IMG/VR virus record: IMGVR_UViG_3300045996_000852
Span: 128,001-165,392 of that record
Direction: 5' to 3' (one strand)
Length of the DNA stretch: 37,392 nucleotides
Source: a virus
Lineage: Duplodnaviria; Heunggongvirae; Uroviricota; Caudoviricetes
Part shown: positions 1 through 37,392 of the stretch, piece after piece
How the letters are laid out: each line of letters starts with the position of its first letter
How positions within the stretch are numbered: the first letter of the stretch is position 1
The notes under the pieces: generated by a model
Database searches by the model: none
What the model was told of the DNA's origin: nothing
The model's input: the letters and a program-made list of their open reading frames with translations, nothing else
Position numbers and translations under genes: made by a program

Positions 1-502
1 TTAAATATTCTTTTGCCTTCTCATACCCCCAAGCATGAATATACTGGTCTTTTTTTGATTCACCGAATTTACCACCCATTGTTACATCTTCATCAGGAAA
101 TAAATCTGTTGGTAGAGCTTTAATATCACTCTCATTCCAATCAATATTAATCACCCTCTTTCTCCAACCTATAGTAATTGGTCCCTTTGTAGTGTACACT
201 TTAAACCAAGGACTAGGAATAGATTTATCATACCCATTCTCGATTTCTACCACATATACTTTCTCGTCACCAAATAATGATAATAATTCCTTCCTCTCAT
301 TCTTCAGTTCTTGCTGGTAATCAGAATTCATCAACATACTGTTTTTAACGAGCATTCTTTGAATCTCATCAGTAATTCGATAGAATTCTTTTTCCTCTTC
401 CTCTGTAATTTTTCGACCAATAGATATTCTTATATCAATACCTAGGGATTTGGTATAAGGATTACCCCAACCTTCTCTCTTGTGTACGGTTATATATTCC
501 AT
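1..502 (-). CDS. Hypothetical phage protein, 3' end runs off the window
   Basis: Read by eye: ATG at 502, open frame MEYITVHKREGWGN...PWFKVYTTKGPITIGWRKRVINIDW...HAWGYEKAKEYL with no stop before the edge. Confidence 0.8.
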   Translation of the reverse strand, partial: MEYITVHKREGWGNPYTKSLGIDIRISIGRKITEEEEKEFYRITDEIQRMLVKNSMLMNSDYQQELKNERKELLSLFGDEKVYVVEIENGYDKSIPSPWFKVYTTKGPITIGWRKRVINIDWNESDIKALPTDLFPDEDVTMGGKFGESKKDQYIHAWGYEKAKEYL

Positions 503-505
503 GAT

Positions 506-730
506 TTATATAATTTTAAAGTGATGGAACCAAAACCATGTCTGATAACATAATGAAAAATAGAAGAACCATACATCAAAGAGACTTAGTAACCCTCTTG
601 TAACAGATGCTTTCCAATCATCAGTTGCAAGCAATGCTACAAACAGGTAAGTAATTGAAAACTTAAACTGTTTACTAATAAGAAACAGTGGTCCAAATAC
701 AAATGTGAGTATAAATAATAATGTGTACAT
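506..730 (-). CDS. Small hydrophobic membrane protein
   Basis: 74 aa ORF, highly hydrophobic, same strand as neighbours. Confidence 0.6.
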   Translation of the reverse strand: MYTLLFILTFVFGPLFLISKQFKFSITYLFVALLATDDWKASVTRGLLSLFDVWFFYFSLCYQTWFWFHHFKII

Positions 731-758
731 ATGAGTTGTTTTGTTGAACAGCTAGAAT

Positions 759-790
759 AAAAAATAGCCCCCTGTGGAAACAGGGGAGCT
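759..790 (-). terminator. Intrinsic terminator-like hairpin
   Basis: Minus strand AGCTCCCCTGT-TTCC-ACAGGGGGCT followed by ATTTTTT. Confidence 0.6.
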
Positions 791-827
791 AAACCAAAAC
801 TAACTGCTCATATGTGGAAAAAAGTGT

Positions 828-1367
828 TTATTCGAATTTTGATACCTTGGGTCTTACATGGATGACAATCTCTTTAGGATTATCTCTCCATTTATTGTTT
901 TTAATACAATAATTGTAAAGGTCTCGGTTTTCAGTTGAGGACATGGTAGCATTATACCACTTGAATATTTTATCCCCGGCGTATATTGTAACATTTGTGA
1001 TGAAATACTGAATAACATTATTCTCAGGACAATAAGTATCGTAATAGAATTTGATACTTCTTGCAGTCTGACATGTTACTGACCATTCACCAAATGTACC
1101 TGATGGAAACATTACAGTATTGTGTTTCACTGTACCAGTGTCAAACTTTACTGATTCAATATGATACCACCAACCACCTTGAGGTTGTACCTCATGATAT
1201 ACCTGTGCTGCATTAAGTTGTAAAAACTTCTGCATACTGTCCAGATTCACAAGTTTGGAGTGTCCTTGTTTTACTACTACAGTATCTTTTTCGACTGGTA
1301 CATCCACTGATTTATGACATGCAGATAATGTCAGAAGCGATAATAATATAACGGTTAACATTTTCAT
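828..1367 (-). CDS. Putative lipoprotein
   Basis: MKML + hydrophobic stretch + lipobox LSAC. Confidence 0.75.
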   Translation of the reverse strand: MKMLTVILLSLLTLSACHKSVDVPVEKDTVVVKQGHSKLVNLDSMQKFLQLNAAQVYHEVQPQGGWWYHIESVKFDTGTVKHNTVMFPSGTFGEWSVTCQTARSIKFYYDTYCPENNVIQYFITNVTIYAGDKIFKWYNATMSSTENRDLYNYCIKNNKWRDNPKEIVIHVRPKVSKFE

Positions 1368-1395
1368 GTTGTTTTAATTTTTAAAGTTAAAGAAT

Positions 1396-1419
1396 AAAAG
1401 GCTACCTAAGCAGCCTTTT
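1396..1419 (-). terminator. Bidirectional terminator-like hairpin
   Basis: AAAAGGCT-acctaagc-AGCCTTTT. Confidence 0.5.
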
Positions 1420-1446
1420 TATATAATCCATGATAGAGAAAAATTG

Positions 1447-1671
1447 TCAGAAATATTTAGTGTAAAAGAATACACCGTGAGCACACCCTTGATACCTCCA
1501 TGTGGCAGTTGTAGTACGTATCTCATCACCATAATAATCAGATAGTACAGTGTTACCAAAGGCTGTATCAGCGTGTAATTTACGCATATCAGCCTCAGTT
1601 ACAGACTTTTGAGTAGTAATGGACAGTATCATTTGAATCTGTGCAATTGGTTGTACAATAACAGCTAACAT
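1447..1671 (-). CDS. Hypothetical protein
   Basis: 74 aa ORF in minus-strand gene run. Confidence 0.55.
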   Translation of the reverse strand: MLAVIVQPIAQIQMILSITTQKSVTEADMRKLHADTAFGNTVLSDYYGDEIRTTTATWRYQGCAHGVFFYTKYF

Positions 1672-1704
1672 AAACAGTAGTTTTATTTGGTTATTTTAAT
1701 AAGT

Positions 1705-2463
1705 TTACCACTTGGCAAGTATCACCCATCCATTTCTGTGAGGTATTACAGCTATTGGGTCAGGATGTTTATTCTCAGGTACTACAAGACCACCAACAGG
1801 AACAGCACCAGCTCTGAATTTATTAGATGGTGCTACTATTCTGATATTAGCATTAGACATTACTCTGGTCATTTCCCAATCCTCAAGGTCCGGCATATTT
1901 TGAGCTAACATTGCATCATCATCTACATACCATGATATTGCATCAGGAAAGAATAGTTGGTCATTATCACTTTCTTCTATCTCACCTCTTAAATTCCATC
2001 CTAATTCTCTACTGGAAAATAAATATGTTACACCTGATCTGGACCAAGTAGATTGTTGAATAGCATAAGTTAAGAACTCGTTATCTATCTTATTATAGTT
2101 CTTTCTCATTGTACGGGCTGCTGTATCTGGTATTTCTGCTATATAATCAGATGGATTTCCCATCATAAATTTATTAGCTTTCATCAAAGTATCCATTTCA
2201 GCATTTGTAAGGAAATGTAACCCATACTCCTCTTGCCAATATGTTTTTTCTGCACTAATGGCATTTCCTACTACAGAAGGAACGTTATTAAATCCTGCTT
2301 CCTTCAAGAACTGATGTATGGGTTGGTTACTAGGAATCATCATCTTTGCACTAGTGAATAGAACAATACATATTGTAAGACCTATTACTGTAGAAAGGAA
2401 CTTATTTTGTCTTATCCACCTTTTCTGTTGGTATGATAATGAAAATCCGAAATTCTTTTTCAT
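1705..2463 (-). CDS. Membrane-anchored hypothetical protein
   Basis: 252 aa, single N-terminal TM segment (FLSTVIGLTICIVLF). Confidence 0.8.
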   Translation of the reverse strand: MKKNFGFSLSYQQKRWIRQNKFLSTVIGLTICIVLFTSAKMMIPSNQPIHQFLKEAGFNNVPSVVGNAISAEKTYWQEEYGLHFLTNAEMDTLMKANKFMMGNPSDYIAEIPDTAARTMRKNYNKIDNEFLTYAIQQSTWSRSGVTYLFSSRELGWNLRGEIEESDNDQLFFPDAISWYVDDDAMLAQNMPDLEDWEMTRVMSNANIRIVAPSNKFRAGAVPVGGLVVPENKHPDPIAVIPHRNGWVILAKW

Positions 2464-2469
2464 ATAATA

Positions 2470-2886
2470 TTATTGAAGTTTGTTAAGCAAATTGGTTAAT
2501 GAATCATTCATATTTTTACCTCTGTTGATATGTATAATTCTATTCCTCGATTCAAGTATCCTATTGAAATACTTCAATATATCCTTGAGAATAAATCGGT
2601 TAATAGAAATCATATATCCAAATGTATGATTATGAATCTCAATAATATTATCTTTGATAGTAATATTGATACCCAATCTATCATTCACTATGAATTTGTC
2701 ACCAGAGATAGGTGAGGGAAATAATTCTGAATCTTTCAGCCTCATGATTGATTTACAGATATTGTAAACTAACATATCTGTATTGTTTGCAGGATTGCGT
2801 TTTCTATGGTAGTTATTTCTACGATACCATAACTTCTTCATCTTGAATTTCAAACTGTTTATCATGAGTTGTAGTTTGGTTTGCAA
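2470..2886 (-). CDS. Hypothetical protein
   Basis: 138 aa ORF, start uncertain. Confidence 0.7.
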   Translation of the reverse strand: MQTKLQLMINSLKFKMKKLWYRRNNYHRKRNPANNTDMLVYNICKSIMRLKDSELFPSPISGDKFIVNDRLGINITIKDNIIEIHNHTFGYMISINRFILKDILKYFNRILESRNRIIHINRGKNMNDSLTNLLNKLQ

Positions 2887-2895
2887 ATATAGGAA

Positions 2896-3084
2896 CTATA
2901 AACCTAGTTCCAAATGTCTATTTTTCCAATACTCATGGTTCTTTGAGTAGTGTTGCTGAATTACATGCATGTTTTTATTGTAATACAGTCTTTCTTCATC
3001 AGTGAGGAGATTACCTTCCATAATAAGTTTATCTAATCTCCACATTTCTTTGAGTTTGTTGTTAGTTTCTTGGTCAATCGGCAT
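2896..3084 (-). CDS. Hypothetical protein
   Basis: 62 aa ORF, tightly packed in gene run. Confidence 0.65.
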   Translation of the reverse strand: MPIDQETNNKLKEMWRLDKLIMEGNLLTDEERLYYNKNMHVIQQHYSKNHEYWKNRHLELGL

Positions 3085-3127
3085 AGTAGTAAATTTAAAG
3101 GGCTATATTTCTATAGCCCAATGAATA

Positions 3128-3268
3128 TTAAGGTCTGTTGGTAAAGAAATACTTTGGATTGTTTGTAGGACAACTCTTCCTGTTGCATGATTGTGAAAAT
3201 ATTACAACGGCAAATAGTGTCATTACCAGTACTACATACTTCCAGTTGATGTTGAGGTTAATGCTCAT
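3128..3268 (-). CDS. Small lipoprotein-like peptide (46 aa, not in ORF track)
   Basis: MSINLNINWKYVVLVMTLFAVVIFSQSCNRKSCPTNNPKYFFTNRP; start overlaps the end of the upstream gene; followed by hairpin 3098-3120. Confidence 0.55.
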   Translation of the reverse strand: MSINLNINWKYVVLVMTLFAVVIFSQSCNRKSCPTNNPKYFFTNRP

Positions 3269-3659
3269 AAGGCAGATTTTGAGTGTTAGGTAAATAAGGT
3301 TTTCCTATATATGTAACATGATAACTGGTATAAGCACCACTGGTATCTATATCAATGAGTGGAGTATAGTTTCTCTCCTTTAAATCATCAAGTATAGCAC
3401 GATACAATGTAGGCTCAAGAGTGCTTATTTGTTGTGTACCATTATCATAATAATAAATATATTCGGTCTCATCCTCAAGGAGTCCACCAAATGAAAATTC
3501 ATCATCATGAAATGCATCACCATTGTTACTTACAAGTGTGTCTTTTATGGACTCGATAGCATTTTTCATTTTCTTTGCTTCGATACCATGATGAAACAAT
3601 GCACCTATTGCAATGACTATTGCAAATATGGCAAATGTTCTGAATAAATCTTTTCTCAT
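3258..3659 (-). CDS. Membrane-anchored hypothetical protein
   Basis: 133 aa, N-terminal TM helix. Confidence 0.75.
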   Translation of the reverse strand: MRKDLFRTFAIFAIVIAIGALFHHGIEAKKMKNAIESIKDTLVSNNGDAFHDDEFSFGGLLEDETEYIYYYDNGTQQISTLEPTLYRAILDDLKERNYTPLIDIDTSGAYTSYHVTYIGKPYLPNTQNLPYEH

Positions 3660-3671
3660 AAGAGGTATATT

Positions 3672-4172
3672 TTATGAAGTTGACAAAATTACTGCATTAT
3701 CCGGTAAATCCTTCAAGAATTCCTTACTTATCCTACCACCATACCATACATTCGTACTTTCAAATATCTTATCCCCTTTCTGAAATATAAATTTTCTACC
3801 ACCAAATCCTCTGAAGTGTGAATTACTATCTTCTCTATCAATGTAATACCATTGATTATTCACAATCATTATTCTATCTACATCTTCTGGTGAGTTAGCC
3901 CGAAATCTCTTCAGCCTTTCATCCCAAAAATTACAGGTAAAACAATAATTCTTCTCTATTATTTGAGACTTTGTTGGTTCCATCCAATGTGTAACAACTT
4001 GTCTACCACACAGTTTACATGGCTCATCTAATATACCCATACCTTTTCTCAATTCCTCTTCACTCTCATATCCTCTGGATATATGAGTATAGATAACTTT
4101 ACCATCATTATGAGGATGTTGTTCGAAGAATGCTATTACCTGTTCTTCTTCGTTTTCGCATAAATGCCACAT
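3672..4172 (-). CDS. Hypothetical protein with CxxC...CxxC Zn-binding motifs
   Basis: CKLC and CFTC motifs, 166 aa. Confidence 0.8.
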   Translation of the reverse strand: MWHLCENEEEQVIAFFEQHPHNDGKVIYTHISRGYESEEELRKGMGILDEPCKLCGRQVVTHWMEPTKSQIIEKNYCFTCNFWDERLKRFRANSPEDVDRIMIVNNQWYYIDREDSNSHFRGFGGRKFIFQKGDKIFESTNVWYGGRISKEFLKDLPDNAVILSTS

Positions 4173-4259
4173 ATAATTGTAGTTTAATTATTTAAGAAAG
4201 CAAGTACCACACACTGACAGCAAACAATTTCCAGCTAAGGTAGCAGTGTGTGGTTTCAA

Positions 4260-4433
4260 TTAACCCCATAAAAACCTCGAATGGTCAGGTAGTTCAAATC
4301 CAAAGACAGTTTTAAATATCTTCTCAGGAGATACTACAAGCTTACCATTAATTTCTTTACCTCTCACACGACCAGTAAATTGATACTTACCATATGGTGT
4401 GTCAAAGAATATTGATACAAGATGTGATTTCAT
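4260..4433 (-). CDS. Hypothetical protein (57 aa, not in ORF track)
   Basis: MKSHLVSIFFDTPYGKYQFTGRVRGKEINGKLVVSPEKIFKTVFGFELPDHSRFLWG. Confidence 0.6.
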   Translation of the reverse strand: MKSHLVSIFFDTPYGKYQFTGRVRGKEINGKLVVSPEKIFKTVFGFELPDHSRFLWG

Positions 4434-4708
4434 AATGAATAATTTATAATACAGAGAGGTCCACTATTCCTAGCAAATAGTGGAATCCATTCCATTATAG
4501 AACTTCTTTCCTCTCTGTATCACGGTTATAATTTATACAAATATATGAATAAGACAGTGTAGCCCCTGTAAATACAAGGGCTAGACTGAATCCTCATTTT
4601 AGACTAAACGATTGTTATTTCATATACTTGTGGTTTTAGACTATATGTTGTCTGCAAAGCAAAGGGCAAGCATGAGCAAAATGATTGCTATACCTTGATA
4701 TACTCTTT

Positions 4709-4999
4709 TCATATGAATAATAGTATTAAACAGGTTAAAGATAATATTCCACACACTATCATATCTCTCATCATAACTCTCCTTCGTCTTTGATACTCAA
4801 TATATATTGGTCTCCATATGTATGTGTGAATGAATTGACCAATGGCAAACAGGAGAATACAGAGTAATAGTAACCCTATAAAATGTTTGTCTGTAGTAAT
4901 GTACGTTTCGAATGCACCAAACATTCTTGCACCGAATATGATTGCCACAATACATGATAACCATGTAAAGGAAATAGAGACAATAGATAAGATTTTCAT
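4709..4999 (-). CDS. Membrane protein, 3 TM segments
   Basis: 96 aa hydrophobic ORF. Confidence 0.7.
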   Translation of the reverse strand: MKILSIVSISFTWLSCIVAIIFGARMFGAFETYITTDKHFIGLLLLCILLFAIGQFIHTYIWRPIYIEYQRRRRVMMRDMIVCGILSLTCLILLFI

Positions 5000-5115
5000 A
5001 ATATGAGTGTTAATTGGTTAAACTAAATTGAGAAACACCAGTGATAGTCCGAAGAGTCACTGGTGTTCGCATTCTTCACATTTCCATATAAATAGAAGAG
5101 AATGGAGTTAAAGTT

Positions 5116-5304
5116 CTATTCCACATAGACTTTCCAAATATGCAGATAATCATAGTCCTTCAGACCAAGAATATCCCATATATGCTTATAAATAACATCT
5201 GTACTGTAACAATACAATGTATCACCAGATTGTACCTCGATGAATAGTATCTCATCTTTGGACATACCTGTAGAGTCTGTTGTGTAAACGACTTTGATCT
5301 TCAT
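5116..5304 (-). CDS. Hypothetical protein
   Basis: 62 aa ORF flanked by hairpins. Confidence 0.65.
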   Translation of the reverse strand: MKIKVVYTTDSTGMSKDEILFIEVQSGDTLYCYSTDVIYKHIWDILGLKDYDYLHIWKVYVE

Positions 5305-5465
5305 GAGAATGTGTTTTGTTTATTGTATAAACTCCACTCTCTCTATTTATTTTAGCATCTTAGGATAAGGTAGGATGGAGTGACACTGTTCAGTCACTCC
5401 CATGCTCTAGCCTCACATTGACAGGTATTTATCCTGTAATATCTACACCACAAATAAACGAACAG

Positions 5466-5660
5466 TTAGCGATACATAACTCTACTCAGGTCTTTAAATT
5501 TCCATTCACCACCATTTACCTGATAGTTGAATCTTGTACCTGAGCCATCTTCGAATTGAATAGCTGTAATACTTGGAGCTATTGTTGAGTCCTCGTATTC
5601 CATCTCTTCTATTCTCTGAAGAATAGTAATAGCCTGAATTAGTAACAGACATTTGTTCAT
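5466..5660 (-). CDS. Hypothetical protein
   Basis: 64 aa ORF. Confidence 0.65.
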   Translation of the reverse strand: MNKCLLLIQAITILQRIEEMEYEDSTIAPSITAIQFEDGSGTRFNYQVNGGEWKFKDLSRVMYR

Positions 5661-5670
5661 ATGTTAAGTA

Positions 5671-5976
5671 TTAGAATTGACAATTTTGTTTCCACCACTC
5701 CTGAAATGTAATAGGATTCTCCAACATATCAGACATCATTTTACCATCAGGAAACTTCCTATACAAACCTTTGGAAGTAGGAATACTGTAATTGGTTTGT
5801 AAACCAAATAGTTCTCCAATAGTAACAGTATCAAGCATGTCATTCTCCTCATTAACAACCAGTTCCCACTTATCTGACATGTCATGTTTGAATACACCAA
5901 TACAAATCTCTTGTATTTGTCTGAGACATGTACCTAATTGTCTCTCAATACCTTGGAATAAATCTAATCGTTTCAT
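5671..5976 (-). CDS. Hypothetical protein
   Basis: 101 aa ORF. Confidence 0.7.
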   Translation of the reverse strand: MKRLDLFQGIERQLGTCLRQIQEICIGVFKHDMSDKWELVVNEENDMLDTVTIGELFGLQTNYSIPTSKGLYRKFPDGKMMSDMLENPITFQEWWKQNCQF

Positions 5977-6004
5977 TTTGAGCAGTTTAGTAGTTAATAA
6001 AGAG

Positions 6005-6105
6005 ATAAATACTGTGATTTCAGGTGCTTCACCTGCCTTCTATTATACTTGGAAGCTACCAGTTAAGGTTCACAACCGAGCTTTTTACTTCATCACAATA
6101 TTTAT
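6005..6105 (-). ncRNA. Candidate structured RNA directly 3' of tRNA-His
   Basis: Closing stem ATAAATATTGTGAT/ATCACAGTATTTAT with internal hairpins such as CAGGTG-AAG-CACCTG. Confidence 0.4.
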
Positions 6106-6108
6106 TTG

Positions 6109-6181
6109 GGTGATATACCAGATTCGAACTGGTACGAAGACAACCACAATGTCTCATGCTGACCGTTACATTAATACCACC
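6109..6181 (-). tRNA. tRNA-His (GTG) with encoded G-1
   Basis: G-GTGGTAT...AGACA TT GTG GT TGTCT...ACCAG TTCGAAT CTGGT ATATCAC-C. Confidence 0.9.
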
Positions 6182-6188
6182 GTATTTG

Positions 6189-6264
6189 GGTCTCATAGCA
6201 GATTCGAACTACTATCAAGGGCATGATTGGAAGCCCCTATCCTAGCCATTAGACGAATGAGACC
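6189..6264 (-). tRNA. Atypical tRNA with 10-nt anticodon loop (TTCCAATCAT), G-1:C73
   Basis: Acceptor GTCTCAT/ATGAGAC, D arm GTCT..GGAT, anticodon stem GGGGC/GCCCT, T arm AGTAG TTCGAAT CTGCT. Confidence 0.75.
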
Positions 6265-6268
6265 ATAT

Positions 6269-6388
6269 AAATCTTTATATTATGAGATACCTTTTCCGTG
6301 GTCACTGGTTATCCAGTATGTGTTTTACGTTCCACACCCCTTTTCGGTGACATTGTACTCAGTTGGCTCTTATTTAATATAAAGATTT
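6269..6388 (-). ncRNA. Candidate structured RNA between tRNAs
   Basis: Perfect 14-bp closing stem aaatctttatatta (6269-6282)/taatataaagattt (6375-6388) enclosing GC-richer hairpins. Confidence 0.45.
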
Positions 6389-6389
6389 G

Positions 6390-6462
6390 GGTGCTGTAAA
6401 GGAATCGAACCTCTCTTTCAGGCAGAAAAAGCCTGTGTCCTAGCCGATAGACGAACAGCACC
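6390..6462 (-). tRNA. Atypical tRNA: Glu-like body, anticodon TTT, C37, G-1:C73
   Basis: G-GTGCTGT TC GTCT ATCGGCTA GGAC A CAGGC TTTTTCT GCCTG AAAG AGAGG TTCGATT CCTTT ACAGCAC-C. Confidence 0.8.
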
Positions 6463-6470
6463 GTATAAAA

Positions 6471-6704
6471 CTATGGAAAGTTGAATAACTTCTTACCTAT
6501 TTGTGGTAGATAAGCTATCCCAATGATATAATAACACATGATTATCAATATTATAATATCACCAGAAGTAGAATATAGTGATTCTTTATCCATTATCTTT
6601 AAATCTATGGACCAAGTTAGTATAAATATTGGTAATAGGATGTATATAATAACCAATAAGATATATAACATTGGACGAATAACACTTTCCATGAAATCTT
6701 TCAT
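6471..6704 (-). CDS. Small membrane protein, 2 TM
   Basis: 77 aa hydrophobic ORF. Confidence 0.7.
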   Translation of the reverse strand: MKDFMESVIRPMLYILLVIIYILLPIFILTWSIDLKIMDKESLYSTSGDIIILIIMCYYIIGIAYLPQIGKKLFNFP

Positions 6705-7134
6705 TTGTTAATGTATTTAACAGTTAGTTAATCAATTCACGGTCAGAATAGACAATGATAACACTCCTCTCTGTAGTAACACAAATAGGTATAGTAATCA
6801 TCATCAGTATAGTAATAATATGTCTCATAGTACTTGTTTTTATTAGTTTTAGTATATATTGCAACAGCTTACCACATTTTACCACTTTCTCACACTCATC
6901 CCAAAGTCCCTACTGGTTCTCAGGTCACACCCTCATTCAACACATTTTATATAGAAATCCTCCAATAAAAGAAAAAAGAGGTCACACTGTCCTTGTGCAA
7001 CCTCTTGACATTCATAGAATTAACTTAGTACATCCTTTCGTACAGTTCATTCTCTTGTTCTGTTGTCATTTCTCTTGTCATGGTAGGCTATTTGAGCTTT
7101 GTTAATAGACAAACTATAACACTATGTTAATAGT

Positions 7135-7223
7135 TGTCCGATTGGGTTATTAAAAGTCCAATAATCCCGCAATAAATAGGAATTATTGGACCTACAATAA
7201 CATTTGATGTCCGATTGGGTTAT
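7135..7223. repeat. 16-bp direct repeat flanking an inverted repeat
   Basis: tgtccgattgggttat at 7135-7150 and 7208-7223; gtccaataat (7156-7165)/attattggac (7182-7191). Confidence 0.85.
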
Positions 7224-7224
7224 A

Positions 7225-7374
7225 CTAACCCTTTTCAGTAGCTTCTTTAGCTGCACTAAATGCCACAACTAGACCTACGAAGAGAATAATACCTGCCACA
7301 TATTTGATTACAGGATTCTCTACTTGGAATAATCCCCATGCTATGAAGATTAATAATATTGCTATTCCCCACAT
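7225..7374 (-). CDS. Small membrane protein (49 aa, not in ORF track)
   Basis: MWGIAILLIFIAWGLFQVENPVIKYVAGIILFVGLVVAFSAAKEATEKG. Confidence 0.6.
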   Translation of the reverse strand: MWGIAILLIFIAWGLFQVENPVIKYVAGIILFVGLVVAFSAAKEATEKG

Positions 7375-7485
7375 AACTTATAGTTTTACAATTAGTTAGA
7401 TAATAAAACAAATATAGGAACTACAGGTATTAGCTATAGTTCCCATATTTATTCGTTTCGTACAGTTTAATGTGTAACGTACAAT

Positions 7486-7510
7486 AAAAAAGGGAGATTT
7501 CTCTCCCTTT
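7486..7510 (-). terminator. Intrinsic terminator
   Basis: Minus strand AAAGGGAGA-GAAA-TCTCCCTTTTTT directly after stop of 7513..7953. Confidence 0.75.
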
Positions 7511-7512
7511 GA

Positions 7513-7953
7513 TTATAATACAACTGCATCATCCTGCTCACCACGCTTACCAACGATAAGACCTACTTCATTGGTCTCTTCATCTACCACTTCATAGAAA
7601 GCGATAGATTCTTCCGGCACTTTGAAGTAAGGATTACCGTTCTTGCTCTCTTTGTAAGGAGTCAATGCTGCGATCTCATCCTTCAAGGCATTAGAAGCCC
7701 AGATAGGATATTCTTCTTTGGTTTGCAGATGAACCAGCGTGAAGCGATACTTCATGCCGCCATTGTCATAACCGAAAGCCTTTAAGAACACCTGTCCACC
7801 TTCACTGAAACCTTTGGCACTGAACTTCACTCTCTTGAGTGCATCCAGTGTGTAAGATACCACGTTGCCTGCCTTGTTTGCAATCAGGCTAAAGGTTTTG
7901 CTACCTGCTTGCACTTTCTTCCTGTCGAGTTTGTTTGAAACTGTTTGTTCCAT
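7513..7953 (-). CDS. Hypothetical protein, first gene of the leftward block (likely start MEQTVSNK at 7953)
   Basis: ORF track 7513..8049; the AT-rich leader before ATG 7953 favours the shorter start. Confidence 0.8.
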   Translation of the reverse strand: MEQTVSNKLDRKKVQAGSKTFSLIANKAGNVVSYTLDALKRVKFSAKGFSEGGQVFLKAFGYDNGGMKYRFTLVHLQTKEEYPIWASNALKDEIAALTPYKESKNGNPYFKVPEESIAFYEVVDEETNEVGLIVGKRGEQDDAVVL

Positions 7954-7980
7954 GACGTTAAAATTTAAAGTTAAAATTAT

Positions 7981-8176
7981 GGGGGGATACCCCCGAATGT
8001 CAATGAGGAGAGGGGGTATTTTGTGGGTCTGTTCTCCCATGACAGACACTTACATGATTTTCAGGGTGGGGGTATCATTTATAATGGAAAAAATTTAATC
8101 ATATTGGGTCCATAGTGGAAAAAATTTAAGTAGGGGTACACTTTTAAGAGGGGGTTAACATATAATACCCGGGGTC
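7981..8176. promoter_or_regulatory. G-tract-rich intergenic region at the transcription strand switch
   Basis: About six GGGG(G)T/A tracts on + strand and a repeated tggaaaaaatttaa. Confidence 0.55.
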
Positions 8177-8190
8177 TTATATTAAATATG

Positions 8191-8198
8191 TACCTTTG
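8191..8198 (+). promoter_or_regulatory. Bacteroidota sigma-70 -7 element TACCTTTG
   Basis: Matches TAnnTTTG just before first rightward gene (ATG at 8205). Confidence 0.55.
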
Positions 8199-8447
8199 TG
8201 TACTATGGAAACTATAATTAATCAGGTCCGGGACTTAGTAAGTAACCTATCCGGGAATTATCTTGGGGAAGTTAAGATTACAGTTGAGGTTCCTACAGAA
8301 TCCTTTGGGACTATTCAGGAAAGAATCCATGAAGCAGTTAAGAATCATCAATCCCTGAATCTTTCTAATCCTATTACTCCGTTTAAAAAAGACATAAGGT
8401 TCTTCTTCCCACCTAATACTCAACTAGTTGTAAAAATTAAAGAATGA
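8196..8447 (+). CDS. Hypothetical protein (likely start ATG 8205)
   Basis: ORF, ATGA-coupled to the AAA ATPase. Confidence 0.75.
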   Translation: MCTMETIINQVRDLVSNLSGNYLGEVKITVEVPTESFGTIQERIHEAVKNHQSLNLSNPITPFKKDIRFFFPPNTQLVVKIKE

Positions 8448-9625
8448 ATTTAGACCCTACTCTGTTATTATTGATTACTTCCGGGGGATTATTGATGTAC
8501 TTTAAGAATATCCCTAGACTCATATATAATAAGGTGAAGTCTCAGTTTGTATATTCCGTAAAGGTTTACCAGTATGATGAGCTATTCCTGATTTTAGAGA
8601 ACTGGTTGTACGATCATCACAAGTCTGCCTACAAGGATGTGGAAGCATCCCTTCAGGATGAGGACAGTTCCCCGGGTAGGTCTCATCATGAAATCAAAAG
8701 GACATTGATATACAAGCAGGAAGAGAATGATTTCTTCATTAAGTATAACAATAAGAAGTTGATTATCAGTAAGTCCAAGGAGAAAATGGACAAAGCCGAG
8801 AGTGCAAAGGATTTCTACTTCAGGAAATATACTCTTAGTGGGTTCCGGGCAAAGGAACATATTGACCTTTTACTCAAAGAAGCCGTGAAATACAATGAGG
8901 CCAAGAAGAATGTGGGAATCTATGTTTACTCCAATGACAGTTATGGTAACTGGTCTTCACCTAAGACAATCAAAGTGAAGTCTTGGGACAAGGTTATCTT
9001 GGAGAAAAATGCCAAGGACTTGATTACTAAGGATTTGCAGGAGTTTCTATCAAGTGAGAAGTGGTATATGGAAGCTTCAATTGCCTACAAGAGGGGTTAC
9101 GGTTTGCATGGACCTCCGGGAACGGGGAAGACTACGTTAGCTTTGGCTATTGCTTGCTATACCAACAGACCTGTTTACTGCATGAACCTTAACTCTATTG
9201 AGAATGACAGCAGGATTCCGTACATGTTCAGTGAAATGAGGAACAATTCTATTCTCCTGTTGGAAGATATTGACAGGGTTTTCTCTGGAAGGGATAATGT
9301 CCGGGATGATTCGAAGATTACTTTCTCTACTTTCCTTAATTGCTTGGATGGTGCATTCTCCAAGCATGGGGTTATTACTATAATAACTACAAATCATTTG
9401 GATAAGCTTGACCCTGCCTTGCTGAGAACGGGTAGGATTGACCTGCTTCAGGAAATTCCAAAGCCTACGGTTGCGGAAGTGGCTGAGTATCTTAGTATTT
9501 TCTATGGTAAGCCAGTGACCTTGGAGGGTTATGACAATGACTGGACCATGAGTGATATTCAAGAAATCTGTATTAAGAACAAAACAAATGTTAATAAAGC
9601 TATAGAAACTTTACAACATCATTAA
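8444..9625 (+). CDS. BCS1-like AAA+ ATPase with N-terminal membrane anchor
   Basis: YKRGYGLHGPPGTGKT Walker A, LLLEDID Walker B, ITFSTFLNCLDG, TTNHLDKLDPALLRTGRID (SRH). Confidence 0.92.
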   Translation: MNLDPTLLLLITSGGLLMYFKNIPRLIYNKVKSQFVYSVKVYQYDELFLILENWLYDHHKSAYKDVEASLQDEDSSPGRSHHEIKRTLIYKQEENDFFIKYNNKKLIISKSKEKMDKAESAKDFYFRKYTLSGFRAKEHIDLLLKEAVKYNEAKKNVGIYVYSNDSYGNWSSPKTIKVKSWDKVILEKNAKDLITKDLQEFLSSEKWYMEASIAYKRGYGLHGPPGTGKTTLALAIACYTNRPVYCMNLNSIENDSRIPYMFSEMRNNSILLLEDIDRVFSGRDNVRDDSKITFSTFLNCLDGAFSKHGVITIITTNHLDKLDPALLRTGRIDLLQEIPKPTVAEVAEYLSIFYGKPVTLEGYDNDWTMSDIQEICIKNKTNVNKAIETLQHH

Positions 9626-9733
9626 ATATATTAACTTTACTTCTTATGGTAATTGCAAAATACGATACGATACTTGGATTCCAATACTTCGAATTCAGAC
9701 CTGACCTTCTAGCAAACTACAACAAATTTATAT

Positions 9734-10147
9734 ATGGAACACGAAGAGGAAAAGAAAGAGATAGAGTACATGCTACCAACGGAACCCTCGTACTTCGAAG
9801 GGGAAGTTTTAATAGGAGAGCAATGGATGCCAATAAAGACGAAAGACCTGAGTCGAGTTACTAAGGAAATCAGAAGAGGAACTATCAGAGTTAAAAGATT
9901 GACCAAGGAAGATATTGAAAAGGAAGGTTGGAAGTATACAGGAAAGTCTATTAATATATGGTTTGAGAAGGAAGGTAATTTCGAAAGAACAACATGGACT
10001 GCATATAAAGCCATCTTGCATTATAATACATATGATAATTGGATGACTGTATATTTAAAAGACTATGATAATGAGCATCATATATTTCAAGGTAAATGCC
10101 CTGATATAAATACTTTCCGAACTATACAAAAACTTTTAAACATATGA
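9734..10147 (+). CDS. Hypothetical protein
   Basis: 137 aa, ATGA-coupled to next gene. Confidence 0.8.
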   Translation: MEHEEEKKEIEYMLPTEPSYFEGEVLIGEQWMPIKTKDLSRVTKEIRRGTIRVKRLTKEDIEKEGWKYTGKSINIWFEKEGNFERTTWTAYKAILHYNTYDNWMTVYLKDYDNEHHIFQGKCPDINTFRTIQKLLNI

Positions 10148-10503
10148 GTAAGTACCACGTAACTTATTTTTATTTGGCTACGGGCATGGAAGGTATTCCA
10201 GATAAAAATGACTATGGGATTGTAGAAGCCAATTCTCCTGATGAAGCTAAAGATATAGTTGTAAAAAGACAGAACCACCAAGCAGACCATCATTATACTG
10301 CTCAAGAAGTTGATGCTTGGTTTAGAAGTTGTCTATCTGCTAAATTAATAGATGAACCAAAGCCTATTCCTCAAAGTAATTGGGGTGCAGGAGAAGAAGA
10401 CTTCCCACTTGTTCCTACAGAAACCAAGATGCTTAATGGAGAATTTGTTAAACGTGATGAATCAAATCCTTTTAGAAGACCTGATAACAACACAATAATA
10501 TAA
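10144..10503 (+). CDS. Hypothetical protein
   Basis: 119 aa ORF in operon. Confidence 0.8.
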   Translation: MSKYHVTYFYLATGMEGIPDKNDYGIVEANSPDEAKDIVVKRQNHQADHHYTAQEVDAWFRSCLSAKLIDEPKPIPQSNWGAGEEDFPLVPTETKMLNGEFVKRDESNPFRRPDNNTII

Positions 10504-10504
10504 T

Positions 10505-10744
10505 ATGAAAACTTTAGAACAATTTATTCGTGACAATGACCTACCAATCGAAGAAGGTACTGTAGGTTATCTTAATGGAGAAAGAGGTAATACTTTAGGT
10601 AGTGCTACTTTCAGACTTGTAATAACAGAGGGTGACAATGGTCAACCTGTTAAAGGATACATTCATCCAGAGGGAAGGAGTGGTGATACTATTAATGTAT
10701 TAATTGCCGGGAATCAACTGGTAATTACAGATATATGTTCTTAA
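10505..10744 (+). CDS. Hypothetical protein
   Basis: 79 aa ORF in operon. Confidence 0.75.
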   Translation: MKTLEQFIRDNDLPIEEGTVGYLNGERGNTLGSATFRLVITEGDNGQPVKGYIHPEGRSGDTINVLIAGNQLVITDICS

Positions 10745-10760
10745 TTTAAAATCAATAAAA

Positions 10761-11123
10761 ATGAATCTTACAAACAGTAATTCAGCAGGTACATCATCTA
10801 CCTCTGGAACAATGGTGCTCCGTAGTGATCTAACTAGACCCTTGACTTTCGGTGAAAGACTTGTAGGTGTAACTTTTAATGTCAGCAAGAATCCTAAGGT
10901 TGATGAAATCAAAAGATATTTTGCCAATCTGATTGATGATATTAATCAGAGGTCACATATGAAAGCTCAAGAACTTATGGAAAAGACAGTTGAAGGTTAT
11001 GTTGAGAATGGCAAACTCAATCAAATGGACCCTACAGACCAAACAGAAGTTCTTATTTCTCACCAAGCTATCATACAATTGAAACAAGCTTGTATGTGGA
11101 CGGTTAACTATTACGTAATTTAA
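10761..11123 (+). CDS. Acb2/Tad1-like helical hairpin protein (candidate anti-defence nucleotide sponge)
   Basis: LTFGERLVGVTFN...VDEIKRYFANLIDDI...AIIQLKQACMWTVN pattern, recalled from the phage Acb2/Tad1-domain family. Confidence 0.6.
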   Translation: MNLTNSNSAGTSSTSGTMVLRSDLTRPLTFGERLVGVTFNVSKNPKVDEIKRYFANLIDDINQRSHMKAQELMEKTVEGYVENGKLNQMDPTDQTEVLISHQAIIQLKQACMWTVNYYVI

Positions 11124-11150
11124 GAAGGGTGTCGAAAGACACCTTCTTTA
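11122..11150 (+). terminator. Intrinsic terminator-like hairpin
   Basis: aagaagggtgtc-gaaa-gacaccttctt then tattt. Confidence 0.6.
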
Positions 11151-11205
11151 TTTAACACTTCATATAGTTTCCTATAGTTATCTTTGTTTACATATTTATT
11201 ATAGT

Positions 11206-11724
11206 ATGAATTTCATTGAACAAGAAAGGGAAATATCCAACTCAAACTATTTGATTAACGAATTAATCATGAGTGGTTGGCTAGAAAAGGATGTGGTTCT
11301 AGTGAACTGTGGTCCTCAATACTCATCAAGACTAACTCAGCTTATTAATCATAAGACTTCTTACCTAAATGGTAATGAGCTATTTGAACAAATCTCATTA
11401 GAACTTCCCGGTAAAGGGATGAATCAGGTTCTATGTTATGATTTCAGAGAATATATTTCTTTTGATAGATACTTGGCTGAGTGGATTGCTAAACACGTAA
11501 CAAAGACAGCTAAGTTTTTATTTATTACCAACACAATCTTTTCAGGAAGGAAGCTCAACAAGGTTAAAATGTTGATGAAAGCAAAGATTGAAAACTTGGA
11601 TAACATGAAGTTCCTTTCATTATATACAATGGAAGGTTCTATTGTTAAACCTGATTATACACACAGAACATTTAATAAGGATAACAAGCCTGTATTCTTT
11701 TGGGAAAATACTAATATCAAATAA
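11206..11724 (+). CDS. Degenerate phosphoribosyltransferase-fold protein
   Basis: FLFITNTIFSGRKL resembles the PRPP loop hhhhDDhhxSGxT without the acidic pair; C-terminal KPDY...FFWE; TATCTTTG -7 box upstream. Confidence 0.55.
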   Translation: MNFIEQEREISNSNYLINELIMSGWLEKDVVLVNCGPQYSSRLTQLINHKTSYLNGNELFEQISLELPGKGMNQVLCYDFREYISFDRYLAEWIAKHVTKTAKFLFITNTIFSGRKLNKVKMLMKAKIENLDNMKFLSLYTMEGSIVKPDYTHRTFNKDNKPVFFWENTNIK

Positions 11725-11725
11725 T

Positions 11726-11959
11726 ATGGCACAAGAAACCTATCAGGACTTGGAGAAAGTCCCTAATGCTGTAGCTGTTCTTATCGAGGCTATAAAGAAT
11801 GACCCTGATGTAAGGAGAGCTTGGCAAGCTAACATTGCTGTAGCTATTCAGGATGAATGTCCTGTAGCAGAAAATGATTTTATAACCCTGAATCGTAAAC
11901 AAGTATGGGAAATGTCTCAAAAAGCAGCAGACAGATTCCTTGATTTATTAATAATGTAA
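11726..11959 (+). CDS. Hypothetical protein (likely start MAQETY)
   Basis: ORF track 11642..11959; ATG directly after upstream stop. Confidence 0.7.
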   Translation: MAQETYQDLEKVPNAVAVLIEAIKNDPDVRRAWQANIAVAIQDECPVAENDFITLNRKQVWEMSQKAADRFLDLLIM

Positions 11960-11971
11960 AAACCAACAGAC

Positions 11972-12304
11972 ATGTCAAACAAAAACAAAGGACAAAAACA
12001 ATTAACTCCCTCTCAGCAGTTTGAAGCAATGAGGAATCAGGTTCTTGTAGTAGAACTTGAGGCAAGATTTGCTAAGGCAAACTATGATAAAATGTATTAT
12101 GCTATTGAAGGAGAGAAGTTGATTGATGATTACAAAGGATTCCAGACAAGAGAGAATGAAAGAAGGATTGCTGCTCAGAAGCAATATGACGAATTCATTG
12201 CAGGAATCAAGAAAGCCCAAGAAGAATCTTCTACTACAGAAGAAGGAGAAGCTACTACACCTGTAGTTAATCTGGAAACTGAACCTGAAGAAACAAGAGC
12301 TTAA
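11972..12304 (+). CDS. Hypothetical coiled-coil protein
   Basis: 110 aa, helical with acidic tail. Confidence 0.8.
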   Translation: MSNKNKGQKQLTPSQQFEAMRNQVLVVELEARFAKANYDKMYYAIEGEKLIDDYKGFQTRENERRIAAQKQYDEFIAGIKKAQEESSTTEEGEATTPVVNLETEPEETRA

Positions 12305-12322
12305 TTAAAAGGAGGACTTAAT

Positions 12323-12787
12323 ATGCATTATCAAACAGGAAATACTCCCCCCACTCACAGTCACTATGATAACCTTGATGGCAACATTAAGAACTTTACT
12401 CATATTGACCATGATAAGAAACTGAAAGTTGCAGTTGGTGGTAAGGAATCCCTAGAAGACCTACAGGAATCACTTAGGCAGTATAAACAGGATAACATTG
12501 AAAGGATTCTGTTATTACCTGCCTATGCTATTCTGGTAGGACAAGCTCCTGAACGTTACGAGGAGTTTGTAATCAGGGATTTAAAGAGTGGAGAAATTAA
12601 GTGGAATGAAACAGTAGTGAGGAATTACTGTGAGACTGTAGGAATGTATGAGAACTATGTCCTTCATCTTAGGGTATGGAGAGGTTGTGCCAAATTTGAA
12701 TACTGGTGGTCACCAATCCCTACACTGGAAGAAATGAAAGAAGGTAAACATAAGGACATGCTTGCTTCCTTTAAACAGAACATTTAA
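12323..12787 (+). CDS. Hypothetical protein
   Basis: 154 aa ORF. Confidence 0.8.
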   Translation: MHYQTGNTPPTHSHYDNLDGNIKNFTHIDHDKKLKVAVGGKESLEDLQESLRQYKQDNIERILLLPAYAILVGQAPERYEEFVIRDLKSGEIKWNETVVRNYCETVGMYENYVLHLRVWRGCAKFEYWWSPIPTLEEMKEGKHKDMLASFKQNI

Positions 12788-12806
12788 CTTAATATGTTAA
12801 ATACTT

Positions 12807-12853
12807 AAATACATTAATTTACCAGAAAATAAATTTGGTAAATTAATGTATTT
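12807..12853. repeat. Perfect 18-bp inverted repeat
   Basis: aaatacattaatttacca (12807-12824)/tggtaaattaatgtattt (12836-12853). Confidence 0.9.
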
Positions 12854-12882
12854 TTTGTATATTATTATAAACCAACCCAAAG

Positions 12883-13251
12883 ATGGAAATCAAGGTTCTT
12901 CAAGATAAGATTCTATTGCAGGAAAAGAAGGACGTTCTTAGATGGCATTTGTACGGTAAATTCTTACAGTACAATATCAAACCATTTGAGAATGACCTAG
13001 ATATACTGCTAGAACTATATGAATTTGGGGGTTATGACAATGCTGAAGAGCAAAGTCTATTTATAGAACGTTGCTTAACTAAAGGACTTCGTAAATCTAG
13101 CCAAAGTGTAAGAAATACATTATCTAAGTATACGAAGCTCAAGGTTTTAGATAAACCAAAGAACAAAAAGATTCATCTGAGTGATAAATTCATCCCTCAG
13201 GTTAAATGTGATAAGCTTGTTTTACAACCTCTAATCTGCCACACCAATTAA
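12883..13251 (+). CDS. Putative winged-helix DNA-binding protein
   Basis: KSSQSVRNTLSKYTKLKVL recognition-helix-like motif. Confidence 0.55.
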   Translation: MEIKVLQDKILLQEKKDVLRWHLYGKFLQYNIKPFENDLDILLELYEFGGYDNAEEQSLFIERCLTKGLRKSSQSVRNTLSKYTKLKVLDKPKNKKIHLSDKFIPQVKCDKLVLQPLICHTN

Positions 13252-13252
13252 T

Positions 13253-13654
13253 ATGCAGTCCAGTTCTAAAGAGATATACCAGATAACGGCAGCTAGAACG
13301 GGAAAGGATGAACAACTATATAAAGATATAGGAAATTTTATCCAGAAAGAAACTGCACAACACCTGAAAAGACCTAAGAATCTGATTATCAAGGTGAAAG
13401 GTCTTGGTTTTTGGTTCTTGAGAAGAGCTAGGGTTATAAAAGCTCTGTCTTGGTTCCCTAAAGAGTACGAGGATTCCGGCTATGTGGAGTTCAATCCTAA
13501 TAGACCCTTCCTTAAATCTGAGAACAAAAGGGAAATATACGAAACATTTAAAGCTAGACTGGCTGATTATGATAAGTACTTAGCCAAGAAAGCAGAAAAC
13601 AAAAAGCTCAAGGATGAATTTAAAGAACTTCAGAAAAGCAAGGAAGCTAGCTGA
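13253..13654 (+). CDS. HU/IHF-like DNA-binding protein
   Basis: IYQITAARTGKDEQLYKDI...IKVKGLGFW pattern; typical of crAss-like gene blocks. Confidence 0.7.
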   Translation: MQSSSKEIYQITAARTGKDEQLYKDIGNFIQKETAQHLKRPKNLIIKVKGLGFWFLRRARVIKALSWFPKEYEDSGYVEFNPNRPFLKSENKREIYETFKARLADYDKYLAKKAENKKLKDEFKELQKSKEAS

Positions 13655-13991
13655 AAGACCAGCTAAGATTAATTTCAGGAATATTCTTGCAGTTATACAA
13701 GCTTGGTTTAGGAAAAAGAAGTTGACAATTTCAGGTATAGGTCTTGAGCAACATATATATGAGCAGATAATTTGGAGAAGGTTGAAAGTTAAAGCCAAGT
13801 CTCCTATCTGTTGGGAATCAGGAGCTTGTAGGGTTTGTGGTTGTGATATTCTTGGAAAAACAATGGAAGACAGAGCTTGTTCCTTATCGGAAAGTCCAGA
13901 ATCAAATAAAACCCCTTGTTATCCTGCTATGATGAGTAAGGAAAAATGGGAAGCTTATAAAACTAATTATAAAATAAAACTGTTCGAATAA
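13614..13991 (+). CDS. Cys-rich Zn-binding protein
   Basis: CWESGACRVCGC...C...C. Confidence 0.75.
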   Translation: MNLKNFRKARKLAERPAKINFRNILAVIQAWFRKKKLTISGIGLEQHIYEQIIWRRLKVKAKSPICWESGACRVCGCDILGKTMEDRACSLSESPESNKTPCYPAMMSKEKWEAYKTNYKIKLFE

Positions 13992-14287
13992 TGTTAACTA
14001 CAAACCAACAACAGATTAATCTAGGAAGAGTTAGAAATGGTGAACCTAGAAAAATGAAGTTTGCTTTAATTAATAGTGGAGAGAATCCAGTTAAGATTGA
14101 ATCATTAATGGTAGGATGTGGAAAGTGTACGGTTGCAAGTATGGACCAGCAAACAGTATCACCGGGAGAAACTGCTTCATTGAATGTAACATTTACTCCT
14201 GATAGTACAGGAAACCAAGTAAAGAATGTTACGGTGAAGTTTACAGGTGGTGCTCTAACAGTAAAATTTTCAGCCGAGGTAATATAA
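13991..14287 (+). CDS. Ig-like DUF1573-type domain protein
   Basis: F.L.N.G..PV.I......GCGKCT...VSPGET.SLNVTF pattern. Confidence 0.75.
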   Translation: MLTTNQQQINLGRVRNGEPRKMKFALINSGENPVKIESLMVGCGKCTVASMDQQTVSPGETASLNVTFTPDSTGNQVKNVTVKFTGGALTVKFSAEVI

Positions 14288-14288
14288 T

Positions 14289-15101
14289 ATGGTAAAGTTT
14301 CAAGAGAAAGGTCATAAGTATTACACCTTAGATGGTACTCAGGAATTAATTTCTGTATCAGGTCTGATGCATAGGTTTGAACAACCTAAGGATTGGGATG
14401 CTATTGCGGAGAAGAGTTCGAAGAATCTGAAGAGGTATAAAGGTATTACCAAAACACCTCTTGAATTAAAGGCTGAATGGGAAAAGAAAAGAATCAAAGG
14501 TTCTGAAGCCGGGACAATGGTTCATAAGATAAAGGAAGCGGAGTTACTTGCTACTAAAATTGATACTAAAATAGTAGAATCCTTTACTGATAGTGATTTC
14601 AAATATGCATTAAATGTTCAGGAGCTTGAAGATAACACGGTTTATCCAGAGCTTATGATATATGACTTAGGATATGGTATCTGTGGTCAGTCTGATATAG
14701 TTGAGATAAAGAACGATTATATTATAATAAGAGACCACAAGACTGATAAATCAATTGAGTGGTACGCATATGATAATGGTTACAATGAACCTGAAATGCT
14801 TTTAGGACCATTGTCACATCTTGAGAATTGCAATGGTAATGTCTACTCTTTGAAGATGTCATTATATATGTATCTCATTTGGAAAGCAAATAAGGGAAGA
14901 TTTAAACCCGGGAAGATAATATTGAATTGGTGTCCAATTGATAGAGATGCAGATGGGTATCCTATTCTGTATGATGCAAATGGTAATATAGTTCAGGAAG
15001 GTGGACAACCAAGGATTTTATATGAAAAGGAAATTGAAGTTCCTTATAGAAAGAAAGAGGTTATGGCTATGCTAGAAACCTTACCAAAGAAAACCAACTA
15101 G
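14289..15101 (+). CDS. PD-(D/E)xK nuclease
   Basis: FQEKGHKY, AGTMVH, ICGQSDIV...IRDHKT, YSLKMSLY motifs. Confidence 0.85.
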   Translation: MVKFQEKGHKYYTLDGTQELISVSGLMHRFEQPKDWDAIAEKSSKNLKRYKGITKTPLELKAEWEKKRIKGSEAGTMVHKIKEAELLATKIDTKIVESFTDSDFKYALNVQELEDNTVYPELMIYDLGYGICGQSDIVEIKNDYIIIRDHKTDKSIEWYAYDNGYNEPEMLLGPLSHLENCNGNVYSLKMSLYMYLIWKANKGRFKPGKIILNWCPIDRDADGYPILYDANGNIVQEGGQPRILYEKEIEVPYRKKEVMAMLETLPKKTN

Positions 15102-15102
15102 T

Positions 15103-15366
15103 ATGTTTAATATTAATGAAACCAATGACCTTCCAGATATATTAGGTGAAGGTATCAGATATAGTAATAAAGCTCCCAAGTTTGGAAGATTTCCTTCACT
15201 TGATGAGGATTTACTTGAATTGAAAAAGAAATGGTTAAACACAAAAAATGAAGTTCTTGTTCAACATATGATTGATTCTTTAATAATCTTCAATCACAAC
15301 AGAAAGAATTTTAGCCAATTCCCTACAATTCAAAAGAATGTAAAAGAACTTACTTTAACAAATTAA
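15103..15366 (+). CDS. Hypothetical protein
   Basis: 87 aa ORF in operon. Confidence 0.7.
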   Translation: MFNINETNDLPDILGEGIRYSNKAPKFGRFPSLDEDLLELKKKWLNTKNEVLVQHMIDSLIIFNHNRKNFSQFPTIQKNVKELTLTN

Positions 15367-15371
15367 CCAAC

Positions 15372-15908
15372 ATGGCTTTAGGAAAACTATTTGAATTACA
15401 AGGGGATGTAATAATCCCAACTGAGCATTGTAAATTAATAATGCCAATCAGGGAATGTCTGGATAAATACTTTGAAAACTATCCAAAGATAATTCCCTTT
15501 TTACATTATATGAAGTCCCTTAATAAGGATGACAATCCTTATGCTGATGTTGAACTCGACCAGAGAGAGGACCAGATAATTTATGATTTGAAACTTGGTG
15601 AGATTGATTTTACTGACCCTGTGATTAGAAAAGCATTGGATTGTGTAGAAGAAAAATATTCAACTAGTTTTTATAGAATGTATAAAGGCTTGAAATCCAT
15701 GATGGATAAGATAGCTGCTAGATTACATCTGGAAGAAATGGACTTCAGTAAAGATGGTAACTCAACTAATATCATGAAGTTGATGAAGGATTATGAATCA
15801 TTAAGAAAGAGTTTCAAACAAGCTTATAAGGATTTTGAAGAAGAGCAAGGACAAATAACTCCGAGGGGTGGTGGTAAGCTTGCAGAAGATGAAGACACAG
15901 ACTACTAA
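15372..15908 (+). CDS. Conserved crAss-like protein upstream of terminase (possible small subunit)
   Basis: Position, helical character, C-terminal RGG motif. Confidence 0.55.
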   Translation: MALGKLFELQGDVIIPTEHCKLIMPIRECLDKYFENYPKIIPFLHYMKSLNKDDNPYADVELDQREDQIIYDLKLGEIDFTDPVIRKALDCVEEKYSTSFYRMYKGLKSMMDKIAARLHLEEMDFSKDGNSTNIMKLMKDYESLRKSFKQAYKDFEEEQGQITPRGGGKLAEDEDTDY

Positions 15909-15910
15909 TT

Positions 15911-18172
15911 ATGATTGTTGCATTTACTGAAATACCAACCTATGATATTCTTACTGATAAGTGGAGTGAAACAAACTTCGATACTCAGGAGCATTTTGCT
16001 GTATTCCTAGATAGTATATGGAGTGATGATTGTGAATATGGGTTTACAGATGAAACAAGTATACATTTTAGAAAACAAGCTGCTCACTTTGATAAACATA
16101 GATGTTATACATTCCATTCTACGGGTTCAAAGGAGAGAAAAGACTACTGGTTCCACGAAGGAAAGAAATGTGTAAGAGGTGTTATATATAAACAAGGAGA
16201 AAAAACTTGGTATCTCACAAGAGATTACTATTTCTTCCTGAACTTCTTACAATTTGCAAACAAAGAGAAAGGTGATATTGATACATTCCCGGACATCCGT
16301 GATATTCAATATCATTTGGCTTTATACGAGAAGAGAGCAGAAGCTCATCATAAACATGCTATCCTTACGAAGAAACGTCAGATGGCTTCATCACTCTTCC
16401 ACTGTGCTAAGATTATTAATAAGTTCTGGTTTGATAGGAACGCTGTTAATAAAATCTTTGCATCAGATGAGAAATATATAAATATTGAGGATGGTATTTG
16501 GAAGTTCTTAGATAAGTATCGTGACTTCCTTAATGAACATACAGATTGGAAAAGGCACAATCAGCCTAACCAAGAGTTCTCTTGGATGCAGCAAAAGATT
16601 GTTAAGACAAAAGATGGTCAGGAATTAAAGAAAGGTAGAAAATCAGTTATCTCAGGTTTGACTTTGAAGATTAAACCTACTAATGGTGTCGGTGGTGCTT
16701 GTGCTATTGGTTATCATGAAGAGGCTGGTATTGCTCCTAAGCTACACGAAACATATGGTTACTTCAGACCTGCAACTGAGGCTGGTATTTATACTACTGG
16801 TATTTTCATAGCTGCTGGTTCTGTGGGTGATTTGAAGCAGTGTGAACCTCTTAAGAAGTACATGTATGCTCCTACACCTAATAGATTCTTGGCTGTAAAG
16901 AATTCATGGGTTGATAAGAACAGAGTTCCCACGGATACAGGATTATTTATTCCTGAACATTGGGGAATGCCGGGATTTGTTGATAAGAATGGTAACTCTT
17001 TATCTCATGATGCACATCAATATCTTGCTAATCACTATGAGAAATTAAAGAATGAGCCGGGAGTAAGTGAAGCTGATTATCAATTGGAACTTTCTCAGCA
17101 CCCTATCTTTTTGAAGGATGCATTTACACATAGAGAAGTTTCTGAATTCCCTGTTATTCTTTTAGGTAATCAACAAGAAAGAATTGAATTAAAAGATAGA
17201 GAGAACAAGTGGGCTTTCAAACCATTGAAGGGATTACTTGAGGAAAAGAATGGTAAGGTTGTTCTGAATCCAAATAGAAAAGGACCAGAGCATGAATATC
17301 CAATTAAACCAGCTTGGGAAGATAAGAGAGGGGTTGTTACAATATTCGAAATGCCCGATGAGAATCCTGAGTGGCTAACTTATTTTGCTGGTGTGGATAC
17401 TATTGAGGCTGATGATACTAAGACATCTGAATCAGTATTTGCTATTGACATATTTAAAACAATTGTTGAAGTAAGATATAAGGATAAAGATGGTAAGATA
17501 AAAACAAGAATCGAAGGAGATAAGCTTGTTGCTACCTATAGAGGTAGATTTGGTTCCAACGATGGTGGTGTAGATGCCACTAATGAACAGGGTTGGTTAC
17601 TCCTGAAGATGTTCAATGCATTTGCTTTTGTGGAAAGGTCTAAACCTAACTTCATTAACTACATGCAAAGAAACGGTAGGGCTGAAAAATACCTTGCAAA
17701 GGAATCAGATGTTCCAATGTTTAAGGATTTGAATCTTACTGCTGGTGGTAAATCTAAATTTGGTTTCCATATGTCACCTAATAAAAAGGATGATAACATG
17801 TGGAAGCTTATTAAGAGTTACATCAAGGAATATCTTCTTACAGAATATGACAGGATATACATTGGTAATACTGAAGAAGTTCAGAAAATTATCCGTGGTG
17901 TTGATAAAATAGACGACTACTGGTTACTAGAGGAACTTATACAATTCAATTCTGATGGAAACTTTGACCGTGTAGTTTCTTTTGGTGCTGCTGTGATGAT
18001 TGCAAAGATTTATCAGCAGAATAGATTTATCAAAAGAAAGAATGAGGTAAAAAGAGAGGATGAGCAAATACAAGCTAGACCACCTAGGCAATTAAATATG
18101 TTAGGTGGTGGAGTACCTCAGGCCAACAGAATGATGAAAAGAAAAGGAAACAGACCACAATCATTATTATAA
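15911..18172 (+). CDS. terL: Terminase large subunit
   Basis: LTKKRQMASS Walker A variant, YHEEAG Walker B, YFAGVD nuclease motif, GNFDRV; crAss-type YYFFLNF. Confidence 0.93.
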   Translation: MIVAFTEIPTYDILTDKWSETNFDTQEHFAVFLDSIWSDDCEYGFTDETSIHFRKQAAHFDKHRCYTFHSTGSKERKDYWFHEGKKCVRGVIYKQGEKTWYLTRDYYFFLNFLQFANKEKGDIDTFPDIRDIQYHLALYEKRAEAHHKHAILTKKRQMASSLFHCAKIINKFWFDRNAVNKIFASDEKYINIEDGIWKFLDKYRDFLNEHTDWKRHNQPNQEFSWMQQKIVKTKDGQELKKGRKSVISGLTLKIKPTNGVGGACAIGYHEEAGIAPKLHETYGYFRPATEAGIYTTGIFIAAGSVGDLKQCEPLKKYMYAPTPNRFLAVKNSWVDKNRVPTDTGLFIPEHWGMPGFVDKNGNSLSHDAHQYLANHYEKLKNEPGVSEADYQLELSQHPIFLKDAFTHREVSEFPVILLGNQQERIELKDRENKWAFKPLKGLLEEKNGKVVLNPNRKGPEHEYPIKPAWEDKRGVVTIFEMPDENPEWLTYFAGVDTIEADDTKTSESVFAIDIFKTIVEVRYKDKDGKIKTRIEGDKLVATYRGRFGSNDGGVDATNEQGWLLLKMFNAFAFVERSKPNFINYMQRNGRAEKYLAKESDVPMFKDLNLTAGGKSKFGFHMSPNKKDDNMWKLIKSYIKEYLLTEYDRIYIGNTEEVQKIIRGVDKIDDYWLLEELIQFNSDGNFDRVVSFGAAVMIAKIYQQNRFIKRKNEVKREDEQIQARPPRQLNMLGGGVPQANRMMKRKGNRPQSLL

Positions 18173-18185
18173 TAACAAAATATAA

Positions 18186-20981
18186 ATGGCAACAAAACTA
18201 ATTTGGGGACACGACCTATACAAAGGATTTAAACTTGATAAAAACAATTTGTTAGGTGGTGCTATTGATGACATCTTACCCTTTCAGATGTTGACTCTGG
18301 AAGAAAAGACGGAAGATTGGATTCACGCTGTAGCTGATTACTACGAAACATGTGGATGGGCTAACGTGGAAAGGAAAGCCGGAAAGATTCAGAAAAACTT
18401 CTGGATGAGACAAGGTAAGCTGGACCAGTCTGATTATATCATTAACCCACAGATAAACCCTGTATCACAAGCTATAGGAATGATTGTTCCACCAGAGAGT
18501 CAATCTCCACTTGAACAATTCTATCCATTAGCTCCAAACTTTGTTGACGTACTCCGTGGTGAGTTTATCAAAAGAGATAATACATGGACTATAGAAACTA
18601 TTGACCCTGATTCTGTAAGCAAAGCTTTCAAATTCAAGGAAGAGGAATTCAGAGGTGCGTTGTATGAAATGGCAATGCTTCAGAAACAACAATCACTTGC
18701 TAAACTAGGTCTGTCAGAAGAAGTTGACCCTGAAGAGTATGAAGCTCAGATGACTTCTTATCAACAAAGACTTGAGAATATTGAACTTGAGGCAAAAAGA
18801 TTTAGAACAACTGGTGCAAAATGGGCTGATAAAGTAATTAAAATACATGATAAAAGATATAATCTTAGCGAAATTGAGCCTGATGCTTTCGAAAGTGGAC
18901 TCATATGTGATAGAGAATTTTGGCATATTGATTTATTGGATGACGACTTTAAACTAGAGTTGCTTAATCCTAAATGGTGTGACTATCACAAAGGACCAAA
19001 CGTGAAGTATGTTTCCGATGGAGACTATTTCCTTTGGTTTGATTTCATGTCTGCTGGTGATATTGTAAACAAATTCGGTAGAAGGATGACTGAAGAAGAC
19101 CTTCTTAAACTGAAAGAGGTTTACACACAGACAGCCAACATGATTTTACCCGATTATCAAAAGGCTCATCAAGGTGCTTACTATGACATGAGTAAACCTT
19201 GGAGTCAGGCAACAGACCTTAACCCTGCAATGAACGATGCATTGCTTGGTAAAGAACTTGCCTATAACTTCATGAGGTCTCCAAACTTCGACCACAATCA
19301 AGAAGTTGATATATTCAATCCTGTTTGGGGTAGAATGACTACTGGACATCCACAAATGTTCAGAGTTATGAGACTCTATTGGAGAAGTATGAGAAGAATT
19401 GGTTGGTTGAATAGAGTTCGTAGAGATGGTTCCAGAGATGAACCTAAATGGGTTGACGAAAACTATTTGGTTACCGAAGAAGCAGTTTATGATAATACAG
19501 TAAGAAAAGATAAGACCAAAGACAATCTATTATTTGGTGAACATATTGACTGGACTTGGGCTAATGAATGGAGACATGTTGTTAAGATTTCTCCAAACCA
19601 GAAGCACACATTCTGGATGAATAGTAATAACCAGCTTAACTCAATCTATATTGATGGTGGTCCGGTAATGTTCCAATTCAAAGGAAGAACTAATCCTTTT
19701 GATTCCTTACCTCCTGTTGAAGGTTGTGAGTTCTCATATATGAATGCTGGTCCTCACTCATTCATTGATAGGGTTAAGTCTCTACAGGTTATGTACAATA
19801 TCTGTATGAACAAGGTTCCTAAGAAGTTCTTGAATGACTATGGTAATAAGGTTGCTGTAGATAGAAGAATGATGTTGAATACCAACATGGATAATTACAC
19901 TGCTGGATTCGACCCTGTTGAAGACTTTGAAGATAAATTATTAAATTCTCCAATATTTGACTATTCACTAGACAGGGAAAGCCTTGCTGGAATGGGTCAA
20001 CCTGCACTTCCTACAGTTCTGAATCTTTCTACAGTTCAAGAAGCACAACTATACTTCTCACTTGGTCAACAAATCAAATGGGAAGCCGGGGAACTTATTG
20101 GTATCACCAGACAAAGAGCAGGTGGAGCTAAAACTTCTGATACTGCTACTGGTATTCAACAAGGTGTGAACTTTTCAGAAACTCAAACTGAGAAATATTT
20201 CGAACAACACTCACACTTGATGCAGAGAGTAAGACAGAGAATGCTTGATGCAACTCAGTATTACTCAACCTTTAAGGAGAGTAACAGGGATATTTATATG
20301 AATGAGGAACATGAAAATGTGTTCTTGGATATTGAGGGTATGGAAAATCTGTTAACTCACTATAATATAAACCTTGAGTCAAAAGCTAATGTAAGGGCTG
20401 CTCTTCAGAGAATATCTCAATTCTTGGTAGAAGAGAATACATTACCTATTAAAGCTTCTGCTAAGATACAAGCTATTGTGGAACAATCACTTCCGAAGCT
20501 TATGAGCTTAATTAAGCAAGGTGAACTTGAAATGGAAGGTCAAGAACAAGCTCAAAGAGATCATGATATTAATCTTGAACAAGAGAGAAGGAAAACAGTG
20601 GAAATGCAACAACAATTCCTTAAAGACCTTCAAGCTCAGAAAGATGAAGCAGCTTATCAAAGGGAAACTGATGTGGCTGAGATCAGAGCTATTTCAGGTC
20701 TTCAAACGGATGTTGACATGAACCAAACCCCTGATGCTCAAGACAATCTGAAGTTTGTCCTTCAACAACAGGAAGGTCAAAGGAAGAGTATGGATAATAG
20801 AAACAGTGACCAGCTTAAGAGACAAACAGAACTGGATAAACTTTCTGTGGAAAGAGAAACTGCTGCAATGGATTTGGCTGGTAGGAAATATGTAGCTGAT
20901 AGGAATTTTGATATAGCTAAAGAGAATAAACAAGCTGCTGATAAGAAGAAAGCAGCTACTAAGAAGAAACCTAAAAAGTAA
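18186..20981 (+). CDS. Portal protein
   Basis: 931 aa directly after terL; VLRGEFIKR, GITRQRAG, coiled-coil C terminus as in crAss-like portals. Confidence 0.9.
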   Translation: MATKLIWGHDLYKGFKLDKNNLLGGAIDDILPFQMLTLEEKTEDWIHAVADYYETCGWANVERKAGKIQKNFWMRQGKLDQSDYIINPQINPVSQAIGMIVPPESQSPLEQFYPLAPNFVDVLRGEFIKRDNTWTIETIDPDSVSKAFKFKEEEFRGALYEMAMLQKQQSLAKLGLSEEVDPEEYEAQMTSYQQRLENIELEAKRFRTTGAKWADKVIKIHDKRYNLSEIEPDAFESGLICDREFWHIDLLDDDFKLELLNPKWCDYHKGPNVKYVSDGDYFLWFDFMSAGDIVNKFGRRMTEEDLLKLKEVYTQTANMILPDYQKAHQGAYYDMSKPWSQATDLNPAMNDALLGKELAYNFMRSPNFDHNQEVDIFNPVWGRMTTGHPQMFRVMRLYWRSMRRIGWLNRVRRDGSRDEPKWVDENYLVTEEAVYDNTVRKDKTKDNLLFGEHIDWTWANEWRHVVKISPNQKHTFWMNSNNQLNSIYIDGGPVMFQFKGRTNPFDSLPPVEGCEFSYMNAGPHSFIDRVKSLQVMYNICMNKVPKKFLNDYGNKVAVDRRMMLNTNMDNYTAGFDPVEDFEDKLLNSPIFDYSLDRESLAGMGQPALPTVLNLSTVQEAQLYFSLGQQIKWEAGELIGITRQRAGGAKTSDTATGIQQGVNFSETQTEKYFEQHSHLMQRVRQRMLDATQYYSTFKESNRDIYMNEEHENVFLDIEGMENLLTHYNINLESKANVRAALQRISQFLVEENTLPIKASAKIQAIVEQSLPKLMSLIKQGELEMEGQEQAQRDHDINLEQERRKTVEMQQQFLKDLQAQKDEAAYQRETDVAEIRAISGLQTDVDMNQTPDAQDNLKFVLQQQEGQRKSMDNRNSDQLKRQTELDKLSVERETAAMDLAGRKYVADRNFDIAKENKQAADKKKAATKKKPKK

Positions 20982-21127
20982 CCGTTTCACGTGGAACATT
21001 CCTATAGTTTAGAAATTAGCTATATTATCATATTCCCGTAGGTTGGTCTATTTTCCTCTATTTTTTCTTTGGTAAATTAATTTAAAATGTTTATAATCAT
21101 ATTGTACACTTATTAAAACCAACAAAG

Positions 21128-22345
21128 ATGCAAATAACTGATATGAGTCCTGAGACCTTGGTGGACATTTTCGGCAATGGTCAAACAGAAAATGGTGGAG
21201 GAAGTCCGGGTGGATTTAAAATGGAAGAAATTAATACTGATATTTTCAATCCTAATCCTAATTCAATCACTGAAACTACAACAGTTGCAGCTAGTTCAAC
21301 TACCGAAACTACAACAATATCTTCTACTACAGAAACTACTACTCTTTTAGAGAATGCTGATATTCTTAACGCAGATAAAGAGAAGGATGAGAATGGTAAA
21401 GAAGTAGTTGAGAATCAAGAACTTACAGGTCTTTCGGACTATTTCAAGAAAAGAATTGAAGAAGGTAAGTTGGTCCCGGTAATGCAAGAGGATGAACAAG
21501 GAAATCAAGTTCCTTTCATTCCTACTACTCCTGAGGAAGTTGATGAGGTTATCAACCTGCAAATTAGCTATCAATTGGAGCAGAAGCAGAAAGAGGTAGA
21601 AGAATCGTTTTACAAATCAAAAAGTCCAGTATGGAAGGCTATCCTTCAACATGCTGAGAATATAGATACAGTTGAAGAACTGATGCCTTTCTTACAAGGT
21701 GTAAGTACTATACAAAGTGTTGCTCAAATTAATGAAACTGAGATTGACGGTGCTGAACAAATCCTCAAGATTCAGATGGCAAAAAGTGGACAGCCTCAGG
21801 AATTCATTGATGCTCAGATAGAAGCACTTAAGACTACTAATAAACTAGTAGAAACTGCACAAAAACTGAAACCTGTACTTCTTCAGGAAGAAGCTCAAAG
21901 GCTTACAAAACTTAAGCAAGAAGAAGCTGTAAAGGTTCAGAAATATAGAGAAATGGTTATCGAGATAAGAGACAATGCTTTGAAAGCAATTGAAACTCCT
22001 CTTGGTAAAGAATCTCTGAAGCCTGAAGAAAAAGCTGCAATATACGATCTTATCGCTGTTCCTGAAGAAGAAGGACAAGGATATGCAATCTATAACAAAA
22101 TAGATGACCTATTCAAAGCAAAGGATTTCGAAACATTAAGGCAACTGGCTTTATTCCTTACTCACAAAGACACTCTTGTTAAACACCTTACAACTGAAGC
22201 TGTTAACAAGAATGCTCAAGTTCTCCAAAAGAAACTGATACTCTCAACAGAAAGACAAGGTGGTGGAAAAGACCCTAATGCTGTTCAGAATCAACCAGTT
22301 ATCAGAAGAGACCAATTTAATAAGAAACCTTCCTTTGGTAGGTAA
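21128..22345 (+). CDS. Acidic scaffold-like protein between portal and capsid
   Basis: Acidic/Thr-rich N terminus, helical body, conserved position. Confidence 0.75.
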   Translation: MQITDMSPETLVDIFGNGQTENGGGSPGGFKMEEINTDIFNPNPNSITETTTVAASSTTETTTISSTTETTTLLENADILNADKEKDENGKEVVENQELTGLSDYFKKRIEEGKLVPVMQEDEQGNQVPFIPTTPEEVDEVINLQISYQLEQKQKEVEESFYKSKSPVWKAILQHAENIDTVEELMPFLQGVSTIQSVAQINETEIDGAEQILKIQMAKSGQPQEFIDAQIEALKTTNKLVETAQKLKPVLLQEEAQRLTKLKQEEAVKVQKYREMVIEIRDNALKAIETPLGKESLKPEEKAAIYDLIAVPEEEGQGYAIYNKIDDLFKAKDFETLRQLALFLTHKDTLVKHLTTEAVNKNAQVLQKKLILSTERQGGGKDPNAVQNQPVIRRDQFNKKPSFGR

Positions 22346-22375
22346 TTCAAAACGTTTTAAAACAAGTATTAATAT

Positions 22376-24070
22376 ATGCTACAGACATCAGTTTCCGGGT
22401 TAGGCACGTTGGGTCATCCGGGTATATTCATCGGTCAAAGCAGGTCATTGGGTTTGAAAAACCACGTTGACATTCCTTATGTGACTGCACTTGCCCCTGA
22501 GACTCCTCTTAACTTTGGAGTACTCGACCTGTGGGCTTTAAAGCAAAGGACAGATTCTCCTATGTTGACTATGGCAATAGACAACGCACAGGTAATCTAT
22601 ACCAATGCAGAATTTTATGAATTTGAACTTCCATCTGCTGCTGACTCTACAACTAGATTGATTTCTGGTGGTAACGGTAATGCAAAGCAGGGTCAGGATG
22701 GAGAGGAAATTCCATTTGTAATCTCAAGAAGAGACTTAGGTCCGGGTTCAATCTTCAAGTTTGACTTGACTTCAAGAATCTCTTTCACTGTTACTGACAG
22801 GCAGATTGAGCAAATGGGAGAACATTATAAGGTATGGGCTGTGTTGAACACAAATGCTCAGGTTCCTTATGTATCTCAAGCTGAGTTCACTCCAATGAGA
22901 CAGATTGTTAAAATTGCTGACATCAGAGGTCTTGACTTCTCAAGCAATAAATCAGTTTGGAACATTTCAGGTGTACCATCATTAGCAAAATATAAGAACT
23001 ATCTGTCTAACGCTATGTTACAGCAGTCTTATAGAGTAACTACTGGTGCAGTAGAATACCTGAACACAAACACAAGATTTGATGCAAAGCAAATCTCAAT
23101 GTTGGAGCAAACTTGCTTACAGTTCTACCAAATTAAAGGTATTGCTGACAACAAAGTAATTGACCTTAGAAATCCTGAGCACTACAAGAAGTATTTTGAA
23201 AGACTTCAGGAAGAAAAAGGTAAGGGTAATGGTGAAGGTGCTCTTGTAAACTTGCTTGATAGCATGGCTATTAACATGATTCAAAAGCAGAACAATGACC
23301 TGATGATTTGGTCTGACCAAGTTAACATCCTGAGAGATGGATATGATACAACTAGACTTGTTCCGGGTGTATGGTTCCAACTTGACATGGCAGGTTATAA
23401 GCACAGTTACTCAATTGATACATTCTCACTTGACACTATCACTGATGCTATTAAGGACTTTGAATTTGGTAAAGTTCCTTTGAGAGAGTTAATCTCTGAC
23501 AATGAGTATGTAGTGAAGACTGGTAGAGGTGGTCAAGAGTTATTCCACCAAGAGTTCATCAAGAAATTTAAGGAGGGTGTACCTGCTCAAATTATGAACA
23601 GTGAACATGGATGGGTAACTGGTAATGCAAACAACCTTGAAATCAAACAATCAAGAGTTGTAAGATACCAAGTTCCGGGTATTGGTTGGTTAAGAGTTGA
23701 GTGGGAGCCGGGATTTGACCCTGTAAAAGCTGACGAATTGATTAACCCTGTTCTTCAGTCTGGTTACAGATTGTCTTCTTACACTATGTTGATTGAAGAC
23801 TACAATACTTCAAAAGATAACATTGCAATCTTAAGAAAGCAAGGTTCTAAGTTGAAGATGATTGTTGAAGCTGGTGAAGAAACTCACCCACTTCTGAGAA
23901 TGAACCACACTGTTAATGGTCAAAACATTAAAGTGGTTAATGCATCAGATGAGTTGAGTGGTTACCAAGTGAAGTTTGTAGGTAGAGCAGATACAGCAGT
24001 GGTGAAAGACCCAACTAAACTGTTGAAGCTTGTTCCTAAGAACCCTAAGACAGGTATTGCAGCACTCTAA
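22376..24070 (+). CDS. Major capsid protein
   Basis: 564 aa, crAss-like position, VVKTGRGG motif, strongly biased high-expression codon usage. Confidence 0.88.
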   Translation: MLQTSVSGLGTLGHPGIFIGQSRSLGLKNHVDIPYVTALAPETPLNFGVLDLWALKQRTDSPMLTMAIDNAQVIYTNAEFYEFELPSAADSTTRLISGGNGNAKQGQDGEEIPFVISRRDLGPGSIFKFDLTSRISFTVTDRQIEQMGEHYKVWAVLNTNAQVPYVSQAEFTPMRQIVKIADIRGLDFSSNKSVWNISGVPSLAKYKNYLSNAMLQQSYRVTTGAVEYLNTNTRFDAKQISMLEQTCLQFYQIKGIADNKVIDLRNPEHYKKYFERLQEEKGKGNGEGALVNLLDSMAINMIQKQNNDLMIWSDQVNILRDGYDTTRLVPGVWFQLDMAGYKHSYSIDTFSLDTITDAIKDFEFGKVPLRELISDNEYVVKTGRGGQELFHQEFIKKFKEGVPAQIMNSEHGWVTGNANNLEIKQSRVVRYQVPGIGWLRVEWEPGFDPVKADELINPVLQSGYRLSSYTMLIEDYNTSKDNIAILRKQGSKLKMIVEAGEETHPLLRMNHTVNGQNIKVVNASDELSGYQVKFVGRADTAVVKDPTKLLKLVPKNPKTGIAAL

Positions 24071-24189
24071 TGTGCTCATGAAATAAACCAGGGAGACTCT
24101 GTAAGTCTCCCTTGGCACTAAGTAAGAACCTCCCCGTGGTAGTGCTGGATACACAACTAATCTTACAATACTAATTAAAACCAACAGAT

Positions 24190-25185
24190 ATGTCTATCAA
24201 ATTCAGAATTAGAAACATTTCAGAGAAGGCTACCAAAGAAGGTGATGCCTTTGTAAGATTTACAGGAAAAGCAGAACCATACAGTCAAGCATCGGAGAGA
24301 GATTGTGCTAAAGTAGGTGTTGATGGTGGTGGTAATCCTAGATTCGTTTTTATCACAGGTCTGAATCTTAACAAAGTAGACCAGTATAGATGGTATACTG
24401 AAGAAGAAAAAGCTGAAATCAAAAAGCAAATCAAGGAAGTTCTACCGACATTGAAAAAAACATTCGGTGAAGAAAGTCTTGATGAGACTAATAAATATTT
24501 CTGGAAAGAAAAGAGAGAAGTTAACAGGCTTGTAGTAACACATGAATCTGAAAACTTTGAATTCGATACTTCAAAACCTATTCATGCATTGTTATACTTT
24601 GCTATTTTGGCAGGTGCTTTTATTGATGTAGTTGCACCTACAAAAGAATGGGCTGAGAGAAATCAGATATTACACTATTTACACCTTGAAACAGATGATA
24701 ATCAGTTTGATGGTGAAGAAGATATAACAAGAGCAGATGCATTTGCTGCATTAACTCAGTTAAGGAAAGAAGATAGTATTGACGGTATGTTTATCCTTGC
24801 ATGGTGTTTACAATATGACACTACTTCATTTGGAGCTTACACTAAATCTACTTCTGCAAGAAACTTGGCTAACTATCATATTCAATATATTGATGGTAAG
24901 TTGAAACCTAAAGGAATCAAGAAGATTAAATTCCCTAAGACATTCCTTGAATATGCTGAAAAATGGAATAGCTCAACATTGAAAGCTAAACTGTACACTG
25001 AAGCATACATTAAAGCAGGTGAGTATTACTCATTTATTAACCAGAGAGAGAAGAAATATGTTCTTGCAAATGGTACTGTGTTAGGTAATACAATTCCTGA
25101 GGTAGTAGAAAATTTACATAAACCTAAATCCCTTCAGGATTACGAATATTTACGTGACTTGGTGGAAGCTAAATGGAAAGAATAA
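24190..25185 (+). CDS. Conserved crAss-like protein following MCP
   Basis: 331 aa, synteny with crAss-like capsid module. Confidence 0.75.
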   Translation: MSIKFRIRNISEKATKEGDAFVRFTGKAEPYSQASERDCAKVGVDGGGNPRFVFITGLNLNKVDQYRWYTEEEKAEIKKQIKEVLPTLKKTFGEESLDETNKYFWKEKREVNRLVVTHESENFEFDTSKPIHALLYFAILAGAFIDVVAPTKEWAERNQILHYLHLETDDNQFDGEEDITRADAFAALTQLRKEDSIDGMFILAWCLQYDTTSFGAYTKSTSARNLANYHIQYIDGKLKPKGIKKIKFPKTFLEYAEKWNSSTLKAKLYTEAYIKAGEYYSFINQREKKYVLANGTVLGNTIPEVVENLHKPKSLQDYEYLRDLVEAKWKE

Positions 25186-25841
25186 TGACTGTTGCAGATG
25201 TATCGCTTTCAATGAATCTAAGGTTGAATAAAGGAGATTCTCAGGACTATGATAATCTCTGGAATTATCACAAAGCGAATGCGTTCAACAAAGCAGTTAG
25301 TGATTGGGTGAGGAGACAAATAAGAGGTAAGAATCAAACTCAGGAAGGTGATGAAGAATCTACTGCAAGAGTTGATGATTTACAAGTTCTTTTAAAGCAG
25401 GATAATCTTACTATCAGAGATAAGGGAGTGTACGTGGAGAGCAATAAACTTCCAACCGATTATCTCTATTACAAGAGGCTTACACCAATTGTAAGTAAGG
25501 GTAAATGTTCAAGTATTAGAATCACTTCTGATTTGAGAGAAGAAGCAAATGTTGATAGACTTCTACCAACTTGCTCTTTTGAATTCGAAGAAACATTTCA
25601 TACACTTGTTGGTAACAAGATAAGAATATATCATAACAAAGAGTTTACTATAGAAAAGGCAGACTTGATGTACTATAGAAAACCTAAAGTTTATGATTTT
25701 GGAAAAATCAATGATACTGTCGAGTTCAAAGATGATGTATGTGAGATTCTGATAGATGAGGCTTGTAAGATTTTAGGTTCAGATATAGAAAGCTTCAATC
25801 AAAAAAATGCTGCTCAAGAAAGGGCAGAAAACAATAACTAA
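25185..25841 (+). CDS. Putative head-tail ring/adaptor protein (likely start MTVADV)
   Basis: LPTDYLYY, YYRKP, VCEILIDEA motifs; TAATG coupling at 25183-25187. Confidence 0.7.
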   Translation: MTVADVSLSMNLRLNKGDSQDYDNLWNYHKANAFNKAVSDWVRRQIRGKNQTQEGDEESTARVDDLQVLLKQDNLTIRDKGVYVESNKLPTDYLYYKRLTPIVSKGKCSSIRITSDLREEANVDRLLPTCSFEFEETFHTLVGNKIRIYHNKEFTIEKADLMYYRKPKVYDFGKINDTVEFKDDVCEILIDEACKILGSDIESFNQKNAAQERAENNN

Positions 25842-25876
25842 TTTTTTATTAATAACACAAAAATACAAACAACTGT

Positions 25877-27409
25877 ATGGAAAATTTCAGCTATCATGTT
25901 CCTGTCTACGTAGTAGATAGTGGTGTAGCAACTTCCGGTCACTCTTCTGATATGGCTGCAAAGAAGGTGGGTATATTTGCTAGAAATGGCTTCAATGTAT
26001 TCACATCTGCAAGCTCTGAGAAAGAAGTATTCTTTGCTCAGGCTCCTAATGGGGGTAAAGATTGGTACGGGTTACCTCTCACTGGAAGTCATAAATCTCC
26101 TTTCTTCAGAATTGAAGATGTGGAAGATATTTATTTATCTCTGCCTCAGAGCATTCAAAATGAAGAGTGGATTATCGGTTACAACGGTTCTCCTACTTCA
26201 AAGGGATTGATATTTGAGAAAGGTAAGGCTACTAGAGTAAAATTATATTTCCACGGAGAACCTATTTATAGATTCTTCAACGGACCTAAAGAGTATGTGA
26301 TTTCTCATACTCCTGAAGTACCTTGTACTACTCCTTGTGACACTGGTGATTGTGATGATGCAATCTCAGATGTAATCTTGGAAGCAAAGAAACTTATTGA
26401 GAAAATTAACACTCATACAGAACTTCAGAAGTTCGGTGTTAAGGCTTTCATGGTATTCGATGACTATTCCAATGAAGGTACTGGTGGTACTACAACTGCT
26501 ACTAAAGAATTCAGAATTACATTAGCTAGAACTGCTGCTGGTGCTTCAAGAGAAGCTGACATCAGACTTGCTGTAGCTGGTGTAGATGGTATAGTAACCT
26601 CAGGTGGTAACGTAACTGTTACTAAGACTGCTGGTGAAGGTACTACAACTGAAGGTGTATCTGATGACTACGTAGTAACATTGACTTCTTACGAGAAGGC
26701 TGATGCTGAAGGTGGTCTTTCAAGCAACGTTTCTTTCAACTATGCTGTACTTCCTGCTATTGAAGGTGCTTCATGGGTAGAGGTTGCTGGTTCTGAAACT
26801 GATGCTGCAACTTCTGCTTCTGCAACTCCTGTTGCTAACAGAAAAATAGGTATCAGAATCACTGCTGGATACATTGACCCTAAATTTGGTAACTGTTCTT
26901 TTGACCCTAAAGACTACTACGAGACTCAACCAGTTAAAATGGAAGTTTCACTTCTTCAAGAAGATGGTAGCAAGTGTGATGCAGCACTATGGCCTTCTGT
27001 TCTTCAAACTAAGGTTGGTAGAATAGCTAGACAAACTGGTGAATATGTAGTAAGAGAATTGCTGATGAAGCAAGGTGCTTATCTGAAACATATGAATGCA
27101 TTCTCTCTTGACCCAAGGGATAGAGAAGCATTTGACCAAAGATTGCTTGATACTGTTGATAGGAATGCTTATTACAAGCTTTACTACATCAGGTTCAAAG
27201 CTAGCTATGGTAATAGCTTCAGAAAGAATGAGCAAGAAAAGTTCACTGCTGTATTTGCAATCAAAGATACTGATTCTTCAACTAACACTGCATTCAACAC
27301 TAACATTGTTGATGTACTGGAAACTAAGACAGGTATTGTGATGCACACTAACAGCGTTCTTCCTGATGACATAACAACAACTTCAACTACTACGACTACA
27401 ACTCTGTAA
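25877..27409 (+). CDS. Auxiliary capsid/stabilisation-type virion protein with poly-Thr C terminus
   Basis: 510 aa, capsid-like codon bias, synteny, ends DITTTSTTTTTTL. Confidence 0.7.
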   Translation: MENFSYHVPVYVVDSGVATSGHSSDMAAKKVGIFARNGFNVFTSASSEKEVFFAQAPNGGKDWYGLPLTGSHKSPFFRIEDVEDIYLSLPQSIQNEEWIIGYNGSPTSKGLIFEKGKATRVKLYFHGEPIYRFFNGPKEYVISHTPEVPCTTPCDTGDCDDAISDVILEAKKLIEKINTHTELQKFGVKAFMVFDDYSNEGTGGTTTATKEFRITLARTAAGASREADIRLAVAGVDGIVTSGGNVTVTKTAGEGTTTEGVSDDYVVTLTSYEKADAEGGLSSNVSFNYAVLPAIEGASWVEVAGSETDAATSASATPVANRKIGIRITAGYIDPKFGNCSFDPKDYYETQPVKMEVSLLQEDGSKCDAALWPSVLQTKVGRIARQTGEYVVRELLMKQGAYLKHMNAFSLDPRDREAFDQRLLDTVDRNAYYKLYYIRFKASYGNSFRKNEQEKFTAVFAIKDTDSSTNTAFNTNIVDVLETKTGIVMHTNSVLPDDITTTSTTTTTTL

Positions 27410-27433
27410 TTAGTTGATTTGGATATAACCTAG

Positions 27434-27466
27434 AAAGGTGGTAGGCAGAAGTCTGCCACCTTTTTT
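27434..27466 (+). terminator. Intrinsic terminator
   Basis: aaaggtggtaggc-agaa-gtctgccacctttttt. Confidence 0.85.
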
Positions 27467-27515
27467 AATTTAAAGAATTATTTCGATTTATCAACTATTT
27501 TAAGTATTTTATATT

Positions 27516-28064
27516 GTGCTAAAGACTGAATTATCAATAGATATATCCCCTAGCTTAAATCCGAAGATACTTAGGATTTTCGATACTTCTCATTATTGTA
27601 ATCATGAGGATATTGAGAATTATATTGTTGAGATTCTTCCGGTTAATAAATCTAAATGGATAACATTCCATGTATCCAAGGGTTTTTCTTTAGCTCTTAA
27701 CTCTTCCAATTTGTTATACAGAAAGGTAGGTGATGAATCTGGATTGATTCCCCTTCCTGATGGTATTTACGAAATAAAGCAATCAATCAAGCCAAATCTT
27801 TACACTGTTCAACTGTATTATCACTTAAGAACTGTTGAATTTGATAGAAAGATTAAAACTGAAAGGGAGAAGCTTTTAAGTGGTCAATGTTCTATTTCAA
27901 GAGATGATTTCATGAAAAATAGAGATGCTCTCAGAGAAATAGAGGAATATGTTTTGGCTGCTAAATGGAAAGTGGAAGAATGTAATGAAAAGAAAGAAGG
28001 GATTGAACTTTATAAATATGCTGAAAAGCTTTTAGAAAACTATACCAATGAATGTCAATGTTAG
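27516..28064 (+). CDS. Putative tail hub/structural protein
   Basis: LPDGIYEI motif, C-terminal Cys; position after auxiliary capsid gene. Confidence 0.65.
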   Translation: MLKTELSIDISPSLNPKILRIFDTSHYCNHEDIENYIVEILPVNKSKWITFHVSKGFSLALNSSNLLYRKVGDESGLIPLPDGIYEIKQSIKPNLYTVQLYYHLRTVEFDRKIKTEREKLLSGQCSISRDDFMKNRDALREIEEYVLAAKWKVEECNEKKEGIELYKYAEKLLENYTNECQC

Positions 28065-28335
28065 TAATCTTAAATCGAAGTTTGCAAACCTCAAGTTTGA
28101 ACAATTACTAGCAGATAAGTATTTTGTAGAAACCTGTTTTTCTAAAAAGTTTGACTCTAACCCTCAAAGGGAAATTTTAAGGGATACACTTCTAAGAATC
28201 AGAACCTACACTGAAATAACAGATGTGATTGTTTGTAGAGACTGTATTGTGGTTGAGGATTGTGGTTGTCATGATATAGATGAAATCCAAGTGGAACACA
28301 TTTGTAAAACAATAATTTCAATAGTAATAGAATAA
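28048..28335 (+). CDS. Cys-rich putative structural protein
   Basis: 95 aa, coupled to neighbours. Confidence 0.65.
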   Translation: MNVNVSNLKSKFANLKFEQLLADKYFVETCFSKKFDSNPQREILRDTLLRIRTYTEITDVIVCRDCIVVEDCGCHDIDEIQVEHICKTIISIVIE

Positions 28336-29153
28336 TGCATACAATAACTATAACAAAAGTAACACTAGCTTCAACTATAGACAATGATTTCTATGTGGAG
28401 ATTGCTTGGAGGTATGGTACTTCCGGTGAGTTTACTATAGTTGCTACAAAAGCAAAGGTTGATGAGGATGGTAATTTGTATTCTCCTATTTCTATTACCT
28501 TTGATACTGAAGAGAATGAAACCATTCAAATCAGAACTATTTTTAAGAGTGAGAATACTACGTGTCCTCCTTATTATCAAGAATATACATTTGTACCTCC
28601 TACGACTACAACGACAACTACAAGTTCAACAACTACAACATCTTCGACAACTACAACCACAACCCTACCTCCTTGTAAAGAATACTTTATTGAGAACTCA
28701 GGTTTTGGTCCTAAAGACTTGTCATATACAAATTGTAACAACGAACAAGTTAATGAAGTATTAGACGGTGGAAGTCAGATAACAATATGTGCTTTGGAAG
28801 GAACTGTTGTAACAACTGCTGATATTACTGAAGAAGGTCTTTGTCCTAGTGGAAGTCCTATAACTACTACCACAACAACTACCACAAGTACTACTACGAC
28901 AACAACTATAGCTCCTACTACCACGACTACCACAACTAGTACGACAACTACTACAACACTTGGTCCTGCTGATTGTAATTTGATACAGTTTATAAATAAT
29001 ACTGGTTCAAGTAAGGAAATATTCTGGACAAGTTGTGAAGGTAACGCATTAGGTGCAACTATAGCAGCAGGTCAAACACTTACTTATTGTGTAGACCTTA
29101 ATCAACCTAGAACACTGAACGGTGTAACTGAATTTAGTCTAGGGGATTGTTAA
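28335..29153 (+). CDS. Virion surface/fibre protein with long poly-Thr linkers and two Cys-containing repeat domains
   Basis: Three Thr tracts; repeats N.G...K.h.(Y/W)T.C......h..GQ.hT.C. Confidence 0.8.
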   Translation: MHTITITKVTLASTIDNDFYVEIAWRYGTSGEFTIVATKAKVDEDGNLYSPISITFDTEENETIQIRTIFKSENTTCPPYYQEYTFVPPTTTTTTTSSTTTTSSTTTTTTLPPCKEYFIENSGFGPKDLSYTNCNNEQVNEVLDGGSQITICALEGTVVTTADITEEGLCPSGSPITTTTTTTTSTTTTTTIAPTTTTTTTSTTTTTTLGPADCNLIQFINNTGSSKEIFWTSCEGNALGATIAAGQTLTYCVDLNQPRTLNGVTEFSLGDC

Positions 29154-29174
29154 TAACTGTAATAAAAATTATTA

Positions 29175-30365
29175 ATGAAAAAAGTAAAAAATTGTGAAGT
29201 TAGAAACTGCATACCTACTCCGAGTGGGTGTGTGGATTGGGACGGTCCAGATATTGAGTATCTTGGTATATGTACTGGTGACCCAATTAACAAACTTCTA
29301 CAGGAGATCGTAGATAAACTTAAGGATGTTGCAGGTGAAGATTTAAGTGCGTTTGATATAGATGGTTTACTTGATATATGTAATGTAAAAGCTCCGCAAG
29401 AGATTACATTACTTACTATTTTGAATACAATTAAGCAGAATCAAGTATGTCTTAAAGATTTTGTAAATGGTGTAAGTGAACAGCTTGCAGATTTATTAAA
29501 TGAATCAAAAGTAAATGTGGACCTTGGATGTTATCAACAATTTGATAACCTTCAAAACCCTTTATCTATAACAAGGGATGAACTTGATAAGCTTGTTATT
29601 ACAAAGCTCTGTGTTCATGAAAGTTCTATCGAAGACTTAAATGGCAAGGTTACAAATCTTCAAGAACAAATTGACAATTTGGACCTTAATCAAACTGTAG
29701 AGGAATTAAATTTTGATACATGTATTGATACAGGGATAAAACCTACTTCTTCTCAGGTTAAATCAGTAGCAACTGCTCTTTGTGATTTAAGAACTGCAAC
29801 AGGACTTCCTGCTGCTATTCAAGTATCTCTAGGATTAGTTCCTTCTGATTGGCAAACGAGCTTCAGTACTCTTACAGGATGGAATAATGCACCTACAAGT
29901 ATGGCTGACCATTTTGGTAATGCCCTTCTTGTTATAAACAATTTGGTAACAAGAGTTAAGTTTATGGAAGAGAATTGTTGTGCTGTTACTTGTGATGATG
30001 TTAAGCTTGGATTTACTGCATTAATGAATGACACTAATGATGGTATTATCATCAAGTTTACTTCAGGTGCAGGTACAAGTATCCCTAGTGGATTTACTGA
30101 CCAAGGTTCTACAGGTACTATTACAGATGTTAACGGTAACGTTGAATCATTCAACATTGTTATTTCTAATAATGCAGAGGTTGAAATACCTGTATCTGGT
30201 ATGGATTTAAGTGGTGACCTGAAAATAAACATTACAGCTAAGATTGGTAATGGTTCATTGACTTGTCAGAAGTGTCTGAATAAAGTTGTTAAATCCGCTA
30301 TATGTAAATATTGTGAAATTACAGCTTCAGATGATGTAACAATTATGTATAAAATCTGTTCATAA
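29175..30365 (+). CDS. Cys-rich tail fibre-like protein
   Basis: CVDWDGPDIEYLGICTGD N-terminal motif, coiled-coil segments. Confidence 0.7.
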   Translation: MKKVKNCEVRNCIPTPSGCVDWDGPDIEYLGICTGDPINKLLQEIVDKLKDVAGEDLSAFDIDGLLDICNVKAPQEITLLTILNTIKQNQVCLKDFVNGVSEQLADLLNESKVNVDLGCYQQFDNLQNPLSITRDELDKLVITKLCVHESSIEDLNGKVTNLQEQIDNLDLNQTVEELNFDTCIDTGIKPTSSQVKSVATALCDLRTATGLPAAIQVSLGLVPSDWQTSFSTLTGWNNAPTSMADHFGNALLVINNLVTRVKFMEENCCAVTCDDVKLGFTALMNDTNDGIIIKFTSGAGTSIPSGFTDQGSTGTITDVNGNVESFNIVISNNAEVEIPVSGMDLSGDLKINITAKIGNGSLTCQKCLNKVVKSAICKYCEITASDDVTIMYKICS

Positions 30366-30375
30366 AAAGTAAAAT

Positions 30376-30942
30376 ATGCCTTGTATATATAAGTCTATAT
30401 CAATGAAGAATGGTGAAAAGTTTGTACTTCCAAACGATGCTGTTCTAATCGGAGCATCCGATATAAATGCTTTCGAATCAACTTGTGATGTTCCTGAACT
30501 TGAGGATGTGCAATGTTATGTTTCTATTGTTTCAGTTGCAGCAGAAGATGGTAACCAATCTCAATTCTATGAGCAAGGTAAAATATCAATGATAGGCTAC
30601 AGATTCAATAATGTGTACACTGCTTTTTCTCAATCTTACAGTACATATGACCCGGGTTTCTTTAACAACATGAGTGCTTTAATAAATGAGATTAAAAACA
30701 TTCCGGGTGTAATTGATGTTGTTCATGGTTTTCAATCAGATTACTATAGAGGAACTAAGCATTATATTGTAATAAAGACAATTGCTTCTATTGCTGACAA
30801 TTTAGAATTGGTTGCAAATACTGCTCCTGCTGGAACTGGATTCAATTCCAATACAGAAGTGAGGTGGGGCTTTAGAGAAAGAGATGTGGTTGAAGGAGAA
30901 GGTCATGAAAGTATTCCGGCTTGTCCTACAACTAGTTCATAA
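30376..30942 (+). CDS. Putative structural protein
   Basis: 188 aa in fibre operon. Confidence 0.7.
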   Translation: MPCIYKSISMKNGEKFVLPNDAVLIGASDINAFESTCDVPELEDVQCYVSIVSVAAEDGNQSQFYEQGKISMIGYRFNNVYTAFSQSYSTYDPGFFNNMSALINEIKNIPGVIDVVHGFQSDYYRGTKHYIVIKTIASIADNLELVANTAPAGTGFNSNTEVRWGFRERDVVEGEGHESIPACPTTSS

Positions 30943-30961
30943 TTAAAAATAAAAACAAAAC

Positions 30962-31570
30962 ATGGCAGCTTGTTTAATAACAGTTGGTGGTACTTCAGGA
31001 AAAGTTCGTATTAAGTACGTAATCTCTGGTAATAACAAAGAGGTTGAAAGTACTTTTGGGAACAATGTTTATATTGAAGATACAGCAACTAACGTAACAT
31101 ATACAACTTTATCTGGTAATGCAACAGCCTCTTCTGGTTGTTTGACAGTTACCGAATTACCTTTGAAATATTACATTTTCAATTGGCAATATCTTACAAG
31201 TATTCCTCCTTCAGGTCAACTGTTTGATGCAGTACTTCTTGATGATGAAATTATCCCTATTTCAACCTGTCCTTTCCCTATAGATAGAGAAAGACTTGCT
31301 GAAAACGTAAATGCTGTTGAAGACCCTAGAATAAAGATTACAGCTTTTAAAACAACTGTAGAAAGTACTAAGGTTGATTATAAGAACATTATGCAAGTAT
31401 TAGGAAGTGAGATTCCAATGATAAGAATAAAGAGTGCTGATGGTACTACTTATTTATACCTTCTTGGAGTTGAAACTGTTGATTCTTTACCTGAGGGTTA
31501 TATTGAATTAAATACTTGTGAGGCTACACCGACAACTTCTACAACTACAACAACTACTGTTTCTGTTTAA
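30962..31570 (+). CDS. Putative structural protein with poly-Thr C terminus
   Basis: Ends EATPTTSTTTTTTVSV. Confidence 0.75.
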   Translation: MAACLITVGGTSGKVRIKYVISGNNKEVESTFGNNVYIEDTATNVTYTTLSGNATASSGCLTVTELPLKYYIFNWQYLTSIPPSGQLFDAVLLDDEIIPISTCPFPIDRERLAENVNAVEDPRIKITAFKTTVESTKVDYKNIMQVLGSEIPMIRIKSADGTTYLYLLGVETVDSLPEGYIELNTCEATPTTSTTTTTTVSV

Positions 31571-31593
31571 TAACTTTATAAAATAAATTAACT

Positions 31594-32700
31594 ATGTCTT
31601 GTGATAATGATTGCGGTTCAGCTACAGTTGTTAATAATCCTTGTGATTATGATAATTGCGGTTGCCTGAACCCGACTACTTTTAAATGCACAACATACAG
31701 TGGTCCTGACCTTGTATATGTTGCCAAGAACGGAGATGACGGAGATGTTATCTTAGGTAAGATAGATGCCCTGTTTGAAGACTTAATTTCAAACAAAGGT
31801 AAGGTATTGGTTGATGGTGATGATTCTTGTACTAAACTTCTTGAAGATGCTCTTGATGCTGGTACTAATATCAGCTTACAAGTTGTAGGAACAGGTTGTA
31901 ACAGAAAGTTAAGAATTGACTCTACAACTGGTGGTGTTGCTGTTGACGTAAATGCTAAGGTATCTGCAAATGATAATACTTCTGGTTATTTACATGCAAA
32001 GACTCAGGATGGTGATTTCATTCAGAGGTCTATTATCAACCCGGGTGGTAACGAAAAATTACAATTTGATGTTGTCATAAGCTCTCTTGTATCTGCTGAT
32101 TCAGGTAATCTACTTGCTGTAGGTACTGACGGTAAATTAAAGACTGCATTTACTGAAGCTGATGGTTCTGAAACAAAGGTTTTAGAAGGTACAGGTATTG
32201 TTATAACTGGTGCAGGTACTACTACTGACCCTTATGTGTTCTCTACAAATGCATCAATATATGCAAAGAGACCTTGTTTTGATGGGGTTTGGAGAGATGT
32301 TACCGTTGCTAATATTACAAATCCAAACGTGACTGTTACTTCTGGTAAGGTTCAATACAGATACAGACATGATGGTACTATAGAATTTAGAGGAAATGTT
32401 ACTTACGGCGTTGCATTTGGTAACTATGCTTCAAGTAATAGAATGTACACAATTACTATAGGAAGTATTCCTACAACTTGTGTAACATCCAATGAGCAAA
32501 CTGGAACATTTAACCTGAAGAGTATGCATCATATTGATATACCTCAGGCTTCTTCTGACCAAATTACTCAACAATACGGATATGTTATCCGTAAGTCAGG
32601 TGCTAATCTGATAGTAGAATTCCAGTCATCATTTACTAACAACACTTCAAAATCTGTTGTGGTGAGCTTTGATGGTGCTGTGGTTCATCCAAATGTTTAA
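31594..32700 (+). CDS. Tail fibre/receptor-binding-like protein
   Basis: Cys-rich N terminus (CTTYSGPDL), VSADSGNLLAVGTDGKL and GAGTTTDPY fibre motifs, beta-rich C-terminal domain. Confidence 0.75.
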   Translation: MSCDNDCGSATVVNNPCDYDNCGCLNPTTFKCTTYSGPDLVYVAKNGDDGDVILGKIDALFEDLISNKGKVLVDGDDSCTKLLEDALDAGTNISLQVVGTGCNRKLRIDSTTGGVAVDVNAKVSANDNTSGYLHAKTQDGDFIQRSIINPGGNEKLQFDVVISSLVSADSGNLLAVGTDGKLKTAFTEADGSETKVLEGTGIVITGAGTTTDPYVFSTNASIYAKRPCFDGVWRDVTVANITNPNVTVTSGKVQYRYRHDGTIEFRGNVTYGVAFGNYASSNRMYTITIGSIPTTCVTSNEQTGTFNLKSMHHIDIPQASSDQITQQYGYVIRKSGANLIVEFQSSFTNNTSKSVVVSFDGAVVHPNV

Positions 32701-32731
32701 AAACCCTTGGTTGTTGGTTTCCGAGAAGGTT

Positions 32732-32763
32732 AACCGGGGATGTCTATCCTCGGTTTTATTTTT
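32732..32763 (+). terminator. Intrinsic terminator
   Basis: aaccggggat-gtct-atcctcggtt followed by ttattttt. Confidence 0.75.
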
Positions 32764-32782
32764 AAAATTATAAAATAACTGT

Positions 32783-33256
32783 ATGTTAAAATACCTCCTG
32801 AACAAAGAAACTACAGTAATAGGGAAAATAAAGAATGTATTTGCAGGATTCACTTTCTGTTTACTATGGGTAACGTTTGTGAAGCTCCTTATTAATACTT
32901 TATATGGAGTCCCTATACTTCAAATAGACCCTGCTTTTCCACCCGGGATACCTTATATATTCTTTTGGGGAGTAATAGCAGCACCCTTATGGGAAGAAGC
33001 AGCATATAGATATTTCCCAATGAAGGTTGTACAAAAATTTGGTATGGAACTTCTAATGCCAGTAATGATATTAAGTTCTATTATTTTTGGATGGGGACAT
33101 GGACTTGGATTCATCTCTATACTAATTCAAGGGGTCTGTGGATTCATAATGAATTGTGTTTATGTAAAAAATGGAATGTCCTACTGGTCCTCTGTATCCT
33201 TACATGCTATGTGGAATTTTCAAGTAGAATTTGGATTACCTTATTTTTTAAATTAG
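32783..33256 (+). CDS. CPBP (CAAX/Abi) family intramembrane glutamic endopeptidase
   Basis: Motifs WEEAAYR (EExxxR), FGWGH (FxxxH), LHAMWN (HxxxN) in a multi-TM protein. Confidence 0.9.
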   Translation: MLKYLLNKETTVIGKIKNVFAGFTFCLLWVTFVKLLINTLYGVPILQIDPAFPPGIPYIFFWGVIAAPLWEEAAYRYFPMKVVQKFGMELLMPVMILSSIIFGWGHGLGFISILIQGVCGFIMNCVYVKNGMSYWSSVSLHAMWNFQVEFGLPYFLN

Positions 33257-33262
33257 TAAAAT

Positions 33263-33385
33263 ATGACACCTGAACAAATGGAAAAAGAGATCAAGAAGCT
33301 TTCAAAGAAGGTTTGCTGTCTCACTAAAATTATTAATGATAACAATTTGACTACCTCCACAACTACCACTACAACATCGGCTTAA
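33263..33385 (+). CDS. 40-aa peptide with CC and poly-Thr tail (not in ORF track)
   Basis: MTPEQMEKEIKKLSKKVCCLTKIINDNNLTTSTTTTTTSA, 6 nt after the CPBP stop. Confidence 0.7.
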   Translation: MTPEQMEKEIKKLSKKVCCLTKIINDNNLTTSTTTTTTSA

Positions 33386-33413
33386 AAATAATTTTTAAAA
33401 AGTTGCTCAAATA

Positions 33414-33445
33414 TTTGGTGGTTTGGAATAAAAGTTGTATTATTG
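33414..33445 (+). promoter_or_regulatory. Promoter of tRNA array 1
   Basis: TTTG-N20-TATTATTG, Bacteroidota -33/-7 geometry; near-identical copy at 34558-34589. Confidence 0.7.
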
Positions 33446-33452
33446 TATTGTC

Positions 33453-33545
33453 ATGAAAAAGAATCGTCAACATACGTGGTTTACCTTTACTCAGTGTCCG
33501 TTTGGATATTGTGAGGGTTGCCCTGTATGTACGATTATGAGATAA
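33453..33545 (+). CDS. Attenuator leader peptide 1 (30 aa)
   Basis: MKKNRQHTWFTFTQCPFGYCEGCPVCTIMR; codons 5-17 use only amino acids of the downstream tRNAs; contains antiterminator strand 33510-33519. Confidence 0.85.
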   Translation: MKKNRQHTWFTFTQCPFGYCEGCPVCTIMR

Positions 33546-33570
33546 ATATTTTCAAAGTTGTATACCTCAA

Positions 33571-33603
33571 GGAATCCTCACAGAAATGTGGGGATTTTTT
33601 GTT
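33571..33603 (+). terminator. Attenuator terminator 1
   Basis: aatcctcaca-gaaa-tgtggggatt-ttttgtt, ending 4 nt before tRNA-Pro. Confidence 0.9.
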
Positions 33604-33607
33604 ATAA

Positions 33608-33681
33608 CTAGTTGTAGTTCAGCCCGGTAGAACACTTGCTTTGGGAGCAAGGGGTCGTAGGTTCGAATCCTGCCAGCTAGA
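33608..33681 (+). tRNA. tRNA-Pro (TGG)
   Basis: Cloverleaf; CTTGC TT TGG GA GCAAG. Confidence 0.95.
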
Positions 33682-33743
33682 CAAAAGTCAATGTATATGT
33701 TTACAAGTTAACTTAAAAGTAAACTTATAAGTTGACGAAATAA

Positions 33744-33814
33744 GTCTCCGTGTCCGAGTGGTTAGGAAGAGGTCTGCAAAACCTTGCACACCAGTTCGAA
33801 TCTGGTCGGGGATT
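33744..33814 (+). tRNA. tRNA-Cys (GCA)
   Basis: GAGGT CT GCA AA ACCTT; U73. Confidence 0.95.
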
Positions 33815-33883
33815 CAAAAGATTGTTCCTTTAAAAAGGAAGACGAGTGAAAGTGGATAGCGGTCTCCACCAATCTTTTTATAA

Positions 33884-33956
33884 GCCGTGGTAGCTCAACT
33901 GGTAGAGCACCTGCCTTGTAAGCAGGGGGTTGGAAGTTCGATTCTTCTCCACGGCT
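33884..33956 (+). tRNA. tRNA-Thr (TGT)
   Basis: CCTGC CT TGT AA GCAGG. Confidence 0.95.
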
Positions 33957-34055
33957 CTTGGACTATTGTAAAAGATGGTCCCGGAAGGTTGCCGAATGAA
34001 ATAACCTCTCCTTATGGGAGTATCCGAAGTGCGGATAGTGAAAAGTCGGAGCTAA

Positions 34056-34128
34056 GGTGCAGTAGCATAGCTGGTCTGTGCAGGGGACTGAAAATCCCAA
34101 GGTGTGAGTTCGACCCTCACCTGTACCA
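34056..34128 (+). tRNA. tRNA-Phe (GAA)
   Basis: GGGA CT GAA AA TCCC. Confidence 0.92.
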
Positions 34129-34136
34129 CTTAATAT

Positions 34137-34207
34137 ACGTGTGTGGTGAAATGGTATCATGACGGTCTCCAAAACCGTTGTTGGGAGTTCGAATCTCTCC
34201 ATACGTG
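34137..34207 (+). tRNA. tRNA-Trp (CCA)
   Basis: ACGGT CT CCA AA ACCGT; G73. Confidence 0.95.
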
Positions 34208-34267
34208 CTGAATGTTGCATATTTTACACATTTCCTGTATTTTTGTGTATTATATGAAACATTATAT

Positions 34268-34338
34268 TTCTCTCTGGTGTAATGGTAACATATCAGATTT
34301 TGGCTCTGATGTTCAAGGTTCGACCCCTTGGGGAGAAA
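34268..34338 (+). tRNA. tRNA-Gln (TTG)
   Basis: TCAGA TT TTG GC TCTGA; U1-A72. Confidence 0.95.
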
Positions 34339-34340
34339 CT

Positions 34341-34411
34341 GTGGCTGTAGCTTAATGGTAAAGTGGTAGTTTGTGGCACTACTGATGGGAGTTCGATTCT
34401 CCTCAGTCACC
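34341..34411 (+). tRNA. tRNA-His (GTG), T rather than G at -1
   Basis: GTAGT TT GTG GC ACTAC; C73. Confidence 0.93.
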
Positions 34412-34453
34412 CAACATGTACTAATTTATTACAAATTAGTAGATATTAGTAAG

Positions 34454-34526
34454 GCACTTTTAGTTTAACTGGATAGAATATGGGGCTACGGACCCCAAGG
34501 TACTTGTTCGAATCAGGTAAGGTGCT
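34454..34526 (+). tRNA. tRNA-Arg (ACG)
   Basis: TGGGG CT ACG GA CCCCA. Confidence 0.93.
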
Positions 34527-34557
34527 CAAAAATATTTTTAAAAAATATGAAGAAAAA

Positions 34558-34589
34558 TTTGGTAGTTTGGCATATTCTTCGTATTATTG
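34558..34589 (+). promoter_or_regulatory. Promoter of tRNA array 2
   Basis: TTTG-N20-TATTATTG, same as 33414-33445. Confidence 0.7.
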
Positions 34590-34619
34590 TATTGTAATTA
34601 AAAACAGACAAAGCAACAA

Positions 34620-34715
34620 ATGTTACATTCTTATATGATAGTGGATAATGGGATTAACCTAAGAGGTGCGGAGAAATCTGCCTCAGGGTTCCTATTGTCT
34701 GATATTATCGTATAA
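34620..34715 (+). CDS. Attenuator leader peptide 2 (31 aa)
   Basis: MLHSYMIVDNGINLRGAEKSASGFLLSDIIV; contains gcctcagggttc (34680-34691), perfectly complementary to the terminator 5' arm. Confidence 0.85.
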   Translation: MLHSYMIVDNGINLRGAEKSASGFLLSDIIV

Positions 34716-34738
34716 GATAAATATAGATCAGATTAAAA

Positions 34739-34776
34739 GAACCCTGAGGCTCCTAAGCTTCGGGGTTTTTTGTTTT
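34739..34776 (+). terminator. Attenuator terminator 2
   Basis: aaccctgaggct-ccta-agcttcggggtt-ttttgtttt, ending 2 nt before tRNA-Lys. Confidence 0.9.
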
Positions 34777-34778
34777 AT

Positions 34779-34851
34779 ACCCTCGGAGCTTATGTGGACA
34801 AGCTGCTCACTTTTAATGAGAGGATAGTAGGTTCGAATCCTATCGGGGGTA
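34779..34851 (+). tRNA. tRNA-Lys (TTT)
   Basis: CTCA CT TTT AA TGAG; G at position 8. Confidence 0.9.
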
Positions 34852-34889
34852 CATATGAAACAATTCGTGATTTGCGGATTGCGGATTAT

Positions 34890-34962
34890 GCTCCTATAGC
34901 TTAATCGGTAGAGTACCTGACTCTTAATCAGGGGGTTCTGAGTTCGAGTCTCAGTGGGAGCA
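34890..34962 (+). tRNA. tRNA-Lys (CTT)
   Basis: CCTGA CT CTT AA TCAGG. Confidence 0.95.
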
Positions 34963-35003
34963 CTTTAACATTTACTTAGTTCTTATAGTTCTTATATTTA
35001 GAT

Positions 35004-35177
35004 ATGAGAATCTATATAGGAATCAGAAAACCAAGTAAAGATAGAAAAGGAAACATTGGAACTACTTGGGAAGAACAAGTTAATGGTAGTTACATATGTA
35101 AAGAAACAAGAAAAGTGCTTAAACAATGGCAAATTGAAAATGATTTTAGATTAGGTTATTTAGAAATAGTTCCTTAA
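35004..35177 (+). CDS. Hypothetical protein (57 aa, not in ORF track) overlapping tRNA-Val
   Basis: MRIYIGIRKPSKDRKGNIGTTWEEQVNGSYICKETRKVLKQWQIENDFRLGYLEIVP. Confidence 0.55.
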   Translation: MRIYIGIRKPSKDRKGNIGTTWEEQVNGSYICKETRKVLKQWQIENDFRLGYLEIVP

Positions 35178-35240
35178 CTCAGTTGGTAGAGTGTCATCTT
35201 TACATGGTGAAAGTCGTCAGTTCGAGCCTGACAGGAACTA
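35168..35240 (+). tRNA. tRNA-Val (TAC)
   Basis: TCATC TT TAC AT GGTGA. Confidence 0.95.
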
Positions 35241-35332
35241 CAAAAGGGTGCTGTGAATAATGAAGTTAATAAACAGGACTGCCTCGTTTCTGGAATGGTC
35301 GTTGGGTAGCTGATGACATCCTTACTTCACTT

Positions 35333-35404
35333 GGTCCCATAGTTAAATGGATATAACTTCTGCCTTCTAAGCAGATATTCGTGGTTCGATTCCACGTGGG
35401 ACTA
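35333..35404 (+). tRNA. tRNA-Arg (TCT)
   Basis: TCTGC CT TCT AA GCAGA. Confidence 0.95.
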
Positions 35405-35414
35405 CAAATAATAT

Positions 35415-35488
35415 TCCCCTGAAGCTTAAGTGGTATAAGCTACTGCCTGTTAAGCAGAAGATAGTTGGTTCGAGTCCAATTGGGGGAG
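35415..35488 (+). tRNA. tRNA-Asn (GTT)
   Basis: CTGC CT GTT AA GCAG; G73; A at position 8. Confidence 0.92.
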
Positions 35489-35505
35489 CATAAAAAAAAC
35501 CAAAC

Positions 35506-35787
35506 ATGGATAATATATTTTCCAAAGGTGATAAATATGTTCACTTTAAAGAAGACGGTACTATTGTAACAGGAGAAGTTAAATCAGTAGTATTAAGTCA
35601 GGTTTCGGATTTAACTGGATTTTGTTATGAGGTGATAAATCTTGAAACACAAGATAATAAAATATTATCAATAGGTCAGACAAAAGGAAGGATTCATAAA
35701 TTAAATCATACTATGACTCCCGAAGAGAAAGATAAATTTAATAGGGGTGAATTTGTAGATAATACTCCTTGTAGAAGAGAAAATTAA
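35506..35787 (+). CDS. Hypothetical protein inside tRNA array
   Basis: 93 aa, SH3/KOW-like start FSKGDKYVHF. Confidence 0.7.
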   Translation: MDNIFSKGDKYVHFKEDGTIVTGEVKSVVLSQVSDLTGFCYEVINLETQDNKILSIGQTKGRIHKLNHTMTPEEKDKFNRGEFVDNTPCRREN

Positions 35788-35790
35788 TAT

Positions 35791-35862
35791 TGCGAGGTAG
35801 AGCAGCGGTAGCTCGGAAGGCTCATAACCTTTAGGTCGGGGGTTCGATTCCCTCCCTCGCTA
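35791..35862 (+). tRNA. Initiator-type tRNA-Met (CAT)
   Basis: T1xT72 mismatch, A11-T24 pair, GAAGG CT CAT AA CCTTT. Confidence 0.88.
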
Positions 35863-35869
35863 CAAATAT

Positions 35870-35942
35870 TGTGAGGTGCTTGTAACGGTAACTGGTCAGG
35901 CTCATATCCTGAACGATGTCGGTTCGAATCCGACTCTCGCAA
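35870..35942 (+). tRNA. tRNA with CAT anticodon (Met or Ile2), weak D stem
   Basis: TCAGG CT CAT AT CCTGA; T arm GTCGG TTCGAAT CCGAC. Confidence 0.8.
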
Positions 35943-36040
35943 CATGAGATTTTTACTGCTTATGATATTCTTTATTTCCTGTAGAAATGGAGAGTATAAA
36001 CCAAATCACATAGATGGTGTCTATGTAAAAAATAAACACA

Positions 36041-36526
36041 ATGGAAAAGTACTTCAAAACAGTGGAAGGAAAGTATGTGAATATTGTGAAGCATACTTTG
36101 GAACAACTAAATAAGTGGGATGATTTGAGAATCTATGTTGGTACAGACTCTCAAAGTGAAAGTGATTTTACAATGTATGCTACTACAATCTGTTTTAGGT
36201 ATGGTAATAGAGGTGCTCACTATATTGTATTCAAGGAAAAAGTTCCAAGAGTTCGTGTAGAATACATGAGATTATACGATGAAGGTTTAAGAACATTAGC
36301 TGCTTCTAAATTCTTGAATGATGAATTACAAATATTCCCATTCCTAGAGTTTGACTATGCTGATGTTAAGAAAACTGTTTCTTCAAACTTAGTTAGTGTA
36401 TTTAAAGGTTATCAGAATGCAAGATTCAAGTCAGAAGAAATGATTGCTACAAGAGCAGCAAATCATGAGTGTAGAAAGGAAAGTAATATGTTCAATCTTG
36501 AAGAAGCATTGAAACAAGCAGCTTAA
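36041..36526 (+). CDS. RNase H-like YkuK (DUF458) family protein
   Basis: IYVGTDSQ...YATTICF...GAHYI...RLYDE...ATRAAN motifs. Confidence 0.85.
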   Translation: MEKYFKTVEGKYVNIVKHTLEQLNKWDDLRIYVGTDSQSESDFTMYATTICFRYGNRGAHYIVFKEKVPRVRVEYMRLYDEGLRTLAASKFLNDELQIFPFLEFDYADVKKTVSSNLVSVFKGYQNARFKSEEMIATRAANHECRKESNMFNLEEALKQAA

Positions 36527-36638
36527 TACCGTATCGGGTTTTGTGGTATAAGGAGACCCTGCCTTATTGTCGAAAGACGGATAAGAAAAACCACTTTAAA
36601 TATCTCCCATAGAAGGTGCTTGCGGTGACCTTCTCTAA

Positions 36639-36710
36639 GCAGGAATGGTGTCAATGGTAACACACAAGACTTCCACTCTTGGGTTGAGAGTTCGAATCTC
36701 TTTTCCTGCT
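36639..36710 (+). tRNA. tRNA-Gly (TCC)
   Basis: CAAGA CT TCC AC TCTTG; U73. Confidence 0.95.
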
Positions 36711-36799
36711 CAGGTCAGTTTGATTGTTCTGCGTGTAGTTAAAAACAATCTTGTAGTCGGATGGTAACTCCCCAAAATGTTATCGGATGACTACTCCTT

Positions 36800-36872
36800 G
36801 CAGTAGTAGCTCAATTGGTAGAGTGCCACCTTGCCAAGGTGGAAGTTGACAGTTCGAATCTGTTCTACTGCT
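36800..36872 (+). tRNA. tRNA-Gly (GCC)
   Basis: CCACC TT GCC AA GGTGG; U73. Confidence 0.95.
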
Positions 36873-36992
36873 CAATTAACTTATGACAGTGAAACTGTCG
36901 GGGTCCGTAAGTATCTACGTAACCATCCGTAGTGAACGTCCGGGTGATGATGTCCAGACCCTTGAGGACTTATCAACCTATGTTAATTATCT

Positions 36993-37065
36993 GCCCCTAT
37001 CGTCTAGTGGTCTAGGATACACGACTTTCTATCGAGTGACACGGGTTCGAATCCCGTTGGGGGTA
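36993..37065 (+). tRNA. tRNA-Glu (TTC)
   Basis: CACGA CT TTC TA TCGAG (one stem mismatch, T37). Confidence 0.9.
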
Positions 37066-37070
37066 CATTT

Positions 37071-37142
37071 CGAGGTATGGTTGAATGGTACAATGCCGGA
37101 TTGTCAATCCGTGTGGTACGGGTTCGAATCCCGTTATCTCGG
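37071..37142 (+). tRNA. tRNA-Asp (GTC)
   Basis: CGGA TT GTC AA TCCG; G73. Confidence 0.92.
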
Positions 37143-37149
37143 CTTAATC

Positions 37150-37233
37150 GTCCTACTCCTCCTGTGGAATCTATCCACGAAGCAACTGAGGCTAGGTTGT
37201 GATACAGTAACCACTGTAGGGAGGACGTAGGAC
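37150..37233 (+). ncRNA. Candidate four-way-junction RNA
   Basis: Long closing stem gtcctac-tcctcct/gggagga-c-gtaggac with three hairpin arms. Confidence 0.55.
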
Positions 37234-37238
37234 AAAAT

Positions 37239-37311
37239 AGACTCTTAGCTCAGTTGGTAGAGCAAGATGCTCATAACATCGAGGTCACCAGTTCGAATCT
37301 GGTAGAGTCAA
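37239..37311 (+). tRNA. tRNA with CAT anticodon (Ile2 or elongator Met)
   Basis: GATG CT CAT AA CATC; A1xA72. Confidence 0.88.
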
Positions 37312-37316
37312 CACAA

Positions 37317-37390
37317 GTTGGTATAGCTCAATTGGTTAGAGCACCACGCTGATACCGTGGAGGTTGAAAGTTCGAGTCTTTCTATCAACA
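37317..37390 (+). tRNA. tRNA-Ile (GAT)
   Basis: CCACG CT GAT AC CGTGG. Confidence 0.95.
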
Positions 37391-37392
37391 CA

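Follow-up and report, generated by a model that had tools for sequence, protein, structure and literature searches.

Two tRNA-shaped genes of a large crAss-like phage combine an intact histidine-type acceptor end with an abnormal anticodon loop, and judging from their sequence we consider it probable that both RNAs are charged with histidine and take no part in decoding. They belong to a trio of minus-strand genes, A, B and C (Table 1), whose third member is an ordinary tRNA-His(GUG). The window (the whole stretch of DNA that was analysed, 37,392 nucleotides) is the final 37 kb of a virus record of 165,392 bases with terminal repeats. Terminase, portal and major head protein gave PHROG family matches, and the best annotated relatives of the terminase were crAss-like and Flavobacterium phages at ~25% identity, from which we infer that the host belongs to the Bacteroidota. 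About 28 tRNA genes lie in arrays on the strand of the virion genes; the trio stands alone on the opposite strand, alongside recA, helicase and RNase H genes. The first-pass annotation had placed the trio outside the tRNA arrays and among early genes: its separation is confirmed by the strand, but the word early reflects only the gene content of that strand. The ORFs flanking the trio, examined for toxin-antitoxin genes, showed no informative family.

Table 1. Features of the trio and its surroundings (window coordinates, except where a contig is named)
Feature	Position	Strand	Description
Gene A, tRNA-shaped RNA	6390..6462	-	His-type acceptor G-1:C73, Glu-type core, 7-nt loop UUUUUCU; G-1 at 6462, G1 at 6461, C73 at 6390
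Gene B, tRNA-shaped RNA	6189..6264	-	His-type acceptor G-1:C73, Glu-leaning core, 10-nt loop UUCCAAUCAU; G-1 at 6264, G1 at 6263, C73 at 6189
Gene C, ordinary tRNA-His(GUG)	6109..6181	-	Encoded G-1, C73; 7 nt downstream of B; G-1 at 6181, G1 at 6180, C73 at 6109
Structured spacer between A and B	6266..6389	-	Perfect 14-bp inverted repeat 6269-6282 / 6375-6388; fold z -3.5
Structured trailer after gene C	6005..6105	-	14-bp closing stem; fold z -4.3
Terminator-like hairpin upstream of gene A	7006-6976		
15-nt intergenic motif ending TATATTTG	7409-7423 and 2884-2898	-	Repeated elsewhere in the genome
Array tRNA-His(GUG)	34340..34411	+	T at -1; the sole C73 gene among the 27 others
Array tRNA-Lys(TTT)	34779-34851	+	Unusual D arm
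Array tRNA-Glu	36993-37065	+	T37, anticodon-stem mismatch
Folded spacer beside tRNA genes	37144-37238	+	Fold z -5.2; no Rfam match
CCA-adding/repair-family nucleotidyltransferase	G000:C1:126422-127984	-	521 aa, C-terminal zinc-binding motif; just outside the window

An encoded G-1 opposite C73, the central claim made for the trio, was read directly in 3/3 of its genes. The acceptor stems of A, B and C pair at 7/7 positions in addition to G-1:C73, with one G·U in C. This is not a matter of chance, since 0/27 other tRNA genes parsed in this genome have both bases (two have G at -1, and one has C73). CCA is encoded neither by the trio, whose genes all end C73-CAAAT, nor by any of the 27 others. 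Equally correct was the observation that the trio holds a single His anticodon, found only in the loop of C (TTGTGGT). In the available part of PMC9976931, G-1:C73 suffices for histidine charging of mini- and microhelices, which supports the His-type identity assigned to A and B, and the anticodon still adds to selection by HisRS in vivo.

Gene C has the cloverleaf, the G-1, the C73 and the GUG in a 7-nt loop of a tRNA-His; both ARAGORN and Rfam called it His (51.3 bits), and our position classifier made it His whether or not the end bases were included. With an ordinary tRNA-His among its members, the trio does not form one functional class. The three genes are mutually alike at just 19–38 positions among 48–61 compared, which indicates that they are old, and still 0 stem pairs are broken. 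A simple duplication of C is not supported as the source of A (core 19/48); for B, with a core 30/48 alike to that of C, it may hold.

In four relatives (G001, G002, G003 and G005) the array tRNA-His has G-1; relative to these, the array gene of this phage, with T-1, is one G short. A contig of run X1 reproduces the T-1 without any difference, ruling out an assembly error. As encoded, the array tRNA-His is without the main HisRS determinant, and gene C possibly stands in for it. Since the array gene has T-1 and those of the relatives G-1, C may be the only directly chargeable tRNA-His of the phage, unless a Thg1-like enzyme is supplied by the host; a Thg1-like gene was present in one of the two Bacteroidota genomes checked, so the host could mend the array tRNA-His. 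The oddities of the array tRNA-Glu and tRNA-Lys(TTT) may be those of nuclease-evading variants.

In genes A and B, all four stems and the invariant bases are intact and the abnormality is confined to the loop. The loop of A, TTTTTCT, has U33, a UUU triplet and C37 and is two changes away from TTTTCAT; that of B, TTCCAATCAT, is 10 nt long and might be a CTC-type loop into which three bases were inserted. Neither contains GUG, and both look like broken Glu loops. ARAGORN and Rfam called A as Lys-TTT (46.5 bits). UUU is indeed present, but A has C73 in place of A73, and C37, and our position classifier left Lys outside its top four classes; A73 is required for Lys identity in the available part of PMC9976931. 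Gene B was missed by default ARAGORN and by Rfam and was found at a relaxed ARAGORN threshold and with our own parser.

Bodies were compared with Bacteroidota genes over 48 core positions, the loop being excluded, and acceptors over 16 positions. The core of A matched the tRNA-Glu of Alistipes at 36/48 positions, other Bacteroidota tRNA-Glu at 31–34/48 and four Bacteroidota tRNA-His at 21–26/48. That of B matched Glu at 29–32/48, host His at 19–23/48 and phage His genes at 27–30/48, and its origin appears less clear than that of A. The acceptor of A agreed with that of C at 12/16 positions and with Glu at 5–7/16. An augmented D helix (U11-A24, U13-G22-A46 and no base 47) belongs to the core features of tRNA-Glu, and both genes have it, A with the variable region AAAG. 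The classifier ranked Glu first for both bodies, and with the end bases A tied between His and Glu; in leave-one-out trials it was right for 46/49 His and 6/7 Glu sequences, its Glu training set being just these 7. When the region was compared with phage records by BLAST, all 17 matches were to gene A, and 15 of them are annotated as tRNA-Glu. The Glu-like body that had been proposed is thus supported, in that the core of A matches Bacteroidota tRNA-Glu best.

The Glu-type tertiary core, the classifier ranking and the annotated BLAST matches, together with G1-C72 and U2-A71 in both genes, would also fit RNAs of Glu identity, that is substrates or decoys of GluRS or glutamyl-tRNA reductase in which G-1:C73 is incidental. 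We give this explanation very little credence. The compared Bacteroidota Glu genes have A73 and no G-1, whereas A and B have C73, and the acceptors of A and B agree with theirs at 5–9/16 positions; neither gene has kept the Glu anticodon (no YUC at 34–36), and the ranking draws on the 7 Glu sequences.

The D arm shared by A and B, TCGTCTA..GG.TAGGA, had been described as Glu-type. The arm is present, but it is not specific to Glu: when it was searched for together with C73, tRNA-His(GTG) made up 2/2 viral and 14/22 metagenome matches. The arm therefore does not prove descent from Glu, a reading that we rejected because true tRNA-His share it. Since this arm is not diagnostic, and since A agrees with true tRNA-His that have a GTCT D arm at up to 34/48 positions, A and B may either be Glu bodies that gained a His acceptor or members of a Glu-like His subtype that lost the anticodon.

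Elements that combine a His acceptor with an abnormal loop recur in ~11 unrelated viral families. In viral contigs, tRNA shapes with G-1 and C73 and without a His anticodon gave 57 matches, 20 with abnormal loops (11 clusters) and 5 with canonical loops (5 clusters); the control, C73 without G-1, gave 43, of which 7 were abnormal (5 clusters) and 24 canonical (14 clusters). The excess of abnormal loops with G-1 over the control is significant on clusters (Fisher p = 0.018, leaving out His leak-through, 18 and 3, and stem-test failures, 14 and 9); this uniform automatic count supersedes a hand count of 13/5 against 3/20 (p = 2e-4). The enrichment for G-1 is expected equally from His ancestry alone. 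Pairs of elements occur in L090/L091 and in L104. Of the 18 genomes searched, 2 (G046 and G049) have a normal G-1 His gene in addition to the odd element. In each of them the odd element closely copies this gene, the acceptor and T arm being almost unaltered and the anticodon arm rewritten. Among the 120 matches listed from cellular genomes, 75 did not parse as tRNA, 21 were His, 17 had canonical non-His loops and 7 abnormal ones.

If charging without an anticodon is the purpose of such RNAs, then Ala identity should be used alike, and this prediction held. Among 120 listed viral loci with an Ala acceptor (G3·U70, A73; L451-L570), 75 had abnormal arms (55 clusters), 17 had canonical other loops, 20 were Ala and 8 failed; with ~330 matches estimated overall, Ala-acceptor equivalents are more common still in viral contigs than the His-acceptor elements. 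Both scans exclude cognate anticodons by design and the loop classifier errs both ways; for the first reason, and because the Ala scan lacks a matched control, its result establishes the existence of the class and not an enrichment. Two other groups of loci came up in this survey. A 63-kb phage has three tandem tRNA-like genes with broken anticodon arms (L082:394-765, the same element in L175), which have a GTCT D arm, C73 and an encoded CCA, but T-1. The loci L076, L085 and L087 (~594-666), L127:1002-1073 and L089:1002-1073 hold His-acceptor tRNAs with well-formed GGC, TCT and GGT anticodons and are candidates for true mis-decoders.

For A and B themselves, mis-decoding is the least supported of the three readings first suggested. 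A would be a His-charged mis-decoder at lysine codons (AAA/AAG) that harms host or defence proteins, and B a frameshifting or dead copy; the 7-nt loop, U33 and UUU triplet of A allow for this, and canonical non-His loops do occur on His acceptors (17/120 of the listed cellular matches, up to 5/57 of the viral ones). UUU anticodons depend on t6A, which requires a purine at 37, and the C37 of A removes that purine. The loop of B has 10 nt, and Lys codons amount to 85 per 1000 phage codons, so a tRNA of this kind would damage the phage's own proteins. Moreover, in the available part of PMC5389517, a G-1 tRNA1 with a Thr anticodon is charged by E. coli HisRS and inserts no histidine. Given the loop of B, the C37 of A and this non-decoding precedent, we think mis-decoding unlikely.

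The DNA around the trio is structured. The spacer between A and B gave 0 Rfam matches at E<=1 and has 0 homologs in four relatives, which argues against a known RNA family. This spacer, the trailer after C and the folded spacer near the end of the window, all three without an Rfam match, are possibly small RNAs or processing signals. The 15-nt motif ending TATATTTG is likely to be a promoter element of the Bacteroidota type. No motif of this type lies between the terminator-like hairpin and gene A; the closest, at 7416, is upstream of the hairpin. The hairpin and the missing motif weigh against the decoy reading given below.

Conservation in relatives, to which the first-pass annotation had looked, gave a mixed picture: the trio is absent from the closest relative, but one B-like element occurs in a farther one and the class recurs in unrelated phages. 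In G001 (TerL 74%), the closest complete relative, the ORF adjacent to the trio has a homolog, but no tRNA-like gene precedes it; just the array tRNA-His of this genome matches the G-1:C73 pattern, with no second His-acceptor element. Such a second element was found in one of 18 TerL relatives (G002), on the non-virion strand; its loop has 5 nt and its acceptor 3' strand is that of gene B, but the acceptor has one bulged base and the D arm is unlike that of B. The further relatives, mostly fragments, gave 0/17 matches to the trio, and searches for relatives through the AAA ATPase or the CCA enzyme yielded 0 loci. Orphan tRNA-like genes outside arrays and without His identity are present at G003:105946-106020 and at G004:244-317, 5956-6027 and 6306-6378, with odd features that include an 8-nt loop, A32/C33 and a CTA anticodon on a Gly-like body. 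In a near-identical strain from run X1, 7/780 bases differ and 0/7 of the differences fall in the trio (p ~0.09, not significant), while five fall in the ORF and are all synonymous. Run X1 consists of low-depth contigs that leave parts of the region uncovered and may not be independent of the source; we take this sparing as no more than a weak hint of conservation.

Because the trio is missing from the closest relative, decay is still an explanation to be taken seriously. A and B would then be young, jobless relics of spare His-type tRNA genes from the GTCT-D-arm His family, their loops broken perhaps because a His-tRNA with the wrong anticodon is harmful, and only C would matter. True tRNA-His with this D arm are common and A approaches them (up to 34/48) about as it does most Glu (31–36/48), the acceptor of the G002 element is bulged, and there is no promoter motif directly upstream of A. 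Yet the trio is old by its divergence with every stem pair kept, the loops look derived from Glu and not from His loops, and in the duplicated pairs found elsewhere the change is restricted to the anticodon arm. Weighing these points, we hold decay to be rather improbable.

We read A and B as chargeable non-decoding mimics because G-1:C73 suffices for charging, because tRNA1 offers a precedent and because the phage has a gene of the CCA-adding family. This gene lies ~6 kb downstream of the trio on the same strand; it is present in this phage (G000) and in 0/4 relatives, and among 14 other mimic-bearing genomes it occurs in two, both of the paired-mimic lineage G037/G038. A and B have intact stems, G-1:C73, abnormal loops and no CCA. 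From known enzymology, RNase P would leave the G-1 in place and the CCA enzyme would complete the 3' end. By the published identity rules, host HisRS would then charge both RNAs independently of the anticodon, and GluRS, LysRS and TrpRS would do so poorly; the charged RNAs would presumably not be used for decoding. In a last step, A and B would absorb attack directed at the tail or acceptor of tRNAs, and gene C and the array tRNAs would sustain translation. The whole chain, in which A and B would be His-charged decoys against defence enzymes of the host that take hold of the acceptor/T-arm half, is the explanation that we favour, though only tentatively. In the available part of PMC12851939, Cas12a3 is a tail-cutting nuclease that takes the acceptor/T-arm half irrespective of the loops. 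Nucleases specific for the anticodon are unlikely targets: in the available part of PMC11555353, a phage tRNA no longer gave rescue from retron-Eco7 once its anticodon was changed, and tRNA-His gave none.

The structural and survey evidence would serve as well for maintained His-charged non-decoding RNAs with a job other than that of a decoy, namely binding to HisRS or EF-Tu, entry into stalled ribosomes in the way that the tRNA half of tmRNA does, or donation of histidine to a non-ribosomal transferase. The large Ala-acceptor class resembles the tRNA-like domain of tmRNA. However, a Pfam scan of the 138 phage proteins and targeted searches found no HisRS, Thg1 or aminoacyl-tRNA-dependent transferase, which leaves the trio without a phage-encoded HisRS or Thg1 as partner, though most of these proteins matched no family and a transferase could escape notice. 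Nor was a common neighbour gene seen in the 1-kb flanks of the other His-acceptor elements. Such a job is conceivable but doubtful.

Codon supply and the replacement of cut tRNAs, the accepted answers to the long-debated purpose of phage tRNA genes, both need a working anticodon; genes that keep the charging signal and give up decoding suggest that the tRNA shape has a third use. Standard annotation misses or mislabels such genes, as it did here with B (uncalled) and A (called Lys). Dozens of natural elements with a His or an Ala acceptor came out of the survey, which makes the idea testable. More generally, phages might repeatedly build chargeable non-decoding mimics via His G-1:C73 or Ala G3·U70, with A and B made as a His acceptor on a Glu body and forming, with the phage CCA-adding enzyme, a counter-defence module against tRNA-attacking immunity; we put this generalization forward with considerable reserve, as a speculation that may well prove wrong.

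Beyond PMC5389517, the literature that we covered, in which subscription journals were thinly represented and supplements lay outside (Figure S6 of Mukai may hold more), described no phage class of His-acceptor tRNAs without an anticodon. The accessory tRNAs of other phages, T5 tRNA-Tyr and tRNA-Lys (PMC11555353) and the loop-mutated tRNAs of mycobacteriophages (PMC10264068), likewise have altered loops and a plausible tie to defence; according to the available parts of both papers they keep their anticodon and rescue by translating, whereas A and B have lost the anticodon that would match their acceptor. With tRNA-His(GUG) (RF00005, including the GTCT D-stem subtype), the trio shares the acceptor end, A and B the D arm and gene C everything, but A and B are without the GUG anticodon and the canonical loop and their cores match Bacteroidota His at 19–26/48 positions. 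With Bacteroidota tRNA-Glu(UUC), A and B have the D arm, variable region and tertiary core in common, but differ in the acceptor end (A73 and no G-1 in Glu) and the anticodon. Closest to them is the G-1 tRNA1 from the irregular-tRNA polycistrons of soil Acidobacteria (Mukai 2017, PMC5389517), which has the same combination of an encoded G-1 and a non-His anticodon within a tRNA cluster. In the available part of that paper, tRNA1 is cellular, has a GGU anticodon with GUG at 35-37, is 8/4 in one case and lies near toxin-antitoxin genes; A and B, by contrast, are phage genes of 7/5 form whose core is of the Glu type and whose loops contain no GUG. Their flanking ORFs, which have no informative family, revealed no toxin-antitoxin genes. 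A and B are thus good examples of a recurring, poorly described phage RNA, whose nearest known counterpart is the tRNA1 of Mukai although they differ from it in the sequence features that define it.

Follow-up and report, generated by a model that had tools for sequence, protein, structure and literature searches.

Organization of the locus

The analysed window, a stretch of 37,392 nt whose features given below all lie on the + strand, belongs to a crAss-like phage with a genome of 165 kb, the host of which is probably a member of the Bacteroidota; a 127-nt overlap of the contig termini indicates that the contig is circular. Two tRNA arrays occupy the end of the window. Array 1 (33608-34527; ARAGORN, Rfam) consists of Pro(tgg), Cys(gca), Thr(tgt), Phe(gaa), Trp(cca), Gln(ttg), His(gtg) and Arg(acg). 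The part of array 2 present in the window (34779-37392, the last tRNA ending at 37391) reads, according to ARAGORN, Lys(ttt), Lys(ctt), Val, Arg(tct), Asn, two CAT tRNAs, Gly(tcc), Gly(gcc), Glu, Asp, a further CAT tRNA and Ile(gat), with small ORFs interspersed. Gene order and anticodons in both arrays are thus those given in a preliminary description of this DNA. Inside array 2 lies an RNaseH-like ORF (PF04308; 36041-36526), the position of which within the array is kept in relatives, and which served as the handle for locating related contigs.

Each array is preceded by a promoter and a short leader ORF. Promoter P1 (33411-33452), with TTTG at 33414-33417 and TATTATTG at 33438-33445, is presumably of the Bacteroidota type, judging by the consensus known for such promoters. 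The ATG of leader 1 follows the -7 box of P1 by 7 nt, so that a nearly leaderless mRNA is predicted; this distance is 4-7 nt in seven of nine class-1 leaders, and several leaders outside class 1 overlap the stop codon of a preceding ORF. Promoter P2 (34556-34589; AATTTGG ... TATTATTG), found by a motif scan at genome position 162556, sits 30 nt upstream of the leader 2 ATG.

Leader ORF 1 (33453-33545; 30 codons, MKKNRQHTWFTFTQCPFGYCEGCPVCTIMR) has homologues in eight related contigs. Its codons 5-17 (sensor 1, 33465-33503) read R Q H T W F T F T Q C P F, and specify all eight amino acids of array 1 and no others, as had been claimed, with Arg encoded by CGT. Leader ORF 2 (34620-34715; 31 codons, MLHSYMIVDNGINLRGAEKSASGFLLSDIIV), with homologues in nine related contigs, encodes a peptide that is free of Q, T, W, C and P, also in line with the earlier reading, and contains H and F. 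Sensor 2 (34635-34676, codons 6-19) reads M I(ATA) V D N G(GGG) I(ATT) N L R(AGA) G(GGT) A E K, that is, the complete set of ten amino acids served by array 2 and one foreign codon, Leu CTA.

The repeated architecture of promoter, leader, antiterminator, terminator and array is confirmed, and it continues beyond the window. Array 2 crosses the contig junction and ends, after Ile, with an Ala(TGC)-like tRNA (L001 131-205). It is followed, outside the window, by a third unit, comprising a promoter (L001 ~218-249), leader 3 (L001 520-612; MNQVLSYYSSLSLLLQNKENGNSMSEEQIG), a terminator (L001 631-663) and array 3 (L001 667-1473), with Leu(caa), Leu(tag), Leu(taa), Ser(tga), Ser(gct) and Tyr(gta). 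The preliminary description had predicted Leu, Ser, Tyr and Ala tRNAs downstream of the window and none for Gln, Thr, Trp, Cys or Pro. Such genes are indeed present, and neither array 3 nor the Ala-like end of array 2 contains any of the five that were expected to be missing; those for Leu, Ser and Tyr, however, stand behind a leader of their own. The 20 amino acids are therefore partitioned among three leaders and not two, and the L, H, S and Y codons that open leader 2, previously tied to array 2, are mismatches to it, as is the Leu CTA within sensor 2. All three units begin with a promoter, followed by the leader ORF, its sensor codons, the alternative helices, the terminator and finally the array. 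The same design was found in 11 related contigs, which gives a total of 30 leaders on 12 contigs (9 of class 1, 10 of class 2 and 11 of class 3).

Terminators and competing helices

Each of the leaders described above is closed by a hairpin with a U-run, 4-10 nt before the first tRNA; in the wider set, the first tRNA begins 4-16 nt after the stem. Intrinsic terminator 1 (33572-33603; arms 33572-33582 and 33587-33597, then the U-run) has a hairpin of -14.1 kcal/mol and ends 4 nt before tRNA-Pro; terminator 2 (34736-34775), with a 16-bp stem, the loop CCTA and a U-run, ends 4 nt before tRNA-Lys. A hairpin with a U-run was detected 3' of the stop codon in 28 of the 30 leaders, the terminator of L006 having been found under a search rule other than that used for this count. 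In the alignment of class-2 terminators, 85% of cells are paired and six pairs have changed on both sides, a score reached by none of 500 shuffles.

Within the leader ORFs, the segment just past the sensor (region 2) can act as an antiterminator strand for the 5' arm of the terminator. For region 2 of leader 1 (33509-33520; TTGTGAGGGTTG) RNAduplex gives -14.3 kcal/mol (z -4.1 against 200 shuffles; masked folds were also run), and for that of leader 2 (34679-34692; TGCCTCAGGGTTCC) -25.6 kcal/mol (z -7.8). In every case, the 5' arm of the terminator finds its best partner immediately past the sensor, at nt 47-74 of the ORF, or at nt 114-123 in the N-terminally extended leader of L002. Terminator arms pair best with their own leader. 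Duplex energies for own versus cross-genome combinations are -22.8 and -14.2 in class 2, -11.5 and -8.0 in class 3, and -13.9 and -10.8 in class 1; the own value was reached in none of 5000 permutations in classes 2 and 3 and in 26 of 5000 in class 1. Counted column by column, the class-2 antiterminator shows weak covariation (75% paired, with 39 of 500 shuffles reaching the score), and sliding the alignment by +1 gives an equal score.

A 5' hairpin linking the sensor with region 2, which would be the anti-antiterminator (1:2), appeared in 12 of 12 minimum-free-energy folds, as a thermodynamic prediction. When transcripts ending before the terminator 3' arm were folded with a ribosome of 29 nt, a stall on the sensor kept the antiterminator and a ribosome on the next six codons abolished it in 21 of 28 leaders, an outcome that is partly built into the procedure and that was not obtained for the other seven.

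Equilibrium folds of full-length leaders 1 and 3 contain the terminator at nearly every ribosome position, and among the leaders of the three units leader 2 alone switches, with the ribosome at codons 6-12. A switch of this kind would thus need kinetic pre-emption, on which trp attenuation likewise relies. The predominance of terminators in equilibrium folds would also suit constitutive, leaky stops that merely set the level of the arrays, with the ORFs kept because they encode functional small peptides, e.g. with a Cys-rich tail. We regard this as very unlikely, since the terminator arm co-evolves with the post-sensor segment of the ORF, which a plain terminator would not need; the composition of the peptides, considered below, bears on it as well.

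Predicted translation of the leaders and their match to the arrays

A start codon is kept in all 30 leaders (29 ATG and one GTG), and in all 30 a stop codon lies downstream of region 2 and ahead of the terminator. Gap runs within the aligned ORFs nearly always have a length divisible by three: 33 of 33 in class 3, 16 of 19 in class 1 and 24 of 33 in class 2, where eight of the nine exceptions represent one column. It could be supposed that the element is an untranslated RNA, the frames and their composition being by-products of RNA structure or chance, and the sensor does double as one strand of the 5' hairpin, so that RNA constraints act on it. The retained start and stop codons and the pattern of indels are hardly compatible with such an element, which we consider extremely improbable. 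No Rfam family other than tRNA reached gathering score in the window, L001 or L014, including any T-box or leader family, and at E <= 1 the leader regions gave merely weak, chance-level matches.

The composition runs also speak against a by-product of RNA structure, as they are unique in six frames. In the 165-kb genome, a single run of at least 13 residues drawn from P, C, T, F, W, Q, H and R and holding all eight exists, and it is leader 1 (~0.05 expected); runs of at least 11 L, S or Y residues number two, one of them being leader 3. Across 150 kb of related loci, all seven runs of at least 10 residues from the array-1 set with at least six distinct ones are leaders.

When the sensor is delimited by RNA pairing alone, as the 13 codons that precede region 2, on average a share of 0.83 of its codons specifies amino acids of the array behind the leader (n=23 leaders), versus 0.07 (maximum 0.23; n=38) for the remaining arrays of that genome. 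Of 297 sensor codons, strict wobble assigns 201 to a tRNA called by ARAGORN in the leader's own array and 22 exclusively to one in a different array. The remaining 74 have no reader among the called tRNAs; many of these are ACY, CTC or TCC, which would require a U34 capable of four-way reading. Sensor residues permute freely and yet stay inside the set of the array, a freedom not expected if the peptides themselves were the conserved product of a leaky-stop arrangement.

Arginine codons and natural changes of the arrays

Arginine is divided between the arrays by codon: CGY, rare in the phage, goes with Arg(ACG), and AGA with Arg(TCT). This split, noted earlier for the window, extends to relatives. 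In the six class-1 leaders tabulated, sensor Arg is CGT or CGC, two of these leaders having one AGA each in the tail, and in eight of eight tabulated class-2 leaders Arg is AGA. The long ORFs of the phage use AGA for 64% of Arg codons, AGG for 24%, CGT for 8% and CGC for 0%.

Leader codons that co-vary with the content of the array, as anticipated in the preliminary description, were found among the 11 related contigs for Cys and Arg. In L014, tRNA-Cys is located in array 2 and absent from array 1; correspondingly, a Cys codon occurs in the leader 2 sensor and none in leader 1. Cys is present in all eight other class-1 leaders and in no other class-2 sensor. In L020, Arg(acg) was not detected in array 1 and leader 1 contains no Arg, while Arg(tct) is missing from array 2, being found 2.3 kb beyond array 3, and the leader 2 sensor is devoid of Arg, which all nine other class-2 sensors contain. 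The leaders follow natural tRNA changes in three tRNA/codon co-variation events. The match is broken in L011, where tRNA-Val, -Arg and -Asn have been lost, yet the leader of its near-twin L012 is retained.

The Cys event is also relevant to the possibility of leaky stops with functional peptides. The leader 1 tail is Cys-rich in eight of nine contigs, and the peptide motif GGCGCGG recurs in three, as such a function might demand; the contig without the Cys-rich tail is, however, L014, exactly where tRNA-Cys left array 1.

Proposed mechanism

We consider it highly likely that the three leaders are, as predicted from their sequences, trp-type ribosome-mediated attenuators applied to tRNA genes. 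Gating of the arrays by codon-matched leaders with an antiterminator and a terminator, as originally suggested, draws support from conservation in 11 contigs, codon matching, co-variation and co-evolution of the pairing. Since each codon-matched leader is combined with a terminator and a competing helix, a tRNA block is probably made only while its codons are being translated slowly. Host RNA polymerase would initiate at the Bacteroidota-type promoter, and a ribosome would load immediately. If all aminoacyl-tRNAs of the set were plentiful, it would pass over region 2, which would then be masked or re-paired with region 1; the terminator would form, and transcription would halt 4-16 nt before the first tRNA. 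Slow reading of any single sensor codon would stall the ribosome on region 1, allowing region 2 to pair with the terminator 5' arm and transcription to proceed into the array. The tRNAs produced would relieve the stall, a negative feedback on decoding capacity that would act separately for three amino acid groups. Anticodon nucleases, decay of host tRNAs and starvation, named in the preliminary description, are putative triggers of such stalling.

Two features fit this scheme less readily. In classes 1 and 2 the ORF extends 8-13 codons past region 2, so that a ribosome at the stop codon would leave region 2 uncovered, unlike in the textbook trp case. Moreover, each sensor holds 1-3 codons per amino acid, and the gain per tRNA may therefore be low.

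The same switch could operate with another signal, namely the amino acid or translation state of the cell, stalling then serving to time the phage programme, with the tRNA genes as passengers. Attenuators sense aminoacyl-tRNA, and for trp and his leaders it is established that absent and uncharged tRNA are indistinguishable; the small ORFs and the RNaseH-like gene, predicted to be co-transcribed with array 2, would suit such timing. Nevertheless, we find it unlikely, as a starvation sensor has no need to follow its array codon by codon (Arg CGY/AGA, the Cys and Arg events), and starvation is not relieved by making tRNA. Attenuation serving the supply of the tRNAs themselves is thus the reading that we prefer.

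Relation to known systems

No description of such control of tRNA genes was found in the literature searched. To our knowledge, in all described leader-peptide attenuators the regulated genes encode amino acid biosynthesis enzymes or tRNA synthetases; the novelty here is that they are tRNAs. IAS virus (NC_049978.1), also crAss-like, likewise combines a large tRNA array with Bacteroidota-type promoters; there, in contrast, a promoter-like TTTG/TAccTTTG pair adjoins the first tRNA with no leader between, and the three larger gaps of its array contain no codon-matched ORF with a terminator.

Multivalent leaders are known in enterobacteria, thr (Thr and Ile) and ilvGMEDA (Ile, Leu and Val), besides those of trp, his, leu and pheA. 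The phage units share with them a promoter-proximal short ORF with regulatory codons, the alternative helices 1:2, 2:3 and 3:4, an intrinsic terminator immediately ahead of the genes under control, and the sensing of several amino acids by one leader. They differ in regulating tRNAs instead of biosynthetic enzymes, in sensing eight, ten and three amino acids with 1-3 codons each and no long runs, in jointly covering all 20 amino acids, in ORFs that run well past region 2, and in a host that is probably a member of the Bacteroidota. In the pheST attenuator of E. coli (pheM leader), which senses one amino acid and regulates a tRNA synthetase, a leader peptide also controls a decoding component for the sensed amino acid; the phage product is the tRNA itself, and the amino acid sets are large. 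T-boxes, typical of Firmicutes, bind one tRNA directly, with no ribosome. Like them, the phage leaders would sense the state of tRNA through a codon-like specifier, here actual codons, and act by a terminator/antiterminator switch; unlike them, they are predicted to sense many tRNAs, and to do so via the ribosome.

tRNA arrays and their leaders

Twenty-one tRNA genes were called by ARAGORN on the plus strand from 33608 to 37391 and confirmed with Rfam, their order and anticodons agreeing exactly with the preliminary description. On the same strand, the leader 1 ORF (33453-33545; MKKNRQHTWFTFTQCPFGYCEGCPVCTIMR) lies 5' of tRNA-Pro, the first gene of array 1, and the leader 2 ORF (34620-34715; MLHSYMIVDNGINLRGAEKSASGFLLSDIIV) lies 5' of tRNA-Lys(ttt), with which array 2 begins. 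Codons 5-17 of leader 1 specify all eight amino acids of array 1 (Pro, Cys, Thr, Phe, Trp, Gln, His and Arg) and none besides, as had been proposed. In leader 2, all ten array-2 amino acids are encoded by codons 6-19, with one extra Leu. Both leaders are followed by a hairpin with a U-run, ending 4-10 nt before the first tRNA; terminator 1 was missed in the consensus terminator scan and recovered in RNA folds. The small ORFs inside the arrays had no match in Pfam or PHROGs.

Leu, Ser, Tyr and Ala tRNAs, together with an absence of Gln, Thr, Trp, Cys and Pro tRNAs, had been predicted downstream, and this is what was found in L001, the continuation of the same circular genome beyond the window. 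After tRNA-Ile lies a gene resembling tRNA-Ala(TGC) that both ARAGORN and Rfam leave uncalled; our sole ground for accepting it as a tRNA is its alignment with tRNA-Ala genes that ARAGORN calls in five relatives. There is then a third unit, in the order promoter, 12-codon ORF, 50-codon basic ORF, leader 3 (MNQVLSYYSSLSLLLQNKENGNSMSEEQIG), terminator and array 3, in which the 50-codon ORF ends on a stop codon that overlaps the leader 3 ATG. Array 3 consists of Leu(caa), Leu(tag), Leu(taa), Ser(tga), Ser(gct) and Tyr(gta), and codons 5-15 of leader 3 encode L, S and Y only, with a cognate codon present for each of the six tRNAs. The sensors (the leader codons matching array amino acids) do together cover all 20 amino acids, as claimed earlier, but the units number three and not two.

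Several minor features accompany these units. The region between promoter 3 and leader 3 (L001 298-520) holds the 12-codon ORF (MKTLFTLGRMRY), a small hairpin and the very basic 50-aa ORF, which had no Pfam or PHROG matches. On the 3' side of array 3 (L001 1559-1930), a promoter-like site, a 20-codon ORF and a terminator-like hairpin are followed by an ORF-poor stretch of about 250 nt, for which Rfam gave no match. tRNA-like genes with an unusually long D-arm (Ala TGC, Trp CCA) containing GGCTGGCG occur at L001 131-205 and, in relatives, at L012 8097-8172 and L020 about 9711-9790; they are missed by ARAGORN and Rfam, yet lie in register within arrays. A gene for a CAAX-protease-like (Rce1-like, PF02517) membrane protein is located directly 5' of promoter 1 (window 32783-33256; 4578-4766 in the closest relative, L005). 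The window also holds an extra tRNA-His(gtg) and an extra tRNA-Lys(ttt) on its minus strand, at 6108-6461. A further stretch resembling a tRNA separates the two; the group follows protein genes, and neither a leader nor a terminator of the array type accompanies it.

The phage and its relatives

The genome is a contig of 165,392 bp and is circular, as its last 127 bases repeat the first 127. Genes for the large terminase, portal and major head protein are among those in the window. At about 26% identity to its counterparts in the crAss-like phages of Bacteroides, Flavobacterium and Cellulophaga, the terminase indicates a distant crAss-like phage. Each leader is preceded by a promoter of the -33 TTTG / -7 TAnnTTTG type, which presumably fits a Bacteroidota host.

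DNA similarity searches against 50,697 phage records returned tRNA matches only and zero relatives, a profile search of genome contigs with the RNaseH-like alignment gave no match, and a metagenome search yielded only three contigs, all short. Two handles, degenerate leader patterns and the RNaseH-like ORF that lies within array 2, led to eleven further contigs from IMG/VR and metagenomes. One product of the leader-2 pattern scan, L017, was rejected as a chance match, having neither tRNAs nor a leader. The matching public sequencing runs were one soil DNA run and two small shares, with no RNA run listed. The RNaseH-like protein (PF04308; window 36041-36526) is kept inside array 2, between Met and Gly tRNAs, in every relative covering the region.

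Conservation and co-variation of leaders and arrays

The comparative sample comprised 12 contigs in all, among which the same arrays and leaders recur, with 30 leaders. Sensor residues are reshuffled among relatives yet stay within the set of the array, as in the class-1 examples RQHTWFTFTQCPF, RTHTWQPFTQCPF, RQWHTPTCTQCPF and HRTHTWFTTCPQCPF. When the 13 codons preceding the antiterminator strand were taken as the sensor, amino-acid identity not being used in the definition, the mean fraction of codons for own-array amino acids was 0.83, against 0.07 (maximum 0.23) for the genome's other arrays; low own-array values result from truncated contigs and tRNAs missed by ARAGORN. Could such compositions arise by chance? 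When the entire genome is read in six frames, runs of at least 13 residues drawn from P, C, T, F, W, Q, H and R and containing all eight occur once, at leader 1, against 0.05 expected, and L/S/Y runs of at least 11 residues occur twice, one being leader 3. In 150 kb of related loci there are seven array-1-type runs, every one at a leader. These counts rule out chance as the explanation of leader composition.

The match extends to individual codons. The proposed division of Arg is borne out: class-1 sensors use CGT or CGC, corresponding to tRNA-Arg(ACG), and class-2 leaders use AGA, corresponding to tRNA-Arg(TCT). AGA is the Arg codon in all eight tabulated class-2 leaders, and two class-1 leaders have one AGA each in the tail, outside the sensor. 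In the long ORFs of the phage itself, Arg is encoded by AGA (64%), AGG (24%) and CGT (8%). Separate codons are likewise present in leaders for both Gly, both Ile and both Ser families and for the Leu families.

In L014, tRNA-Cys is found in array 2 and is absent from array 1. Leader 2 of this contig (MYLIVDNMICGNGRAKE...) includes Cys in its sensor, and leader 1 (MIKFQHTRFWFTQPT...) is Cys-free. Cys is present in all other class-1 leaders and absent from all other class-2 sensors. In L020, Arg(acg) was undetected in array 1 and leader 1 is without Arg; Arg(tct) is missing from array 2, being located 2.3 kb past array 3, and the sensor of leader 2 is again without Arg. The relocation of tRNA-Cys from one array to another in L014 and the loss of Arg tRNAs in L020 make these natural variants ready-made experimental controls. 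A counter-example is L011, whose leader is the same as that of its near-twin L012 although the tRNAs for Val, Arg and Asn have been lost; this looks like a recent deletion.

Other features of these loci may be recorded here. In all contigs the tRNAs are divided among the arrays by codon class: array 3 holds exactly the tRNAs with a long variable arm (Leu, Ser, Tyr), array 2 the readers of codons starting with A or G, and array 1 those of codons starting with C or U, plus Thr. Among codons 2-5 of class-2 leaders (window 34623-34634) there is nearly always one for Tyr and/or Leu (MLHSY, MSYLY, MYNL, MYL, MYLFY, MQL), which are array-3 amino acids, and array 3 is downstream of array 2 in most contigs. 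A Gly/Cys peptide motif, GGCGCGG, occurs in three forms, as a separate mini-ORF, at the N-terminus of a leader 1 and at the C-terminus of a leader 2 (sites at L010 7904-7951, L002 6477-6540 and L005 about 6130-6157). ORFs resembling HNH endonucleases, with CxxCH motifs, are inserted between leader terminator and tRNA array in L011 (about 7300-7876) and L012 (about 7000-7570 and 12400-12940). Between arrays 2 and 3 of L010, the one relative for which this was noted, ARAGORN called a tRNA at 12056 whose CTA anticodon would read TAG, a hint of stop-codon recoding there.

Predicted alternative RNA structures

For each of the first 12 leaders folded, the prediction shows, besides the terminator, a 5' hairpin formed by the sensor and the ORF segment that follows it, and the best pairing partner of the terminator 5' arm is always the segment immediately after the sensor (region 2). 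Pairing of the 5' arm is stronger with the own leader than with same-class leaders of other genomes: -22.8 vs -14.2 kcal/mol in class 2 and -11.5 vs -8.0 kcal/mol in class 3 (each 0 of 5000 permutations), and -13.9 vs -10.8 kcal/mol in class 1 (26 of 5000). On the class-2 alignment, covariation is clear for the terminator; analysed by columns, it is not clear for the antiterminator, whose score is reached by 39 of 500 shuffles and equalled by a +1 slide, because the register shifts between genomes.

Stalled ribosomes were modelled with a 29-nt footprint on transcripts still lacking the terminator 3' arm. The antiterminator was kept with stalls in the sensor and removed with ribosomes on the next six codons in 21 of 28 leaders, a result that follows partly by construction. 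In equilibrium folds of full-length leaders 1 and 3, the terminator is preferred at nearly every ribosome position, and therefore the decision would have to be kinetic. Expression of the arrays from an internal promoter between terminator and array was considered as well, and was rejected because that gap is just 4-16 nt.

The predicted translation of the leaders is favoured by start- and stop-codon, indel, promoter-spacing and ORF-overlap evidence. All 30 leaders retain a start and a stop codon, and leader indels are almost throughout multiples of three. The start codon of 7 of 9 class-1 leaders and of three class-3 leaders lies 4-7 nt after the -7 box, and in several cases the leader overlaps the stop codon of the ORF before it.

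Proposed mechanism and comparison with known systems

Leader-peptide attenuation is a textbook mechanism, and ribosome-mediated attenuation is, judging from the sequence comparisons, very probably the one operating here. The core of the preliminary interpretation, attenuation by codon-matched leaders, appears right, with three units in place of two. Multivalent leader attenuators of amino-acid operons and the pheST leader work in the same mode; here, however, the regulated genes are tRNA genes. Unlike in trp, the class-1 and class-2 ORFs continue past region 2. In IAS virus, a published crAss-like phage, the array stands directly behind a promoter, without such leaders. Rfam matched no leader, T-box or other cis-regulatory family. 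Full-text literature searches, covering listings and abstracts, gave no description of leader-peptide control of tRNA genes, nor was one found in passages of PMC2965389; the leader-peptide attenuation found in the literature concerns only amino-acid biosynthesis and synthetase genes.

A wider reading, which we offer tentatively and with our own expectation leaning somewhat against it, is that the phage carries a complete, self-tuning decoding set, in which three feedback loops split by codon class would detect the loss of any single tRNA species and re-supply exactly that class on demand. Such a loss could come from host anticodon nucleases, tRNA shut-off or the phage's own demand, and the design would be widespread in Bacteroidota phages. 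Should the attenuation mechanism itself hold, a textbook switch would regulate tRNA genes directly, with up to ten amino acids read out simultaneously per sensor, which would explain the dosing of tRNA arrays in large phages. It would also constitute a natural sensor of codon-specific decoding speed and connect phage tRNAs, in a testable way, with host defences that target tRNAs.

A separate observation concerns the tmRNA gene (tag AEEELELV), located outside the window at complement 114582-115039 in whole-genome numbering. The AATTTGG...TAnnTTTG promoter motif that precedes leaders 2 and 3, which in its strict form has just 5 occurrences genome-wide, is also present 15 nt upstream of this gene (115087-115054).

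Follow-up and report, generated by a model that had tools for sequence, protein, structure and literature searches.

Leader-peptide attenuators are familiar from enterobacteria, where those of trp, his and leu stand beside the multivalent ones of thr and ilvGMEDA. The pheST attenuator of E. coli extends ribosome-mediated attenuation to a synthetase, in response to one amino acid. T-box riboswitches reach a comparable decision by binding uncharged tRNA directly and need no translation. Within Bacteroidota, the Bacteroid-trp leader motif lies upstream of trp biosynthesis genes, leader-peptide attenuation having been predicted in that phylum. In mycobacteria, leaderless poly-Cys short ORFs are reported to act as Cys-responsive attenuators (bioRxiv 10.1101/834739). 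The purpose of phage tRNA genes is debated. They have been proposed to compensate for codon usage, to replace host tRNAs that are degraded, and to evade defences that cleave tRNAs (the last in PMC10264068 and PMC11464382).

Here we describe a locus in which these two themes meet. The window, 37,392 nucleotides long, forms the end of a virus record of 165,392 bp, which has 35% G+C and 127-bp direct terminal repeats. Among the proteins encoded in the record are a terminase, a portal protein and a major head protein. The terminase has its nearest named relatives, with an identity of about 26%, in Crassvirales of Bacteroides, Flavobacterium and Cellulophaga; this phage group is a distant relative of the Crassvirales. 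A plus-strand tRNA array begins at 33608 and extends across the terminal repeat, and it is divided into blocks, each headed by a short leader ORF, a hairpin and a terminator (Table 1). We consider it probable that the first of these elements, attenuator 1, is a ribosome-mediated transcription attenuator, in which stalling for lack of the block 1 tRNAs would give read-through into those same tRNA genes.

Table 1. Features of the three attenuators and their tRNA blocks; positions are those of the window unless marked as genome positions.
Feature	Position	Strand	Description	Basis
Promoter-like region, attenuator 1	33414..33445	+	Bacteroidota type; -33-like box 33414-33417, -7-like box 33438-33445	sequence read
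Leader ORF, attenuator 1	33453..33545	+	30 codons + stop	ORF call; kept in relatives
Sensor codons 5-17	33465..33503	+	13 consecutive codons, each for Pro, Cys, Thr, Phe, Trp, Gln, His or Arg, all eight included	
Segment 1	33462..33499	+	5' arm of hairpin 1:2, overlapping the sensor codons	MFE, covariation
Segment 2	33504..33536	+	3' arm of hairpin 1:2; core 33510-33519 complementary to segment 3	
Segment 3	33568..33582	+	terminator 5' arm, core 33573-33582	
Segment 4	33587..33601	+	terminator 3' arm, U-run 33595-33600	
tRNA block 1	33608..34527	+	Pro(UGG), Cys(GCA), Thr(UGU), Phe(GAA), Trp(CCA), Gln(UUG), His(GUG), Arg(ACG); first gene 7 nt past the U-run	
Attenuator 2	34559..34773	+	promoter repeat, 31-codon leader 34620-34715, segment 2 34680-34691, terminator 34736-34771	
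tRNA block 2	34779..37391	+	Lys, Lys, Val, Arg(UCU), Asn, Met, Met, Gly, Gly, Glu, Asp, Met, Ile, with interspersed ORFs	
Attenuator 3	genome 520-663, outside the window		before Leu x3, Ser x2, Tyr; leader is a run of Leu, Ser and Tyr codons	
Attenuator 3 and its tRNA block	genome 520-1473, outside the window		attenuator, then Leu x3, Ser x2 and Tyr tRNAs; array continued across the terminal repeat	

The tRNA array and its leader elements

There are 30 tRNA calls in the record, and the terminal repeat duplicates one of them. Two are minus-strand tRNAs at 6108-6461, which have no attenuator ahead of them and are preceded by a 77-codon membrane-type ORF. In block 1 the calls agree with the order that had been proposed for the genes downstream of attenuator 1, namely Pro-Cys-Thr-Phe-Trp-Gln-His-Arg, and the gap between the U-run of the attenuator and tRNA-Pro leaves no space for a promoter.

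The region upstream of the leader ORF is promoter-like, with its -33-like box 20 nt upstream of an 8-base -7-like box. The leader ATG follows 7 nt past the latter, the spacing which the first-pass annotation had reported. Fifteen bases, the -7-like box among them, occur again without change at 34581-34595, before attenuator 2. In the relatives described below, a canonical -7 box sits 4 nt before the leader ATG, and the gene for an HNH endonuclease in one of them (contig L006) has the same spacing between its own -7 box and ATG; hence, the mRNA of attenuator 1 is probably leaderless or nearly so. The leader ORFs of the relatives have 24-31 codons, with the exception of the 46 codons in L006, where a mini-ORF upstream is joined to the leader. 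Both the open frame and its ATG are kept in 11 distinct leaders.

Relatives were gathered in three ways. A protein embedded in the array led to a single related contig, L006. A terminase search gave 18 loci, 12 of which were scanned for tRNAs, the L006 contig and five contigs of up to 8.2 kb being left out; 10 of the scanned loci had tRNA matches, and the 8 with arrays were used. A metagenome scan with the conserved structural protein encoded just upstream returned 13 loci, of which 7 were examined, and added three genomes (L170, L171 and the distant L177). Roughly eleven genomes are thereby covered, and these homologues are mutually related, so that counts across them are not independent. Other anchors were less productive: an Rce1-like upstream gene gave no relatives among viral contigs; the 15-base promoter pattern had about 290 matches in viral contigs, AT-rich and mostly unrelated, which were left unused; a 16-base leader pattern occurred at 15 loci, the only related one being the L006 contig; and the nearest phage records by DNA shared tRNA-sized matches only. 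The tRNA array of Bacteroides phage DAC15 has no comparable combination of leader ORF and terminator before its first tRNA, so the system is not shared by all crAss-like phages.

Block 1 opens all ten arrays of the first set, and in all ten it comes with a homologous leader ORF, hairpin and terminator. In six genomes (L160, L161, L165, L166, L167 and L168) an HNH endonuclease gene lies between the attenuator and tRNA-Pro. In two of these, L160 and L161, a promoter-like site precedes the HNH gene and could allow the attenuator to be bypassed. L167 and L168 were scanned over only the 330 nt before tRNA-Pro, a stretch in which neither such a promoter-like site nor a leader of the attenuator 1 type (class 1) was seen.

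Alternative folds and their conservation

The terminator, antiterminator and anti-antiterminator helices of attenuator 1 had all been written out in the first-pass annotation, and every one of these pairings is present in the sequence at the positions given there. When the stretch 33453-33606 is folded without constraint, it adopts hairpin 1:2, joining segments 1 and 2, together with the terminator (33573-33582/33587-33596, extendable to 33568-33601). Part of the U-run is able to pair into the extended stem. This fold reaches -54.4 kcal/mol, as opposed to a mean of -30.5 (sd 3.8) for shuffled sequences (z -6.26; 0/200 shuffles as good). The 5' arm of hairpin 1:2 spans codons 4-16 of the leader here and codons 5-16 in most homologues. 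In folds of the growing transcript, hairpin 1:2 appears first, at -32.4 kcal/mol. A consensus terminator scan lists the attenuator 2 terminator at 34736-34771 and does not list that of attenuator 1.

Another fold becomes available when segment 1 is masked, as it would be by a stalled ribosome. With the 5' arm masked and segment 4 absent, the MFE structure pairs 33510-33519 with 33573-33582, with 10/10 bases matched and a lower helix added, at -27.6 to -28.6 kcal/mol. The best 2:3 duplex has -13.8 kcal/mol, compared with a shuffle mean of -6.1 (z -4.29; 3/500 shuffles as good). The first-pass annotation had named a terminator that still dominates with segment 1 masked as an outcome that would count against the switch. 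For as long as segment 4 has not been made, the antiterminator is the MFE structure; in the full transcript the terminator is still the MFE, at -33.8 vs -28.6 kcal/mol, a lead of 5.2, which is formally the outcome so named. The masked-fold test is a thermodynamic one and attenuators decide co-transcriptionally, so the test does not address the order of folding. As the terminator is the thermodynamic optimum in the window copy, the switch there must be kinetic. Attenuator 2 differs in this respect: its segment 2 comprises 12 bases that are the perfect complement of the terminator arm, and the MFE is still the antiterminator when the transcript is complete.

The leader stop codon may be so placed that an unstalled ribosome would prevent 2:3 and leave 3:4 free, its geometry being compatible with this. 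It lies past segment 2 and 27 nt before the core of segment 3, a geometry unlike the trp layout, and the distance from stop codon to segment 3 falls between 19 and 32 nt in 20/21 elements of the three leader classes, which correspond to attenuators 1, 2 and 3.

The same folds recur in the homologues. With segment 1 masked, segment 3 pairs with the segment 2 region in all eight distinct class 1 homologues (10/10, 9/9, 7/11, 10/13, 5/8, 6/9, 6/7 and 6/8 of its bases paired), and in 2/8 the antiterminator is the MFE of the masked full transcript. The z-scores of the 2:3 duplex are weak, at -0.5 to -1.7, in four of the eight. Across the three classes, the masked 2:3 pairing is found in 21/21 elements, a terminator in the unmasked MFE in 20/21, and a terminator by an automated criterion in 21/22. 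Segment 2 also pairs better with its own segment 3 than in mismatched combinations (p 0.06 for class 1, 0.0003 for class 2 and 0.00175 for class 3).

Covariation was assessed in two alignments. In an untuned MAFFT alignment of 8 sequences, 72.1% of the cells of the terminated state are paired, against 34-53% in slid controls, and 19 cells change on both sides, against 8.2 in shuffles (0/500 reach this value). In a CM-fitted alignment of 10 sequences, the corresponding values are 76.3% against 40-55%, and 33 cells against 12.9 +/- 3.0 (again 0/500). Taken helix by helix in the latter alignment, the terminator is 85.9% paired, and 7/15 of its pairs change on both sides. The core 2:3 helix is 70.2% paired, against 36-60% when slid (the 60% at a slide of +1), with 7/14 pairs changing on both sides and a covariation score of 0.237 vs 0.176, a value reached by 12/500 shuffles. 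Covariation is thus strong for 1:2 and 3:4, and modest to moderate for 2:3 in class 1, where support is kept at that grade because the CM-fitted alignment leans towards the structure on which it was built.

A covariance model of class 1 finds the three genomes absent from its building set, with E-values from 1e-12 to 3e-4. It also matches class 3 and class 2 elements, albeit weakly, and these classes therefore share an architecture. In all, the leader attenuator architecture put forward in the first-pass annotation is borne out: it is kept in relatives, its sensor codons match the tRNA set, and the two sister attenuators are built alike.

Sensor codons and the tRNA blocks they match

The 13-residue sensor run is the longest of its kind among the 330,780 six-frame residues of the 165-kb genome, and among the six-frame runs of at least 9 residues it alone contains all eight amino acids. 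The leader includes a cognate codon for every tRNA of block 1. The match reaches the level of codon families: the Arg codon of the sensor is CGT, in a genome where CGN makes up only 13% of the Arg codons in long ORFs, and the tRNA-Arg of block 1, with its anticodon ACG, reads CGN. The sensor Arg codon is CGT or CGC in 6/8 class 1 leaders, which are all those with an Arg there, and in class 2 leaders Arg is AGA in 7/7, matching the tRNA-Arg(UCU) of block 2.

For a comparison across relatives, we took the ten genomes with a full block and the 13 codons ending three codons past an invariant Gln-Cys. In this set 126/130 aligned sensor residues belong to the eight amino acids, against a background of 0.27, and 11/13 columns vary, with 2 to 6 different residues each. 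The pairwise differences comprise 103 that are synonymous, 300 that stay within the set and 36 that involve a non-set residue, all 36 tracing to a single genome, L164, in which 4/13 sensor residues lie outside the set. The order of the residues is shuffled between genomes and the membership of the set is kept, as expected from selection for which tRNAs are needed and unlike a functional peptide. Read in this manner, selection appears to act on the composition of the sensor and not on the peptide.

The match has its irregularities. An Arg codon is missing from three of the ten leaders, those of L164, L165 and L166 (the last two near-identical), despite the presence of tRNA-Arg(ACG). In the window's sensor, the amino acids mostly occur in 1-4 copies with no long tandem runs, and Trp, His and the sensor Arg occur once each; hence, sensitivity to any single tRNA may be low. 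An apparent absence of tRNA-Trp in L160 and L161, whose leaders have a Trp codon, was set aside: in L160 a gap of 83 nt is occupied by a divergent tRNA-like gene, which has CCA in its anticodon loop and is not called by aragorn, and the gap in L161 is of equal size. The distant relative L177 speaks for the match: it has tRNA-Cys alone after the element, and its leader has lost Phe, His, Arg and Trp and has five Cys codons.

The sister leaders are tuned to other blocks. That of attenuator 2 covers all 9 amino acids of block 2 and every tRNA in it but Lys(CUU), and that of attenuator 3 covers every isoacceptor of the Leu/Ser/Tyr block. When the three leader classes are scored against the three tRNA blocks, the leader's own block scores highest in 20/21 sensor regions; the exception is the class 1 leader of L006, where the automated choice of hairpin fell on the N-terminal extension, and the anchored window there gives 13/13. 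Enrichment in class 2 is weak (binomial p 0.002 to 0.19) because the block 2 set covers over half of ordinary protein.

These observations bear on the alternatives. One of these, which we hold to be improbable, is an attenuator that is coupled to translation and senses its general capacity (the availability of ribosomes, for example, or a shut-off of the host) instead of particular tRNAs. It would draw on the default fold in the absence of translation, which is 1:2 plus 3:4, on the weak specificity of single codons per amino acid, and on codons foreign to a leader's own block, such as the Ala, His and Phe codons in the window's class 2 leader, which have no matching tRNA in block 2. Such a sensor would have no need of a block-specific composition, of Arg codon families matched to the block or of full isoacceptor coverage.

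A second alternative, to which we give very little weight, is a small Cys-rich peptide with a job of its own, the hairpin and terminator being an ordinary gene end or a partial terminator with no ribosome sensing. The peptide is indeed conserved, with an invariant Gln-Cys and several Cys in its second half, the synonymous changes show selection on the translated product, and further conserved mini-ORFs lie near by in the relatives. The Cys codons, however, are the complements of the Thr codons of the other arm, and the wealth of Cys in the second half of the peptide is explained by the need for the 3' arm to be complementary to Thr, His and Trp codons on the 5' side. Variation in most sensor columns, and then only inside the tRNA set, is also not what would be expected of a peptide that folds or binds. 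Three unrelated-looking leaders are each matched to their own block, the ORF contains segment 2, which covaries with the arm of the terminator, and the leader peptides matched no Pfam family. A functional zinc-binding or Cys-rich peptide was dropped as the main reading on the grounds of the set-bound variation, the Cys/Thr codon complementarity and the block matching.

An equally slight chance attaches to an untranslated structured 5' RNA (a constitutive partial terminator, a processing or stability element, or a riboswitch-like binder of a protein or of uncharged tRNA), for which speak a fold that is strong and conserved in its own right, the 5' processing that tRNA precursors need, with the terminator just before tRNA-Pro, and the precedent of T-box leaders reading tRNAs directly, and against which stand the conserved open frame, ATG and stop-to-terminator spacing, the synonymous sensor differences that point to translation, an Arg codon-family match that would be meaningless, and the lack of a match to the T-box or any other relevant Rfam family, even at E up to 10. 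With respect to the T-box, neither Stem I nor a specifier nor a T-box sequence was matched: the window has no T-box hit at the gathering score, and relaxing the search of 33380-33620 to E up to 10 gave none either. The element belongs to no curated RNA family by either threshold. The Rfam leader families (the His, Trp, Leu and Thr leaders, Bacteroid-trp and others) likewise gave no match in 33380-33620, where the search at E up to 10 returned four chance-level matches to unrelated families, with E from 3.5 to 9.1.

A predicted circuit and its place among known attenuators

The reading which we favor, a ribosome-mediated attenuator tuned to its own tRNA block, would operate as follows. Transcription would start at or just before the leader ATG, and a ribosome would translate the leader while the polymerase makes segments 2 to 4. 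Should any of the eight charged tRNA species be scarce, the ribosome is predicted to pause on codons 5-17 and hold segment 1; segments 2 and 3 could then pair before segment 4 emerges, and the polymerase would read on into the genes from tRNA-Pro to tRNA-Arg. Under fast decoding, the ribosome would reach the stop codon and cover the lower antiterminator helix, hairpin 1:2 would re-form behind it, and segment 3 would be left free to form 3:4, ending transcription at about 33600. Without translation, 1:2 and 3:4 would form and transcription would end too. The circuit would be one of direct negative feedback, since its products are the tRNAs that relieve the stall. Phage tRNAs would thus be supplied on demand, for instance when host tRNAs are degraded or cut during infection. 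Attenuators 2 and 3 would follow the same logic, each tuned to its own block.

A broader proposal, to which we assign an even chance, is that phages of this clade run the whole tRNA array as three demand-driven units, each leader peptide serving as a multi-input OR gate over exactly its own tRNA species. The ribosome would then be the phage's sensor of host tRNA loss, to which immune nucleases that cleave tRNAs may contribute, and the production of replacements would be confined to the times and places at which decoding fails. From a leader that mirrors a tRNA set it follows that decoding capacity is measured by the phage and that its tRNAs are made as they are needed, and with it the debate on phage tRNAs becomes directly testable: depletion of one tRNA should switch on one block. 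The three leaders, for 3, 8 and about 10 tRNA species, would also be compact sensors of natural origin that could be reused as reporters of tRNA supply.

Full-text literature searches, with subscription journals outside their scope, returned no report of tRNA genes under leader-peptide attenuation as far as the texts covered go. If the present reading is true, these would be the first tRNA genes under ribosome-mediated attenuation, with the gene product closing the feedback loop. Classical attenuation would be extended to RNA genes whose product feeds back on the sensor, and leader-peptide attenuation would be placed in a phylum and a virus group in which such control has barely been explored.

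The Bacteroid-trp leader belongs to the likely host phylum of this phage, and the targets differ, being trp biosynthesis genes in one case and tRNAs in the other. The leaderless poly-Cys ORFs reported from mycobacteria resemble attenuator 1 in that the latter has a probably leaderless short ORF whose codon content would set an amino-acid response; they belong to another phylum, respond to a single amino acid and regulate operonic protein genes. T-box riboswitches choose between terminator and antiterminator by the state of a specific tRNA, as the present element is predicted to do, whereas the element described here has a conserved ORF that is predicted to be translated. In pheST, as is proposed here, a component of decoding is controlled via matching codons; the product in the present case is the tRNA itself, which would directly relieve the stall.

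The closest likeness is to the enterobacterial attenuators. With trp, his, leu, thr and ilvGMEDA, the locus shares a short leader ORF, regulatory codons in segment 1, the 1:2, 2:3 and 3:4 pairings and an intrinsic terminator, and with thr and ilv, the nearest of these, it shares several amino acids per leader. It departs from them in its targets, which are eight tRNAs in place of biosynthetic enzyme or synthetase genes, a difference without bearing on the mechanism; in the predicted sensing of eight amino acids, mostly by single, non-tandem codons; in an ORF that runs through segment 2 and stops 20-27 nt before segment 3; and in being phage-borne, with a probably leaderless mRNA and a Bacteroidota-type promoter. 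The proposed mechanism is that of the classical attenuators, from which the element is set apart by its tRNA target, by the breadth of eight species, by an ORF that extends across segment 2, by the type of its promoter and by its place in a phage.

Further predicted attenuators of the array

Two further attenuators are predicted in the tRNA array (see the table). The second shares the promoter repeat found at attenuator 1, and its segments 2 and 3, which would pair as the antiterminator, are perfectly complementary over 12 bp. When segment 1, the 5' arm of the leader hairpin, is masked in the full transcript, the best predicted fold is still the antiterminator. The leader of attenuator 3 carries Leu, Ser and Tyr codons in a run, and all isoacceptors of the Leu/Ser/Tyr block that follows are covered. 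This attenuator also recurs on related phage contigs (L006:13561-13684, L159:7335-7463 and others).

Predicted attenuators and protein-coding genes at and within the tRNA array (L-numbers, loci on related phage contigs; L177, a distant relative)
Feature	Position	Strand	Placement
Attenuator 2, predicted; 31-codon leader	window 34559-34773	+	ahead of Lys-to-Ile tRNA block
Attenuator 3, predicted	genome 520-663, outside window		directly past 127-bp terminal repeat; ahead of Leu/Ser/Tyr tRNAs
Rce1-like (CPBP) membrane protease gene	window 32783-33256		immediately upstream of array
RNase H-like (PF04308) gene	window 36041-36526		embedded in array
HNH endonuclease gene	L160 ~1500-2070; matching stretch of L161		inserted between attenuator-1 terminator and tRNA-Pro
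HNH endonuclease gene	L165/L166, upstream of tRNA-Pro		inserted between attenuator-1 terminator and tRNA-Pro
Gly/Cys mini-ORF	L160:1259-1306; equivalents in L161, L162, L163, L164, L170, L171, L177		close to attenuator 1

Block order and unusual tRNAs

The tRNA array (window 33608-37391 plus genome 667-1473) is sorted by block: the first, from Pro to Arg, consists almost wholly of tRNAs for pyrimidine-first codons, plus Thr, the second of those for purine-first codons, and the third of Leu, Ser and Tyr, the three tRNA types with a long variable arm. Elsewhere in the window, the spacer separating tRNA-Lys from tRNA-His on the minus strand (6181-6388) includes sequence that resembles a tRNA on visual inspection and that neither aragorn nor Rfam calls. 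Among the relatives, the 83-nt gap from tRNA-Phe to tRNA-Gln in L160 harbors a tRNA-like gene that is divergent, has an atypical T arm and carries CCA in its anticodon loop, likewise without an aragorn call; the corresponding gap in L161 is of equal size. In L162 (at ~5936, on a contig shared with L169), block 2 includes a tRNA with a CUA anticodon, labeled Pyl by aragorn, and the L162 leader has no codon matching it. This tRNA may be a sign that the phage uses amber suppression or recoding.

Protein genes and insertions

The RNase H-like gene has a homolog in L006 that likewise lies within the array. The relatives also conserve a mini-ORF of ~15-30 codons, in which Gly and Cys alternate before giving way to Lys/Pro; none was seen in the window. 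In L006 this mini-ORF is joined to the N-terminus of the attenuator 1 leader ORF, and in L159 to the C-terminus of the attenuator 2 leader ORF. The HNH genes of the relatives' arrays are preceded in L160 and L161 by a promoter-like site, and upstream of the HNH insertions there remains an incomplete copy of the tRNA's 5' half. The insertions together with the partial tRNA copy look like homing-endonuclease traffic within the array.

What the first reader, a model, noticed from the sequence alone, without database searches (positions are those of the whole stretch)
34620..34776. Attenuator 2: leader MLHSYMIVDNGINLRGAEK... with a perfect 12-bp antiterminator
gcctcagggttc (34680-34691) is the exact reverse complement of gaaccctgaggc (34739-34750), the terminator 5' arm; tctgat (34698-34703)/atcaga (34727-34732) extends the helix. 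The ORF also folds on itself (34629-34643 with 34703-34717; 34644-34653 with 34690-34699; aacct/gggtt; gcgga-gaaa-tctgc), giving the 1:2 state. The leader sequence is unrelated to attenuator 1 while the logic is identical, which argues for selection on function. Caveat: Glu and Lys codons (18-19) lie close to 34680, so a ribosome stalled there may cover part of the antiterminator.
Basis: partly seen in the sequence, partly recalled or inferred. Interest (0 to 1): 0.93.

Follow-up and report, generated by a model that had tools for sequence, protein, structure and literature searches.

The report
Leader-peptide attenuator gating phage tRNA genes
A promoter-like block, a 31-codon mini-gene and two mutually exclusive RNA hairpins sit directly in front of a block of tRNA genes in this uncultured phage, and they likely form a ribosome-operated switch that would let transcription run into the tRNA genes only when ribosomes stall on codons those tRNAs read, a control I could not find in print for tRNA genes.

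Summary
A perfect 12-bp complement (34680-34691 / 34739-34750) competes with a strong terminator (34736-34776) that ends 3 nt before tRNA-Lys. The 31-codon ORF (34620-34715) lies inside an 89-nt hairpin that hides the antiterminator strand.

The window is the end of a 165-kb uncultured phage, probably of Bacteroidota. Its ~27-tRNA array is cut into three blocks, each preceded by a leader ORF, an antiterminator and a terminator. The same layout recurs in six related phages.

The antiterminator helix covaries: 67 of 70 cells pair, and 5 of 10 pairs change on both sides. The leaders are spelled in the amino acids of the tRNAs that follow:
- Leader 1: a 13-codon run from the 8 downstream isotypes.
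- Leader 3 (outside the window): an 11-codon Leu/Ser/Tyr run before Leu, Ser and Tyr tRNAs.
- Arg codons split by box: CGN before tRNA-Arg(ACG), AGA before tRNA-Arg(UCU).

For attenuator 2 in this window alone the codon match is weak (p about 0.07). Its Glu and Lys codons fall outside the predicted sensing window.

This is most likely a ribosome-mediated attenuator that makes tRNAs on demand; it is untested at the bench. Nine literature searches found no such control of tRNA genes. This scan has noted the same design on other phage DNA.

The parts
34524..34604 (+). Promoter-like block of unit 2. It has a TTTG at 34558-34561, a 20-nt spacer and TATTATTG at 34582-34589. The transcription start is inferred near 34595-34598.
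   Evidence: 78% identical over 81 nt to 33380-33460 (D7). The 38-nt core occurs only twice in the window and in the whole genome. The resemblance to the Bacteroidota -33/-7 consensus is recalled, not tested.
34620..34715 (+). Leader ORF 2, 31 codons plus stop (MLHSYMIVDNGINLRGAEKSASGFLLSDIIV). The predicted sensing codons are about 6-16.
   Evidence: ORF list. Homologous ORFs of 26-35 codons occur in relatives. Indels in the first half are multiples of three. Stall scan.
34629..34717 (+). Segments 1:2, an 89-nt hairpin that sequesters the antiterminator strand (anti-antiterminator). Its 5' arm is the sensing part of the ORF.
   Evidence: -38.7 kcal/mol, z -6.4, 0 of 200 shuffles as stable.
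34680..34750 (+). Antiterminator (segments 2:3). Arms 34680-34703 and 34727-34750, with a perfect 12-bp core at 34680-34691 / 34739-34750.
   Evidence: I1.: -33.7 kcal/mol, z -7.3. Covariation in 7 relatives. Cognate versus non-cognate duplex energies.
34736..34776 (+). Intrinsic terminator (segments 3:4). 16-bp stem at 34736-34771, loop CCTA, then a T run.
   Evidence: -21.6 kcal/mol, z -4.9. RNAalifold consensus has 8 of 22 pairs with compensatory changes.
34779..37391 (+). Gated tRNA block 2: Lys(ttt), Lys(ctt), Val, Arg(tct), Asn, Met, Met, Gly, Gly, Glu, Asp, Met, Ile, with embedded small ORFs. The first tRNA starts 3 nt after the T run. The block continues past the window end.
   Evidence: ARAGORN, Rfam, whole-genome ARAGORN.
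33380..33460 (+). Promoter-like block of the sister unit 1.
   Evidence: (D7).
33453..33545 (+). Leader ORF 1, 30 codons (MKKNRQHTWFTFTQCPFGYCEGCPVCTIMR). Codons 5-17 all belong to the 8 isotypes of the tRNAs that follow.
   Evidence: a run of 13 was reached by 0 of 200,000, 0 of 300,000 and 0 of 100,000 random peptides.
33462..33606 (+). Unit 1 hairpin 1:2 (33462-33536), antiterminator strand (about 33509-33523) and terminator (stem 33569-33600, T run to 33606).
   Evidence: -32.0, -28.6 and -16.1 kcal/mol..
33608..34527 (+). Gated tRNA block 1: Pro, Cys, Thr, Phe, Trp, Gln, His, Arg(acg).

Best explanation
The stretch 34524-34778 holds a promoter-like block, a 31-codon leader ORF, an antiterminator and an intrinsic terminator that ends 3 nt before tRNA-Lys, and it is predicted to work as a ribosome-mediated transcription attenuator of the downstream tRNA genes.

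Shown by sequence and comparison:
- The phage's tRNA array is divided into three blocks. Each is preceded by a short ORF embedded in a long hairpin (1:2) and a terminator (3:4). Two have their own promoter-like block; in this phage leader 3 follows a 50-codon ORF by a one-base stop/start overlap.
- The 3' arm of each hairpin can instead pair with the 5' arm of its terminator (2:3).
- There is no room for a promoter between terminator and first tRNA. That tRNA can therefore be made only by read-through.
- The leaders are spelled largely in the amino acids, and for Arg the codon box, served by the tRNAs of their own block.

Inferred mechanism:
- Transcription would start about 25 nt upstream of the ATG, and a ribosome would load on the nascent leader.
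- If every cognate tRNA is plentiful, the ribosome would run through to the stop codon at the foot of the hairpin. The 1:2 hairpin re-forms or segment 2 is covered, 3:4 forms, and RNA polymerase stops before tRNA-Lys.
- If the ribosome stalls on a hungry codon in segment 1 (about codons 6-16, MIVDNGINLRG), segment 2 is free and pairs with segment 3 as it emerges. The terminator cannot form, and the polymerase reads into the tRNA genes.
- The result would be a negative-feedback supply of phage tRNAs, block by block.

What makes tRNA scarce during infection is not known. Possibilities are host tRNA decay, cleavage by defence nucleases, or codon-usage mismatch.
For: ANATOMY
- Searches give the ORF, the hairpin, the 12-bp perfect complement and the terminator. 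All fold far better than shuffles.
- Energies are -38.7 (1:2), -33.7 (2:3) and -21.6 (3:4).
- The 2:3 domain is more stable than 3:4 in 16 of 18 units examined across phages.

POSITION
- The terminator T run ends 3 nt before tRNA-Lys at 34779.
- Unit 1 sits the same way before tRNA-Pro, and unit 3 before tRNA-Leu.

CONSERVATION
- Syntenic arrays with homologous units occur in six other phage lineages plus two fragments.

COVARIATION OF THE ANTITERMINATOR
- On 7 unit-2 sequences RNAalifold finds a 10-bp 2:3 helix, and 5 of its 10 pairs change on both sides.
- 67 of 70 cells pair. The covariation score is 0.538 against 0.282 +/- 0.056 in shuffles (0 of 500 reach it) and at most 0.19 when the partner is slid.
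- Cognate 2:3 duplexes average -16.3 kcal/mol against -9.4 for non-cognate pairs over 18 units. No permutation of 20,000 is as low. All 7 unit-2 duplexes are beaten by at most 1 of 200 shuffles.
- The terminator has 8 of 22 pairs with compensatory changes.

CODON MATCHING
- Leader 1: a run of 13 codons from the 8 downstream isotypes. 0 of 200,000 random peptides reach it, and of 399 real short ORFs of the genome only leader 1 itself does.
- Leader 3 (genome 520-612, outside the window): an 11-codon Leu/Ser/Tyr run before Leu, Leu, Leu, Ser, Ser, Tyr (0 of 300,000). I found it only after predicting it.
- Leader 2 in relatives: own-set runs of 13-15 in 5 of 7 phages (p 0.001-0.007).
- Aggregate over 7 phages (isotype sets from ARAGORN at a lowered threshold, which also adds spurious calls), as codons served by block 1, 2, 3 or none: leader 1 = 121 / 71.5 / 18.5 / 5; leader 2 = 13.5 / 129 / 43.5 / 12; leader 3 = 22.5 / 60 / 78.5 / 13.
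- Arg: the sensing Arg codon of leader 1 is CGT, CGC or CGA in all 6 phages that carry tRNA-Arg(ACG) in block 1. CGN is only 11.4% of Arg codons in this genome.
- Arg: the core Arg codon of leader 2 is AGA in all 6 phages that carry tRNA-Arg(UCU).
- Natural experiment: L147 has no Arg tRNA in the 7-kb stretch held, and no Arg codon in either sensing core.

STALL SCAN
- With no ribosome, P(terminator) is 0.96.
- With the A site on codons 7-16 it is 0.00-0.43.
- With the A site on codons 17-32 it is 0.87-0.96.
- A switching window exists in all 7 unit-2 sequences tested.

FRAME
- Indels in the sensing half of leader 2 are 3 or 6 nt.
Against: - In this window alone, leader 2's codon match is not significant. 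17 of 30 codons belong to the block-2 isotypes. The run of 8 has p about 0.07, the 12-of-14 window p about 0.07, and 'all 9 types present' p about 0.11.
- Leader 2 holds two Ala codons, but this phage has no convincing tRNA-Ala. There is only a low-threshold ARAGORN call right after tRNA-Ile, and Rfam does not support it.
- Leader 2 also holds His, Phe, Ser, Tyr and Leu codons that are served by the other blocks.
- Glu18 and Lys19 lie where a stalled ribosome would cover segment 2. The first two gated tRNAs are Lys, so on this model Lys shortage would not be sensed.
- The equilibrium scan finds a switching window in only 3 of 6 unit-1 and 1 of 5 unit-3 sequences. Those units would need kinetic control.
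- With default tRNA calls, the leader-1 match fails in L147 and L153 (runs of 3). It is restored only by tRNAs called at a lowered ARAGORN threshold or by Rfam plus my reading of one anticodon.
- The relatives are homologous, so their counts are not independent events.
- Small ORFs sit inside block 2, and some have promoter-like sequences in front of them. In L011 a copy of the same promoter precedes an HNH-like gene. Distal tRNAs may therefore not depend on the attenuator.
- The host is unknown. Nothing shows that the leader is translated or that transcription and translation are coupled there.
- Earlier notes of this scan that make the same claim on other DNA carry the mark 'in doubt', with no reason given.
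Confidence: 0.75

Rival explanations
1. The cassette is a small-RNA gene or a processing element. A promoter drives a structured transcript of about 180 nt that ends at its own terminator, and the ORF is not translated. The long hairpin would serve as a stability or RNase III-type processing site. The tRNAs would be made by constitutive leak-through.
For: Very stable hairpins. There is no Shine-Dalgarno sequence, and the start codon lies only 6 nt from the foot of the hairpin. Phage tRNA clusters are known to hold small stable RNAs (recalled: T4).
Against: This does not explain why three unrelated leaders are open for 22-46 codons in every relative. It does not explain frame-preserving indels, leaders spelled in the isotypes of their own tRNA block, or the CGN/AGA split of Arg codons. 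It also does not explain why segment 2 co-varies with segment 3.
Confidence: 0.08
2. The ORFs encode small functional peptides, for example the Cys-rich leader 1, each with its own terminator. The resemblance to the tRNA sets would be a by-product, and read-through into the tRNAs would be unregulated.
For: The peptides keep recognisable motifs across phages: QCPFG..CEG.C.VC in leader 1, MIVD...EK in leader 2 and SYYSSLSLL in leader 3.
Against: In the leader-1 core, the aligned differences between phages include radical ones in chemistry (such as Trp, Thr, Phe, Pro and Gln at matching positions), yet the core run stays inside the 8-isotype set in 5 of 7 phages on default tRNA calls and in all 7 on the lowered-threshold calls. 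The invariant stretch of leader 2 is invariant at third codon positions too, which points to RNA-level constraint. No Pfam family matched the small neighbouring ORFs; the leaders themselves were not scanned because they are short.
Confidence: 0.07
3. The switch responds to a factor or to translation in general. The promoter-proximal terminator would be overridden by a phage or host antitermination protein (lambda-Q-like or NusG-like), or simply by any translating ribosome. It would then report overall translation capacity and not specific tRNAs.
For: The promoter-like block, including an A/T-rich palindrome, is conserved between units 1 and 2 and could bind a factor. A promoter followed by a short terminated transcript resembles late-gene control in lambdoid phages (recalled).
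Against: It does not need, and does not explain, codon matching, the Arg-box split, or the covarying 2:3 helix. The regions downstream of the promoters share no sequence between units.
Confidence: 0.07
4. It is a chance inverted repeat next to an ordinary terminator.
For: AT-rich DNA yields many short ORFs and hairpins. The promoter and terminator scans are only modestly enriched over shuffles.
Against: Fold z-scores are -5 to -7.6 with 0 of 200 shuffles as stable. The unit is conserved and covaries in relatives. Two sister units share the same design.
Confidence: 0.01

Closest known systems
Multivalent leader-peptide transcription attenuators of amino-acid operons (E. coli/Salmonella thr, ilvGMEDA, ilvBN; also trp, his, leu, pheA). 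Recalled, not retrieved here.
   Same: A short leader ORF rich in regulatory codons, a four-segment RNA with 1:2, 2:3 and 3:4 alternatives, and an intrinsic terminator just upstream of the regulated genes. One leader senses several amino acids.
   Different: The regulated genes here are tRNA genes, not biosynthetic enzymes. The leaders of units 1 and 2 sample about one codon each of 8-10 isotypes, where the known leaders use runs of one or two. The stop codon lies after segment 2, at the foot of the 1:2 hairpin. The element is phage-borne, apparently in Bacteroidota phages. There is no sequence or Rfam-model similarity: 19-25 bits against gathering scores of 49-55.
pheST attenuator (pheM leader) of E. 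coli. Recalled.
   Same: Leader-peptide attenuation controlling a component of the translation apparatus, with tRNA charging as the signal.
   Different: pheST encodes an aminoacyl-tRNA synthetase for a single amino acid, not tRNAs.
T-box riboswitches. Recalled.
   Same: A terminator/antiterminator choice that reports the state of a specific tRNA.
   Different: T-boxes bind uncharged tRNA directly and need no ribosome or ORF. They regulate synthetase, transporter or biosynthesis genes. No T-box match appears in the window.
Anabaena sp. PCC 7120 trn operon (26 tRNA genes) under the repressor TrcR. PMC10272220; passages read.
   Same: A spare tRNA array that is kept off and switched on under translational stress.
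   Different: Control there is by a ribbon-helix-helix protein repressor at the promoter. The paper's text contains none of 'leader peptide', 'attenuat' or 'terminator'.

Membership tests
Ribosome-mediated (leader-peptide) transcription attenuators | A short ORF in the transcribed leader upstream of the regulated genes | tested here: met
   ORF 34620-34715. Homologous open frames of 26-35 codons occur in 9 distinct unit-2 sequences. Indels in the first half are multiples of 3.
Ribosome-mediated (leader-peptide) transcription attenuators | An intrinsic terminator between the leader and the regulated genes | tested here: met
   16-bp stem plus T run at 34736-34776, 3 nt before tRNA-Lys. It covaries.
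Ribosome-mediated (leader-peptide) transcription attenuators | An antiterminator (2:3) mutually exclusive with the terminator (3:4) | tested here: met
   12-bp perfect core. -33.7 against -21.6 kcal/mol. Covariation score 0.538 against 0.282 in shuffles, with 0 of 500 reaching it.
Ribosome-mediated (leader-peptide) transcription attenuators | An anti-antiterminator (1:2) whose segment 1 holds the regulatory codons | tested here: met
   Hairpin 34629-34717. Masking a ribosome on codons 7-16 flips the fold.
Ribosome-mediated (leader-peptide) transcription attenuators | Regulatory codons that correspond to the product of the regulated genes | tested here: inconclusive
   Unit 2 in this window alone: p about 0.07. 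Its homologues: p 0.001-0.007 in 5 of 7 phages. Sister units 1 and 3: 0 of 100,000-300,000 random peptides. The Arg-box split holds in 6 of 6 phages for each leader.
Ribosome-mediated (leader-peptide) transcription attenuators | Read-through depends on leader translation and on ribosome stalling | not testable with these tools
   No RNA or ribosome data for this phage; bench work is needed.
Rfam leader families (His_leader, Thr_leader, Phe_leader, trpB motif, PyrR site, L10_leader) | A match to the family covariance model at its gathering score | tested here: not met
   Best scores are 17-25 bits against gathering scores of 44-59, with E 0.7-8.
T-box riboswitch | A match to the T-box model (specifier loop, T-box sequence) | tested here: not met
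   No T-box hit at the gathering score or at E up to 10.
Processive antitermination systems (lambda Q, put RNA, NusG paralogues) | A conserved protein-binding or polymerase-binding element shared by the regulated leaders | tested here: inconclusive
   Units 1 and 2 share only the promoter-like block. Their transcribed leaders do not align. No factor was sought.

The most novel reading that the evidence does not exclude
The three codon-matched attenuators form a phage-borne tRNA-shortage sensor and resupply circuit. Each leader is a test strip of the codons read by its own block of tRNAs. The phage would thus detect which host tRNAs have been depleted, for instance cut by anticodon-nuclease defence systems, and transcribe the matching spare set on demand. 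That would be an inducible counter-defence built entirely from RNA and the ribosome.
Probability: 0.3. Interest if true: 0.95.

Novelty: new variant of a known kind. Interest (0 to 1): 0.87.

Why it matters
Leader-peptide attenuation is a textbook mechanism, but as far as I know and could find, its targets are amino-acid biosynthesis and a few synthetase genes. Here the same logic appears to control tRNA genes, and the leader acts as a multi-codon sampler of the tRNAs it gates.

If confirmed, this would be the first cis-acting feedback control of tRNA supply. It would explain how large phage tRNA arrays are expressed only when needed. It would also give a direct handle on a debated question: why phages carry tRNAs at all (codon usage, host shut-off, or escape from tRNA-cleaving defence).

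The leaders would be natural, compact reporters of decoding speed for defined codon sets.

The design is easy to test with reporter fusions, because every part sits within about 250 nt.

Tried and rejected
- GenBank phages: a megablast of the tRNA region found only short tRNA matches. The major-head-like protein had no match. The terminase has about 26% identity to crAss-like, Flavobacterium, Cellulophaga and Bacteroides phages, which suggests a Bacteroidota host but names no close isolate.
- A scan of viral contigs with the promoter pattern found 0 matches.
- Two short patterns gave mostly chance hits. One search gave 15 loci, of which only L024 (the L011 record) matched either unit by BLAST. 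One search listed 119 loci, of which only L098 matched both units; L051 had a single 22-nt match.
- Of the 16 metagenome hits to the longer pattern, 6 are relatives (L153, L155, L157, L158, L161, L162). The other 10 lie inside ordinary protein genes.
- L167 held no plus-strand tRNA call and I did not pursue it.
- RNA evidence: no RNA holder listed for 33300-35300. Five runs came up, the best being a soil metagenome kept as contigs. I did not lay reads, because contigs cannot show transcript ends.
- MAFFT on full-length unit 2 puts the 2:3 arms one column out of register in some rows. I therefore counted covariation on the sub-region alignment A3.
- I rejected the idea that a tRNA-Ala is hidden after tRNA-Ile in this phage. 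It is called only by ARAGORN at a lowered threshold (as Leu-caa) and gets no Rfam support.
- One script call returned no answer. I repeated it in two halves.
- Literature: nine searches (and the passages read) turned up no leader-peptide control of tRNA genes. Subscription-only papers are not covered.
Full report
1. CONTEXT

The window is the last 37.4 kb of a 165,392-bp IMG/VR virus record with 127-bp direct terminal repeats and 35% G+C. Positions 8.4-33.3 kb encode terminase, portal and head-like proteins on the + strand. The terminase is about 26% identical to those of crAss-like, Flavobacterium, Cellulophaga and Bacteroides phages. A Bacteroidota host is therefore likely but not shown.

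From 33608 to the window end, and on across the record's ends to genome position 1473, runs an array of about 27 tRNA genes, all on the + strand. The finding lies in the 251-nt gap between tRNA-Arg(acg), which ends at 34527, and tRNA-Lys(ttt), which starts at 34779.

2. THE OBSERVATION

Three structures can form:
- A: an 89-nt hairpin at 34629-34717 (segments 1:2), -38.7 kcal/mol.
- B: a hairpin joining 34680-34703 to 34727-34750 (2:3), with a perfect 12-bp core, -33.7 kcal/mol.
- C: the terminator at 34736-34771 plus a T run (3:4), -21.6 kcal/mol.

Each has a z-score of -4.9 to -7.3, and 0 of 200 shuffles are as stable. A plus C together (about -60) beat B, and B beats C. Termination is thus the default, and the antiterminator wins once segment 1 is occupied. 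This is the classical hierarchy.

3. A REPEATED UNIT

The 81 nt at 34524-34604 are 78% identical to 33380-33460. The 38-nt core of this block occurs exactly twice in the genome. It has a TTTG, a 20-nt spacer and TATTATTG, which resembles the Bacteroidota -33/-7 promoter consensus as I recall it. In relatives the second box reads TATATTTG.

Downstream of the first copy lie:
- a 30-codon ORF (33453-33545);
- a 75-nt hairpin (-32.0 kcal/mol);
- an alternative 2:3 fold (-28.6 kcal/mol);
- a terminator (-16.1 kcal/mol) that ends just before tRNA-Pro.

The transcribed parts of the two units do not align.

4. WHAT THE SWITCH CONTROLS

In both units the T run ends 1-3 nt before the first tRNA. No promoter fits in between, so that tRNA can be transcribed only through the terminator.

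Leader 1 reads MKKNRQHTWFTFTQCPFGYCEGCPVCTIMR. Codons 5-17 are drawn solely from Pro, Cys, Thr, Phe, Trp, Gln, His and Arg. These are exactly the eight isotypes of the tRNAs between unit 1 and unit 2.
- A run of 13 from a set with background frequency 0.267 arose in 0 of 200,000 random peptides.
- Among the 399 real ATG ORFs of 25-40 codons in this genome, only leader 1 itself reaches it.

From this I predicted a third unit in front of the remaining Leu, Ser and Tyr tRNAs, and it exists. At genome 520-612 (outside the window; L168) the ORF MNQVLSYYSSLSLLLQNKENGNSMSEEQIG is followed by a terminator and, at 667, by tRNA-Leu, Leu, Leu, Ser, Ser, Tyr. In this phage it has no promoter-like block of its own: it starts by a one-base stop/start overlap at the end of a 50-codon ORF. 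Its run of 11 Leu/Ser/Tyr codons arose in 0 of 300,000 random peptides.

5. RELATIVES

An RNase-H-like ORF inside the array and DNA patterns from the leaders led to six further lineages with syntenic arrays:
- L011/L164;
- L146/L098/L166;
- L147/L158;
- L153;
- L161/L162;
- L165.
Two fragments, L155 and L157, were also found. Ten of the 16 metagenome pattern hits were chance matches in ordinary genes.

All six lineages carry all three units in the same places. Leader 2 homologues share M-x4-MIVD[NR]...[GA][AGNT][ENR][EKR]K. The invariant stretch ATGATAGTGGATA is conserved even at third codon positions. Indels in this half are 3 or 6 nt.

6. COVARIATION

On an alignment of the segment 2-3 region of seven unit-2 sequences, RNAalifold predicts the antiterminator as the consensus. 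It has 10 pairs, 5 of them with changes on both sides.
- 67 of 70 cells pair.
- The covariation score is 0.538 against 0.282 +/- 0.056 in column shuffles (0 of 500 reach it), and at most 0.19 when the 3' partner is slid by 1-3 columns.
- Across 18 units, the best duplex between a unit's own leader and its own terminator 5' arm averages -16.3 kcal/mol, against -9.4 for mismatched phage or unit combinations (0 of 20,000 permutations). It always maps to the 3' arm of the 1:2 hairpin.
- The terminator also covaries: 8 of 22 consensus pairs change on both sides.

L165 and L157 were not included in these counts.

7. CODON TRACKING

Summed over seven phages (isotype sets from ARAGORN at a lowered threshold, which also adds some spurious calls), each leader is dominated by codons served by its own block. 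Counts are for block 1 / block 2 / block 3 / none:
- leader 1: 121 / 71.5 / 18.5 / 5;
- leader 2: 13.5 / 129 / 43.5 / 12;
- leader 3: 22.5 / 60 / 78.5 / 13.

Arg is the one amino acid with tRNAs in two blocks, and the leaders distinguish the codon boxes.
- The sensing Arg of leader 1 is CGT, CGC or CGA in 6 of 6 phages with tRNA-Arg(ACG). CGN makes up only 11.4% of Arg codons in this genome.
- The core Arg of leader 2 is AGA in 6 of 6 phages with tRNA-Arg(UCU).
- L147 has no Arg tRNA in the 7-kb stretch held, and neither of its sensing cores has an Arg codon.

In the leader-1 core the aligned differences between phages include radical ones, such as Trp, Thr, Phe, Pro and Gln at matching positions. 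The core run nevertheless stays inside the eight-isotype set in 5 of 7 phages on default tRNA calls, and in all 7 on the lowered-threshold calls. This is hard to reconcile with selection on peptide chemistry.

8. WEAK POINTS, STATED PLAINLY

- For the finding's own leader in this window the match is not significant: 17 of 30 codons, a run of 8 (p about 0.07), 12 of 14 in the best window (p about 0.07). Its homologues do better, with runs of 13-15 and p 0.001-0.007 in 5 of 7 phages. L153 does not (p 0.2).
- This phage has two Ala codons in leader 2 but no supported tRNA-Ala. Six relatives do have one.
- With default ARAGORN calls, the leader-1 match fails in L147 and L153. It returns only with tRNAs called at a lowered threshold, one Rfam-only tRNA whose GAA anticodon I read myself, and a Gln-position tRNA that ARAGORN calls Lys(ttt).
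- All relatives descend from one ancestor, so repeated counts are not independent.
- Embedded ORFs, some behind copies of the same promoter in L011, may free the distal tRNAs from the attenuator.

9. WHERE A STALL WOULD ACT

I folded the leader with 29 nt forced single-stranded around each A-site codon. The footprint size is recalled, and this is equilibrium only.

For the window's unit 2:
- With no ribosome, P(terminator) is 0.96.
- With the A site on codons 7-16 (IVDNGINLRG) it falls to 0.00-0.43.
- From codon 17 to the stop it is 0.87-0.96.

Glu18 and Lys19 would mask segment 2 and favour termination.

A switching window appears in 7 of 7 unit-2, 3 of 6 unit-1 and 1 of 5 unit-3 sequences. 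The others would depend on the antiterminator forming first. That is how classical attenuators with weak 2:3 helices are understood to work (recalled).

10. COMPARISON WITH WHAT IS KNOWN

No Rfam family matches beyond tRNA. Several attenuator families (Phe, Thr and His leaders, the PyrR site) give sub-threshold hits of 19-25 bits that reflect only the terminator-like shape. There is no T-box.

Nine full-text searches found no leader-peptide control of tRNA genes (passages read).

The nearest functional analogue I found is the Anabaena trn array. It is induced by translational stress through the protein repressor TrcR (PMC10272220; passages read).

That tRNA cleavage is a phage-defence strategy countered by phage tRNAs is stated in the abstract start of PMC12409363 (search listing only).

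This scan's own notebook holds many earlier notes of codon-matched leaders before phage tRNA arrays on other DNA. One is marked as standing and several are marked 'in doubt', with no reason given. I reached my reading before seeing them, and they are not independent evidence.

11. VERDICT

The mechanism is a known kind, but its target (tRNA genes) and its sampler-type leaders make it a new variant. Translation of the leader, stall-dependent read-through and the physiological trigger remain inferred.

Noticed in passing
G000 genome 520-666 (L168:520-666), outside the window: A third attenuator-like unit. The leader MNQVLSYYSSLSLLLQNKENGNSMSEEQIG and a terminator sit directly before tRNA-Leu x3, Ser x2 and Tyr. 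As I recall, these are exactly the long-variable-arm (class II) tRNAs.
   Followed up: yes
L162 (oriented 1661-1708), L165 (oriented 2480-2542), the N-terminus of L011 leader 1, and the C-terminus of L146 leader 2: A recurring mini-ORF or peptide segment with a GGCGCG(K/G) motif sits next to or is fused with the leaders (for example MKLYKGGCGCGKPKK). Its role is unknown.
   Followed up: no
window 36041-36526: A 161-aa RNase-H-like ORF (Pfam PF04308, E 3e-8) lies inside the tRNA array between the Met and Gly tRNAs. It is conserved at the same place in all relatives seen.
   Followed up: partly
window 6108-6180 and 6389-6461, minus strand: Two isolated tRNA genes, His(gtg) and Lys(ttt), lie far from the array on the opposite strand. 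They duplicate isotypes that the array already holds.
   Followed up: no
G000 genome 114582-115039, minus strand (outside the window): ARAGORN calls a tmRNA with tag peptide AEEELELV. I did not verify it.
   Followed up: no
L153, oriented 3194-3264: The tRNA at the position held by tRNA-Gln in relatives has an anticodon loop that reads tttttgg, and ARAGORN calls it Lys(ttt). This may be an anticodon-loop insertion or a change of identity.
   Followed up: partly
L011 2854-3267, 4499-4846, 5414-6004, 7030-7332: HNH-endonuclease-like ORFs are inserted between tRNA genes of a relative's array. The identification rests on motifs read by eye, with no family scan. One sits behind a copy of the same promoter-like block.
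   Followed up: no
window 32783-33256: A CPBP/Rce1-like intramembrane protease ORF (Pfam PF02517, E 5e-14) lies just upstream of unit 1. L146 appears to have a counterpart at the same place.
   Followed up: no
G000 genome 131-205 (just past the window end): A low-scoring tRNA-like sequence with a G3-U70 acceptor pair lies right after tRNA-Ile, where relatives have tRNA-Ala. It is called only by ARAGORN at a lowered threshold and gets no Rfam support. It may be a decayed tRNA-Ala.
   Followed up: partly
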